Assembly (NCBI GenBank): GCA_964515915.1
Contig: CAZEXM010000003.1
Span: 1 to 45,092, forward strand
Direction of reading: 5' to 3'
DNA from: an uncultured Victivallaceae bacterium
GTDB taxonomy: Bacteria; Verrucomicrobiota; Lentisphaeria; Victivallales; Victivallaceae
DNA length: 45,092 nucleotides
The position numbers and the translations under genes are program-made. Below the pieces are notes generated by a model. It had not been told where the DNA came from. It did no database searches and saw only the letters and a list, made by a program, of their open reading frames with translations. Positions within the stretch are counted from its first letter, which is position 1. The number at the start of each line of letters is the position of its first letter. Shown here one piece after another: positions 1 through 45,092 of the stretch.

Positions 1-65
1 TTCAAAATTGCATCATAATATCAAGCAGAAAAACGAACTGCAAAACTTAAGTAAACAGTAAAGGT

Positions 66-698
66 ATGATTATGTATAGATTGATTGTTTTGGCCGGCTT
101 AGTGCTTTTTGCCGCGACCGGCTGTATGAATTTTCAATATCAGGGCGCTGAATTCACCCCTACCGGTAAAGCCAGTATCTACGAACACAAAAAAAATATT
201 CCTGATAAAAAATATCTGGTTATGGGTAAATGTGTCGTTTCAGGCCGTTATAACGATATTACACGCGAAGAAATTTATTTACGGCTTCAGAAAGAAGCCG
301 AAAGCAAAGGTGCGGACGCGGTATTGATTAGAGCTTATCAAATTGTTCCGACCGGCATGTCGGAAAAGGGCCTTTTGAATCAGGATTCGGTCAGTTTATG
401 GTCTGAAGGAAGCGTGACGAATTCAGGCTGGAATCAATTATACGGTGATTTTGACCAGTATTACGGCCAGGTCGGGAGAAAAAACAAAAGTTCCGTACCT
501 CTTTCATACACTAGAATTGTCCGGGCGTCTTTTATAAAATATGACAAAAATTTACCCGAAGATTTCGACATGGCGGCATTCAGGAAAAAATGGCATAAGT
601 GGTCGAAGAAGCTGAAGAAACTCAAGCCGCCGGTTGCTTTAAAAACGCCGCCGCCTGAAAAGGGACATGATGTCGTTAATTTCCGCGACATGAACTAG
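66..698 (+). CDS. putative lipoprotein, function unknown
   Basis: The ORF-track N-terminus MIMYRLIVLAGLVLFAATGC is a signal peptide ending in a lipobox-like A-T-G-C. The C-terminus is Lys/Pro-rich. No family recognised. Confidence 0.6.
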   Translation: MIMYRLIVLAGLVLFAATGCMNFQYQGAEFTPTGKASIYEHKKNIPDKKYLVMGKCVVSGRYNDITREEIYLRLQKEAESKGADAVLIRAYQIVPTGMSEKGLLNQDSVSLWSEGSVTNSGWNQLYGDFDQYYGQVGRKNKSSVPLSYTRIVRASFIKYDKNLPEDFDMAAFRKKWHKWSKKLKKLKPPVALKTPPPEKGHDVVNFRDMN

Positions 699-709
699 CG
701 AGGCAATGT

Positions 710-1561
710 ATGAAAAAACGACAAACTTCTTTTGATTTATTCGGGGAAAGCCGGGAGTCTCCCGGTTCTTCCCAAACACCTCCGCAAACAAATGATATGC
801 CTGAAGAAATTTCCGGAAAAGCCGAAGTTGCGCGGCCTTTAACGCCATTGAAAATGAAACAGGCGGTGCTGTATTGGCTGGCAAAACAAAATCCCGGCGG
901 AATTGCGACGAAAGTTGCCACCCGTATTTCTAAATATCAGGTTGACGCCGCTGCTTTCTGGTCGCTTCCGGCAGGAGCCAGGCGGCGTGTTGAAAAAACA
1001 GTTTTAGTGGAAATCCGCCACGACCGGGATCACTGCTGGCCGGATTGCGGTAACCGGGAGACTATTTTGAAAAGTATTCGCGAATTAAAAGCGGAGAAAG
1101 CGTCTTTGGAAAAAGTTATCGAACAGACGGAACCGCATTTGAAAGCGAGCGACACCCTGTTCGAGGAATATGACTGCTGGGATTACGAAAAAAGTCAAAA
1201 TGCCGACTATCATAAATGTTTAAGCAAACTCAATAATTTGCAGCATAGTTTATACAAAGGCAGCCGTCTGGAATTAATTCGCCAGTCGCAAACCGCGGAT
1301 TTCATTTATGTCGCGTTCCCGGAAGGAACAATTCACGCGGATGAACTCATCGACGGCATCGGCCTGCTTGCCATCAAAGACAATTTGGAAATAGAAGAAA
1401 TCAAAACTCCCGACGCCTTGAGCTGCAAAGCGGAAAACAGAAACCATATTGTACAGAATATTGCCATAGCCTGCCGGAAAAGTTTACTTTTCGCCAACGG
1501 GATCAATATTTTCCCGAATAAAATTTTCGTCACCCGTCCACCGCGAAGAAGGCGCAAATAA
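710..1561 (+). CDS. hypothetical protein; possible PD-(D/E)xK-like (MmcB-like) core with a coiled-coil insertion
   Basis: 283-aa ORF. It has YQVDAAAFW ... TVLVEIRHD (a D ... E-x-K/R pattern) and a later ADFIYVAFPEG, which resemble MmcB-family nuclease motifs from memory. Its stop overlaps the next start (TAATG at 1559-1563). Confidence 0.5.
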   Translation: MKKRQTSFDLFGESRESPGSSQTPPQTNDMPEEISGKAEVARPLTPLKMKQAVLYWLAKQNPGGIATKVATRISKYQVDAAAFWSLPAGARRRVEKTVLVEIRHDRDHCWPDCGNRETILKSIRELKAEKASLEKVIEQTEPHLKASDTLFEEYDCWDYEKSQNADYHKCLSKLNNLQHSLYKGSRLELIRQSQTADFIYVAFPEGTIHADELIDGIGLLAIKDNLEIEEIKTPDALSCKAENRNHIVQNIAIACRKSLLFANGINIFPNKIFVTRPPRRRRK

Positions 1562-2592
1562 TGTTCAGGCTATTATTGACAATACGTCATCTGGCAGAAT
1601 ATGTTTTCGTGTTGATTTTTTATTTTCTGTTAAAAATACAGCCCCGCTTTATGCTTAAAATGATGGCATTTTGTTTTGGCTCGACAGCCTATTTGCTTCC
1701 TGCCGTCCGGAAATTGATTAATGCCAATATAAAAACCGCTTTCCCCGAAAAAGACAAGCGCGAAATCAAAGCTGTCGGACGGGCGAGCCTCATCAATTTC
1801 ATTCGCAATATGCTGGAATTTTTCTGGATGGTCAACAGGCGGAGGCGAATTGAGAAATATACTTCGCTTACGCCGGAAATAACCGAAATTTTAGCTCGCC
1901 ATGCCGCCAATGACGAACGGGTTATCATGGTTAATCCGCATTTGGGCAGCTGGGAAGCTTCAGGCCTGATCGCGCCGTATTATTCCGGCGTAAAAATGGC
2001 CGCCATCGTCAACCCCTTAAGCAATCCGTACTTAAACAAATTGTTTAATTCCGGTAATCGTGAAAAAACGAAAGGTATGCAGGTGATTTTTTCCAGAGGC
2101 GCGGTCCGGGCGACGATCAAGGCTTTACGCGACGGTTTCAATGTCGGAATTCTGATTGACCAGAACACCAAAGTCAGGGAGGGGGGAGCTTTCGTCAATT
2201 TTTTCGGGCTGCCGGTTCCATGCAGTAAAGCGCCGGCGGAATTTGTTCGTTTCGGCATGGCGCATGATATTAAAACAGTGGTGATTTTCGGCGTTTCCCT
2301 GCGCCGCGAAGATGGTGTTATGGCGGCGCAAAGCAGGCCTTTATCCAAAGCGCCTGAAGAATACGAAGCGGAAGAAATGATTCAGGAATTAATCAGTATT
2401 TCTGAAGAATTCATTCGCAAATATCCTGAACAATATCTCTGGATTTACAAGCGTTTCGCGCATATCCCGCAGGGAATTGACGAAAACCTGAAAAAACGTT
2501 ATCCATATTACGCGCGCGTCGTCAAAGATTCATTTTATTCAAAAGTCAAAAAGGTCAACCCGAAAAGCAATACCATTAAGAAAAATCCTTGA
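1561..2592 (+). CDS. lipid A biosynthesis lauroyl/myristoyl acyltransferase family protein (LpxL/HtrB-like)
   Basis: N-terminal TM segment, an H-x4-E acyltransferase motif (NPHLGSWE), IDQN and a YPEQYLWIYKRF C-terminal block typical of the Lip_A_acyltrans family. Confidence 0.8.
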   Translation: MFRLLLTIRHLAEYVFVLIFYFLLKIQPRFMLKMMAFCFGSTAYLLPAVRKLINANIKTAFPEKDKREIKAVGRASLINFIRNMLEFFWMVNRRRRIEKYTSLTPEITEILARHAANDERVIMVNPHLGSWEASGLIAPYYSGVKMAAIVNPLSNPYLNKLFNSGNREKTKGMQVIFSRGAVRATIKALRDGFNVGILIDQNTKVREGGAFVNFFGLPVPCSKAPAEFVRFGMAHDIKTVVIFGVSLRREDGVMAAQSRPLSKAPEEYEAEEMIQELISISEEFIRKYPEQYLWIYKRFAHIPQGIDENLKKRYPYYARVVKDSFYSKVKKVNPKSNTIKKNP

Positions 2593-2728
2593 TACTGCAA
2601 AGGTTCTGTCAAAAGTTTTAACTTTGTTTTCTATTTATCTTGTTTTTATTTATATGTTTATGATGATAGTTTTTCTTTCCGCTGTTTTTGCGCGAAAAAT
2701 TTCATTTAGAAAAATGTATTTTTATCAA

Positions 2729-2782
2729 TGTAGCACAAGCGTCTCGCTTGTGAATATTCTCAAGCGAGACGCTTGTGCTACA
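2729..2782. repeat. 54-nt palindromic element, copy 1 (perfect 22-bp stem, 10-nt loop)
   Basis: tgtagcacaagcgtctcgcttg (2729-2750) is the exact reverse complement of caagcgagacgcttgtgctaca (2761-2782). A diverged second copy lies at 41832-41885. Confidence 0.9.
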
Positions 2783-3104
2783 TTATCAAACAAGCTGAAA
2801 AAAACAATAATATTGTTTTTTCAGAACACTTTTTGTAATGTTTGTTTAATATGTTAGTTTACTGAGGATGGACAAAATGGTTTTGAGCCTAAATATCATT
2901 TTCGCGGCGGAACGAAATTGATCACGCATGGTAAGGGTTCCCGGCGTGAAATTTAAGATTCAGTTATCAGGAAATTCCGAATAACTGCCAGTGGTGGGAA
3001 AAACTATTACTAATTTTTACAATCTTGACGCTATTATTTCAGTCGGTTAGCATGTGAACAGTGTTAAGGTTTGAGAGTTAAGTTTTAATTAAGGTTTTTT
3101 TAAA

Positions 3105-3296
3105 ATGAGTGAAGTTCGATGTCCGATATGTAATTCAAACGAATATACGACTGAACAGGAAGTTTTTAATCCTGGTTGTGGTTGCCTTGGAGCGTTGTTA
3201 TTTGGCTGGTGGGGGTTGCTTTTTGGCTTATTGGGTAATAATACGAATATTGTCTGTCTGAATTGCGGACACAAATGGAAACCTGGAAGTAAGTAG
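3105..3296 (+). CDS. small zinc-ribbon membrane protein, function unknown
   Basis: 63 aa. CPICN ... CLNCGH form a Cys4 ribbon flanking a Gly/Leu/Trp-rich hydrophobic segment (GALLFGWWGLLFGLLG). Lower GC than its neighbours by eye. A-rich sequence lies upstream of the ATG. Confidence 0.5.
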   Translation: MSEVRCPICNSNEYTTEQEVFNPGCGCLGALLFGWWGLLFGLLGNNTNIVCLNCGHKWKPGSK

Positions 3297-3431
3297 CACT
3301 GTTTCTCCGAAGCGGCTGAATACGCGGACGGCCAAATTACAAATGATAATAAACAGACGCTTGGCAGGGCGGCTAATAGAAGTTAAATAATTTAACAATA
3401 AAAAAGCCTTTGTGCTTAATGGTTAATCAAA

Positions 3432-4688
3432 ATGGAAGCGGTTAAATTTATTCATTGCGCGGACTTACATCTGGGCAGTCCGTTCAAGGGAATCAGCAGC
3501 GGCAACGCGGCTCTGGGTTCGGCTTTGGCGGCGGCGACTTTCGATGCGTTCAGGAATATTATCGACCTGGCGCTTGAGCGTAAAATAGATTTCCTGCTTA
3601 TCGCCGGTGATGTTTTCGACAGCGAAGACCGCAGTCTGCACAGCCGTTTGTTTTTCAAAAAACAACTCGAACGACTGGAAACTGAAAACATCAAATGCTT
3701 CATTGTCTGCGGCAATCATGACCCGCTCTTATCCTGGTCGCAGGCAGTCGAACTTCCCGGAAATACCCTTATTTTCGCCGCCGGCAAAGCACAGACTTTT
3801 ATTGTGGAACGCGCCGGCCGGGACTTGGCGGCAATTTGCGGAACCAGTTTCGGCAGCAGTAAAGTCAAAACCAATCTGGCCAGGAAATTCAAGCGGGAAC
3901 GCTCTGATATTCCAGCCATTGCCTTACTGCATGCCAATATTGAATGCGGTTCTCATGCCAATTACGCTCCCGCAAAATTGAGCGATCTGGAGAAAAGCGG
4001 TTTTGATTACTGGGCGCTGGGACACGTTCATTCTTTCGCGGTCTTGAACAAAGCCTGCCCGGCGGTGGTTTATCCCGGCTGTCCGCAAGGCACGAGCCCG
4101 CGCGAAACCGGAGAAAAAACCTGCTGCTTCGTTCAACTGCAAAATCATTCCGACCCGCGGATAGAAGCGGTCGTCGTCGATGAGATTCGTTACGCGTTCA
4201 AAGAAGTGAATATATCCGGCATAGATACTTTCGAGGATTTATTTGCGACTGTAAATGAATGTTGTGACAAAATCATCCGCGAAAACGGCAAGCGCAAAAC
4301 CGTACTGCGCTTGAAACTTTCAGGGCGCGGCAAATTGAATAAGGAATTGCGCGATGAAGCCGAAAACGATGAGTTGGCGGAACGTTTTGAAAGCGAAACA
4401 GACGCCTTTGGCGACCAGCTTTTTTTAAATCGCGTCGAGCTTTCGACCCGGGACGATTATGCTATGGAAAATTTAAATCAGGACAGCGGTTTCATCGCCG
4501 ATTTACTCGCCTGTTCTGACGAAATGCTCGAAAATCCTGAAGAAATGGAAAAGCTGGAAGCGGAAATGAAACTGATTTATAAAAAATGTCGTGCCATGCC
4601 GCGTTTCAGCGACGATGAACTGCGCGAAATTATTGAAGACGCGAAACATCTGGTTCTGGATAAACTCCTGGGGGAATACGGCAAATGA
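3432..4688 (+). CDS. SbcD/Mre11-family metallophosphoesterase (DNA repair exonuclease, YhaO-like)
   Basis: Calcineurin-like phosphoesterase motifs in order: HCADLHLG, GDVFD, GNHD, LLHANI, GHVHS. It overlaps the next gene by ATGA (4685-4688). Confidence 0.85.
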   Translation: MEAVKFIHCADLHLGSPFKGISSGNAALGSALAAATFDAFRNIIDLALERKIDFLLIAGDVFDSEDRSLHSRLFFKKQLERLETENIKCFIVCGNHDPLLSWSQAVELPGNTLIFAAGKAQTFIVERAGRDLAAICGTSFGSSKVKTNLARKFKRERSDIPAIALLHANIECGSHANYAPAKLSDLEKSGFDYWALGHVHSFAVLNKACPAVVYPGCPQGTSPRETGEKTCCFVQLQNHSDPRIEAVVVDEIRYAFKEVNISGIDTFEDLFATVNECCDKIIRENGKRKTVLRLKLSGRGKLNKELRDEAENDELAERFESETDAFGDQLFLNRVELSTRDDYAMENLNQDSGFIADLLACSDEMLENPEEMEKLEAEMKLIYKKCRAMPRFSDDELREIIEDAKHLVLDKLLGEYGK

Positions 4689-7279
4689 TTATCAAAAACA
4701 TACATATTGATAATTACGGAAAATATTCCGCCCGCTCATTTGGAGGGCTCGCCAAAGGCGTTAACGTTATTTTCGGCCCCAACGAACACGGCAAGACAAC
4801 TTTACTCGAATTCGTCAGACGAATGTTTTTCGGTTTTCCGCGAAAAGATCTTAACAAAAATCGTTTTGAGCCGATTAACGGCAGCAATCCCGGCGGCAGA
4901 TTGATTTGCACCCTTGATTCCGGCGCGGAGCTCACTATTGAACGTACAGGCTGGAAAAAAGGCGGGGCGCTCAAGCTTGATTCCGTCGACAGCAGTTCGC
5001 GCGAATTAAATGAATTACTACGGGCGGGCGAATTGTTTTATCACAATGTCTACGCCATCACCATTGAGGAACTTTATTCGGTTGACTCCCTCAAGGGTGA
5101 AGACATCAAGAGTCGTATTTACGGGGCCGGGCTGGATTTAGGCGGCGTATCGCTGGCACAGGTGAAAAAACAATTTAAGGACAAGGCGGAAAAAATATTT
5201 AAACCCGGTGGCTCAAAACAGCGGATTCACGAGCTGAACGAGCAAGTTAAAAGTTACGAACAGCAAATAAAAACCGCCGATGAAAATCTCAATTATTATG
5301 AGGAAATTATCGCTGAACAAAAACGAAACGACGCCGACATAGAATCTTTACGCGACAAAATAAAAAAAATCTCCGGGCTGAATGAATTTATAGATTACGA
5401 AGCTTTGACCCGGAAATTAGAAAAGATTCCCAATGTTCCGCCCGTAAGCCAGGAAGACATTGAGGAATATCTGGAATTGAGCGCTGAGCTGAAAGCCGCT
5501 TCCGGTAGTTTGGCCAAAAGCAAGGCAAAACAGCTTGAACTGCGGGAAAAAATAAAGGCCGTTAATATAAACTCCGCACTGCTTGAACTCGGCCCGGAAG
5601 TTACCCTGCTCGAACGCTCATCCGAACTTTACAGCAGCGACAGCGAAGACGCGAAAAAACAAAAAGGGCAAATTGAAAAACTCAAAAAACAATCAGCTGA
5701 AACCAGGCGGAATATCGCTTCCCTCTGGCGGGAAGATAAAATTCCGGATAAATTCAGTTTTAATTTAGAGTTCATAAGCCGAACCAATGAATTTGAACGG
5801 GAATTCAGCGACTTAAGGCAGCAGAAAATAAGCTCGGACATCCTGCTCCAGCAACAAACGCAAATTTCTCAAGCCGCTCCGCCGAAAAATGTATTGTCCC
5901 TGCTGATTATCGGAATACTTGATTTAACGATGATTGCCACCGGTATATTAATAAACTCACCCGCCGTAATTTTAATTGCTGTAATCATCTGCATTCCTAC
6001 AGCTATTGCGGCGGCGCAAAGTTTCAACGAGGCGGCATCGGCTGACGATAAAGTTAAAACAGACCCTTTTGAAGAAAAACTCAACGAACTTGAGATTCGC
6101 TGGAAAGATTTTCTCAGGCAAAAATTTTTCAAGGATATATTAGCTCCACGGGATTTATCGGCCGGTGCTGAAATATATAAAAATTATTTGAAAGATCAAA
6201 GCTCAATGGCTGCTTTGCAGCAGGAATTAAATGACAAAGAGCTCCGGCTGAGTAATATTGATGAAACACTGCGCAAAGTCTCAACAAGGCTTGACAAACA
6301 AAGTTTGACCACGGACGCCCTGGCGAATATTGAAATTATTTCCAAAATTTTCAGACAGAATGAAAAAGCTTCAGTTGAATATGGAAATTTGCTCTCGGAA
6401 CTGAAAAAACTTGAATCCAGTCTGGATTCGGCCCGGAACGAAGTAACAAGCCGCGAATCCGCACTCAAGGACTTGCGGGCTAAATTTCAGGCGAAAGACT
6501 TAAAGGATTTGCGGCGGATGCTTGCCTGCGGCCGGGAACGCAAAAACTTAAATGAAAAACTTGAAGAAAGCGGGAAACGGCTGAAAAATATTTTCGGGCT
6601 GAACGCAGAAATGGACGCTATCCGCAGCCAGTTGGAAAATTTTTCGCATGAGCATGCCGAACAGAAAGAGTCTTTGGAAAAAGACTTAGATAAATTGAAG
6701 CGCCGGCAGGGAGAATTAACTAACGAACAAAAGAACCTTGTTTCGGCGGATAAGCTTGTTGTCCTGCATAACGAACATGAACGCTGTATCCAGCAGATTC
6801 GAAATTGTGCCTTACAATGGGGCAAATATAAAGCCGCGGAACTTTTGATCAAGCGCGCCGTGAATAAATACGAACAGGAGCGGCAGCCGGAAGTTATCAG
6901 CCAGGCAACGGAAATATTCAAGCGGCTGACTAACGGGCTTTATGTAAATATCCGCAAACCCGCCGAGTCTGATGATTTATTACTGGTGGGCGTCAATGGC
7001 GCGACCCGCAAAGTGCTCGAACTCAGCCGCGGCACCCGCGAACAACTTTATCTGGCGATGCGTCTGGGTTTGATAGAACAATACGAAGAAAAAACCGAAA
7101 GCCTGCCGCTTATATTTGACGATATTTTGGTTAATTTCGATAAAACCCGTCTCAAGTCAGCGGTGGAGACGATTTTCAAGTTTGCCGGGAAGCGGCAGGT
7201 AATTATCTTAACCTGCCATGAAAACATACATTCCCTGCTTCTCAAATATGGAGCCAATGATATCTCATTGACAAAATAA
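4685..7279 (+). CDS. SbcC/Rad50-like AAA ATPase with a central transmembrane hairpin (YhaN-like)
   Basis: Walker A GPNEHGKTT, a long Lys/Glu-rich coiled coil, signature-like LSRGTREQLYLAMRL, Walker B LPLIFDDILVNFD and an H-loop ILTCHE. The hydrophobic block LLIIGILDLTMIATGILINSPAVILIAVIICIPTAIAAA is encoded at about 5891-6020. Confidence 0.85.
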   Translation: MIIKNIHIDNYGKYSARSFGGLAKGVNVIFGPNEHGKTTLLEFVRRMFFGFPRKDLNKNRFEPINGSNPGGRLICTLDSGAELTIERTGWKKGGALKLDSVDSSSRELNELLRAGELFYHNVYAITIEELYSVDSLKGEDIKSRIYGAGLDLGGVSLAQVKKQFKDKAEKIFKPGGSKQRIHELNEQVKSYEQQIKTADENLNYYEEIIAEQKRNDADIESLRDKIKKISGLNEFIDYEALTRKLEKIPNVPPVSQEDIEEYLELSAELKAASGSLAKSKAKQLELREKIKAVNINSALLELGPEVTLLERSSELYSSDSEDAKKQKGQIEKLKKQSAETRRNIASLWREDKIPDKFSFNLEFISRTNEFEREFSDLRQQKISSDILLQQQTQISQAAPPKNVLSLLIIGILDLTMIATGILINSPAVILIAVIICIPTAIAAAQSFNEAASADDKVKTDPFEEKLNELEIRWKDFLRQKFFKDILAPRDLSAGAEIYKNYLKDQSSMAALQQELNDKELRLSNIDETLRKVSTRLDKQSLTTDALANIEIISKIFRQNEKASVEYGNLLSELKKLESSLDSARNEVTSRESALKDLRAKFQAKDLKDLRRMLACGRERKNLNEKLEESGKRLKNIFGLNAEMDAIRSQLENFSHEHAEQKESLEKDLDKLKRRQGELTNEQKNLVSADKLVVLHNEHERCIQQIRNCALQWGKYKAAELLIKRAVNKYEQERQPEVISQATEIFKRLTNGLYVNIRKPAESDDLLLVGVNGATRKVLELSRGTREQLYLAMRLGLIEQYEEKTESLPLIFDDILVNFDKTRLKSAVETIFKFAGKRQVIILTCHENIHSLLLKYGANDISLTK

Positions 7280-7384
7280 TTATGGGTCTTCAGTAGTCAA
7301 GACCACCGCCTTCCTTGCGGAATGCTTCGCCAGCGGGTGTAATTTCCAAAATAAATTCAGGTAAATTATTTGCTGAAATTTTTT

Positions 7385-7419
7385 AACCGTTATTTCGGTA
7401 AAAGTAACGGTTATTTTTC
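7385..7419 (+). terminator. putative intrinsic terminator
   Basis: Stem aaccgtta (7385-7392) pairs with taacggtt (7405-7412) and is followed by atttttc. It lies about 105 nt after the SbcC-like stop. Confidence 0.45.
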
Positions 7420-7452
7420 AAAAATCTTTTTGACACCAAATATTAAATCGGA

Positions 7453-7884
7453 ATGACTTGGATGAACTTTATGGATATATGTATTCTCGTGGGTCTCTTC
7501 GTTGCTGCTTTTATTCTAAAATGTGTGAAGAAGTGTTCTATAACTCCAGATCCCTGGGAAAATGAAATAAGTAGAGATGAGGTAAATAAATTAAAAAGCG
7601 AAGTATGTTTGAGATGTTGCGCAGAGGTAAAGGCGGGGCAGTACTATTGTTCTAAATGTAACAATGCTACAGGTAAATATGTTCCATACCTTCCTTTTAT
7701 AAATATTCCATTTAATTATTCAATGCACTGGACTTTATGGTCAAAACTAAAGTCTAAGGACCACAGTTTAGTTTATAAAGCAGTGGCAGTCCTGTTCATA
7801 GCCTGCACTGCGCCGCTGATGATTATCGTATATTGCCTGAATTGCGTTGGTGAATGGAATAAAAGCCCTTTGGCGGTGCATTAA
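7453..7884 (+). CDS. membrane protein with a zinc-ribbon-like CxxC...CxxC segment, function unknown
   Basis: 143-aa ORF with an N-terminal TM (ICILVGLFVAAFIL), CLRCC...CSKC, and a C-terminal TM (AVAVLFIACTAPLMIIVYCL). Low GC by eye. Confidence 0.5.
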   Translation: MTWMNFMDICILVGLFVAAFILKCVKKCSITPDPWENEISRDEVNKLKSEVCLRCCAEVKAGQYYCSKCNNATGKYVPYLPFINIPFNYSMHWTLWSKLKSKDHSLVYKAVAVLFIACTAPLMIIVYCLNCVGEWNKSPLAVH

Positions 7885-7940
7885 ACTGTAATCCAAGGCT
7901 GGTACATTGTCATGAATTAATTGTTTGCCGGACCTCATGG

Positions 7941-7970
7941 AAAAGCACGGCCGGGGCCAGCCGTGCTTTT
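7941..7970. terminator. bidirectional intrinsic terminator between convergent genes
   Basis: aaaagcacggc (7941-7951) and gccgtgctttt (7960-7970) form a perfect stem with an A-tract on one side and a T-tract on the other. It sits between the 7884 and 8014 gene ends. Confidence 0.7.
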
Positions 7971-8013
7971 CGCTAATTTTGTATTTTTTGAAATTTCGCC
8001 TCAAAATATCCGT

Positions 8014-9558
8014 CTACTCTGGTTTACAGGTATCCAGATCGATATTCAATTGCTCTATTTTGTAATGAAGAATGCGCGGCGTAAGCTGTAGTTGACGCGC
8101 GGTGGCGGCAACATTACCGTGTTTGAGCTTGAGGGCGTCAATAATTAATTCACATTCAAATGCTTTAACTAAAGTAGCAAAATCAGCATTCGTTTTAGCG
8201 TGACGAACAGTGCTGGAAAATCCATGGTCCGCCTGCAGTGCCGGCGGCAGATTGTAGACATGAATGATATTATCAGCCGCCGTCAAAACCGCGCGTTCCA
8301 TGCAGCTTTCCAATTCGCGGACATTGCCCGGCCAGCTGTAGTTCATTATGGCGTTGATCGCCGGAGTGGAAAAGCGTTCGATAGACTTGTTGTAAAGTTT
8401 GTTGTATTTAGCGAGAAAACCGTCAGCCAGCAGCATTTTGTCCGAACGGCGGTCCTTTAAGTCCGGCAGGACAATCGGAAAAACATTTAAGCGGTAATAC
8501 AAGTCCTCACGAAATTTTCCGGCTGATATCATGTTTTCAAGATTCACGCTGGTCGCGGCCAAAACCCGGACATTAACCTTATGTTCCTGGTTGCTGCCGA
8601 TACGTTGAAAAGTCCTTTCCTGCAGAAAACGTAATAATTTGACCTGTATGGGGGGACGCAAATCCCCTATCTCATCTAAAAAGATAGTTCCGGTGTGTGC
8701 CGCTTCGACTCTGCCGACCCGGATACTGGTCGCACCGGTGAATGAGCCTTTTTCGTGGCCGAAAAGTTCACTTTCGATAAGGTTCTCAGGAAGTGCGGCG
8801 CAGTTGACTATGACAAAAGGATTGGAGCGCCGGGAGCTGCCGCGGTGAAGCGCGCGGGCGACCAGTTCTTTGCCGGTGCCGGAGCTGCCGCGAATCAAAA
8901 CCGTGGCCAAACTGTCGGCAACCTGGGAAATCAGTAGATAAATTTCCCGCATTTTACTGCAGTTCCCGATAATATTAGTTGGACGGGGGTTTTTGTCCAA
9001 TTCAAGTTTCAAAAGCCGGTTTTCTTCGAGCAGGCGATCCCGTTCTTCTTTTTCTATAAAGATAATCGAAACCGCGTCCGCTAGAATATTGGCCACGGTT
9101 TCCAGCAAATTAAAGTCTTTTTCCAGATCGGTATCAGGCCCTTTTTTGCGATCCATACTCATGGTGCCGATAACTTCGCCTTCGTAAATAATAGGAACGC
9201 AAAGAAAAGCAATATCTTGCAGGTCCGCACGGGACTGGGTGCGGTCAAGAAAATTCGGATCCTTGGAGATTTCCGGAATAATGATAGGTTTGGCGATCTG
9301 AGCGACGCGCCCGGTAATTCCTTCCCCGATATTATATTTGCCGCGTTTGATTTCGGCGTCGCTTAAACCGTGGGAAGCTTCAATGTATACCGCGCTCCCG
9401 CGCCGAAGCGTTACTGTTCCGCGCTGCAAACCTATTTCACGGTAAAGAATATCCAAAACTTCCTTTAACAGTAAAGAAACATTTTTCTGGCGGACAATAA
9501 CGTGACTGATTTGGTTAAGTACTTCAATCTCTCGATTTGAACTTCTGTCCTTAATCAT
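8014..9558 (-). CDS. sigma-54-dependent transcriptional activator with N-terminal GAF domain (NifA/Fis family bEBP)
   Basis: AAA+ core with Walker [24 protein letters not shown] (a GAFTGA-loop variant), Walker B FLDEIGD and a C-terminal [24 protein letters not shown]. The N-terminal ~170 aa look GAF-like. Confidence 0.85.
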
Positions 9559-9587
9559 TAGAAAACCTTATTAATAGTTTAATAGTT

Positions 9588-9615
9588 ACAATAATGTAAG
9601 AATTTAAACTGTCAA
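9588..9615 (-). promoter_or_regulatory. candidate sigma-70 promoter for the bEBP gene
   Basis: The minus strand reads TTGACA (9615-9610), a 16-nt spacer, then TATTGT (9593-9588). AAGG lies about 9 nt before the ATG at 9558. Confidence 0.35.
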
Positions 9616-9673
9616 ACCAAAATAGGCGCAAGTGCTTTTTTATTTTCTATTTTGAGCTGAATTTTTTCTTTAT

Positions 9674-10963
9674 TTAAGAAAGAGCTTTTTTAACGGCATC
9701 GACAGTCGCTTCAATCACCATTGGAGCATTGGCGTAAGTTCCCTTGATACCGACTGAACCGAGTTCATCTTTATGGTAACCTATAACCGCGTCCGGGTCT
9801 TTCAGAATATTGCCGGTCAAAATACCAACAACGGTTGCATCGGATTTGATAACGCCCGCGTCAACAAGTTTTTTGGCTCCGGCAACGGAACAGCATGACG
9901 CCGGTTCGGCGCCGATACCGGCCGCGTCAACCATGGCTTTGGCGTCCATAATTTCCTGTTCGCTAACGTCCTCGACGGTTCCGCCGGACCATTTTATGCC
10001 GCGTAAAGATTTTTCCCAGGACACCGGATTCCCGATTTTAATAGCGGTGGCGATAGTGTCGGGATTTTTGACTGCCGCGTACCCGGAACCTTTTTTCCAC
10101 ATTTTAGACAGAGGAGCTGAACCCGCCGCCTGAATTACCGCTATACGCGGGATTTTGTTGATGATACCAAGCTCATATAATTCCTGCATACCCTTGCTCA
10201 AAGCAGTATTGTTACCCAGGTTTCCGCCCGGAATAACAAACCAGTCCGGCACCTCCCAGTCAAGCTGCTGGAGGACTTCGAAACCAATGGCTTTCTGGCC
10301 TTCGATACGGAAAGGATTGATTGAGTTTACCAGATAAATATTCAATTCGTCACAAACTTGCCGCACCAGTTCCATGGCAACATCAAAATTGCCCGTAATC
10401 TGCAATGTTTTACCGCCGAAAGCGAGAGCCTGCGCGAGTTTGCCGTATGCAATTTTGCCTTCGGGAATGAAAATAACTGAAGGTAATCCGGCAATTGCCG
10501 CGTAGGAAGACATACTGGCACTGGTGTTTCCGGTGCTGGCGCAGGCGACAGAAGCGGCCTTATAAAATTTTGCCGCGGTAATTCCGCAGGTCATGCCGCG
10601 ATCCTTGAAACTGCCGGTAGGATTCTCGCCCTCATGTTTGAGATAAAAGTTCTTCAGCCCGGCGTATTCGCCGGCTTTGCCCGCGTCGTACAAACGGGTA
10701 TTGCCTTCCTGGCGAGTAACGATGCAGTCATCTTCGCAGTCAAAAATAAGTTCTTTGTAACGCCAGACGCCGGAGGCGTAAAGTCCGCGCTTAGTTCCCC
10801 AGCGCGCTTCCCAGAGCCGTTTAAGTTTCCGCCCGTCAACGGACGACAAATCGCGCCGCATATCAAGCGTTCCGCCGCATGTACAATTATAACGGACCTT
10901 TTCCAGATCGTATTTTTTATTGCAGCGAACGCATTCCAACCAGGCTTTTATCATGTTAGCCAT
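9674..10963 (-). CDS. thrC: threonine synthase
   Basis: N-terminal Cys-rich zinc-ribbon-like segment, PLP-lysine motif NPTGSFKDRG, and STGNTSAS and GNLGN blocks typical of ThrC. Confidence 0.9.
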   Translation of the reverse strand: MANMIKAWLECVRCNKKYDLEKVRYNCTCGGTLDMRRDLSSVDGRKLKRLWEARWGTKRGLYASGVWRYKELIFDCEDDCIVTRQEGNTRLYDAGKAGEYAGLKNFYLKHEGENPTGSFKDRGMTCGITAAKFYKAASVACASTGNTSASMSSYAAIAGLPSVIFIPEGKIAYGKLAQALAFGGKTLQITGNFDVAMELVRQVCDELNIYLVNSINPFRIEGQKAIGFEVLQQLDWEVPDWFVIPGGNLGNNTALSKGMQELYELGIINKIPRIAVIQAAGSAPLSKMWKKGSGYAAVKNPDTIATAIKIGNPVSWEKSLRGIKWSGGTVEDVSEQEIMDAKAMVDAAGIGAEPASCCSVAGAKKLVDAGVIKSDATVVGILTGNILKDPDAVIGYHKDELGSVGIKGTYANAPMVIEATVDAVKKALS

Positions 10964-11066
10964 AATTTTACCGTGCTCCAGAATATTTGTATATAGTTAA
11001 TCAAATAACTTAACAGTCATTAGAGGCAATTGCAAAAGTCTCCACAAGAGATTTTTGATTTTGAGC

Positions 11067-12152
11067 TTATTTATTTAATGCTTCAAGTTGACGTTCGCAG
11101 TCGATGGAGATAATCGGATCAAGAAGAATGTCTAATTCGCCCTCGAGAACCCGCGGCAAATGATAAAGCGTGATGTTGTAACGATGATCTGTTACGCGGT
11201 TTTGAGGATAATTATAAGTCCGGATGCGTTCGCTCCGGTCGCCTGTTCCAACTTGGGCACGTTTGTCGGCAGCCTGTTTGTCGGCTTCTTCCTGCTGCTT
11301 GACTTCAAGCAGGCGGGCGCACAAAATACGCATAGCTATTTCGCGGTTGCGATGTTGAGATTTTTCCTGCTGGCTGACCACGCATACGCCGGTCGGAATA
11401 TGGGTTATACGGACTGCCGAGTCAGTAGTATTCACGCACTGGCCGCCCGGGCCGGAAGCCCGGAATACGTCAACCCGTAATTCCGCGGGATCTAAATTGA
11501 GTTCAACTTCTTCAGCTTCAGGCATTACTGAGACCGTTACCGTGGAAGTGTGAATACGTCCGCCGGATTCCGTTGCCGGCACACGCTGTACCCGGTGCAC
11601 GCCGCTTTCGTATTTCATGCGCGAATAAACGCTGTCGCCCGATAATGAAAACGCCACTGATTTGATTCCGCCAAGATCGCTGGCGCTTTGGCCGAGAACT
11701 TCCAGCTTCCAGTTTTTGCTCTCGGAATAATGTGTGTAAAGACGTAAAAGTTCACCCGCAAACAGGGCGGCTTCATCACCGCCGGCGGCCGGCCGTATTT
11801 CGACAATGATATTACGCGCGTCGTTGGGATCGGGGGGAAGCAGCGCCAATTGTATGCCGCTTTCAAGTTTTTCGGCTTTAATTTCTAAAACCTCGAGGTC
11901 GGCACTAATCATTTCCTTCAGTTCTTCGTCATCCTCTTCCTGCAGCAGTTCTTTGTTTTCCTCTATTTCCACAAGCGCGCTTTTCCAGGCTTCAAAGTCT
12001 TTAAATAAATTATCAAGCTTGCGGTGTTCCCGGGAAACAGCTTTAGCCACAAGCGGCTTGCTGTAGATTGACGGATCGGAAAGGCGTTGTTCGAGTTCCT
12101 TAAAGTGATCTTTAAGGCCGTCAATATATCCTGAAATTTCCTGTGGAGTCAT
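11067..12152 (-). CDS. prfA: peptide chain release factor 1
   Basis: GGQ motif (SGPGGQCVNTTDSAVRITHIPTG) and the RF1-type P-A-T tripeptide (RVPATESGGRIHTS). I use the start at MTPQEIS (12152), preceded by GGGAGAG. The ORF-track start at 12197 looks like an extension. Confidence 0.9.
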   Translation of the reverse strand: MTPQEISGYIDGLKDHFKELEQRLSDPSIYSKPLVAKAVSREHRKLDNLFKDFEAWKSALVEIEENKELLQEEDDEELKEMISADLEVLEIKAEKLESGIQLALLPPDPNDARNIIVEIRPAAGGDEAALFAGELLRLYTHYSESKNWKLEVLGQSASDLGGIKSVAFSLSGDSVYSRMKYESGVHRVQRVPATESGGRIHTSTVTVSVMPEAEEVELNLDPAELRVDVFRASGPGGQCVNTTDSAVRITHIPTGVCVVSQQEKSQHRNREIAMRILCARLLEVKQQEEADKQAADKRAQVGTGDRSERIRTYNYPQNRVTDHRYNITLYHLPRVLEGELDILLDPIISIDCERQLEALNK

Positions 12153-12233
12153 CAATCTCTCCCAATAAACCGGAATTTTAATAAAAAACGCCTGCAAAAC
12201 GAGTATAATTCGTTTGCAGGCGGAGTAAAAAGT

Positions 12234-12443
12234 TTAAGAATTGTCTTTTTTCGCGTAACGCTGACGGAAGCGTTCCACCCGGCCGGCGGTATCGACAAAT
12301 TTCTGCGTACCAGTGAAAAACGGGTGGCATTTGGCGCAAATACCAACTTTAGTTTCAGGTAAAGTTGATTTAGTTTCCCAGGCCTGTCCACATGCGCAAG
12401 TGATTTTCGCATCACCGTATTTTGGATGTATCTTCTTTTTCAT
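12234..12443 (-). CDS. rpmE: 50S ribosomal protein L31
   Basis: MKKKIHPKY ... CACG ... [10 protein letters not shown] ... GRVERF is the canonical zinc-binding L31. Confidence 0.9.
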
Positions 12444-12588
12444 TTTGAACTACCTCGATTTTAAGTTATATTCAATATATATAATTTCGTTATATTATTA
12501 GACAATCAAAGCTATTGAATATACTGTAATTGTAAAAAAAATCAAGAGTTAAATCGAGAAAACATAAAAAAAAGAGGAGTTTTAAATC

Positions 12589-13089
12589 ATGAGCTCAAAT
12601 CGTCCCCTCTGGGCGCCATGGCGCATTGAATTTATCCGCGGCGAAGAAGAAGACAGTTGTTTTCTGTGTGATAATGAACAATATAATCCCCGGTCAGGGG
12701 AGGAAAACCTCATTATTTACCGCGGCAAAAACTGTTTTGTAATGATTAACCGCTTTCCTTACAATTCGGGGCACATGTTGATTTCGCCTTACCGGCACGT
12801 CGGGGATTTAGCTGATTTGACAGCGGAAGAACGTCACGAATTAATGGATTTGTGTGTTGACTGCAAAAAAGTTTTACAGACGGCAATGGCTCCTGATGCT
12901 TTCAACGCCGGTTTCAATCTCGGCGCCGCCGCGGGAGCGGGAATTGCCGATCATTTACACATGCACATAGTACCGCGCTGGGGTGGAGACACTAATTTCA
13001 TGCCGGTGTTGGCGGACACGCGCTGCGTCCCGGAAGCAATTGAAAAAACAGCGGAACTCCTGCGCAGCGCATGGGAAAAAGAATTTTAA
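12589..13089 (+). CDS. HIT family hydrolase/nucleotidyltransferase (Ap4A phosphorylase-like)
   Basis: Histidine-triad motif HLHMHIVPRW. AGGAG lies upstream of the ATG. Confidence 0.8.
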   Translation: MSSNRPLWAPWRIEFIRGEEEDSCFLCDNEQYNPRSGEENLIIYRGKNCFVMINRFPYNSGHMLISPYRHVGDLADLTAEERHELMDLCVDCKKVLQTAMAPDAFNAGFNLGAAAGAGIADHLHMHIVPRWGGDTNFMPVLADTRCVPEAIEKTAELLRSAWEKEF

Positions 13090-13114
13090 ACGGAAACAAA
13101 AAAAATACGGAAAC

Positions 13115-14527
13115 TTAGGCCTGATCGCGTTCCACAAATTCTTTATGCAAAGCTATTTGCGCCTGGTCAAAGCAATCGCGTTCAATAATGAATTGCATAT
13201 TTACCTGGCGCATACATTGAGTCAGGGCGAGAACATTGATATCCGCCCCGGCTAAGGCATTAGCCGCGCGTGATAAAAATCCGGGGATATTCATATTGCT
13301 GCCGATCACCGCGACAATCGCGACTTTGAAAATGGAGATTTTGGCTCCGGGAAAATGTTTTTTCAAGCTGTCCGTGCATTTATCCAGTTCTTTGGATTTT
13401 TCTGAAACATAATGCGTAATGGTATTGGCATTGGTATTTTTGGCGATGATATTGATCCCGCATTCGGCGAAACTTTTCAGCAGTCTGTAGTCATAACCGC
13501 TGACTCCGACCATTTCCGGGTCAAACACTTCCAGCGCGACAATGTCTTTGCGTCCGCAAATCATATCCACCCGGGGATGTCCGGAAATAAAATCCCGGCT
13601 GATTAAAGTGCCTTCGTGTTCCGGTTCAAAAGCATTTTTGATGCGAATGGAAATATTTTTCATTTCCATCTGTTTCGCGGCTTTAGCGTGAATCGCCTCC
13701 ATATCCATATCTGAAAGTTGATCGGCGATATCAAAATTAGTATTGCCAATGATTTTTACTTTGTCCGCGCCGACCAGTTTGGGATCGGCCGTGCAGAGAT
13801 GGAACTCTTTGTGAATGACCCCCTCTTTGGCGCCGGTCAAAACCGCCAGCTTGCTGAAAGTGATTTCGCTGTAGCCGCGGTTAAAACGGTTCATAATGCC
13901 TTCCGCACATTTGACGTAACCGGTTACAATCGGCATACATGTCGCGAAATCCATATTTTTAAACGCCAGGCTGATAGCGTCGTCCATGGAGTGGAATTCG
14001 GTTTCCTTCCAGCCGCTAAGGTCAACAAATACGGCATTAACGCCATGTTTTTTTAAAATTTCAGTCGAGTTATAAGCACTGTGGGCTTCGCCGAAAGCAC
14101 TCAGGAATTCGCGGGTTGCCGGCAGATAATCTTTCGGGTTAAAATGTCCGAAAGAGCGCAGGCGCATTAAATCGTTAAGAAAAGTTTTGATGCCGGCAAG
14201 GCGTTCATTGACGAAACTGTCCGCCAATTCCTGGTTCAAGCCGATGCTTTCAAAAGAGCGGTTGCATTTGATCATTGCCTGACGGGTTTCTTCCAGTTTT
14301 GCTTCCCACTCATCACTGCCGTGAGCGAATTTTCCGTAAATCCCGGCTTTACCCGTTTTTTTGTTTTCGAGCAATAAATCCGTGATGCCGCCATAGGCGG
14401 AGACCACAAAAATACGATTGTAAAGTTCCGCGCCCGAGCGCCCGGCAATAATTACATTGTTCATAATTTCGTCGAAACGACTCATGGAGGTTCCGCCGAT
14501 TTTTTCAACAGTATGTTGTCCGGACAT
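13115..14527 (-). CDS. aspartate kinase
   Basis: N-terminal VEKIGGTSM kinase motif, C-terminal ACT-like repeats, and a position immediately downstream of hom (2-nt gap). Confidence 0.8.
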   Translation of the reverse strand: MSGQHTVEKIGGTSMSRFDEIMNNVIIAGRSGAELYNRIFVVSAYGGITDLLLENKKTGKAGIYGKFAHGSDEWEAKLEETRQAMIKCNRSFESIGLNQELADSFVNERLAGIKTFLNDLMRLRSFGHFNPKDYLPATREFLSAFGEAHSAYNSTEILKKHGVNAVFVDLSGWKETEFHSMDDAISLAFKNMDFATCMPIVTGYVKCAEGIMNRFNRGYSEITFSKLAVLTGAKEGVIHKEFHLCTADPKLVGADKVKIIGNTNFDIADQLSDMDMEAIHAKAAKQMEMKNISIRIKNAFEPEHEGTLISRDFISGHPRVDMICGRKDIVALEVFDPEMVGVSGYDYRLLKSFAECGINIIAKNTNANTITHYVSEKSKELDKCTDSLKKHFPGAKISIFKVAIVAVIGSNMNIPGFLSRAANALAGADINVLALTQCMRQVNMQFIIERDCFDQAQIALHKEFVERDQA

Positions 14528-14529
14528 GA

Positions 14530-15828
14530 CTATATATCCTCAATTCTAATAAGTTTTACTTTGCCGCAGACTACAGCAAGTTGTTCAAATTCAAGGATTG
14601 CGGCCTTAATCTGTTTTTCCCGGGCTTGATGAGTCAGGATTAACAAGGGCACGTTCCCTTCGGAATGCGCTTCGCGCTGGATAAAGCTGGAAATACTGAT
14701 GTTTTGTTTACTGAGAATAGCCGCGATTTCAGCGACAACGCCTGCTTCGTCTTTGACCTGCACGCGCAGGTAATATCTTGACATGATCTCGTCCATTGGC
14801 ATCAGCTCATTGAATTGAGAACCCGGCCGGAACGCCGAAATACGTTCAGCCGCATTGTGCTTCAGGTTCAAGGCGACATCAACCAGGTCCGCGACAACCG
14901 CGCTGGCGGTAGCGTCGCGCCCGGCTCCCCGGCCGTAGAAGAGGGTTTCGCCGACCGTATCGCCGTCAATCATTACGCCGTTAAAGACATCTGAAATATT
15001 GGCGAGCATGGTGTTTTTTGAAATCAAAGCGGGATGAACGCGAATTTGCACGTCGCGGTCCACTTGTTTGATGATCGCCAGAAGTTTAACCCGGTAGCCG
15101 AGTTCGCCCGCGAATTTTATATCCAGCAGAGAAATGTCCCTGATTCCTTCAACATAAATCGGGGCCATGCCGAACCATTCGCCGTAAGCTAAAGCGGCTA
15201 GAATACTTGCTTTGTGAGCCGTGTCAAAGCCGTCGACATCCAGTGCCGGCTCCGCTTCCGCATAACCGAGCTCCTGGGCGTCTTTGAGGATAGTTTCAAA
15301 ATCCAGGCCTTCGCGTTCCATGCGGGTTAAAATATAATTACAGGTACCGTTCATTATTCCGTAAATACGTTTAATACGGTTGGAAACCAAACCCTCGCGC
15401 AAGGCTTTGACTACCGGAATCCCTCCGGCTACGCTTGCTTCATAATAAACGTCCGCTTTGGATTCCGCCGCCGCGGCGAAAATTTCTTCTCCATGTTCCG
15501 CGATTAAAGCTTTATTCGCGGTAACGCATGGTTTGCCCAGTTTCAGGGCCTGCAGGATGAAATCTTTCGCCATAGTGGTTCCGCCAACTAATTCAACCAC
15601 CACATCGACTTCATTAATAAGCGCTGTCGTGTCTGTCGTCAAGGTTGTGGCGGGAACGCTTACGCCGCGATCCGTCCTTATGTCCAGATCCGCAATTTTA
15701 GCGAGCGTTAATTTTACGCCCGTGCGTTTGGCGATTGTCTCGCCGTTTTTCAAGATGTTAGCCGCCACGCCGGCACCAACTGTTCCGAATCCGATGATTC
15801 CAACTCTGACTTCTTTCACTGTGTGCAC
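14530..15828 (-). CDS. hom: homoserine dehydrogenase
   Basis: Rossmann motif GIIGFGTVGAG, a catalytic-domain block (NGTCNYIL), and a C-terminal ACT domain. A GTG at 15819 is an alternative start. Confidence 0.9.
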   Translation of the reverse strand: MHTVKEVRVGIIGFGTVGAGVAANILKNGETIAKRTGVKLTLAKIADLDIRTDRGVSVPATTLTTDTTALINEVDVVVELVGGTTMAKDFILQALKLGKPCVTANKALIAEHGEEIFAAAAESKADVYYEASVAGGIPVVKALREGLVSNRIKRIYGIMNGTCNYILTRMEREGLDFETILKDAQELGYAEAEPALDVDGFDTAHKASILAALAYGEWFGMAPIYVEGIRDISLLDIKFAGELGYRVKLLAIIKQVDRDVQIRVHPALISKNTMLANISDVFNGVMIDGDTVGETLFYGRGAGRDATASAVVADLVDVALNLKHNAAERISAFRPGSQFNELMPMDEIMSRYYLRVQVKDEAGVVAEIAAILSKQNISISSFIQREAHSEGNVPLLILTHQAREKQIKAAILEFEQLAVVCGKVKLIRIEDI

Positions 15829-16044
15829 TTTCCTTTTTTTATTAATGTAGGGTTTTGGGCAAAGTCAACTTTAATATAGCCCTTCAGCGAGTAAATTAAA
15901 ATGAGAATAGTACAAAAAAACAAAAATACATTACGGAAATGCGTCTTTTTTTGAAGTCAATGTAAAGATTTTTGATTTTCAGCCCCCGCCGGGTGGCGAA
16001 ATCCTGCGGGATAAAAAATATGAATTAAAAAATGAGAACAAAGG

Positions 16045-17496
16045 TCAAAAACTTAGCTTTTTCCCCAGCTTAACCTTTCTGCCGAGATAATCCTTTCCAT
16101 TAGCTTTTGAAGAAATTATCTTCATTCCCGGCTGGAGGTTTTTCCCAATAATTTCCGCGGTTTTGCCGGAACGGTTATAAACGAATATATCTACAGGTAT
16201 GACATTATTGTTTGTGTCAATAACAAAAATAAAGTTACGGCCTTCAAACGTTTTTAAAGAATCCAGCGAAACAATATAAATGTGTTTGGACAATCGGGGA
16301 ATTGATACCCAAACCTTTTCCTGAGGCTGGAAGAGCCAGCTGTAATCATGCATAATAGCTTTTCCGCCATCAAGCAGCTTGTCTGAAGTTTTAACCAGAA
16401 TAATTTGTGAATCCTTTAATTTTGTTGCGGTTTCAAGAGCTTGATATTGTGTGGAACGTCTTTGTACGAACATATTTTTAGGTTTAACACGAATTTTTTT
16501 GACCGTGATAACCGGAGTCGTTTCAGAATTTTTTTGCGAAGCATTTTTCGATGCGATCCAAATATATGAACCTTCTTCGTCTTTTTTTACGGCGTTGGTT
16601 GGAACCCATAATTGAATGTCCGGCATTTCCGCTATTTTTATCATCCTTACCTGAGTATATATTTTGGGCAATTTTTCCTCTTCAGGAGTTAATTTCCGTT
16701 TAGGAAGTAAATAGTTCTTTACCGACAACTCAATATAACTGGTAAATATTTCCTGAGTTCTAAGCCAACCCGGATAGTGCTGCATAAAACCCGTTGGATA
16801 AACATTGAATTTATCATTGACGCAAAGTAAATCCGTTAAAACGTCATGGAGTTTCACTTTTATGTAAATCGGATCAAACACCGACAAAATAAGAATCGGC
16901 TTATCGTCGCATAGTGAACTGCCGGCCGCCGCGAAAACTTTTTCAACCACTCCGGAAAAAGGCGCGCGCAAAATCATATTATTCAAGTTTGTCTTGGCTT
17001 CAAGCAACTCCAGACGACAGACATCATAGTCGCTGCCTGCCTGTAAATATTCGTTTTCCGCTTCCTCGTGCTGGCGTTCACTGAAAACATGCCGCTTATA
17101 TAGTTTTTCAATGCGCAGGCGGTTTAGACGGGCGTCTTGCAGCGCCACTTTCATTTTTTTTAATTTTTGCGTACAAATATTTACTATAATCTGCTGTTTA
17201 ATGTTACGGGCCTTGGCAATGATGTCTCCCTCACGGATACTTTTTCCTTCGGAATCAATGATTTTGCCGCGCACTTCTTCATTTACTGGAACGACATAGG
17301 TAAGTTGAACATTGTTCAGAAAAGAAAGGCTTACCGAACGGGACAGGACAACTGTACCCATAAAGAGTACCTTTTTGCGGGGCGAACGCCGCAAAACAAT
17401 ATATGGAACATTTTTCATTTGCTCCGCTGCCGGGAGAATATTTGATAAGCCTGCTAAAAATATAAGAGAGAGACATTTAAATAATTTTACCTGCAT
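16045..17496 (-). CDS. secreted membrane-fusion-protein-like (HlyD/RND adaptor-like) protein
   Basis: Signal peptide MQVKLFKCLSLIFLAGLSNILPAAE, a lipoyl-like hairpin (GKSIREGDIIAKA), a coiled-coil stretch, then ILRAPFSGVVEKV, which is typical of periplasmic adaptor proteins. No pump gene is adjacent. Confidence 0.5.
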   Translation of the reverse strand: MQVKLFKCLSLIFLAGLSNILPAAEQMKNVPYIVLRRSPRKKVLFMGTVVLSRSVSLSFLNNVQLTYVVPVNEEVRGKIIDSEGKSIREGDIIAKARNIKQQIIVNICTQKLKKMKVALQDARLNRLRIEKLYKRHVFSERQHEEAENEYLQAGSDYDVCRLELLEAKTNLNNMILRAPFSGVVEKVFAAAGSSLCDDKPILILSVFDPIYIKVKLHDVLTDLLCVNDKFNVYPTGFMQHYPGWLRTQEIFTSYIELSVKNYLLPKRKLTPEEEKLPKIYTQVRMIKIAEMPDIQLWVPTNAVKKDEEGSYIWIASKNASQKNSETTPVITVKKIRVKPKNMFVQRRSTQYQALETATKLKDSQIILVKTSDKLLDGGKAIMHDYSWLFQPQEKVWVSIPRLSKHIYIVSLDSLKTFEGRNFIFVIDTNNNVIPVDIFVYNRSGKTAEIIGKNLQPGMKIISSKANGKDYLGRKVKLGKKLSF

Positions 17497-17556
17497 GGAA
17501 ACACCCTTTTTAATATTATTATATCACCAAATCTGCAATGCTGCAATTTCCCGTGT

Positions 17557-19644
17557 TTAAAAACTGATGACATTGTTGTTTCCCAGGCGCTGAAGGTCTT
17601 CCGGGGAAATTTCCTGATAACCGAAGGGCTCCATACTGAACGAAGCCCGCCCGCCGGACAGTTTGGGCAGCGCGGAGCTGAAACCGAACATTTCCGCCAG
17701 CGGAACTTCACAACGTAATATTTTGGAACTTGCCACGCTGTCAATGCCGGTAATAATACAGCGGCGCATTTGCAGGTAAGCGGTAATTTCGCCGATAACC
17801 GCTTCGGGCGCGTTTATCTCCAGTTTCATTAAAGGCTCCATTAATTTTGTGCCCCGGGCAATCGCCTTGTTGACGGCGTCAATAACGGCCCCCGCAACAG
17901 AACCGTCAGTGGTTTTTTCCAGGCTGCCGCGAACTGCTGTAATTGTGGCTTTTATGTAAGTTAATGAATATCCCAGATTGCCGCCGGTCCTGAGGGACGC
18001 GAAGAGTGTGTCCCGAGCAGTTTGAATCCATGATTCCGGAAGATTGCCGGCCGCGACTGTCGAGCTGATGCTGATTCCCTGCAGCAGCTTTGCCGGTTCC
18101 AGTTCGATATCCACCTCCGAGTATAATTCCTTATCGCCGACGAATTTGTCAAAAACACCCCGTATGGAACAGGCTTTGAGCAAAGTTTCACGGAACGCGA
18201 CCCGCGGCTGGCCGTAGCGGATATTGACCCTGAACTCATTTTGCAGGCGGTGGGTGCAAATCTCCAGATGAAGCTCGCCCATGCCGGAAAGAATCAGTTG
18301 TCCGGTATTTTTGCTTTGTTCCAGTTCAAGAGTGGGGTCTTCGCGACACATCAAGCCCAGGCTGGAATGTAAACGGTCTTTGTCGTTCGCGGATTTTGGT
18401 TCCAGCGCCATTGAAATTACCGGTTCCGGGAAATCTATTTTATTGAGCAGCACCTGCCGCGCGCCGCTGCATAAAGTGTCGCCGGTAAAAACATTATCCG
18501 GGCCGATTATCCCGACAATGTCGCCCGGGCCGATTTCGTCAATAGCATCAATGTTTTTAGAATAAAGGCGCAAAATTCGTTTTATCCGGACTTTTTTACC
18601 ATTCCTAGTGTTGACGAGGGTATCATTAACCTTCAATTTACCGGAATAACTCCGCAGGTACAATAAATCCGCGCTGCCGCTGGCGACTAATTTGAAAACC
18701 AGGCCGCAAAAATGAGGATCGTCAACATCAACTTCAGTTTTTTCATGCTTTTCAGCACTGAACGCGGGATAAACGGGACGGTCGGCAGGGCTCGGCAAAT
18801 AATCGATAACCGCGTCAAGCAGGGCTTGAATACCGATATTCTTTTTGGCGGAACCGGCAAAAATCGGACAAAGCTTGTTGTCGATAACCAAACGTCGAAT
18901 TTCAGATTTGAGCAAGTCAAGGGGAATTTTCCGTTCTTCAAGATAAAGCCCGGCAATGTCTTCGGACAGTTCGGCAATGTCAGACAGAAACAGGTCGCGG
19001 GCGGTTTCGCCTGCCGCTGAAAGTTCCGCGGGGATGGTTTCAACGGATACTTCGGAACCTTCCACTCCCCCGAAACGTAAATATTTCATGTGGAGCAAAT
19101 CAATAATTCCTTTAAAATCCGATTCCACGCCATCGGGGATTTGAAAAGGAGTGATTTTTATTGAAGGAAATTTGTCTCTAATATCTTTTACGGTACGCTC
19201 AAATGACGCGCCAAGCCGGTCAAGTTTATTAATGAACGCGATTTTAGAAACATTGTAACCGGATGATTGATGCCAAACTTTTTCACTTTGCGCCTCAACC
19301 CCCTCGACACCGCTGAAAATTACCACCGCACCGTCACAAACCCGGATGGAACGTTCCACTTCCGCGGTGAAATCGATGTGCCCGGGAGTGTCTATTAAAT
19401 GAATCAGGGCGCTTTTATCATAATTCGCCCATTTAAAGGTGGCGGCGGCGGAAACAATAGTAATGCCGCGGCTTCGTTCTTCATCAAGGTAGTCCATTAC
19501 GGTACTGCCCGAGTCAATATCACCAATGCGGTGAGTCTTGCCCGAATAAAAGAGAAAACGCTCGGAAAGGGTTGTTTTGCCGGCATCAATGTGAGCAATA
19601 ATGCCGATGTTCCTGATAGATTCCAAACCAAGTTGAGCCGTCAT
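17557..19644 (-). CDS. elongation factor G family GTPase (paralog outside the str operon)
   Basis: G1 AHIDAGKTT, RGITI, G3 DTPGHIDF, G4 NKLD, and EF-G domains II-V over the full length. No rpsL/rpsG/tuf neighbours. Confidence 0.85.
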   Translation of the reverse strand: MTAQLGLESIRNIGIIAHIDAGKTTLSERFLFYSGKTHRIGDIDSGSTVMDYLDEERSRGITIVSAAATFKWANYDKSALIHLIDTPGHIDFTAEVERSIRVCDGAVVIFSGVEGVEAQSEKVWHQSSGYNVSKIAFINKLDRLGASFERTVKDIRDKFPSIKITPFQIPDGVESDFKGIIDLLHMKYLRFGGVEGSEVSVETIPAELSAAGETARDLFLSDIAELSEDIAGLYLEERKIPLDLLKSEIRRLVIDNKLCPIFAGSAKKNIGIQALLDAVIDYLPSPADRPVYPAFSAEKHEKTEVDVDDPHFCGLVFKLVASGSADLLYLRSYSGKLKVNDTLVNTRNGKKVRIKRILRLYSKNIDAIDEIGPGDIVGIIGPDNVFTGDTLCSGARQVLLNKIDFPEPVISMALEPKSANDKDRLHSSLGLMCREDPTLELEQSKNTGQLILSGMGELHLEICTHRLQNEFRVNIRYGQPRVAFRETLLKACSIRGVFDKFVGDKELYSEVDIELEPAKLLQGISISSTVAAGNLPESWIQTARDTLFASLRTGGNLGYSLTYIKATITAVRGSLEKTTDGSVAGAVIDAVNKAIARGTKLMEPLMKLEINAPEAVIGEITAYLQMRRCIITGIDSVASSKILRCEVPLAEMFGFSSALPKLSGGRASFSMEPFGYQEISPEDLQRLGNNNVISF

Positions 19645-19733
19645 TTCATCACTTCCTGTTTTAACGGGACAATTGCATAAAACATTTGCACACGCTCACG
19701 AAGCTGTAACTCCTTTACAGAATTATCATGCAG

Positions 19734-20189
19734 TTATTTCTTCCTGCTTCCAAAAGGCCACCATTTTGAAGCAGCTTTCCCGGCAGTTTTAGCCTCTGTA
19801 TCCGCAAAGTCATCCAAAATATTTTTCCCGGCATCATGCTGTTTTCTGTAATGCTGACGACCGTGCGCTTCACAAGTACCGAACTTATCATCCACATCGG
19901 GAACCATCCCGCAACTGGTTCTGGACAACTTAATAGTTTTAGTCTTGGTCGATAAGTCTGCGGAATCAAATTTCGGGCTTGTATGCAGACAGGAGTCTTG
20001 ATCCACGTCAGAACTTTCTTCAACATAAGGGTTTGTCTTCAGGATTTTGCCGTCGTGGCCTTCGCCAAGTTCCGGAACTACAAAAATAGTATTACAAACC
20101 GTGCATTCGACGAGTTGCCCTCTTAATTCGTATTCCAGTTTATAAACGGTTTTACACCGGTAACATTGTACGTTTATTTGTTCTGACAT
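19734..20189 (-). CDS. zinc-ribbon protein, function unknown
   Basis: CYRCKTVYKL ... VECTVCNTIF is an MJ0042-type zinc finger. I use the start at MSEQ (20189), preceded by GAGG. The ORF track begins at 20213. Confidence 0.5.
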   Translation of the reverse strand: MSEQINVQCYRCKTVYKLEYELRGQLVECTVCNTIFVVPELGEGHDGKILKTNPYVEESSDVDQDSCLHTSPKFDSADLSTKTKTIKLSRTSCGMVPDVDDKFGTCEAHGRQHYRKQHDAGKNILDDFADTEAKTAGKAASKWWPFGSRKK

Positions 20190-20426
20190 TTTTGCCTCGC
20201 AAAATTTAACCATTTCTCAATTTTATACAAATCAGTCCGTTTCCATTCGAAAAGAAGATAGCATTAAACTTCCCGAAAAGCAAGCAAACGAACAGGAATA
20301 GCAGCTTAATTTATATGTGTAATCGTAATGCCTCACTGAACATTGGTCAACATTTCAAGGATAAGGCGTGTTCTAATACATCACAAGCGGAACGTTGAAC
20401 GACATTAAAAAAATCCCGCCGGACAC

Positions 20427-20455
20427 TTGACATTCAAGCTGATTCCCGCTATATT
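20427..20455 (+). promoter_or_regulatory. candidate sigma-70 promoter for dgt
   Basis: TTGACA (20427-20432), a 17-nt spacer, then TATATT (20450-20455). It lies about 95 nt upstream of the ATG at 20551. Confidence 0.5.
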
Positions 20456-20550
20456 GCTGATGTTGTTTCGTTGACCATCTTTCAAATATCGCTGAACGTA
20501 CACCGCGGCTTCAAAAACATTATTTTGAACCGGGCTGAGGAGAGTTTCCT

Positions 20551-21921
20551 ATGGAATGGAAAAAACTGCTATCATCACAACGCCTCGGCAGGAGCGGGGC
20601 GGCGGAGTTTGTTCCCGGACGATCTCCTTTTCAACAGGATTTTGACCGTATTTCTTTTTCATCGGCTTTCCGGCGCCTGCAGGATAAGGCGCAAGTGTTT
20701 CCTTTAGCGGAAAATGATTATGTCCGCACCCGTTTGACGCACAGCATGGAAGTCGCTTGTGTCGGACGTTCTTTAGGTACCGGCGTTGGAGTATACATTT
20801 GCGCGAACCATGAACTTGGAGCGATTCAACCCAGTGATATCGGCGCGATTGTCGCCGCGGCCGGTTTGGCGCACGATATTGGCAATCCCCCGCTGGGACA
20901 CGCGGGCGAAGAAACTATTCGAGACTGGTTCTGTCATTCCGTTATTGGCGGGAAGATGAGCCGGGAAATGACGGACAGACAGCGGGCCGACATCGTCAAT
21001 TATGAAGGTAACGCCCAGGGCTTCAGGGTGTTGGCAAAATTACAAATGCCCGACAATGTCGGAGGAATGCAGCTTACCTGCGCGACACTCGCGGCTTTTG
21101 CCAAATACCCGATTGAAGCAGTAAACATAAAAAAACTGTCCGGAATAGGCGCTAAAAAGTTTAATTTTTTTCAGGATGACCGTGATTTGTTCGCCCGGGT
21201 CGCGGCAAATACCGGTTTGCGCCGAGTGCCGGGCCGGGACTACGCCTGGAGCCGTCATCCATTAGTGTTCCTGGTTGAAGCGGCTGATGATATTTCTTAT
21301 CACATTGTCGATTTTGAAGACGGGCATAAGCTTGGCATTATTTCCTACGGCGAAATAGAGGAATTATTCATGCGCGTCATTGACGATGCGAAAGTGATAA
21401 AATATATTAAGACTTTGCAGGATCCGGTGCGCAAGGTTGAATTTATGCGCGCCAAAGCCATCGGCAAACTCATTGCTGAGCTGATTGAAGTTTTTATCAA
21501 AAAGCATGATGAAATTTTAGCCGGCGAATTAAATAAGGCTTTAGTGGAATTAATTCCTTCAAACGCGGCGCTGCAAATAATTCAACAGCGCAGTGCGGAT
21601 GATATTTATACCTACCAGCGGGCAGTGGAAATAGAAGCCGCCGGTTTTGAGCTCACGGAAGGCTTGCTCAACACCTTTGCCGCCGCCGTGAATAATTGCG
21701 CGGAAGCCAGGTTAAAGGGGGAGAAAGCGTCTTACCGCAGCATAAAAATGCTGCAGCTCATTCCTGAGAGTTATTGCCGAATGGACGATCACGAATGGCT
21801 TATTGACCCATATATCCGTTTATTAAGTATTTTGGATTTTATCTCCAGCATGACTGATTCTTACGCAGTCGCCTTGTATAAGAAGATAAAAGGTATTTCC
21901 CTGCCTTCCGGCAATATGTAG
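20551..21921 (+). CDS. dgt: dGTP triphosphohydrolase-like HD-domain protein
   Basis: RTRLTHSMEV and HDIGNPPLGHAGE HD-domain motifs, plus a FQQDFDRI N-terminal block typical of the Dgt family. Confidence 0.85.
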   Translation: MEWKKLLSSQRLGRSGAAEFVPGRSPFQQDFDRISFSSAFRRLQDKAQVFPLAENDYVRTRLTHSMEVACVGRSLGTGVGVYICANHELGAIQPSDIGAIVAAAGLAHDIGNPPLGHAGEETIRDWFCHSVIGGKMSREMTDRQRADIVNYEGNAQGFRVLAKLQMPDNVGGMQLTCATLAAFAKYPIEAVNIKKLSGIGAKKFNFFQDDRDLFARVAANTGLRRVPGRDYAWSRHPLVFLVEAADDISYHIVDFEDGHKLGIISYGEIEELFMRVIDDAKVIKYIKTLQDPVRKVEFMRAKAIGKLIAELIEVFIKKHDEILAGELNKALVELIPSNAALQIIQQRSADDIYTYQRAVEIEAAGFELTEGLLNTFAAAVNNCAEARLKGEKASYRSIKMLQLIPESYCRMDDHEWLIDPYIRLLSILDFISSMTDSYAVALYKKIKGISLPSGNM

Positions 21922-21928
21922 TTTTGCT

Positions 21929-23059
21929 TCAGCCGCGCAATGAATAAATTTTTCCGGGATGCTGAACCAGCATCATTTTCATCGCCATTTTCGTCAGCAG
22001 AGCGTTCAGGGCGGCAACCGGAATATCGCTGTTACCAGCTAAAGAATCAAAAGATTTTGCTTCACCCTGTAGCAGTTGAATAATTTGATATTCGCTTTCA
22101 CTCATGTTTGCAGGTCTTGACGCTTCAATGTTCTCGTTGAATTCATTGCCGGCATTCTCATAGGCCTCCATACGTCCAAAACCCGGTAAATTTTCTAAAT
22201 CTTCTAAAATATCATTAAAATCTTCGGTCAATTTCGCGCCTTGTTTAATGAGTTTGTGACAGCCTTTGGCCTGTGGATTATCCACGTGCCCGGGAACCGC
22301 GAAAATATCTTTGCCCTGTTCCATTCCCAAATTGGCGGTAATCAGCGCACCGCTCCTAAGTCCCGCTTCAACAACCAGCACCGCTTGGCTTAAGCCGGAA
22401 ACGATGCGGTTGCGCCGCGGAAAAGATTGCCGGTTTACTGGAAATTTCATTGGAAATTCGCTTATCAAAGCTCCGCCGCTTTCAATGATTTCGCGCGCCA
22501 ATGGAACGTGTTCCTGAGGGTGGATCCGGGACAGGCCGCCTCCCAGTACCGCCACCGTTATGCCGCCGGCCTCAAGCGCCGCCTGATGCGCTATCGCGTC
22601 TATTCCAAAAGCCAGGCCGGAAATCACTTTCCAGTCCGCCAGGACCGCTGCCTCCGCGAGATGTCTCGCCATTTTACGCCCGTAAATAGTTGCCCGCCGG
22701 GAACCGACAATCGCCAATGAATTATAACTGAAGCCGGATAGTTTGCCGCGCACATATAAGCACAAAGGAGGATCGTAGATTCCTTTCAGGATTTCAGGAT
22801 ATTCGCCATCAGCCAGAGTAATAATTTGAGTTCCGCCCACTTTCGCGAATTCCAACTCGGCACGCAGGTCGATATCCCGTTCCCAGTGAATTATTTTGTC
22901 GGCCAAAGCCTCACTGATACCCTTTATCCGGGAAATATCGCCGCTGTTCTGCGCAAAAATTTTGTGCGGCTCGCCGAAGTTTTCGACCAATGCCTTGAAA
23001 CGCGCGGTTCCCACGCCCGAAACCATGTTTAAAATGATATAAGCTTCCTGATTAGTCAC
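21929..23059 (-). CDS. dprA: DNA-processing protein DprA (Smf)
   Basis: Rossmann-like DprA core (IVGSRRAT ... SGLAFGIDAIAHQAAL ... VLGGGL) and a C-terminal winged-helix-like tail. Confidence 0.85.
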   Translation of the reverse strand: MTNQEAYIILNMVSGVGTARFKALVENFGEPHKIFAQNSGDISRIKGISEALADKIIHWERDIDLRAELEFAKVGGTQIITLADGEYPEILKGIYDPPLCLYVRGKLSGFSYNSLAIVGSRRATIYGRKMARHLAEAAVLADWKVISGLAFGIDAIAHQAALEAGGITVAVLGGGLSRIHPQEHVPLAREIIESGGALISEFPMKFPVNRQSFPRRNRIVSGLSQAVLVVEAGLRSGALITANLGMEQGKDIFAVPGHVDNPQAKGCHKLIKQGAKLTEDFNDILEDLENLPGFGRMEAYENAGNEFNENIEASRPANMSESEYQIIQLLQGEAKSFDSLAGNSDIPVAALNALLTKMAMKMMLVQHPGKIYSLRG

Positions 23060-24143
23060 AGCAATTCCTTACAGCCTGGATAATTAAATCTGAATCAAGA
23101 TCGTCAACTATTGAAACCGCTCCGGGCGCGGCCGGTAAAATCAACTTGATTTTTGACGCTAATGTTTTTTTGTCATGAAGCATCGCGGCATAAATTTTTT
23201 CGGGCGCGAAACCGCTTGGAACACGAGTCGGCAGGCCCAGGTTTTCCAGCAGGGAATTTTGGCGACCGGCATAATCCCTGTTGACTCTCCCGCTCATAAC
23301 GGCAAGTTCGACGGCAAGCGCCATGCCGACAGCCACCGCCGCGCCGTGCGCGATGTCAAAGTTTGAAAGCAGTTCCACCGCATGCCCGAAAGTATGGCCG
23401 TAATTCAGGATGGCCCGCAGGCCGTTTTCGCGCTCATCCTGCGTGACGACTTCGGCTTTGAGTTCACAGCAGCGTTCGATGAGCAACGTATAAAAATCCA
23501 TATCCAGATTTTTTAAAGCGTCAATATTTTTTTCGAGAAGCTGGAAAAAGTCCCAATCCTGAATCATTCCATATTTAACGACCTCAGCTAAGCCGTTACG
23601 CAGTTCTTCCGCGGGCAGAGTTTTCAGGGTTTCCGGGTCAATAATCACCAATTCAGGCTGCCAGAACGCCCCGACCAGGTTTTTACCCTCGGGCAGGTCA
23701 ACGCCGGTTTTGCCGCCGACGCTGGAGTCAACCATTGCCAGCAGGCTGGTCGGTATTTGAATAAAGCCGATTCCGCGCATGTAAACCGCCGCCGCGAAGC
23801 CGGCCATATCTCCGCAAACCCCGCCGCCTAAAGCCAAAATCAGGGATTTCCGGTCAAGTCCAAGCTCAACAGCTTTACGGCAAATGTCAGTAACCGTCTC
23901 AATAGTTTTATGTTTTTCACCGGCGGGAAAAACAAATTTTGAAGAATCACAATGTTTCAGCTGTTCGATCCTGTCAAAATACAAAGGGCCGACATTGCTG
24001 TCAGTTATAGTAAGGGTGGAACGCTTTGAGCAGAATTCGCTCAGGACCTTGTTTAAATTCTGTAGAATCCCTGCTTTGAGCATTATCTTATAAGAGCGGT
24101 CTCCAAGGACGACCTGAATTTGTTTAAGTGCCTGCACTTTCAA
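23052..24143 (-). CDS. aroB: 3-dehydroquinate synthase
   Basis: GGGVCGDMAGFAAA, the nucleotide-binding SSVGGKTG and the metal-binding NYGHTFGHA. It overlaps dprA by 8 nt. Confidence 0.9.
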   Translation of the reverse strand: MKVQALKQIQVVLGDRSYKIMLKAGILQNLNKVLSEFCSKRSTLTITDSNVGPLYFDRIEQLKHCDSSKFVFPAGEKHKTIETVTDICRKAVELGLDRKSLILALGGGVCGDMAGFAAAVYMRGIGFIQIPTSLLAMVDSSVGGKTGVDLPEGKNLVGAFWQPELVIIDPETLKTLPAEELRNGLAEVVKYGMIQDWDFFQLLEKNIDALKNLDMDFYTLLIERCCELKAEVVTQDERENGLRAILNYGHTFGHAVELLSNFDIAHGAAVAVGMALAVELAVMSGRVNRDYAGRQNSLLENLGLPTRVPSGFAPEKIYAAMLHDKKTLASKIKLILPAAPGAVSIVDDLDSDLIIQAVRNCCD

Positions 24144-24375
24144 TCTCCGTATTGATTAATACAATACCATATTGCCGGAATGATACTTCTGCAAGCCCTG
24201 AAAGTAATAAGCTTCTTTGGATAGCCATATTTTTTCGAAGATAGAAACTTTGTCGATTTCCGGGATCCAGCATTTCCAGTTTTTATTTTTTTATAACTCA
24301 CTTTTGTTTGCATTTTGTTCTTGCAGGATGTATTTTTTACACTTATTCCAAATCATAATTTTTAAGGAGAAGCAA

Positions 24376-25692
24376 ATGGCCGGAATTTTCAAAGCATATG
24401 ATATTCGCGGAATTTATCCCGAACAGTTAAACGAGGAAATCGCGGAAAAAATCGGCCGCGCTTATGTAGAGTTTACCGGTGCTGAAAAAATTGTTGTCGG
24501 ACACGACATGCGGCCGCATTCAGTTCCATTATTCGCGGCTCTGGCCAAAGGAATGACCGAACAGGGCGCGGATGTTATTAATCTCGGAATGTGTTCAACT
24601 CCAATGTCTTATTTTGCCAACGGCAAACTGGGCGCCGACGGCAGTGTTATTATTACAGCTTCGCATAACCCGGCCGAATGGAACGGTTTTAAATTGTGCC
24701 GGGCAAAGGCGGTACCAATCAGCGGAGCCACCGGCATTATGGATATCGAAGGCATTGTCAATAGAGAATCCTGGAGCAAATGTGATAAAGCCGGAACTGT
24801 TTCCAATTATGATATCGCACCGGAATACGCGGAATTCCTGAGAAAACATGCCAGGGTTGACCGCAAATTAAAAGTTGTCGTTGATTACGCTAACGCCATG
24901 GGGTCTTTTGAAAGCGCCGGAATTGAGGAATTTTTTGAGATAATTCCACTGTATAAAGAACTCGACGGAACTTTTCCGAACCATGAAGCCAATCCTTTAA
25001 AACTGAGTACGCTGGACACTGTCCGGGAGAAAGTCAAGGAAGTCGGCGCTGATTTCGGCGCGGCATTCGACGGGGACGCTGACCGCTGCGGTTTTATCGA
25101 CGACAAAGGCGAAATTATCCCGATGGATTTATTTACCGCCTTAATCGCACAGGATATTTTAGCGGACGGGCCGGCGACAATTCTTTATGACCTGCGCAGC
25201 AGCCGCGCGGTCAGGGAATGCATTGAGGCAAACGGCGGCACTGCCGTTATGTCGCGTGTCGGACATGCTTTCATCAAAGCTCAAATGCGTGAATACGACG
25301 CGGTTTTTGCCGGCGAACTTTCCGGGCACTATTATTTCAGAGAGAACTACACCGCCGAATCGCAGGGTCTGGCTTTCATTAAATTTGCCAATCTTATCTG
25401 CAAAAGCGGAAAAACCAGCAGTGAACTGGTCGCGCCTTTACGCAAATACGCTTTCAGTGGAGAAATTAATTCAAAAGTACCGGATGCCAAAACCATTCTG
25501 GCTGAATTGAAGGAAAAATATGCCGACGGCAGGCAATTTGAATTAGACGGCTTAAGTGTTGAATACAAAAATTGGTGGTTTAATGTCCGGTCTTCAAACA
25601 CCGAGCCCTTATTGCGTTTGATTGTTGAAGCTGATGACGAATGTCTGATGAAGGCCAGACGCGACGAGATATTAGCAGTAATTCGCGGCTGA
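24376..25692 (+). CDS. phosphomannomutase/phosphoglucomutase
   Basis: Active-site TASHNPAEWNG, the Mg site FDGDADR and the sugar loop GELSGH. I use the start at MAGIFKAYDIRG (24376), preceded by AAGGAGA. The ORF-track start at 24217 is a hydrophobic, AT-rich extension. Confidence 0.9.
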   Translation: MAGIFKAYDIRGIYPEQLNEEIAEKIGRAYVEFTGAEKIVVGHDMRPHSVPLFAALAKGMTEQGADVINLGMCSTPMSYFANGKLGADGSVIITASHNPAEWNGFKLCRAKAVPISGATGIMDIEGIVNRESWSKCDKAGTVSNYDIAPEYAEFLRKHARVDRKLKVVVDYANAMGSFESAGIEEFFEIIPLYKELDGTFPNHEANPLKLSTLDTVREKVKEVGADFGAAFDGDADRCGFIDDKGEIIPMDLFTALIAQDILADGPATILYDLRSSRAVRECIEANGGTAVMSRVGHAFIKAQMREYDAVFAGELSGHYYFRENYTAESQGLAFIKFANLICKSGKTSSELVAPLRKYAFSGEINSKVPDAKTILAELKEKYADGRQFELDGLSVEYKNWWFNVRSSNTEPLLRLIVEADDECLMKARRDEILAVIRG

Positions 25693-25714
25693 TAAGCGGC
25701 CGGGCTTATTTTTT
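25692..25714 (+). terminator. putative intrinsic terminator after the mutase gene
   Basis: ataagc (25692-25697) pairs with gcttat (25704-25709) around loop ggccgg, followed by ttttt. Confidence 0.45.
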
Positions 25715-25984
25715 GACGGCTTCTTTAAATAATAAAAATGAGTCCAGCGGCAATCCGCCGGCCCCGTTGCTCCTTCTCGCTCTTCTAAAAACACATGTTG
25801 CGCCCCGGCGCCTGTGGAGCACGGATAGACACTTTTAGATGCATTTATATAGTTTTTAGATAAAACCGTTTGCTCTTGTTTTGTTTAGGTGGTAGATTAT
25901 GCGGGTTTAGTATATTTAACAGGCAGTAATGGAAGCAGATTAATTACCCTAATTATAATTTAACATAAAACTGAGGTTAGATTG

Positions 25985-27970
25985 ATGGTAGATAAACAAA
26001 GCCTTAGCAAGGAAGTCGATAATTCTAAATTAATGACTAAATTATCCGTCCTTGGCGGCATCGGAGCCCTGATTCTCGCTATTCTGATATTGACCCTCGG
26101 AATCGCGTCAAATTTTGCCGGTTCAGATACCTTTAACTTAGCTGTTCTGCCTTATTGCCTGGCGGCTTTATTCGCTTTCAGCGCAATGTTTTACGGCTTG
26201 ATGTCAACATCCGCCGCCCGCGAGGAAGAAGAAAAACTGCTGCTGGCAAACCGCAAGAAAAATAATATTTTGAATATTGAGGAAGACGTTCGTTTTACCG
26301 CCGGGCGCTCTTTCGAAAATTACAAAAAATTTGCTCCATTTGTCCTCGCCGGGCTTGGCGCGCTAATCCTCGCGGTGATTGTTTCCAGTTTTTATTCAAG
26401 CTGGGGAGCAAGGCCTGAAGATGCGGCAACATTGCCTGCCGACGCAAATCTCTCCGCTTTCGTTTCAGGTATTCTTATGCTGATAAGTATTTTTGCCGGG
26501 GCTTTCCTGGTTGGACAGTCGCGCGCTAAAACTTTCCGCTGGCTGCAGCCGCTCGGAGCCTGGCTGATCCTGGGCTTTGTGGTTCTGCTGGCCGCCGGGA
26601 TTTCCACTCTTTTATCCGATAAACTCCTGCCGCGGGCTGATTATTACACTTCACGAATCATCATTGTCGTTTATATCGTTCTGGGAGCTGAGTTTGTTTT
26701 TAACCTGCTTGTTGAGTTTTACCGCCCGCGGACAATCGAAGAACCACGCCCCGTATTTGAAAGCCGCCTGCTTGCTTTATTTACTGAACCGGGCGGCGTC
26801 ATGCGCAATATCGCCGACACCCTCGACTATCAATTCGGCTTCAAAGTCTCAGGTACATGGATTTACCATTTTATCGGAAAAGCCATGTTTCCCATATTCG
26901 TCGTTTGGATACTGGTTTTGTGGGCTTTTACCTGCATTCAGGAAATCGGCCCCAACGAAGTCGGCATCAGGCAGCGTTTCGGCAAAATCGTCAGCAAAAA
27001 ACAACTCCCTCCGGGAGTCTACCTGACGCTTCCTTATCCCTTTGGAAAAATTGCGCGTTATTCCTGTTCCGAAATTCATCAGATTACGATTGGCGCGCAC
27101 AGCGAACCCGGGAAGCACAAAGAAAATATTCCGCGAATCATTTTATGGACCCGGAAACATTCTGCCGCGGAAGCAAAATATTTAGTAGCGGTAAAACCAA
27201 ACGCGATTTTTAAAAAGGCCATTGCCCGGGAAACTCAGAAAAAAACTCTTGTCGGCAGAAAAAACATCCTGTCGCAAAGCAATGCCACCCCGGTTTCATT
27301 TCTGAGTTCGTCAATTCCTATCCAGTACCGGATAAAAAAAGACAAACTTATCAATTTTGCCTATAATTACCGCAATGCGGAAAAAGTACTCAAGAACATT
27401 GGCGAAATGGAAGCGACCAGATATTTTGCCAGCGTCGATTTTATGTCGATAATGTCTTATGATCGCCACAAAGCAGCAGAAACTCTCCACTCAAGAATTC
27501 AAAACGCTGTTGACGCTATTGACCTGGGAGTTGAAATTGTGCGGGTAAACCTGCTTGATGTTCACCCACCGGTCGGGGATGTCGCCAAGAGCTTCCAAAA
27601 AGTTATTGAAGCTCTTGAGAATAAGGAAACTCAGATATTGGAGGCCAAAGCTTATCGTTCAAGCACTCTGCCGGTAATCCAGTCCCAGGTGGCAAACATC
27701 GTCGCTATCGCGGAAGGCTACAGGTATCGGGTGAAAACCGTGGCAAAAGCTGAAAGTGAGCGTTTCGAAAAACAATTGAAAGCTTTTGAAATCATGCCGG
27801 GAATTTACAAACTGCGTACTTATTTAGCCTTCCTTGAAAAAGATACCGCTAATATTCGCAAGTTTATAGTCAGCGCTTCAATGCCATATCAAGTCTATGA
27901 ATTAAATTTCGAGCAAAAACAGCGGCTTGATCTGATCGACGCGGATCTTGGCGCTATCAGTCAGAAATAA
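25985..27970 (+). CDS. polytopic membrane protein with C-terminal SPFH/band-7 (HflK-like) domain
   Basis: About 300 aa with several hydrophobic helices come first. Then follows IQEIGPNEVGIRQRFGKIV ... PPGVYLTLPYPFGKI, the typical SPFH entry motif, and then a coiled-coil tail. GAGG lies upstream of the ATG at 25985. Confidence 0.75.
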   Translation: MVDKQSLSKEVDNSKLMTKLSVLGGIGALILAILILTLGIASNFAGSDTFNLAVLPYCLAALFAFSAMFYGLMSTSAAREEEEKLLLANRKKNNILNIEEDVRFTAGRSFENYKKFAPFVLAGLGALILAVIVSSFYSSWGARPEDAATLPADANLSAFVSGILMLISIFAGAFLVGQSRAKTFRWLQPLGAWLILGFVVLLAAGISTLLSDKLLPRADYYTSRIIIVVYIVLGAEFVFNLLVEFYRPRTIEEPRPVFESRLLALFTEPGGVMRNIADTLDYQFGFKVSGTWIYHFIGKAMFPIFVVWILVLWAFTCIQEIGPNEVGIRQRFGKIVSKKQLPPGVYLTLPYPFGKIARYSCSEIHQITIGAHSEPGKHKENIPRIILWTRKHSAAEAKYLVAVKPNAIFKKAIARETQKKTLVGRKNILSQSNATPVSFLSSSIPIQYRIKKDKLINFAYNYRNAEKVLKNIGEMEATRYFASVDFMSIMSYDRHKAAETLHSRIQNAVDAIDLGVEIVRVNLLDVHPPVGDVAKSFQKVIEALENKETQILEAKAYRSSTLPVIQSQVANIVAIAEGYRYRVKTVAKAESERFEKQLKAFEIMPGIYKLRTYLAFLEKDTANIRKFIVSASMPYQVYELNFEQKQRLDLIDADLGAISQK

Positions 27971-28007
27971 AACAAATAACGTAATTATATAAAGGAGTCA
28001 GAAAGTT

Positions 28008-28946
28008 ATGACGACAAAGAACAAGTTTTTCACTCATTGGCCGACCTTGCTGTTAGGTTTTATCGTTGCCGCGTTTTTTCTGATGACGATATTCTCATTT
28101 CAAATTGCGGAAACTGAAACCGCGATAGTAACGACTCTCGGGACTCCAAGCGAAGAAACCATCAAACCGGGACTGCACCTCAGATGGCCCTTCCCGATCC
28201 AGAAAGTATACCGCTTTGACCGCCGCTTCCGCTGTTTCTCAGGAATCGCGGGCAAGGACGGACAGGAGACTTCAACCCGGGACAATCAAAATATAATCGT
28301 CGGTATTTTTATCAATTACCGCATTGTTGACGCGAAAAAGTTTTACAGTTCCTTTGTGACAATCCGCAAAGGAGAAGCGCAGCTCAACAACTGGATGCGT
28401 GGAATTACTCTCGAGGTTTTCGGACGTTATAATTTCGGTCAACTGGTTAATGTTGATTCTAAAAAAATGCGCCTGGCGCAAATTCAGGATGAAATTTTAA
28501 AAGAATTAAGCAGGCAGGCTCAATCTTCCGGTATAGAAATTCGTTTTGTTGGAATTAATTCCCTGAACATTCCGGAATCGATTAGTAAAAGCGTTTTTGA
28601 CCGCATGATTCAGGAACGCAAAGTTGAAGCTGAAAGATTCCTGGCTGAAGGCAGAAGCGAAGCTCAAAGAATAAAAACCGAAGTAAATCGCGAAAGAGAC
28701 GAAAAATTGGCGAAAGCCACCGCGAAAGCTAAAGAGATCAGAGCTCAAGGCGATGCGGAAGCGGCGAAATATTACAGCACCTACAAGAAAAGTCCGGAAT
28801 TGGCTGCTTTTCTGCGCAAACTCGATTCACTCCGCACAATCATGAAATCAAAAACCACTTTGATTCTCGATACAAATTCTGCTCCGTTTGATATATTCAA
28901 AATGGATGCCGAAAAACTTAACATCGCCGGTCCCCGGAAAAAATAA
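28008..28946 (+). CDS. SPFH/band-7 protein, HflC-like
   Basis: A single N-terminal TM, then FQIAETETAIVTTLG ... KPGLHLRWPFPIQKVYRFDRR, and an Ala/Glu/Lys/Arg-rich coiled coil (RERDEKLAKATAKAKEIRAQGDAEAAKYY). Confidence 0.8.
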   Translation: MTTKNKFFTHWPTLLLGFIVAAFFLMTIFSFQIAETETAIVTTLGTPSEETIKPGLHLRWPFPIQKVYRFDRRFRCFSGIAGKDGQETSTRDNQNIIVGIFINYRIVDAKKFYSSFVTIRKGEAQLNNWMRGITLEVFGRYNFGQLVNVDSKKMRLAQIQDEILKELSRQAQSSGIEIRFVGINSLNIPESISKSVFDRMIQERKVEAERFLAEGRSEAQRIKTEVNRERDEKLAKATAKAKEIRAQGDAEAAKYYSTYKKSPELAAFLRKLDSLRTIMKSKTTLILDTNSAPFDIFKMDAEKLNIAGPRKK

Positions 28947-28965
28947 CAAGCGGAGATTTTTTCAA

Positions 28966-30072
28966 ATGGACAAATCAAATACAACAAAAGCTCCCGGTGA
29001 ACAGCAGGACAGCCTCTACGATGCGGGCCTGAAATCCCTGGTCAGAAGTTTACAGATAGTTTTTATATTTCTCGTAATCATAATTCTCGGAATGCTGATC
29101 CGTTTTCTCACCCTGGAAGGATATTTCTACGTGAAAAAATCTCAGGAAGCGGTCATCGTCCTGCGTTTTGGAAAATACATCGACACTTTCGATCAGGGAT
29201 GGCATTGGTTTTTACCCTACCCCATACACAAATTCATCACTTTCAGAACAAACCGCCAGACTCTCAGGGTCAACTTTCTGCCGGCCAGGCGCCCGGTTCC
29301 TCCGGGACAAGCCCAGCGCGGCGGGCCGCTCGTTCCGGGCCAGGACTCTTATCTCATTACCGGCGGAGCCAACATCATACATACACAATGGGTTATCAAT
29401 TACAAAATTGTCAATCCGAAAGATTATTATGAAAACACTTCATGGCCGAAAAATCCAATGGATGCCGACGAAATAGAAAAAGGCGATATTCCGGGAACCC
29501 GCGGCCCGCAGACAATGCTGCGCGCCTTCCTGCGTGACGCGGTTATTCAAATAACCGCGTCCATGAAAGTGGATGCCATTTTGACTCAACAGAAATTGGC
29601 TTATAAGGACAAGGTTTATAGTTTATTCTCTAAAAATCTCGCAAAAATGAACTGCGGCATAGAGATTATCAGCCTCGACTTGAACAATGTCGCCCCGCCT
29701 TTGAGCACTAAAAACGCCTTTAGCGCGGTAACCAATGCCGGTACCGCCGCTTCCGCGTTAGTGGACAAGGCGAAGGAGTACAGAGTCCGTGCGGAGAATG
29801 ATGCTGAAACAAAAGTCGCCCAGATTCATGCTGACGCGACGGTTTATAAAACAGAAGTCGTGTCCCAGTCAAAAGCTGACAGCATTTACTTCGACAGCAT
29901 TTACAAAGAATACAAACACAATCCCGATACGGTTTTGATGGCCCTGTACAACAATACTTTGTCTGCGGTGTTTGATAAAATCGATCAAAAATATATTATC
30001 AGCAGCCGTACGGGAGGTAAACAGGAAGTCCGTATAAAAATCAATCCTGAATTGCTTAAAAGAAAAGAATAA
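28966..30072 (+). CDS. SPFH/band-7 protein, HflK-like
   Basis: An N-terminal TM, then YVKKSQEAVIVLRFGKY ... GWHWFLPYPIHKF. I use the start at MDKSNTT (28966), after GGAG. The ORF-track start at 28888 would overlap the previous gene by 59 nt. Confidence 0.75.
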   Translation: MDKSNTTKAPGEQQDSLYDAGLKSLVRSLQIVFIFLVIIILGMLIRFLTLEGYFYVKKSQEAVIVLRFGKYIDTFDQGWHWFLPYPIHKFITFRTNRQTLRVNFLPARRPVPPGQAQRGGPLVPGQDSYLITGGANIIHTQWVINYKIVNPKDYYENTSWPKNPMDADEIEKGDIPGTRGPQTMLRAFLRDAVIQITASMKVDAILTQQKLAYKDKVYSLFSKNLAKMNCGIEIISLDLNNVAPPLSTKNAFSAVTNAGTAASALVDKAKEYRVRAENDAETKVAQIHADATVYKTEVVSQSKADSIYFDSIYKEYKHNPDTVLMALYNNTLSAVFDKIDQKYIISSRTGGKQEVRIKINPELLKRKE

Positions 30073-30096
30073 AGACTTAAACTAAGGGGCGTAAAA

Positions 30097-32103
30097 ATGG
30101 CTAAAGCCTTGAAAAATGAACATACGCATGACCATCAATGCAATGGACATGATCACGATCATGCCGGAGCGGAACATCAACCCGCAAAAGGCATAAGCTG
30201 TCCGGTTTGCGGAAATATGTCCGAAGGCACCGGGCACGATCGTTCTATGGGAAAAATAGGCATCGCTGTTATCGGCGGCTTCTTTATCATTAATTCATAT
30301 GTTCTGGGATGGATTTTACCTGACCAGACTTTTGCCGCCATGTTCAGCGCCATCATCGGCGCGACGACTTTGGCGTGCCCGATTATTTTTACCGCGATAA
30401 AAGACTTAGTCAAGGGCCAGGTTTACATGAATGAACTGGTTGCCCTGGCAATTCTCGCGGCAATGGCCGGCGGTAACTTCCAGATTGCCGGTTTGATTGC
30501 GTTTTTCCTCCTGGCGACAATTATTATCGAATCCCGGACCGCCAGCGGCGCACAGCGCTCCATTGAAGAGCTGGTTAAATTAACTCCGAGCACGGCCAGA
30601 AAAATTGTTAAGGGCAAAGAAATTGAAGTTCAGGCTCTGGACCTCAAAGTCGGCAACATTATCAGTGTGCGCCCAGGTGAAAACTTCCCGGTTGACGGCC
30701 GCGTCCTTAAAGGCGAAAGCGCCGTGAACCAGGCTTCCATCACCGGTGAATCCCTGCCTCTTGACAAAGCTCCCGGCGATGATGTTTTTGCCGGTACGCA
30801 GAACCTGACCGGACAAATTGAAATGGAAGTTACCAAGATTGGCGAAGACACAACCCTGGGTAAAGTTAAAGATATGATTTTGGCGGCGGAAAGTTCGCGC
30901 ACCCCGATAGTTCGTATTATCGACCGTTATGCCGGATATTACACCCCGACAATTTTGATGCTCGCCGGGGTAACCTGGTCATTTACGCAGAGTCTGGACC
31001 GGGTAATTACTTTAATGGTTATTGCCTGTCCCTGCGCGATAGTGCTGGCGACTCCAACCGCGGTTGTCGCCGCGGTTGCCGCGGCCGCCCGGCTTGGAAT
31101 ATTTATCAAAAATATCAGCCACCTGGAACTGGCGGCAAAAATCCGTGCTTTTGTTTTTGACAAAACAGGTACCTTAACAGATGGTATTCTGTCCGTAACC
31201 AAACTCAGCCCGCTTGGTAAAACATCTCCCGCGGAATTGCTCAAAACTGCCGCGTCCGCCGAAATTCACAGTAACCATCCAACTGCCATCGCTCTGCAGA
31301 AATTAGCCCGGGAAGCAGGATTGGAACTGAGCAAAACCGGCTCTGCCAAAGAAGAACACGGCAAAGGCGTTGAAGTAGTTATCGCTAAAAAAACAATCCG
31401 TGTCGGCCGCGCCGCCTGGCTCGAAAATATGGGGCTTAGCGTCGGCAAACACCACGATGACGAATCTCACGGCATGAGTGTGGTTTACGTCGCCGTGGAT
31501 GATAAGCTCATCGGCTGGATCGGTTTTAAGGATAAGCTTCGCGATGAAACAGGCCGGATACTCACTGATTTGAAAACCCTGGGCGTAAGACACTGCGCCA
31601 TGGTTACCGGGGACCGTGAATCCGTGGCGAAAACAATCGCGGCGAATCTCCAGATAGATGAATACCGTGCCGGATGCCTGCCTGAAGATAAAGTGGAATA
31701 CGTCGAAGCAATAAAAAAATCTTCATGCGTCGCCGTCGTCGGGGACGGCGTGAATGACGCCCCCGCCCTGGCCGCCGGCGATCTGGGTATCGCGATGGGC
31801 GCGATTGGCAGCGACATCGCCGTCAATAGTGCATCCATTGCTTTGATGACAAATGACTTGCGCCGTATACCGCTGCTCGTCTTTTTATCTAAAAAATTAC
31901 GTACTATTATTAATCAGAATCTGTTCCTTGGTTTAGTTGTTGTCCTTGGCGGTATGGTTTTGGCGGTGTTCGGGGAACTGAAACCGGTTCAAGCGGCGAT
32001 CCTGCATACTTTGAGTACATTGTTGATTATTTTCAACAGTGCCAGGCTGGTCCGGGTTGGTGAGGAATTAACTCTGGAAGAAAGCCGTGCTGCTCAGGAA
32101 TAA
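30097..32103 (+). CDS. heavy-metal-translocating P-type ATPase (P1B)
   Basis: DKTGTLT phosphorylation site, TGES, a CPC motif in the TM helix (ACPCAIVLATP), a GDGVNDAP hinge, and a His-rich N-terminus (HTHDHQCNGHDHDHAGAEH) plus CPVCG. No classical GMTCxxC domain seen. Confidence 0.9.
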   Translation: MAKALKNEHTHDHQCNGHDHDHAGAEHQPAKGISCPVCGNMSEGTGHDRSMGKIGIAVIGGFFIINSYVLGWILPDQTFAAMFSAIIGATTLACPIIFTAIKDLVKGQVYMNELVALAILAAMAGGNFQIAGLIAFFLLATIIIESRTASGAQRSIEELVKLTPSTARKIVKGKEIEVQALDLKVGNIISVRPGENFPVDGRVLKGESAVNQASITGESLPLDKAPGDDVFAGTQNLTGQIEMEVTKIGEDTTLGKVKDMILAAESSRTPIVRIIDRYAGYYTPTILMLAGVTWSFTQSLDRVITLMVIACPCAIVLATPTAVVAAVAAAARLGIFIKNISHLELAAKIRAFVFDKTGTLTDGILSVTKLSPLGKTSPAELLKTAASAEIHSNHPTAIALQKLAREAGLELSKTGSAKEEHGKGVEVVIAKKTIRVGRAAWLENMGLSVGKHHDDESHGMSVVYVAVDDKLIGWIGFKDKLRDETGRILTDLKTLGVRHCAMVTGDRESVAKTIAANLQIDEYRAGCLPEDKVEYVEAIKKSSCVAVVGDGVNDAPALAAGDLGIAMGAIGSDIAVNSASIALMTNDLRRIPLLVFLSKKLRTIINQNLFLGLVVVLGGMVLAVFGELKPVQAAILHTLSTLLIIFNSARLVRVGEELTLEESRAAQE

Positions 32104-32153
32104 ACGCATTTATTGCTAAATTAATAACATAATATATAACAGGACAGCTTAAT

Positions 32154-33335
32154 ATGACAGACAACAAAGCAACAATTGTCAAATCTGTTGGACTGACTAA
32201 GGTCTTTCGGGACTTCTGGAACCGCCCGAAAGCCCACGCGGTCAACGATATTGATTTTGACGTCCGGGAAGGTGAAGTCCTTGGTTTGCTCGGCCCCAAT
32301 GGTTCCGGCAAATCCACAACGGTAAAAATGATCCTCGGCCTGCTGTATCCGACCGCGGGCACGCTTTCCGTATTCGGACGTTCGCCCAAAACTGTCGAAA
32401 TCAAAAAAAATATCGGCTATCTCCCTGAGGAATCATACCTTTATAAGCATTTAACCGCGATGGAAACATTGGATTTCTTTGGTTCTTTGTTCAATTTATC
32501 TAAAACCGAGCGTCGCCATCGAAGTGAACAATTGCTTGACATGGTCGGCTTAAGTCATGTCCGCCGCCGTCCCGTCGGTGAATTTTCTAAAGGCATGGCG
32601 CGCCGTATTGGTCTGGCGCAGGCAATGATTAACGACCCGGATTTACTAATTCTTGACGAACCGACTTCCGGCCTTGACCCGATTGGCTGTAAAGAAGTTA
32701 AAGACTTGATAATGTTATTGAAAAAACGCGGCAAAACGGTTCTCATTACCAGTCATTTATTAAGCGATGTCGAAGACATTTGTGATCGCGCCATTATTCT
32801 TTACGGCGGCAAAATACGGGCGGAAGGATCATTGCAGAAATTATTGCTTGATACTGATGCCAGCCGTATTACAATGCCTTTGTTAAAACCGGAAGTTACC
32901 GCAAAGGTTATTAAGATTTTACGCGAAAACCTGCAAGGCGAGGAATTCATCATAGATCACCCGCGCCGTACCCTGGAAGAATTTTTCCTCGGCGTCATTG
33001 ACCGGGCAAAAGCTGACAGCATCGAAAATTCCGGCGTAACCAGCGGCGGACAAATTGCCGGTTTCCTGAGTGAAGAAGAAGATAAATCTTCAGCCGTACT
33101 TGCGAAACTGGCCGCCAATGAAGAGCCTAGTGCCGCTTCTCTGGAAAAAGCGGATGTCAAAAAAGCAAAAGAAGCTGAAAAAATTAAAGCCGAAGCGGAA
33201 AATATTAAGCTGCGGAAGCTGACCGCCGAAAAAACTGTTGATTCGAAAGAAGAAAAAATAGAAAAAACGGACAGCGCTGAAACTAATGTTTCAGAAGCGG
33301 ATGATAAATTGAAAGCTCTTCTCGGCGATAAATGA
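32154..33335 (+). CDS. ABC transporter ATP-binding protein with charged C-terminal extension
   Basis: Walker A GPNGSGKST, the signature-equivalent FSKGMARR, Walker B LLILDEPTSGLD, and a ~120-aa Lys/Glu/Ala-rich tail. Confidence 0.85.
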   Translation: MTDNKATIVKSVGLTKVFRDFWNRPKAHAVNDIDFDVREGEVLGLLGPNGSGKSTTVKMILGLLYPTAGTLSVFGRSPKTVEIKKNIGYLPEESYLYKHLTAMETLDFFGSLFNLSKTERRHRSEQLLDMVGLSHVRRRPVGEFSKGMARRIGLAQAMINDPDLLILDEPTSGLDPIGCKEVKDLIMLLKKRGKTVLITSHLLSDVEDICDRAIILYGGKIRAEGSLQKLLLDTDASRITMPLLKPEVTAKVIKILRENLQGEEFIIDHPRRTLEEFFLGVIDRAKADSIENSGVTSGGQIAGFLSEEEDKSSAVLAKLAANEEPSAASLEKADVKKAKEAEKIKAEAENIKLRKLTAEKTVDSKEEKIEKTDSAETNVSEADDKLKALLGDK

Positions 33336-33358
33336 CTTAGAGCATAAACAGGGATTAC

Positions 33359-34768
33359 ATGATGAAAGCTTTTTGGGCAATAATCAAACTTACATTTAAA
33401 AATGCGATACGTTCCCATATTTTTCAACTCCTGCTGTTCGTATTGGCTTTGTGTGTGATTTTCATCCCAACTACTATCAGCGGTGATGGAACGGCGCATG
33501 GATTTATTCAAATCTCCTTGAAATATTCTCTGGCGGCGGTGGCTTTTGTGTTGTCGCTTTCCTCCATCTGGTTAGGCTGTCAAATCATGAGCCGCGATGT
33601 TGAAAACTATGAACTGCACATGGTGGTCAGCAAACCGGCATCCCGAATTACAATTTGGCTGTCAAAATGGACGGGAGTTTGTATAATTCATCTGATACTG
33701 CTTTTTTCCGCGGCGACAGTGGTGTATTTTTCCGTGATCTGGCAGTATAATCGCCGCGATTTCAGTAAAATAGAAAAAATGCGCATTGACAATGAAGTCC
33801 TCGTCGGGCGGCGTGTGTTCATGCCGGTATTACCGGACATTAATGAGCTCGCCGGGAAATTACTGAAAAAAGAACAGGCGCGGGCGCAGGAACTTGGCCT
33901 TGATTTCAACGTTAAAAAAGCGTTCAAAGCCTGTAAGATTAAAGTTTCCTCCAGTTTTTCGGAACTTTTGCCCGGACAGTTGCGCACCTGGCAATATAAA
34001 AACCTGCCGGTTGAGGAAAAACGCCCTCTATACATCAGTTATCGTTTTTACGTCAATAAGGTTGACAGCTCCAAACAGCGCCTTTCTCATGGTATCTGGG
34101 GATACGGAGTTCCCAGGTTCACTGAAAAGAAAAGTGAGATTGAAGGCAAAGCGGCAGAGAAAGAATTCATTGGTTTCGACCTGTTCATGGAAAACCAGCC
34201 AAGACAATTTATGACCGGGGTTTTCAACGAAATAACCTTGCCGCCCGGCCTCATTGCCTCCAACGGGGAAGTCCGGGTTAATTTTGTCAATACGGATATG
34301 CAAAAATCTCCTTTTTTCACGCAGCCGGCCGACGGCCCCAAGCTTTTATTAAAACTAACGACTTTTGCGGGAAATTATTTCCGTGCGGTAGTTGTGCTTA
34401 GCCTGCAATTAATAATCCTTGCCGGGCTGGGCTGCGCGGCGGCGGCGGTATTATCAATGCCGACCGCGGTATTTGTCGTGATGTCTTATTTAATGTTCGG
34501 TAGTGTCGCCACTTACATGGTTGGGACTACTTATTTCGGCGGAGCCGGCGATTTTATCGCATACTGGGTTGGTAAAATTGTCTTGCTCGGTGTAATTCCA
34601 ATGCAGAAATTTGAAGTTACCAATTACGTTGCCAATGGAGAATTAATAGAATTAACTTTAATGGGCAAACTGTTTTTACAATACTTTGTTCTTCGGGCCC
34701 TGCCGTTATTCCTGCTGGGAATGTACTTATACAGGCGTCGTGAATTAGGACTGGTTATCAGGAAGTAA
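33359..34768 (+). CDS. putative ABC-2/NosY-like transporter permease with a large extracytoplasmic loop
   Basis: Multiple hydrophobic helices at both ends around a ~200-aa hydrophilic central region. It lies 23 nt after the ABC ATPase gene and 3 nt before the next gene. Confidence 0.6.
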   Translation: MMKAFWAIIKLTFKNAIRSHIFQLLLFVLALCVIFIPTTISGDGTAHGFIQISLKYSLAAVAFVLSLSSIWLGCQIMSRDVENYELHMVVSKPASRITIWLSKWTGVCIIHLILLFSAATVVYFSVIWQYNRRDFSKIEKMRIDNEVLVGRRVFMPVLPDINELAGKLLKKEQARAQELGLDFNVKKAFKACKIKVSSSFSELLPGQLRTWQYKNLPVEEKRPLYISYRFYVNKVDSSKQRLSHGIWGYGVPRFTEKKSEIEGKAAEKEFIGFDLFMENQPRQFMTGVFNEITLPPGLIASNGEVRVNFVNTDMQKSPFFTQPADGPKLLLKLTTFAGNYFRAVVVLSLQLIILAGLGCAAAAVLSMPTAVFVVMSYLMFGSVATYMVGTTYFGGAGDFIAYWVGKIVLLGVIPMQKFEVTNYVANGELIELTLMGKLFLQYFVLRALPLFLLGMYLYRRRELGLVIRK

Positions 34769-34771
34769 ATT

Positions 34772-36394
34772 ATGATTAAATTTAAAAAAACCGCAATATA
34801 TACTGCTGCATTTTTAATATCGGCCGCCTTGCTTATCGGGATTCATTACACTCAGAAACAGCTCGATGACAGCATCGAGGCAAACCATTTGCGTTTTACC
34901 GGGAAAATCAAAAACGCTCCGCCCTTAGTTGCTTTTACAACGGTTGCCCTGGGAAGTTTTCGCGGTATTCTCGCGGACTTTTTATGGCTGCGCGCCGCCA
35001 GTCTGCAGGACAAAGGCAATTATTTCGAAATGGTTCAGTTGGCTGACTGGATTCAAAAACTACAGCCCCGTTTCGCGGGCGCCGCCTCATATCTGGCCTG
35101 GAACATGGCTTACAATATTTCAGTAACCTGCTCAAACCGCGAAGACCGCTGGCGCTGGGTTAATGAAGGGGTCAAACTGCTTCGTTCAAGCTTGGAGTAT
35201 AACCCTGAAGATGCTAACCTTTACAAAGAGTTAGGTTGGATATACCAACACAAAATGGGTAATATTCTGGACGATGCCAATCAACTTTACAAAAATCGTC
35301 TCGCTCTTTCCATGATGCGCGTTGTCGGCGTCAGTCCCGATTGGGAAAAAATGGCGAAAGCGCCGGCTGATTATAAAGCGTTCATGAAAAAATACCCGGA
35401 AAAAAAAGACAGTCCTTTCCGGGAGGCTCTGAAAAAATCCGGTATTGAAACTTACGATAAGCTGTATGAAGATTTCAAGAAGAACTCCGCGCTGCCGCAA
35501 AAATTCCTCACCGCTTTGAATAATCCGGCAATGGCGCTTGATTTAAGCGATTATTTCCGTGTCGCCTGGCTTTACGACAAATTCAAGCTCAAAGCAAGTG
35601 TGATCAACGAAATCAATAAGAAATACGGGCTCCTGGATTGGCGTTTGCCGGAAGCGCAAGCTATTTACTGGGCGACAATGGGCTTGAAAATGACTCCGTC
35701 GCATCGTGATATAGGTTGCGAGCGCATGATTACCCAAGCCTTGTTCGCGGCATTCAAATCCGGTAGAATTATGATGATTGACCGCAAAAATTACAATACG
35801 ATAGTTTGCATGCCGAACTTAAAAGTTGTTGACGCGGTTCTCCGGGTTTATGATGAAGCCTACTTGAAAAACAATAAACAATCCAGTTTCCGCTCAGCTA
35901 AATTAAATTTCATGAAAGACGCGATTGTCCTTCTTTACAGTTACGGCAGCTTTTCCAAATCCAAAGAATACTACAAAAAACTCCGTAAGGAGGAACCGGG
36001 CAAATATCGCCGTGGTTTCATGTCTTTCCTCTGCCGGGAGTGGGCTGAGGATATGCGGGATGCTTCCGTAAAATCCGCGACGAATATTATTGGCGGTTTG
36101 ATTTACAGCAGTTTGAATTATATGGTTAACGGCGACATGGAAAAAGCGGTCGCGCATGAACGCATAGCCAAATATCTTTACAGAAATTATCAGAAAGCCA
36201 ATGCCGGCGTAAAAGAACGTGTTGGCCTGGCTCCTTACAAAATCCTCAAGGCTGGAATGATTCAAGCGGCGTTGAAATCATTCCCGCCGGTAATGGCTCA
36301 AATACTTCGCGCCAAAATAAAGACAGATAAAAAGTCTAAGGAAAAAGAGAAAAAAATATCTCGCGGTGCTGTTATGCCCGGATTTTCATATTGA
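34772..36394 (+). CDS. hypothetical membrane-anchored helical protein
   Basis: 540-aa ORF with an N-terminal TM (AIYTAAFLISAALLIGI). The composition is helical-repeat-like. No family recognised. It is tightly linked to the ABC genes. Confidence 0.55.
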   Translation: MIKFKKTAIYTAAFLISAALLIGIHYTQKQLDDSIEANHLRFTGKIKNAPPLVAFTTVALGSFRGILADFLWLRAASLQDKGNYFEMVQLADWIQKLQPRFAGAASYLAWNMAYNISVTCSNREDRWRWVNEGVKLLRSSLEYNPEDANLYKELGWIYQHKMGNILDDANQLYKNRLALSMMRVVGVSPDWEKMAKAPADYKAFMKKYPEKKDSPFREALKKSGIETYDKLYEDFKKNSALPQKFLTALNNPAMALDLSDYFRVAWLYDKFKLKASVINEINKKYGLLDWRLPEAQAIYWATMGLKMTPSHRDIGCERMITQALFAAFKSGRIMMIDRKNYNTIVCMPNLKVVDAVLRVYDEAYLKNNKQSSFRSAKLNFMKDAIVLLYSYGSFSKSKEYYKKLRKEEPGKYRRGFMSFLCREWAEDMRDASVKSATNIIGGLIYSSLNYMVNGDMEKAVAHERIAKYLYRNYQKANAGVKERVGLAPYKILKAGMIQAALKSFPPVMAQILRAKIKTDKKSKEKEKKISRGAVMPGFSY

Positions 36395-36449
36395 TTTTTC
36401 GTCTTGCGTGACATCAACAATATCAGCTCATATAAGGGAGAAAATAAAT

Positions 36450-37310
36450 ATGGCTTTATTTAACAGTGGAAAATCAAAATATTCGACAGTAAAAATAAAT
36501 TCATCGAGTTCCCGCAAGCGGGATATACCCGAAGGTTTATGGATAAAGTGCCGCAAATGTATGCGTACTCTCTACAAAAAGGCTATTGCCAAAAATCTCA
36601 ACATCTGCCCGCATTGCAATTATCATTCACCTTTAAGTGCGTTTAAACGCATTGAACTTTTGACCGATGCCGGCAGTTTTGAGGAAATCGACGCACAGCT
36701 TGAGTCAGTCGACCCCTTGAAGTTCGTCGACTCTCAAAAATATACTGACCGTTTGATTAAAAACAAAGCAAAAACCGGGATGAAAGAAGGTATTGTTTGC
36801 GGAACTGCGACTCTTGACGGTCAAAAATACGCTTTGGGAGTTATGGATTTTCGTTTCCTCGGAGCTTCCATGGGCTCTGCGCTTGGAGAAAAAATCACCC
36901 GCTTGCTCGAAAAAGCTTTGAAATTAAAAATACCGGCGGTTCTGGTTACCGCCAGCGGCGGGGCACGAATGCAGGAAGGCATATTAAGCTTAATGCAAAT
37001 GCCCAAGACCTGTGCCGTGCTGGAACGCCTGGCGGAAGCCGATTTGCCCTATATTGTTATTATGACACATCCTACTTACGGCGGGGTAACGGCCAGTTTC
37101 GCGGTTTTAGGAGATTTAATTTTAGCCGAACCCGGCGCGATGATCGGATTTGCCGGTCCCAGGGTTATTCAGGAGACCACTAACGCCGTCTTGCCTAAAG
37201 GCTTCCAGACGGCGGAATTCCTGCTTGAAAAAGGCCTGGTTGACAGAGTGATTGACCGTAAAAATTTGCGGAATGAATTATCGCTTTGCCTTGACTATCT
37301 CACGAAATAG
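36450..37310 (+). CDS. accD: acetyl-CoA carboxylase carboxyltransferase subunit beta
   Basis: N-terminal zinc ribbon CRKC...CPHCNYH, followed by the carboxyltransferase fold (GGARMQEG, MQMPKT). I use the start at MALFNSG (36450), after AGGGAG. Confidence 0.9.
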   Translation: MALFNSGKSKYSTVKINSSSSRKRDIPEGLWIKCRKCMRTLYKKAIAKNLNICPHCNYHSPLSAFKRIELLTDAGSFEEIDAQLESVDPLKFVDSQKYTDRLIKNKAKTGMKEGIVCGTATLDGQKYALGVMDFRFLGASMGSALGEKITRLLEKALKLKIPAVLVTASGGARMQEGILSLMQMPKTCAVLERLAEADLPYIVIMTHPTYGGVTASFAVLGDLILAEPGAMIGFAGPRVIQETTNAVLPKGFQTAEFLLEKGLVDRVIDRKNLRNELSLCLDYLTK

Positions 37311-37318
37311 TGTATAGT
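37291..37318 (+). promoter_or_regulatory. candidate sigma-70 promoter for the SRP RNA, inside the accD 3-prime end
   Basis: TTGACT (37291-37296), a 16-nt spacer, then TATAGT (37313-37318). It lies about 25 nt upstream of the SRP RNA closing helix. Confidence 0.45.
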
Positions 37319-37342
37319 CATGATTTTGACAGCTGAATTTCT

Positions 37343-37455
37343 GCGTCATCGGACCGGATCCTATGCACTGGTCTCCTGCTAACCGAGTCAGATGGGGAAC
37401 CAAGCAGCTCCATGCAATGAGCCAGGTGCTGTAGGCCAATCTGTTTCGATGGCGC
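37343..37455 (+). ncRNA. ffs: signal recognition particle RNA, small (4.5S) type
   Basis: GAGUCAGAUGGGGAACCAAGCAGC matches the conserved domain IV motif (E. coli GGUCAGGUCCGGAAGGAAGCAGC). The GGAA tetraloop is kept, and the stem change UCC/GGA to UGG/CCA is compensatory. The closing helix is gcgtcatcg (37343-37351) with cgatggcgc (37447-37455), followed by a T8 run. Confidence 0.85.
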
Positions 37456-37491
37456 TTTTTTTTGTACATATAACACAGGCGGGATACTTTG

Positions 37492-38292
37492 ATGAAACGA
37501 ATTGACGGACGTAAATTTGATGAACTGCGCAAAATAAAATTCACAAAAAATTATCTGGCTCATCCTTTAGCATCTGCATTGATTGAAGTCGGCGGCACAA
37601 AAGTTGTCTGCGCGGTCAGCATGGAAAACCGGGTGCCGCCATGGATGCGCCAGCAAAATGTCCCCGGCGGCTGGCTCACTTGCGAATACGGCATGCTGCC
37701 GGCATCCACCCACAGCCGCATGCGGCGCGAAGCTTCCAACGGCAAACAAGGCGGCAGAACCGTCGAAATTCAGCGTTTAATCGGCCGCAGTCTGCGCGGC
37801 GTGATTGATTTGCAGAAAATCGGACAGAATACAATCAATATTGACTGTGATGTCCTTGATGCCGACGGCGGCACACGCTGCGCGGGCATTACCGGGGCGG
37901 CGACAGCATTGCACCTGGCGGCAAAAGCAGCGAAATTCAAATGCAATCCGGTCAATGAACTAGTTGCCGCCGTCAGTGTCGGCATCGTTGACGGGCAAGC
38001 CGTTCTCGACCTCTGTTACGAAGAAGACTGCGGCGCGGAAGTTGACATGAACATAGTCATGACCGAATCCGGTAAATTCATTGAGATACAGGGCACTGCC
38101 GAGGAAAAACCTTTTTCCCGTGCTCAATTCAACGAAATGATGGATTTAGCGGAAAAAGGTTTAAAGGAAATTTTCAAAATGCAGCACAATATAATCGACG
38201 GCAATTCCAATAAAGCGCCCCGTCCCAAGCGCATGAATCCCAACAAAGGGCTTGGTTCCATCGGCGATGTTCTGAATGACGTTAAACTTTAA
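37492..38292 (+). CDS. rph: ribonuclease PH
   Basis: MKRIDGRKFDELRKIKFTKNYLAHPLASALIEVGGTKVVCAVS and the GRTVEIQRLIGRSLR phosphate-binding block. It has a ~25-aa basic C-terminal tail. Confidence 0.9.
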   Translation: MKRIDGRKFDELRKIKFTKNYLAHPLASALIEVGGTKVVCAVSMENRVPPWMRQQNVPGGWLTCEYGMLPASTHSRMRREASNGKQGGRTVEIQRLIGRSLRGVIDLQKIGQNTINIDCDVLDADGGTRCAGITGAATALHLAAKAAKFKCNPVNELVAAVSVGIVDGQAVLDLCYEEDCGAEVDMNIVMTESGKFIEIQGTAEEKPFSRAQFNEMMDLAEKGLKEIFKMQHNIIDGNSNKAPRPKRMNPNKGLGSIGDVLNDVKL

Positions 38293-38315
38293 ATGATTTA
38301 CAGCGCGGAGTGAAA

Positions 38316-40139
38316 ATGAACGAATATCAAGTAATCGCCAGAAAATGGAGACCACAGCGTTTCAGCGATGTTGTTGGCCAGGAGCATGTTGTAAAGACAC
38401 TGAAAAATGCTATCCGTCAACAACGGACGGCGCATGCTTACTTATTTGTCGGCCCCCGCGGTATCGGGAAAACCACGACGGCGCGTATTTTCGCCAAAGC
38501 CTTGAACTGCGCGGCTCCCGAAGACGGCGAACCATGCTGTAAATGTCAATCCTGCGTAAGCATTGCCGAAGAAAATAATATCGACGTTATTGAAATCGAT
38601 GCCGCCAGCCAGAATTCCGTTGACAATATCCGTGATTTGCGCGACGAAGTATTGCACATGCCCATCAGCTGCCGCTACAAAATCTATATTATCGACGAAG
38701 TTCACATGTTGAGCAAGAGCGCCTGGAACGCGTTGCTCAAGACTGTTGAAGAACCCCCCGCGCACGTCAAATTTATTTTCGCGACGACCGAAGTTCACAT
38801 GGTTCTGGCGACAATTATTTCCCGTTGTCAGCGTTTTGATTTAAAACCGATTTCAAGCGGCCTGATCTCCACACGGCTCGCGGAAATCGCCGCCGCGGAA
38901 AAAGTTATAATATCACCGGAAGCGATAAGCGCGATTGCCCGCGCCGCGGATGGCGGAATGCGCGACGCACAATCCCTGCTTGATCAAATGATCGCTTTTT
39001 TCAGCGGTAATGACCGGGAAATCAGCGAAGAACAAGTTTTATCATTATTCGGCCTGACCGGATCAAATGATTTGGTAAAAATAGTGAGCGCGATACTTAA
39101 CAACGATCGCGGCGGAGTAGTCGCGGCAATTCATACTCTCGCGGTCAAAGGCAAAAACCTCGAAACGCTGTTCAGCGACATTCTAAATTATCTCCGGGGA
39201 ATACAGCTTTGCCATCTTTTGAGCAACCCGGAAGCCGTCCTCGAAAGCGATCCTGAAAGCATTAAACGTTTCCGTGAACTCGGCGGAAATATTAATCCTG
39301 ACACAATTCAAATTTTAATGGAAAACCTTTCCTCAGTCGGACGGGTTCTCCACGACGCTATCAATAAACAAGTGTTCCTTGAAACCATTATCCTGAAAGC
39401 AATGCGCATCGCGCATTCCGTTAAAATAGCGGATTTGATCGCGCGTTTGAATTATCTGCGCAAAGCCGGTGATTTGAAATTCCTGGAGCAAATTCCCGCG
39501 ACAAGCACCCCCGCAAACATCCCGGAACCAGTGAAAACCGTCGTCGCTCCAGTAGAAACAGCAGTACCCGAATCCAAACCTGAGCCTGTTTCGCCTTCCG
39601 AACCGGAGTTAAAATTTGATCCCGCGCCCGAAGCGGAAGCGGTTAAAGACGAGCTGACTCCAAATAGTTTATGGCAGCAGACAATTAAATTTATAAAAGC
39701 AGATAACCTTGTTGACCCGACGGCAGTGAATTACATGAATGAAGGGAGTCCGCAAAGTTTTGAAAATTCCATGTTAAGTGTTATTTTTTATGAAGAGTTC
39801 GACGCCGCACATTATACCGCGGTCAAAAAGATTTTGCCGTCGATTCACAGAGCGGTTCAAGCAATTACGGGCGACTGGGCTGTAACCGTTGATCTAATCC
39901 ACAAGGAAGGCGTCAGGGCTATTCATAAAAAAGTCGAAGACGAAATCCCCGAGCCCGAAGCGGAGGAACTGGCTCTTTCGACGGAAACAAACGGCGAAAA
40001 CATGCCGGTTGAAACCCGGACAAAGAATGTGACCAGCGTCGTCGGTGATAAAGAAGTCGTCGATGCGGTCAAACAAAAAGAAATAGTGAACGCTTCTTTG
40101 GATTTATTCGGCGGCACTATCGTAGATGTTCACGGTTAA
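38316..40139 (+). CDS. dnaX: DNA polymerase III subunit gamma/tau
   Basis: KWRPQRFSDVVGQEHV, Walker A GPRGIGKTT, a Cys4 zinc module (CCKCQSC), DEVHML and the SRCQRF sensor. The ATG at 38316 follows GGAG. Confidence 0.95.
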   Translation: MNEYQVIARKWRPQRFSDVVGQEHVVKTLKNAIRQQRTAHAYLFVGPRGIGKTTTARIFAKALNCAAPEDGEPCCKCQSCVSIAEENNIDVIEIDAASQNSVDNIRDLRDEVLHMPISCRYKIYIIDEVHMLSKSAWNALLKTVEEPPAHVKFIFATTEVHMVLATIISRCQRFDLKPISSGLISTRLAEIAAAEKVIISPEAISAIARAADGGMRDAQSLLDQMIAFFSGNDREISEEQVLSLFGLTGSNDLVKIVSAILNNDRGGVVAAIHTLAVKGKNLETLFSDILNYLRGIQLCHLLSNPEAVLESDPESIKRFRELGGNINPDTIQILMENLSSVGRVLHDAINKQVFLETIILKAMRIAHSVKIADLIARLNYLRKAGDLKFLEQIPATSTPANIPEPVKTVVAPVETAVPESKPEPVSPSEPELKFDPAPEAEAVKDELTPNSLWQQTIKFIKADNLVDPTAVNYMNEGSPQSFENSMLSVIFYEEFDAAHYTAVKKILPSIHRAVQAITGDWAVTVDLIHKEGVRAIHKKVEDEIPEPEAEELALSTETNGENMPVETRTKNVTSVVGDKEVVDAVKQKEIVNASLDLFGGTIVDVHG

Positions 40140-40169
40140 GATTTATAATTTAGAAACTAAGGAAACAAT

Positions 40170-40487
40170 ATGTTTGGAAATTTAGGTGAAATGGCCGGCC
40201 TTATGAAAAAGGCAAAAGATATGAAGCAGAATATTGCAAAAATGAAAGAAGAAATATCGGGCAGTGAATTTTACGGGACTTGTCCCGGCGACAAAGTCAG
40301 CGTCGTTCTCAGTGGCGATTTTCAAGTACGGCAAATCAAGATTTCCCCTGACGCGGCGGCGGATATTGAAGCTCTCGAGGATTTAGTTAAAACCGCCGTC
40401 AACAGCGCGGTATCTTCTGCTCAAAGCAATATTCAGGAAAAAATGAAAGAAGTTACCGGCGGAATTAACATCCCGGGATTATTCTAA
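40170..40487 (+). CDS. ybaB: YbaB/EbfC family nucleoid-associated protein
   Basis: 105 aa, with an MFGNLGEMAGLMKKAKDMKQNIAKMKEE N-terminus typical of the family. It sits in the conserved position between dnaX and recR. Confidence 0.85.
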   Translation: MFGNLGEMAGLMKKAKDMKQNIAKMKEEISGSEFYGTCPGDKVSVVLSGDFQVRQIKISPDAAADIEALEDLVKTAVNSAVSSAQSNIQEKMKEVTGGINIPGLF

Positions 40488-40688
40488 GCGGCATATTATG
40501 AGATTGGGGTGAAAGGAAAAACTTTTTGTTTTTTTTAATATAACGAGGCCGACGTATCGGCTCCTTTCCCCCAAAACCCCCTTTTCCTTTTCAAAAACTT
40601 TTGGGATACCAAGTTCACTCAGGCAACAAGTTGCCTGTTTAAACTTGGGAGTTTGTGTAAAAATAGAGAAATAGTGGAGACGCTTAAT

Positions 40689-41297
40689 ATGGTTGAATTC
40701 AAATATCCAGAGGCTCTTGAGGAAATTATCATTCATCTGAAACGTTTGCCGGGCATCGGCAGGCGGACGGCTGAACGTCTTGCCCTTGCCATGCTCAAAT
40801 GGAAAGGCGAAAAAATTATAGCATTTGGTGAATCTCTGCAAAAATTACCTTTGACGGTAACTTTTTGTCCTGAATGCGGTGGTCTCGCCGAAAACGACGA
40901 AAAATGTTTAATTTGTCAGGCACCCGGCCGCGATACAAAACTGCTTTGTGTGCTTGAAGATTTCAGTCAGATAATGTCTATAGAAAGCAGCAGTTATTAC
41001 AAAGGCCTCTATCATGTTCTCGGCGGTAAACTCAGCCCGCTTCAAAACCGTTCCGCCGCAGACTTGAATATCGATACTTTGCTCCAGCGCATCGACAAAC
41101 TCGAGATTCGGGAAATAATCCTGGCGCTCAGCCCTGATGTTGAAGGCCAGGCTACTGCAGTATATATCGCGAATTTGCTCAAAGATAAAGCAGTTAAAAT
41201 TACCCGTTTGGCGCAGGGGCTTCCTGCGGGTGCGGATATTTCTTTTGCTGATGCTGCGACTATTGGGGCTGCGCTCACGGGAAGAAGAAATATATAA
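40689..41297 (+). CDS. recR: recombination protein RecR
   Basis: HhH LPGIGRRTAERLA, the Cys4 finger CPECG...CLICQ and a Toprim block (LCVLEDFSQIMSIE). I use the start at MVEFKYP (40689). Confidence 0.9.
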   Translation: MVEFKYPEALEEIIIHLKRLPGIGRRTAERLALAMLKWKGEKIIAFGESLQKLPLTVTFCPECGGLAENDEKCLICQAPGRDTKLLCVLEDFSQIMSIESSSYYKGLYHVLGGKLSPLQNRSAADLNIDTLLQRIDKLEIREIILALSPDVEGQATAVYIANLLKDKAVKITRLAQGLPAGADISFADAATIGAALTGRRNI

Positions 41298-41320
41298 AAG
41301 CCGGATGTAACGGCCCCGTG
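41278..41320. repeat. outer inverted repeat, left arm (includes the last recR codons and stop)
   Basis: cgggaagaagaaatatataaaagccggatgtaacggccccgtg is the near-exact reverse complement of 42831-42872. Confidence 0.85.
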
Positions 41321-41327
41321 ATCCAAC

Positions 41328-41518
41328 GGCGGGCAGCGTTGGTCGAAATCTCCAATTTCGAAACTTAAGCGGCTTGCCGCGCATTAGACCAATTCCGCTC
41401 TCGAAAAGCGAAGCTTTCAAAAAATAAGCTTGCGATATTTTTTTAAAGACCTGAGCGGTCGAGCTCTCCCTCAACTCTATATTTCCCGCGTGAGCGTTTT
41501 TAAAATCCCTTGCAGGGG
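41328..41518. repeat. inner inverted repeat, left arm
   Basis: It is the reverse complement of 42546-42737. The 71 nt at 41328-41398 are perfect. The remainder is roughly three-quarters to four-fifths identical by eye, including tatatttcccgcgtgagcg. Confidence 0.85.
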
Positions 41519-41831
41519 ATTTCCCTCCACTGCCCCCGGCAACGCCGTGGGTATTATGCCCCCGGCGAGTCGTTCCCTGTAAGGGAACTTCAATATTCCG
41601 CACAACTCTATAAGCTTTTACTTTTGATTACTTGAACAATAAACTTAATGGAAGTATATATAATTAAGCTGAAAAATTGTCATAATATTGTCAGTAAAAT
41701 CAGGGAAGGAAATTGTTATGAAAACTTGGATATCTATAATGTTTTTAAACTGATTCCATTAAGGAAATGTATGAATGCCAATCAAAGCTAGTACACTATA
41801 CAGCTTAAATGTTCGCATTGTATATAAAAAA

Positions 41832-41885
41832 TGTAGCTCAAGCGTCTCGCTTGAATATCTTCACAACCGAGACGGTTGTGCTACA
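41832..41885. repeat. 54-nt palindromic element, copy 2 (diverged)
   Basis: tgtagctcaagcgtctcgcttg ... cacaaccgagacggttgtgctaca is the same element as 2729-2782, with a few substitutions in each arm. Confidence 0.75.
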
Positions 41886-41983
41886 TTAATTTATGAAAAA
41901 AATACGAAGTTTTAAATTTTACAGTATACTAGATGGGCTCTTTAGTAAAATAGAAAACAAGAATAAATTGGTAACTAAAAGTA

Positions 41984-42469
41984 ATGAATAAAAAGTTTCT
42001 TGATAAATTTAAAATTTGTGATGAAGAGATGCTCTTAGAATTTTTTATTTTATATTCGAGATTAGAATATGCATTAAAACGAACTGGCTTTTTAAAAAGT
42101 ACAGATAATGCACAAGCAGATTGGGATGATTTTATTTCAAATATTAAAGATAAGTTCGATAAAAACAAAAATGAAAAACTTGAAAAAGCTGTAAAATATT
42201 TATTAGAATATCCAGCAAAAAAGCAAGTTACTAATGGAAAACTTGATTTTGTGTCTTGCCCAACGACAAGTTCAGGTTCTGACATAATTCGCCTTCGTCA
42301 CTGTATTAGAATTACAAGAAATAATTTGTTTCATGGCGGTAAATATTCTCAAGGTTCAGTTGAAGGAGCTGAGAGAAATAAAGAACTTCTTGAAAACAGC
42401 ATTGTTGTCATCAAAGAATTTATTAGGCTAAACCGAAAGGTTAATAATGCATTTGGGAACATGGAATAA
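41984..42469 (+). CDS. HEPN-domain-like protein (putative RNase toxin / abortive-infection-type effector)
   Basis: 161-aa ORF in AT-rich DNA. RITRNNLFHGGK contains the R-N-x-x-x-H (R-x4-H) motif that defines HEPN active sites. The composition looks helical (EFFILYSRLEYALKRTGF). A weak A/T hairpin follows the stop (42465-42489). Confidence 0.55.
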   Translation: MNKKFLDKFKICDEEMLLEFFILYSRLEYALKRTGFLKSTDNAQADWDDFISNIKDKFDKNKNEKLEKAVKYLLEYPAKKQVTNGKLDFVSCPTTSSGSDIIRLRHCIRITRNNLFHGGKYSQGSVEGAERNKELLENSIVVIKEFIRLNRKVNNAFGNME

Positions 42470-42545
42470 TATTGTTAATAAATATTATTATTTCAAGCGC
42501 ATACCAATAATACTGTAACTAAATCACTTGCATCTTTTTGTAGTT

Positions 42546-42737
42546 CCCTTGCAGGGATTTTAAAAAACGCTCACGCGGGAAATATAAAGTTGCGGAAAAG
42601 GCTCGAACGTTCGCATCTTTTCAAAAAATATCGCTTCGCTTTTTTTGAAAAGCCTCACTTTTCGAGGCGGAATTGGTCTAATGCGCGGCAAGCCGCTTAA
42701 GTTTCGAAATTGGAGATTTCGACCAACGCTGCCCGCC
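42546..42737. repeat. inner inverted repeat, right arm
   Basis: It is the reverse complement of 41328-41518. The perfect 71-nt core is at 42667-42737. Confidence 0.85.
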
Positions 42738-42830
42738 GCCAAACAAGTTTGGATTTATTATGACTGACTTACATACTGCAATCATAATTGCTCGAAAAAG
42801 TATATCCATATATCGAAGGCGACGTTCGCC

Positions 42831-42872
42831 CACGGGGCCGTTACGTCCGGCTTTTTTATATTTTTCTTCCCG
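42831..42872. repeat. outer inverted repeat, right arm
   Basis: cacggggccgttacgtccggcttttttatatttttcttcccg is the reverse complement of the recR 3-prime end and its immediate downstream sequence. Confidence 0.85.
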
Positions 42873-42946
42873 AAAGCCTTAGTTCTATTGCTTGTAAAAA
42901 CACATATATGCAGTAATTTAATAAGTAATAGAATAAAATGATTTAA

Positions 42947-45092
<2,146 letters not shown>

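Follow-up and report, generated by a model that had tools for sequence, protein, structure and literature searches.

The 1.6-kb spacer between recR and gyrB of a Victivallales bacterium is a layered palindrome, in which mirror-image copies of a structured module of about 150 nt (module Y) enclose an AT-rich core. The reading we favour, tentatively, is that the arms form a pair of old structured modules of the terminator/3'-end type, resident at this locus, that would insulate an insertion hot spot. The palindrome is by far the longest inverted repeat of the window, the whole stretch of 45,092 nt that was analysed and to which coordinates refer; L numbers denote the other loci and contigs compared.

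Results

A layered palindrome between recR and gyrB

By blastn and a repeat search of the 45-kb window, the inner arms (41327-41519 with 42545-42738) matched at 173 of 197 positions (88%, 7 gap columns, E 1e-60), including a perfect tract of 72 nt (41327-41398 with 42667-42738), while the outer arms (41278-41331 with 42820-42872) matched at 87% over 54 positions (E 2e-12). The arms had been described in an earlier note on this DNA, which proposed this blastn comparison and whose coordinates and identities proved correct to within 1-11 nt. The note had overlooked an asymmetry, namely an 82-nt AT-rich insert between the inner and outer arm, present on the right only, with a small hairpin (CCAAAC..GTTTGG) and, on the minus strand, a weak promoter-like site (42808-42781; promoter scan). 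We confirmed that the core is AT-rich (41600-42540 at 23-34% GC vs 40-54% in arms and flanks) and, as the note had also stated, that transposase, integrase and invertase are absent from the window: Pfam scans of 20 ORFs returned none, and the remaining ORFs are syntenic housekeeping genes. An assembly artefact was ruled out by the imperfect arms and by the independent assemblies of relatives, in which the same modules adjoin recR, gyrB or the HEPN gene. The final recR codons and the stop fall within the left outer arm, RecR proteins of Victivallales MAGs are 81-89% identical to that of the window, and the gyrB ATG lies at 42971. The frame consists of the following features.

40689-41297, plus strand: recR, 202 aa (Pfam Toprim_4, RecR_HhH, RecR_C)
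41278-41331, no strand: left outer arm, hairpin 'A' (GCCG-GATGTAA-CGGC) with A/T tracts, 87% complementary to 42820-42872
41320-41464, plus strand: left module Y (covariance model R1, 140.1 bits; alignments A3-A6)
42601-42745, minus strand: right module Y (covariance model R1, 132 bits)
42739-42819, no strand: right-arm insert, 82 nt, AT-rich (alignment A3)
42820-42872, no strand: right outer arm, with hairpin GGCGACGTTCGCC (42818-42830) followed by hairpin 'A' and a T-run
42883-42970, plus strand: conserved gyrB promoter/leader region, alignable in all relatives (gyrB by Pfam hits)

Module Y is a conserved six-helix unit

Each arm contains one copy of module Y, a unit of about 150 nt with six helices. 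The left copy carries a CTCCA loop on helix 2 and the conserved segment GAAACTTAAGCGGC and includes the 72-nt tract at 41327-41398; in the right copy, the left half of helix 1 has been replaced. Overall, seven copies scoring 119-171 bits with R1 were found in five genomes (two each in the window and L007, one each in L059, L125 and L116). The R1 search of 399 kb gave no further comparable score, the next hits reaching 17.7 and 10.9 bits, and Y was not present in L001, L006, L117 or L121. The polarity of Y is fixed, its hairpin-A end always pointing outward. Fold energies and the balance of 5 G-U against 1 A-C (spurious cells removed) gave no decisive assignment of its strand. Rfam at gathering score had no match in the spacer (only chance-level hits, E of at least 1, across 41200-43000), and ARAGORN found no tRNA or tmRNA.

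In alignment A6 of Y, 97.7% of cells pair, and compensatory (two-sided) changes occur in 16 of the 38 pairs; none of 500 shuffles reached the observed value, and slid controls paired at 34-45%. Templated (quasipalindrome) correction can also yield compensatory changes in DNA palindromes without selection. Between genomes, Y is 70-80% identical, with recR and gyrB at about 75-87%, while the ybaB-recR spacer is not alignable between the same genomes in which Y aligns. Conservation close to that of coding genes beside an unalignable neighbouring spacer implies purifying selection on Y.

The 72-nt perfect run contrasts with 81% identity in the rest of the arm and would arise by chance with a probability of about 3e-5. 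It indicates gene conversion and shows that the arms recombine with each other.

The outer hairpins resemble outward-facing terminators

The earlier note had taken the outer arms for halves of one split stem. Instead, each forms a small hairpin complete in itself, its outward-reading strand bearing a T-run. This is the arrangement of an intrinsic terminator, in which a T-run follows a GC-containing stem-loop on the transcribed strand. A terminator scan, which judges the consensus only, placed one intrinsic-terminator-like site on the minus strand at 41317-41297, facing recR, and another on the plus strand at 42834-42854, immediately 5' of the gyrB promoter region. The hairpin and T-run occupy the outward-reading strand in all six Y copies that could be checked, and direct reading of L007, L059 and L125 gave the same geometry. 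The outer hairpin and T-run after each Y would end outward-running transcripts, so that the left copy may shield recR against antisense transcription and the right copy may stop the cassette mRNA ahead of the gyrB promoter. The putative insulating or 3'-end function of the arms draws on this consensus scan and on the geometry.

The core is a decayed island with one intact gene

The description of the core as a single-gene cassette is only partly apt: it holds one intact ORF, but also the remnants of a Sel1-type gene and a 145-nt palindrome.

41594-42544, plus strand: AT-rich core, 23-34% GC (composition; homology to the L116 island)
41676-41761, plus strand: Sel1-type gene remnant, promoter region and 5' end (71% identity to L116 1387-1475)
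41788-41932, no strand: 145-nt palindrome replacing the interior of the Sel1-type gene (DNA fold z-score -7.5)
41984-42469, plus strand: ORF of 161 aa, small all-helical HEPN-like family, the only intact core gene

Judged against L116, which carries the same HEPN island in a fuller, three-gene version and in the same orientation (on a 2.7-kb contig, its position at this locus inferred rather than seen), the core is what decay has left of a larger AT-rich island. The Sel1-type gene is intact in L116, while the window retains its 5' end, with a sigma-70-like site at 41713-41740 (promoter scan), and a 3' remnant at 41928-41988. The centre of the intervening palindrome (41830-41888) is a degenerate copy of a perfect 58-nt palindrome elsewhere in the window (2727-2784). 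In this genome's slot, a host palindrome has gutted the Sel1-type gene, and one intact HEPN-like gene remains.

The motif RNN[LF]FHGGK (Rx4H) is invariant in the family of the 161-aa ORF, with R112-N-N-L-F-H117 in 27 of 27 sequences, and the AF2 model of the protein is all-helical (pLDDT 85.8). Foldseek against the PDB gave no significant match for the ORF, an HMM search of PDB sequences gave none, and the ORF itself matched no curated HEPN profile; three of 27 relatives matched HEPN_Apea weakly (best E 0.018) and one relative weakly matched a CARF_HEPN model (E 0.011). The family comprises 2334 related clusters at 50% identity. Its members lie next to SMC-like ATPases, an HNH-like gene and another Rx4H protein and occur also on plasmids and in E. 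coli phages, a profile that fits accessory or defence cargo. The protein is probably an RNase of the defence or toxin type. No inverted-repeat frames were found around its distant homologues (L001-L006).

An off state would be advantageous for a toxin-like gene that stands alone, and one explanation of the locus is an invertible segment: the arms of about 240 bp would recombine, either RecA-dependently or through an invertase encoded elsewhere, and flip the 1-kb core, turning the HEPN-like gene sense or antisense relative to recR read-through. A crossover between inverted repeats inverts the intervening DNA, and the 72-nt perfect tract is the trace of a recent arm exchange. However, the window has no invertase (no recombinase domain in its 20 scanned ORFs), the arms, compared with typical inverton repeats, are much longer and less perfect, and the island of L116, the only relative sharing it, has the same orientation. 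We regard inversion as quite improbable.

Small hairpins line the inner side of the arms

Between module Y and the core lie two further layers, Z and M.

41464-41505, no strand: left Z layer (CTCTCCCTCAACTCTATATTTCCCGCGTGAGCGTTTTTAAAA), pairing with 42558-42600 at 84%
41493-41593, no strand: left M module, three serial hairpins (folds; 75-78% identity to L008 6710-6803 and 7126-7030)
41506-41518: left M hairpin H1, TCCCTTGCAGGGG
41533-41551: left M hairpin H2, CCCCCGGCAACGCCGTGGG
41573-41587: left M hairpin H3, TTCCCTGTAAGGGAA
42511-42571, no strand: right M module, collapsed to the single hairpin TCCCTTGCAGGGA (42545-42557) with GTAG just upstream (homology to L008 7002-7049 and 7105-7131)
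42558-42600, no strand: right Z layer (inverted-repeat match to left Z)

A Z-like piece also lies downstream of the HEPN gene in L116 (2469-2504). The left M module is homologous to both of the inverted M copies of L008, and the M hairpin motif is confined to the recR-gyrB spacer. Two known arrangements were considered for these hairpins and rejected. A CRISPR-like reading of the TCCCTnnnAGGGA hairpins fails on their spacing of about 68 nt with only about 13 nt in common (Rfam CRISPR-DR17, E = 6). An attC/integron reading fails on the three serial hairpins of M, with GTT...AAC inside one hairpin and not at the site ends, on the inverted M copies and on the integrase, which was not found in the scanned ORFs of the window.

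Small GC-rich hairpins (GSCGR-N-YCGSC followed by a T-run) are repeated, with order and orientation shuffled, in the window, L008, L059 and L124, and one further copy lies in the ybaB-recR spacer (40537-40563). BIMEs are mosaics of small palindromic units (PMC3184786). Similar to REP/BIME mosaics and SPRITE (PMC3184786), the locus has small GC-rich T-run hairpins 3' of genes, whose order and orientation vary between relatives and which have a likely effect on transcript ends. One explanation is that REP/BIME-like dispersed units accumulated 3' of recR and that foreign DNA landed among them, the large palindrome being incidental, and the copy of the 58-nt palindrome inside the cassette agrees with this. 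Such units account for the outer hairpins and the 58-nt palindrome but not for Y, which is much larger (150 nt, six helices), has a fixed polarity and was found at this locus only in the DNA searched. As an explanation of the whole locus, the accumulation of dispersed units is hardly probable.

Related loci with filled and empty sites

About 12 related Victivallales recR-gyrB loci were compared. Both filled and empty sites were found, as sought in the comparison that the earlier note had proposed. Filled spacers measure 500-2300 bp (window, L007, L008, L059, L125), while spacers without Y leave 168-337 bp between the called genes (L009, L122, L123, L124, L126). The content varies. L007 has a pair of Y copies without cargo, forming a full palindrome of about 450 nt (1015-1465); L125 has Y on the left only, and its slot is taken by an IS-like element bounded by TIRs, with two DUF1670 genes; L059 has Y on the right only and no cargo; and the slot of L008 contains a 65-codon ORF remnant without a family match. 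At the same place, L009 has a plain bidirectional hairpin and L123 a collapsed A-B-A long hairpin. Within one related species, eight contigs checked for polymorphism carried the short allele only. On a crude neighbour-joining tree of about 980 nt, which is the basis for calling Y old, the Y-bearing genomes are scattered. In addition, metagenome contigs of three relatives (L057, L058, L061) break exactly at the recR stop.

Because Y occurs paired without cargo, singly or not at all, the insertion of cargo did not create the arms. This bears on the suggestion of the earlier note that the recR 3' flank was duplicated in inverted orientation as foreign DNA entered a palindromic terminator; the mechanism would be template switching or snap-back repair. 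The palindromic terminator has a counterpart in the simple or long hairpins that are all L009 and L123 have, and the last recR codons are indeed mirrored in the outer arms; the part that fell is the making of the arms on insertion, given the full palindrome of L007 without cargo, the cargo with one arm in L125 and the single arm without cargo in L059. Moreover, the correspondence with the recR codons consists mostly of a purine run against a pyrimidine run, all relatives have the pyrimidine-rich stretch that follows the hairpin, and 12% arm divergence around an internal perfect tract suggests old copies with conversion, not one recent event. We consider this origin very improbable.

A possible non-autonomous foldback or MITE-type element

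The arms, at 88% and 87%, enclose a core without transposase, as TIRs would, and the earlier note had proposed a foldback/TIR element with a passenger gene. Here, Y plus the outer hairpin would form a TIR of about 190 bp moved by a transposase encoded elsewhere, L007 would represent the element in its bare form, and the window would hold a copy with nested insertions including the HEPN passenger. The long TIR-like arms with their fixed outward polarity, the presence and absence among relatives, the cargo-free palindromic form in L007 and the nested architecture all agree with such an element, and the breaks of three relatives' contigs at the recR stop are of the kind seen at repeats.

In 187 kb from about 14 related contigs, all from the same syntenic neighbourhood and covering a small part of each genome, Y, X, Z and M had no copy outside the recR-gyrB spacer; the search for the arms in relatives thus recovered the modules at recR-gyrB but no second copy. 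Neither did viral contigs or plasmid and phage collections hold a second copy of any of them, and pattern scans of the viral contigs for M, Y and the 58-nt palindrome gave chance matches only. No target-site duplication was identified, the layer boundaries having no recognisable direct repeat, although A/T runs or the palindromic TTTTAAAA there can hide short duplications. Single-arm alleles on either side, a window without transposase, and arms with 16 compensatory pairs and conservation at the level of coding genes also weigh against the element. Because Y is conserved like coding genes while ordinary spacers are unalignable, it appears to be a selected resident element and not a decaying transposon end. 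The filled and empty sites are real, but a foldback or MITE-type element is not the best fit, and we consider it unlikely.

Discussion

We tentatively favour the pair of resident terminator/3'-end modules, a reading built on the repeat itself, the structure and covariation of Y and its fixed polarity, its cargo-free and single copies, the differing slot contents, the trace of conversion and the decay of the island. Mirror-image Y copies would face a slot that has repeatedly gained, lost and exchanged foreign DNA within the clade, and the similarity of the arms would be maintained by selection on the module together with recombination between the copies. The site would also be a preferred landing place.

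An alternative explanation, rather unlikely in our view, is that Y is a new structured nucleic-acid element that does more than terminate. It could be the end recognised by a system, as yet undescribed, that depends on hairpins and exchanges the cargo of a fixed slot in the chromosome, which would account for the same frames around different cargo and for the same M hairpins inside different frames. Alternatively, the recR 3' UTR would carry Y and the cassette 3' UTR its complement, and the two RNAs could form a duplex of up to about 190 bp (88% matched, 72 bp perfect), open to processing by RNase III and coupling or silencing the toxin-like HEPN gene.

Several known systems resemble the locus in part. 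MITEs are defined by TIRs, stable folds and filled and empty sites (PMC3184786), and MITE or foldback elements such as ERIC, Correia and Nezha (PMC3184786) share with it the long inverted arms, the stable predicted fold, the intergenic position at a gene 3' end, the filled and empty sites and the lack of an internal transposase. Unlike in these elements, the arms of the locus also occur singly, neither a target-site duplication nor dispersed copies were found in the DNA searched, each arm is a 150-nt six-helix unit conserved at the level of the flanking genes, and the interior is as long as 1 kb (in L116, at least 2.5 kb). Mobile insertion cassettes (MICs; PMC4337579, PMC5444012) likewise hold a passenger gene between inverted repeats without a transposase. 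MIC ends are short TIRs of known IS, flanked by direct repeats (PMC4337579, PMC5444012), whereas neither IS TIRs nor flanking direct repeats were recognised at the locus, and its frame also exists without cargo. Integration hot spots between core genes, where defence or accessory genes collect, share the fixed position at housekeeping genes and the AT-rich variable content; the slot described here differs in being framed by a conserved mirror-image structured module. To our knowledge, no such structured frame is known for integration hot spots. By analogy, the omega interposon also places a gene between terminator-bearing inverted repeats, and should a transcript read through the locus, its long complementary flanks could base-pair in the manner of the rRNA operon stems cut by RNase III.

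When a long inverted repeat encloses a foreign gene in a bacterium, it is not necessarily a transposon or something that the insertion produced: the arms here appear to be an old element kept by selection, and what turns over is the cargo. Small HEPN-like proteins of the cargo's kind form a large family, with more than 2300 clusters at 50% identity, defence-like neighbourhoods and no Pfam model. Such palindromes appear to break short-read assemblies at the recR stop, hiding variation in metagenomes. If the frame insulates or loads a slot between essential genes, it would represent a new way for a genome to accommodate accessory or defence genes safely, and a structured motif without an Rfam entry would be added to those known.

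Nested inverted repeats around an AT-rich core

The host is a Victivallales (Lentisphaerota) MAG whose RecR is 81-87% identical to RecR of Victivallales and Victivallaceae MAGs, and its recR stop (41297) and gyrB start (42971) lie 1.67 kb apart. A repeat search and blastn recovered the nested inverted repeats that the earlier note had read in this spacer, and the mismatch-free run in the inner arms, noted as 71 nt, came out one nucleotide longer:

41327-41519 and 42545-42738, inner arms, 173/197 identical (88%), E 1e-60
41327-41398 and 42667-42738, perfect 72-nt tract in the inner arms
41278-41331 and 42820-42872, outer arms, 87% identical over 54 nt

The right arm carries an extra 82 nt (42739-42819) missing from the left arm, and no comparable second inverted repeat was found across the 45-kb window. 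An assembly artefact was ruled out by the imperfect arms and by independent assemblies. We confirmed that the core (about 41600-42540) is AT-rich (23-34% GC, compared to 40-54% in its surroundings) and, in domain scans of 20 ORFs, found no transposase in the window. The only intact gene in the core is the HEPN-like ORF at 41984-42469 (161 aa).

Given 81% identity in the rest of the arms, the perfect 72-nt tract has a chance probability of about 3e-5. Gene conversion from one arm copy to the other is its best explanation, and this makes inversion of the core by crossover mechanistically possible. An inversion switch, compatible with our main reading of the locus (see below), is judged improbable. 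Two adjacent genes at 3432-7279, one with a Metallophos domain (418 aa) and the other with an AAA_27/SMC_N domain (864 aa), form on the basis of these domains an SbcD/SbcC-like pair. Nucleases of this type attack long DNA palindromes, so the pair would bear on the tolerance of long recR-gyrB palindromes.

A conserved, structured module in each arm

The arm unit common to relatives (module Y, about 150 nt with six helices, one copy per arm) was aligned (alignments A3-A5) and then modelled as the covariance model R1. In a search of 399 kb, R1 recovered the six known Y copies and one new copy at 119-171 bits, while the best non-Y scores were 17.7 and 10.9 bits. Across the seven copies (alignment A6), standard pairs filled 97.7% of cells compared to 34-45% in slid controls, and both sides had changed in 16 of 38 pairs, which 0 of 500 shuffles matched; the A6 values come from an alignment fitted to the model and from copies that are mutually related. 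The helix-2 loop reads CTCCA in all but one of the seven copies, and the stem differs in nearly every one, for example:

TCGAAAT/ATTTCGA
CGCTAAT/ATTAGCG
TCGACCAT/ATGGTCGA
CGCTCGT/ACGAGTG

Y is under constraint and is not decaying junk, because it keeps 70-80% identity between genomes (recR and gyrB 5' ends there, 75-87%) in which the ybaB-recR spacer gave no alignment at all. Y also has a fixed polarity. Hairpin A, a small hairpin in the outer arms, marks the end that always faces away from the slot, and a T-run follows hairpin A on the outward-reading strand in all six readable copies. A terminator scan marked both ends in the window:

41317-41297, minus strand, terminator-like site
42834-42854, plus strand, terminator-like site

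No Rfam family matched Y; elsewhere in the window, 37352-37449 is an ordinary bacterial small SRP RNA (RF00169, 54 bits).

Variation of the spacer among relatives

The recR-gyrB regions of relatives were taken from species-representative genomes, metagenomes and contigs encoding close RecR homologues, with the following spacers:

L009, about 85 bp to the conserved gyrB leader, single plain bidirectional hairpin terminator
L122, recR-gyrB distance 168 bp, without any of the modules
L126, 168 bp, without any of the modules (8 places shown, of 12 contigs with this RecR)
L123, 179 bp, interpretable as a long hairpin that has collapsed (hairpin A, helix-B loop, inverted hairpin A)
L124, 337 bp, other hairpins
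L007, palindrome of about 450 nt (1015-1465, 75%) homologous to the window arms, with a gene-free central hairpin of about 100 nt
L059, single arm on the gyrB side, joined to the left half of the L008 type
L125, single arm on the recR side
L008, arm type X, enclosing the window-type three-hairpin module M and a 65-codon ORF remnant

Looking for empty sites among relatives, an idea of the earlier note, turned up spacers without Y (L009, L122, L123, L124 and L126). Slot contents vary by lineage, with a HEPN island in the window and in contig L116, the ORF remnant in L008, an IS-like unit in L125 and nothing in L007 and L059. The IS-like L125 unit (10797-12640; normal GC) holds two DUF1670/HTH genes in tandem (292 and 281 aa) within an inverted repeat of about 18 bp, AGGGCAT[T/C]TGTCCGGT; the DUF1670 proteins might serve it as mobility or regulatory genes.

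A foldback/TIR or MITE-type element carrying a passenger gene, as put forward in the earlier note, suits the architecture and the filled/empty pattern, but it lacks recognisable target-site duplications, dispersed copies in the related DNA, plasmids or phages searched, and a transposase in the window, and it fits poorly with the single-arm alleles and the coding-level conservation; we consider it unlikely. The same note's inverted duplication of the recR 3' flank as foreign DNA landed is contradicted by L007, L059 and L125, leaving duplication at the moment of insertion with hardly any credence.

A 27-nt hairpin unit (AATATAACGAGGCCGACGTATCGGCT) in the ybaB-recR spacer (40537-40563) shares 96% identity with a stretch of the L008 right arm (7175-7201) and resembles the L059 spacer at its left end. 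It is a member of a family of small recurring terminator-like hairpins. A REP/BIME-like pile-up would account for the small GC-rich hairpins, which recur in shuffled order and in this one case outside the spacer, but it leaves Y unexplained and is a rather remote explanation.

Three metagenome contigs of relatives (L057, L058, L061) end 0-15 nt past the recR stop, and the Logan contigs L128, L129, L130, L132 and L133, five in all and from another relative, each begin 136 nt upstream of recR; the repeats flanking recR seem to be systematic assembly break points. Unrelated palindromic elements are also attracted to the recR 3' end: in L010, a more distant relative with gyrB non-adjacent in the DNA examined, a different element of about 165 nt (6608-6775) bounded by an 18-nt inverted repeat, CTAGCAGYCTGTCGGACT, directly follows the recR stop.

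The core as an island remnant

L116, a 2.7-kb contig encoding the closest homologue (59%) of the window ORF, carries the newly found Y. Within 7 nt after its HEPN-like gene comes a layer like Z, the inverted-repeat layer on the slot side of Y, and after that a minus-strand Y and the contig end. The L116 island is fuller, AT-rich (17-37% GC) and holds three genes:

minus strand, 427 aa
Sel1/TM, 182 aa
HEPN-like

The window matches separate parts of it:

window 41676-41761, L116 1387-1475, Sel1 promoter and 5' end
window 41928-42469, L116 1915-2462, Sel1 3' end and HEPN-like gene

The window cassette is therefore a larger island eroded to a remnant, and the single-gene cassette of the earlier note stands for its one intact ORF but not as an original unit. 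In place of the Sel1 gene interior is a 145-nt palindrome (41788-41932) with a central part that is a copy of another palindrome, perfect over 58 nt, at 2727-2784. Identity between the window and L116 is 71-77% over island and arm alike, which suggests either that a common ancestor already had the island within the Y frame or that related donors supplied it. The 58-nt palindrome (AATGTAGCACAAGCGTCTCGCTTG...CAAGCGAGACGCTTGTGCTACATT; DNA fold z-score -11.5) lies in an AT-rich intergenic region and has a degenerate copy (88%) inside the cassette at 41830-41888. Its 5' end is GTAG-like, and it has the look of a palindromic repeat of a dispersed, host type.

The cargo gene

The 161-aa ORF matched nothing in Pfam, NCBIfam or PADLOC, and its family has no Pfam model. 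A word-indexed search found 28 relatives, and an exhaustive profile search 2334 clusters at 50% identity (E <= 1e-3). Among the residues that do not vary in the family are those of an Rx4H motif, R112-N-N-x-F-H117-G-G-K, and those of a SRLEYALK-like helix at the N-terminus. AlphaFold2 gave an all-helical model (pLDDT 85.8), for which Foldseek against the PDB returned nothing, as did an HMM search against PDB sequences. HEPN_Apea was touched weakly by 3 of 27 relatives (best E 0.018) and a CARF_HEPN model by one (E 0.011). Because the curated-model matches are weak and the PDB searches empty, the HEPN-like label is plausible, not established.

Some relatives adjoin SMC_N/AAA_23 ATPases, an HNH-like gene and another Rx4H protein, some (P0090, P0122) are DUF6884 fusions, and members occur on 28 plasmids (among them small Enterobacteriaceae plasmids and Rhizobium plasmids) and among the tail genes of four E. 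coli phages. These contexts point to an accessory or defence gene profile; the window gene is solitary, the neighbours known from elsewhere being missing. In L121, a locus of a relative, the next gene downstream of the HEPN-like homologue (5119-5799) encodes a 226-aa protein with an RNALAH (Rx4H) motif of its own, so that a 1272-aa AAA_23 ATPase is followed there by two HEPN-like genes in tandem.

A proposed frame for an insertion slot

MITEs and foldback elements, mobile insertion cassettes, REP/BIME mosaics (as defined in PMC3184786) and integration hot spots between core genes each have some features in common with the locus and differ from it in others. We tentatively favour a frame of conserved, structured palindromic DNA that encloses an insertion slot, a reading that falls somewhat short of probable, and with similar reserve propose that this resident frame insulates the slot. 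So far confined to one clade, and with a function that is a proposal, the frame is surprising in its detail. The conserved module would flank the slot on both sides, as mirror images, with an essential gene beyond each copy and an outward-facing predicted terminator at each copy's end, so that rightward transcripts from the slot (e.g. the HEPN mRNA) would stop ahead of the gyrB promoter and leftward ones (e.g. from the minus-strand gene of an L116-type island) would stop before running antisense into recR.

Follow-up and report, generated by a model that had tools for sequence, protein, structure and literature searches.

Few effectors are commoner in bacterial immunity and in toxin-antitoxin systems than HEPN RNases, and in almost all cases studied so far, to our knowledge, their activity is kept down by an antitoxin, by a sensor domain or by a ligand that acts as a signal. 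How, then, is a HEPN-like protein kept in check when it appears to be encoded alone? This question is raised by a gene in a 45,092-nt stretch of DNA from an uncultured Victivallaceae bacterium (contig CAZEXM010000003.1; hereafter the window), in which an ORF at 41984..42469 (+), opening with ATG and encoding 161 amino acids, lies in the gene order dnaX (38310-40139), ybaB (40170-40487), recR (40653-41297), ORF, gyrB (ATG at 42971). The original prediction, which gave the ORF exactly these coordinates, described its product as HEPN-like on account of the motif RNNLFH, considered it to be solitary, listed a pair of repeat arms, a palindrome and a 32-codon micro-ORF as its only neighbours, and suggested that its control could be RNA-based. 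From its homologues, its AlphaFold model and the Pfam match of a relative (P0270, discussed below), we regard the gene product as a minimal HEPN-like protein that stands alone and lies at the fringe of the Pfam family HEPN_Apea.

The RNNLFH sequence is present as residues 112-117 (nt 42317-42334). By itself this is weak evidence that does not go beyond chance, the pattern R.{4,6}H occurring in 28% of shuffles of the 161-aa protein and RNxxxH in 0.9%, and the motif is raised above chance because it is conserved across relatives. A first search recovered 28 homologues, ranging from 59% to 30% identity and down to an E-value of 3e-6, all 28 of which are unnamed and lack a Pfam domain, and in whose alignment E28, K32 and the string R-N-N-x-F-H-G-G-K are invariant. 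Conservation was then counted in an alignment of 144 diverse relatives (alignment A2), where R112 is kept in 144/144 members and H117 in 143/144, as the original prediction would have it, together with N113 (143/144), E28, G118 and K120 (each 144/144), R131 (143/144), W47 (137/144), and P77 and Q81 (each 136/144). P78 is kept in more than 90% of the 144 members and is Ala at that position in the window protein, in which the family-conserved residues are otherwise all intact. The gene is thus real and conserved, with R, N, H and E essentially invariant. An Rx4-6H motif with a polar residue after the Arg is a trait of the HEPN superfamily, and is represented here by RNNLFH with N113; the predicted catalytic motif extends over R112-N-N-L-F-H117-G-G-K120 (42317..42343, +), and the invariant acidic residue E28 is encoded at 42065..42067 (+).

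Profile comparisons support HEPN affinity at the borderline of detection. Direct scans of the window protein matched no Pfam, NCBIfam or PADLOC model beyond noise: neither a Pfam HEPN family nor DUF86 was matched, the best Pfam match was to an unrelated family (E 7.7e-4), and neither a sequence search of the PDB nor two profile searches turned up a relative. However, P0270, a natural relative sharing 45% identity with the window protein, has a score of 25.0 bits for HEPN_Apea (PF18739), where the Pfam cut-off is 24.4 bits, its residues 32-145 aligning to profile positions 14-126 of 136, and it is also flagged as PF18739 in a precomputed table. Similarly, the consensus of the close-homologue alignment (A1) reaches 26.8 bits (E 7.8e-6), with residues 37-140 aligned to positions 14-113 of 136, and the consensus of the broader family gives an E-value of 0.0055. 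The Pfam scores that back HEPN exceed the cut-off by less than 3 bits, and it is through P0270 and the A1 consensus, rather than through the window protein, that similarity to the HEPN superfamily (Pfam clan CL0291) is found. When the 144 members were scanned singly, the Pfam families recurring among their weak matches were HEPN_Apea (5/144, best E 1.9e-4), HEPN_Swt1 (3/144) and DUF4145 only, with HEPN_Apea and HEPN_Swt1 the only families matched by at least three members that recurred in later scans; the sub-threshold Apea, Swt1 and DUF4145 stretches all cover the RNNLFHGG region. In PADLOC, an independent library, 13 of the 17 families weakly matched by members bear HEPN domains, including Cas13a, several CARF_HEPN models, Csx1/Csm6, Cas13-ApeA and RTasHEPN. 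Scans of GS-linked concatenates produced artefactual Serglycin matches and inflated whole-sequence E-values, and from these only the locations of matched stretches were used. A single PADLOC match to HEC-05 was rejected as a HEPN lead, HEC-05 being GmrSD/BrxU-like and not HEPN.

AlphaFold returned a confident model of the 161-aa protein (pLDDT 90.5, pTM 0.86; a second model reached pLDDT 85.7), in which the motif terminates a helix of residues 100-116, a loop leads on to the last helix at 129-158, and E28 sits in the preceding long helix (14-33). A helical part ahead of RNNLFH, as originally proposed, is therefore seen in the model. The two long helices are separated by a conserved insert of residues ~34-99 (42083..42280, +), which consists of two short helices and a beta-hairpin and carries W47 and a P-P-K-K-Q motif. 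In HEPN domains the motif closes a long helix and continues into the loop that precedes the final one, a conserved acidic residue lies in helix-2, and an insert may be found between the two helices (PMC3710099); the helix layout, the place of the motif and the place of the Glu in our predicted model match this description, E28 in the model standing where the conserved acidic residue would be expected in HEPN helix-2. Only residues 3-7 form the first core helix of the canonical four-helix bundle in the model, which makes that helix very short. Foldseek searches with both models against PDB, and with the better one against BFVD, gave no match (best E 0.17); matches to uS7 and DinB-like proteins at E ~1 were taken as noise. 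The original prediction was to be abandoned if profile and structure searches returned no HEPN similarity, and since the fold searches found nothing, half of that outcome has come about. Foldseek has difficulty with small helical bundles. Taking profiles and model together, we consider it likely that the protein belongs to the HEPN superfamily, as a divergent minimal family at the fringe of HEPN_Apea; the HEPN-like assignment has borderline profile support, an essentially invariant R and H, and a fitting helix layout.

Which of the described HEPN systems does the protein resemble? [quoted passage not shown] HEPN_Apea (PF18739) is the best-matching Pfam model, although the similarity is borderline, both proteins carry an RNxxxH-type motif on the catalytic helix, and both are single genes without an antitoxin partner, an ApeA trait that holds genomically at the 93 family loci that we compared. 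Unlike ApeA, the window protein has only 161 residues, nearly all of which are spanned by the HEPN-like part, and possesses its own conserved 34-99 insert. We regard it as a distant relative of the ApeA HEPN domain that is predicted to work in a similar way, but not as an ApeA, since it has neither of the domains (N-terminal and Mid) by which ApeA sensing and assembly are defined. HepT, the 'minimal HEPN' toxin, belongs to a class of ~130-160 aa and is always paired with a neutralising MNT nucleotidyltransferase (PMC7641770, PMC4621449). The window protein shares with HepT/MntA systems a small size (~130-160 aa), an Rx4-6H motif and a predicted RNase activity, yet there is no MNT gene in the window, adjacent to the ORF or otherwise, and none recurs among 150 family neighbours; without an MNT gene and without a Pfam match to DUF86 or HEPN, the protein does not qualify as a HepT. 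The 3jrt family (Anantharaman et al. 2013) consists of small HEPN-only, single-gene integron-cassette proteins (PMC3710099), a lifestyle seen in some of our family members and, by comparison of descriptions only, in the 'Esos' of the chromosomal integron of Vibrio cholerae. Profile and fold searches detected no similarity to the 3jrt chain, and unlike the cassette HEPN proteins the window copy has no attC sites. Finally, HEC-08 combines a DUF3644 HEPN domain with a zinc ribbon in a single-gene defence system, which no longer protects once the Rx4-6H histidine is mutated (10.1101/2024.01.29.577857); the single-gene architecture is similar, but HEC-08 represents a different HEPN family with extra C-terminal zinc-finger domains. 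Precedents for single-gene HEPN defence are ApeA, HEC-08 and the V. cholerae integron cassette Esos, and solitary HEPN defence proteins are an established idea.

In the window the gene is indeed solitary: neither an MNT gene nor any antitoxin-sized gene adjoins the ORF, and its flanking genes are recR and gyrB. Furthermore, the absence of a visible partner extends to the whole family (93 loci, 150 neighbours). In the homologue neighbourhood comparison called for originally, all ORFs lying up to 4 kb from the gene at 93 loci were clustered by BLAST, and no neighbour cluster is common to more than 6 of the 93 loci. No Pfam family is found in more than 2 of the 150 immediate neighbours, and neither an MNT/nucleotidyltransferase nor a recurrent small protein is among the 25 most frequent neighbour families listed. 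Spacing and orientation of the nearest genes differ widely among loci. Across the family as a whole, we see no conserved partner gene.

The elements that do surround the ORF in the window (arms, palindrome and micro-ORF) are all present as described, but each has an origin unrelated to a partner role. The ORF lies in a low-GC island (41600..42544; 23-35% GC, against ~45% in the flanking genes) flanked by two inverted-repeat arms, which amount to ~200-330 nt of duplicated native spacer. The left arm (41278..41519), beginning within the last 20 nt of recR, is a second, inverted copy of the spacer that natively precedes gyrB; the right arm (42545..42872), which includes a terminator-like hairpin at 42834-42854 (+), retains the ancestral orientation of the recR-gyrB spacer, as judged by comparison with the relative L096. 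The arms match at 87.8% over 197 nt between 41327-41519 and 42545-42738, with a 72-nt perfect core, and at 87% between 41278-41331 and 42820-42872. In L096, which is ~80% identical at the nucleotide level across dnaX, recR and gyrB, the recR-gyrB spacer is ~500 nt long and holds one arm copy, in the orientation of the window right arm, and no ORF. In related strains sampled by two sequencing runs (X3 and X5), recR, the right arm and gyrB are present and depth is zero over 42010-42411. The island is absent from both the close relative and the related strains, and given the single copy in L096 and the zero depth in X3 and X5, the island and the inverted left arm are therefore recent, lineage-specific additions. 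Flanking inverted repeats were rejected as a family trait or as the ends of a mobile element, as they occur in the window only and originate from the native spacer.

Within the island, the palindrome (41788..41932; 59-nt hairpin core at 41830-41888, fold energy -42.4 kcal/mol) is a dispersed, multi-copy REP-like repeat, with a second copy at 2724-2785 and a ~100-fold excess of depth with unrelated flanks in run X1; the second copy and the excess depth led us to reject it as a gene-specific regulatory partner. The 32-codon micro-ORF (41893..41991, +) is likewise no partner gene. The closest homologue of the window protein, P0002 at locus L093, has a 182-aa Sel1-repeat protein encoded just upstream, and the last 20 codons of the micro-ORF (~41928-41991) match the C-terminus of this Sel1 gene (tblastn 75% over 20 aa; blastn 83% over 54 nt), homology between the window and L093 beginning at ~41928 and ending at the stop codon of the HEPN-like gene. 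The micro-ORF is consequently a relic of the 3' end of a truncated upstream Sel1-repeat gene, and because jackhmmer found Sel1 neighbours at no other family locus, limiting them to one lineage, we reject it as an antitoxin. The best promoter-like site upstream of the ORF (TTGTTA-16-TATAAT at 41713..41740, +) is a consensus match only, at 10/12 positions, and the number of promoter-like sites (9 found, 6.2 +/- 2.2 expected) is not significant. A search for RNA runs containing the ORF found none.

A profile search of 1.84 billion representative proteins returned 2,331 clusters (at 50% identity) at E <= 0.001, so that the family comprises at least 2,331 clusters at this level; 544 of them fall below 1e-30, and nearly all of the clusters are stand-alone proteins of 150-180 aa. 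The only name given by the source databases to any member is "hypothetical protein". Relatives occur in 473 of 185,579 species genomes (one genome per species; ~0.25%), with hosts including Bacteroidota, Planctomycetota, Desulfobacterota, Acidobacteriota, Proteobacteria, Chloroflexota and CPR, as well as archaea (Methanosarcinaceae). The GC content of the family gene lies more than 5 points under that of its flanks in 51 of 73 loci, and above it in none of the 73. Members from Nitrospira (L083) and Vibrio (L034) are single-ORF integron cassettes with attC-type repeats on both sides (criterion: inverse core RYYYAAC ... core GTTRRRY, a single ORF, in an array), repeats that recur every 600-900 nt, as CTAAC...GTTAGRT every 600-750 nt in L083 and as VCR-like ATAACAAA...GCGGCGTTAT in L034. 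In these cassettes the ATG lies ~20 nt after the upstream attC and the stop codon is directly followed by another attC, and they therefore have no space for a partner. The window copy is not such a cassette: its flanks are inverted copies of native spacer, and no attC-like core pair was seen by eye in the 75 nt after the stop codon. Of the family loci, 29 were found on viral contigs, and of the three that we annotated one adjoins an integrase, one a transposase, and one lies within a baseplate gene cluster whose gene layout is repeated in six loci. Some members directly adjoin PD-Lambda-3/4, MADS, DRT, LmuB (Lamassu), HerA, pAgo, TIR, nSTAND (nSTAND3) or Fic genes, and PIN_12 also occurs among the defence-type neighbours. 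Housekeeping neighbours are also found, including gatA/gatB, where a member sits 3 nt after gatA and before gatB with gaps of 2-3 nt, DNA ligase, RNase E/G and QueH. In rare fusions a DUF6884 domain (YaaA-like, DNA-binding) is placed at the N-terminus; the N-terminal domains of the fused members P0119, P0066 and P0194 were searched against the PDB and gave no match. The family spreads horizontally as single genes, in the form of integron cassettes, prophage inserts, defence-island genes and lone AT-rich inserts. As many members lie among ordinary housekeeping genes, its putative role in defence is one of association only.

What might restrain such a protein can be considered against this background. 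The suggestion that control is RNA-based was not supported. The antitoxin RNA repeat of a type III (ToxIN-like) toxin-antitoxin system was sought with TRF at a minimum score of 30, and no tandem repeats were found in 41250-42900, the sole nearby tandem array being 2.1 copies of 12 nt at 42912-42936. An Rfam scan of 40000-44000 gave no match at E <= 1, and no non-coding flank is conserved across the 93 family loci, among which the only upstream similarity is the relic of a coding gene; moreover, the ORFs of cassette members fill the space from attC to attC. A toxin checked by a cis-encoded RNA (a type III-like repeat, an antisense or a type I-like RNA), or one whose expression is controlled at this locus by a long double-stranded stem of the ~300-nt inverted arms in a read-through transcript, would account for the absence of a protein partner, and several features of the window could be cited in its favour: the two arms cofold at -414.5 kcal/mol, compared with -194 for the arms separately, no + strand terminator intervenes between recR and the island (the first + terminator-like site being that in the right arm), and a weak - strand promoter-like site lies just past the stop codon of the ORF. 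However, the island lacks both repeats and Rfam matches, no flank outside coding DNA is conserved among the 93 loci, cassette ORFs have ~20 nt before them and an attC directly after, promoter-like sites do not exceed chance numbers, and the arms are lineage-specific, L096 having one copy and no other locus having flanking inverted repeats, making this explanation very unlikely. Read-through transcripts of recR could fold the arms into a very long stem, which we would view as a local curiosity and not as a mechanism of the family. Even less probable, in our estimation, is an orphan toxin that is tolerated because the gene is silent here, its antitoxin having been lost or lying at another place in the genome. 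The truncation of the upstream gene of an ancestral unit to a Sel1 relic, and the fact that the best promoter-like site is separated from the ORF by the REP-like hairpin and its terminator-like stem, would be in keeping with such a history, yet a partner is conserved in none of the 93 loci, the Sel1 neighbours belong to a single lineage, and the conserved residues of the window protein are all intact.

Two further explanations question the nature of the protein, not its control. It is rather unlikely that the protein is not HEPN at all, but some other helical fold in which R-N-x3-H-G-G-K has arisen by convergence and serves some unrelated activity, the binding of nucleotides or phosphate for instance. 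In its favour are a model of pLDDT 90.5 that retrieves no HEPN structure with Foldseek, the lack of any PDB sequence or profile match, Pfam support within 3 bits of the threshold, and weak matches centred on the motif region. Against this, the Pfam alignments are long and colinear, extending beyond the motif over ~100-114 residues of a 136-position model, three HEPN Pfam families and ~13 HEPN PADLOC models recur with hardly anything else, and the positions of the motif and the invariant Glu match the HEPN description (PMC3710099). The general difficulty of small helical bundles for Foldseek applies here as well. Alternatively, the protein may be harmless, a non-toxic accessory factor for RNA processing or RNA binding with a narrow cellular substrate, which would need no restraint and have no role in defence. 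HEPN proteins with processing roles are known (Las1 and Swt1; PMC3710099), the family has no antitoxin, and many of its members are found among, or in apparent operons with, gatA/gatB, DNA ligase, RNase E/G and QueH, such that we would give this explanation some weight while still considering it improbable. A sporadic distribution, covering ~0.25% of species genomes across all phyla, a GC content systematically low relative to flanks, carriage by integron cassettes and prophages, known defence genes as neighbours, and absence from close relatives of the window genome are a better fit to an accessory, mobile, conflict-type gene than to a processing factor.

On balance, and with moderate confidence in the reading as a whole, we therefore favour a self-contained, minimal ApeA-like HEPN RNase that was acquired horizontally, has a role in conflict and is restrained intrinsically. 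Under this reading, a minimal stand-alone HEPN member would have been acquired horizontally as a lone AT-rich insert between recR and gyrB. The protein may act as a metal-independent endoribonuclease using R112/H117 with E28, probably in homodimeric form with the active site shared between the subunits, by analogy with other HEPN enzymes, and its probable role would lie in conflict with phages or other mobile elements, through abortive infection or growth arrest. Restraint would probably be intrinsic, resulting either from a narrow RNA target or from activation by a ligand, by oligomerisation or by a phage product, and the route of activation that we propose would run via the conserved insert of residues 34-99, a candidate sensing or RNA-binding part, rather than via an antitoxin protein or RNA.

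A bolder possibility, to which we would give little credence at present, is that these proteins constitute an unrecognised class of autonomous HEPN effectors of ~160 aa, in which the 34-99 insert replaces the sensors of ApeA or the antitoxin of HepT. If this were true, one small protein would both sense infection or stress and cut RNA, and the family would be among the smallest self-regulated HEPN defence modules, widespread as cassettes and prophage inserts. We regard the family, large, broad in taxonomy and pared down almost to the catalytic domain, as a minimal stand-alone HEPN branch that no curated model covers well; current profile libraries barely detect its members, and it merits a model of its own within the HEPN clan. 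Should its members prove to be active nucleases, the question becomes how a HEPN enzyme of 160 residues spares its host, and they would offer compact candidates for defence screens and for RNA-cleavage tools.

The AT-rich island between recR and gyrB that carries the HEPN-like gene (41984-42469, plus strand) is bounded by an inverted duplication of the recR-gyrB spacer, with one copy lying on each side (41278-41519 and 42545-42872). The left arm begins within the final 20 nt of recR and shares a perfect core of 72 nt with the right arm, whereas a relative without the ORF (locus L096) possesses a single copy of the spacer, in a recR-gyrB interval of approximately 500 nt. No recombinase or transposase was found near the arms or the island in the window.

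The island also holds one of two occurrences in the window of a near-perfect hairpin of 59 nt (AATGTAGCnCAAGCGTCTCGCTTG...CGAGACGnTTGTGCTACATT), located at 41788-41932 (core 41830-41888), with the other at 2724-2785. In sequencing run X1 the depth of this hairpin is approximately 100-fold above that of the genome, with many differing flanks, and an Rfam scan of the copy at 41830-41888 returned no match. The hairpin looks like a REP-like dispersed repeat, belonging either to this organism or to its community. A GC-rich segment of approximately 60 nt at the island-facing end of the left arm (41532-41593) likewise displays excess depth and unrelated flanks (runs X1, X3 and X4), and appears to be an additional short dispersed repeat. 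Upstream of recR, the interval separating it from ybaB (40488-40675) measures approximately 188 nt in the window, versus just 2 nt in the closest relatives (L094, L095 and L097). This interval shows an 8-fold excess of depth in X1, and contig joints (40636/41593 and 40662/41463) connect it, in inverted orientation, to the region of the arms; it is probably a further copy of a small mobile repeat. Separately, tandem copies of an 18-nt unit, GTTGATGCCGAAGCTGAA, occupy 45002-45091 and reach the end of the window. The metagenome contigs of three close relatives (L094, L095 and L098) all stop no more than a few bases from the end of recR's termination codon, suggesting that the repeat-rich spacer 3' of recR breaks assemblies generally in this lineage.

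Members of the HEPN-like family outside the window occur in varied contexts. In one group of prophage-like viral contigs (L166, L168, L169, L172, L173 and L174), the gene lies within the tail baseplate cluster, in the order baseplate hub, phrog_3443, HEPN-like gene, an unannotated ORF of 250 aa and baseplate wedge subunits. The interior of a baseplate cluster is an unusual place for an accessory insert. Other members are fused to an N-terminal DUF6884 domain (P0088 and P0119), a YaaA-like domain for which DNA-lesion binding has been proposed. P0119 possesses an additional N-terminal region of approximately 300 aa that ends in a Cys-x6-C-x2-C-x5-C cluster, which by eye resembles the iron-sulfur loop of EndoIII-type glycosylases. 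Inspection by eye also points to a possible GNAT-like motif in P0066, and to an N-terminus in P0249 that looks like an ‘Unstab_antitox’ peptide. PDB sequence searches with the N-termini of P0119, P0066 and P0194 gave no match.

The closest homologue of the window's protein (59% identical) is directly preceded, at locus L093, by a gene for a membrane-anchored Sel1-repeat protein (1430-1978 of that locus); the two genes overlap by 8 nt, at the Sel1-repeat stop and the HEPN-like start. The approximately 55 nt upstream of the ATG are 83% identical between L093 and the window, exceeding the conservation of the ORF as judged by eye from the alignment. A functional pairing of the Sel1-repeat and HEPN-like proteins, limited to this sub-lineage, is conceivable.
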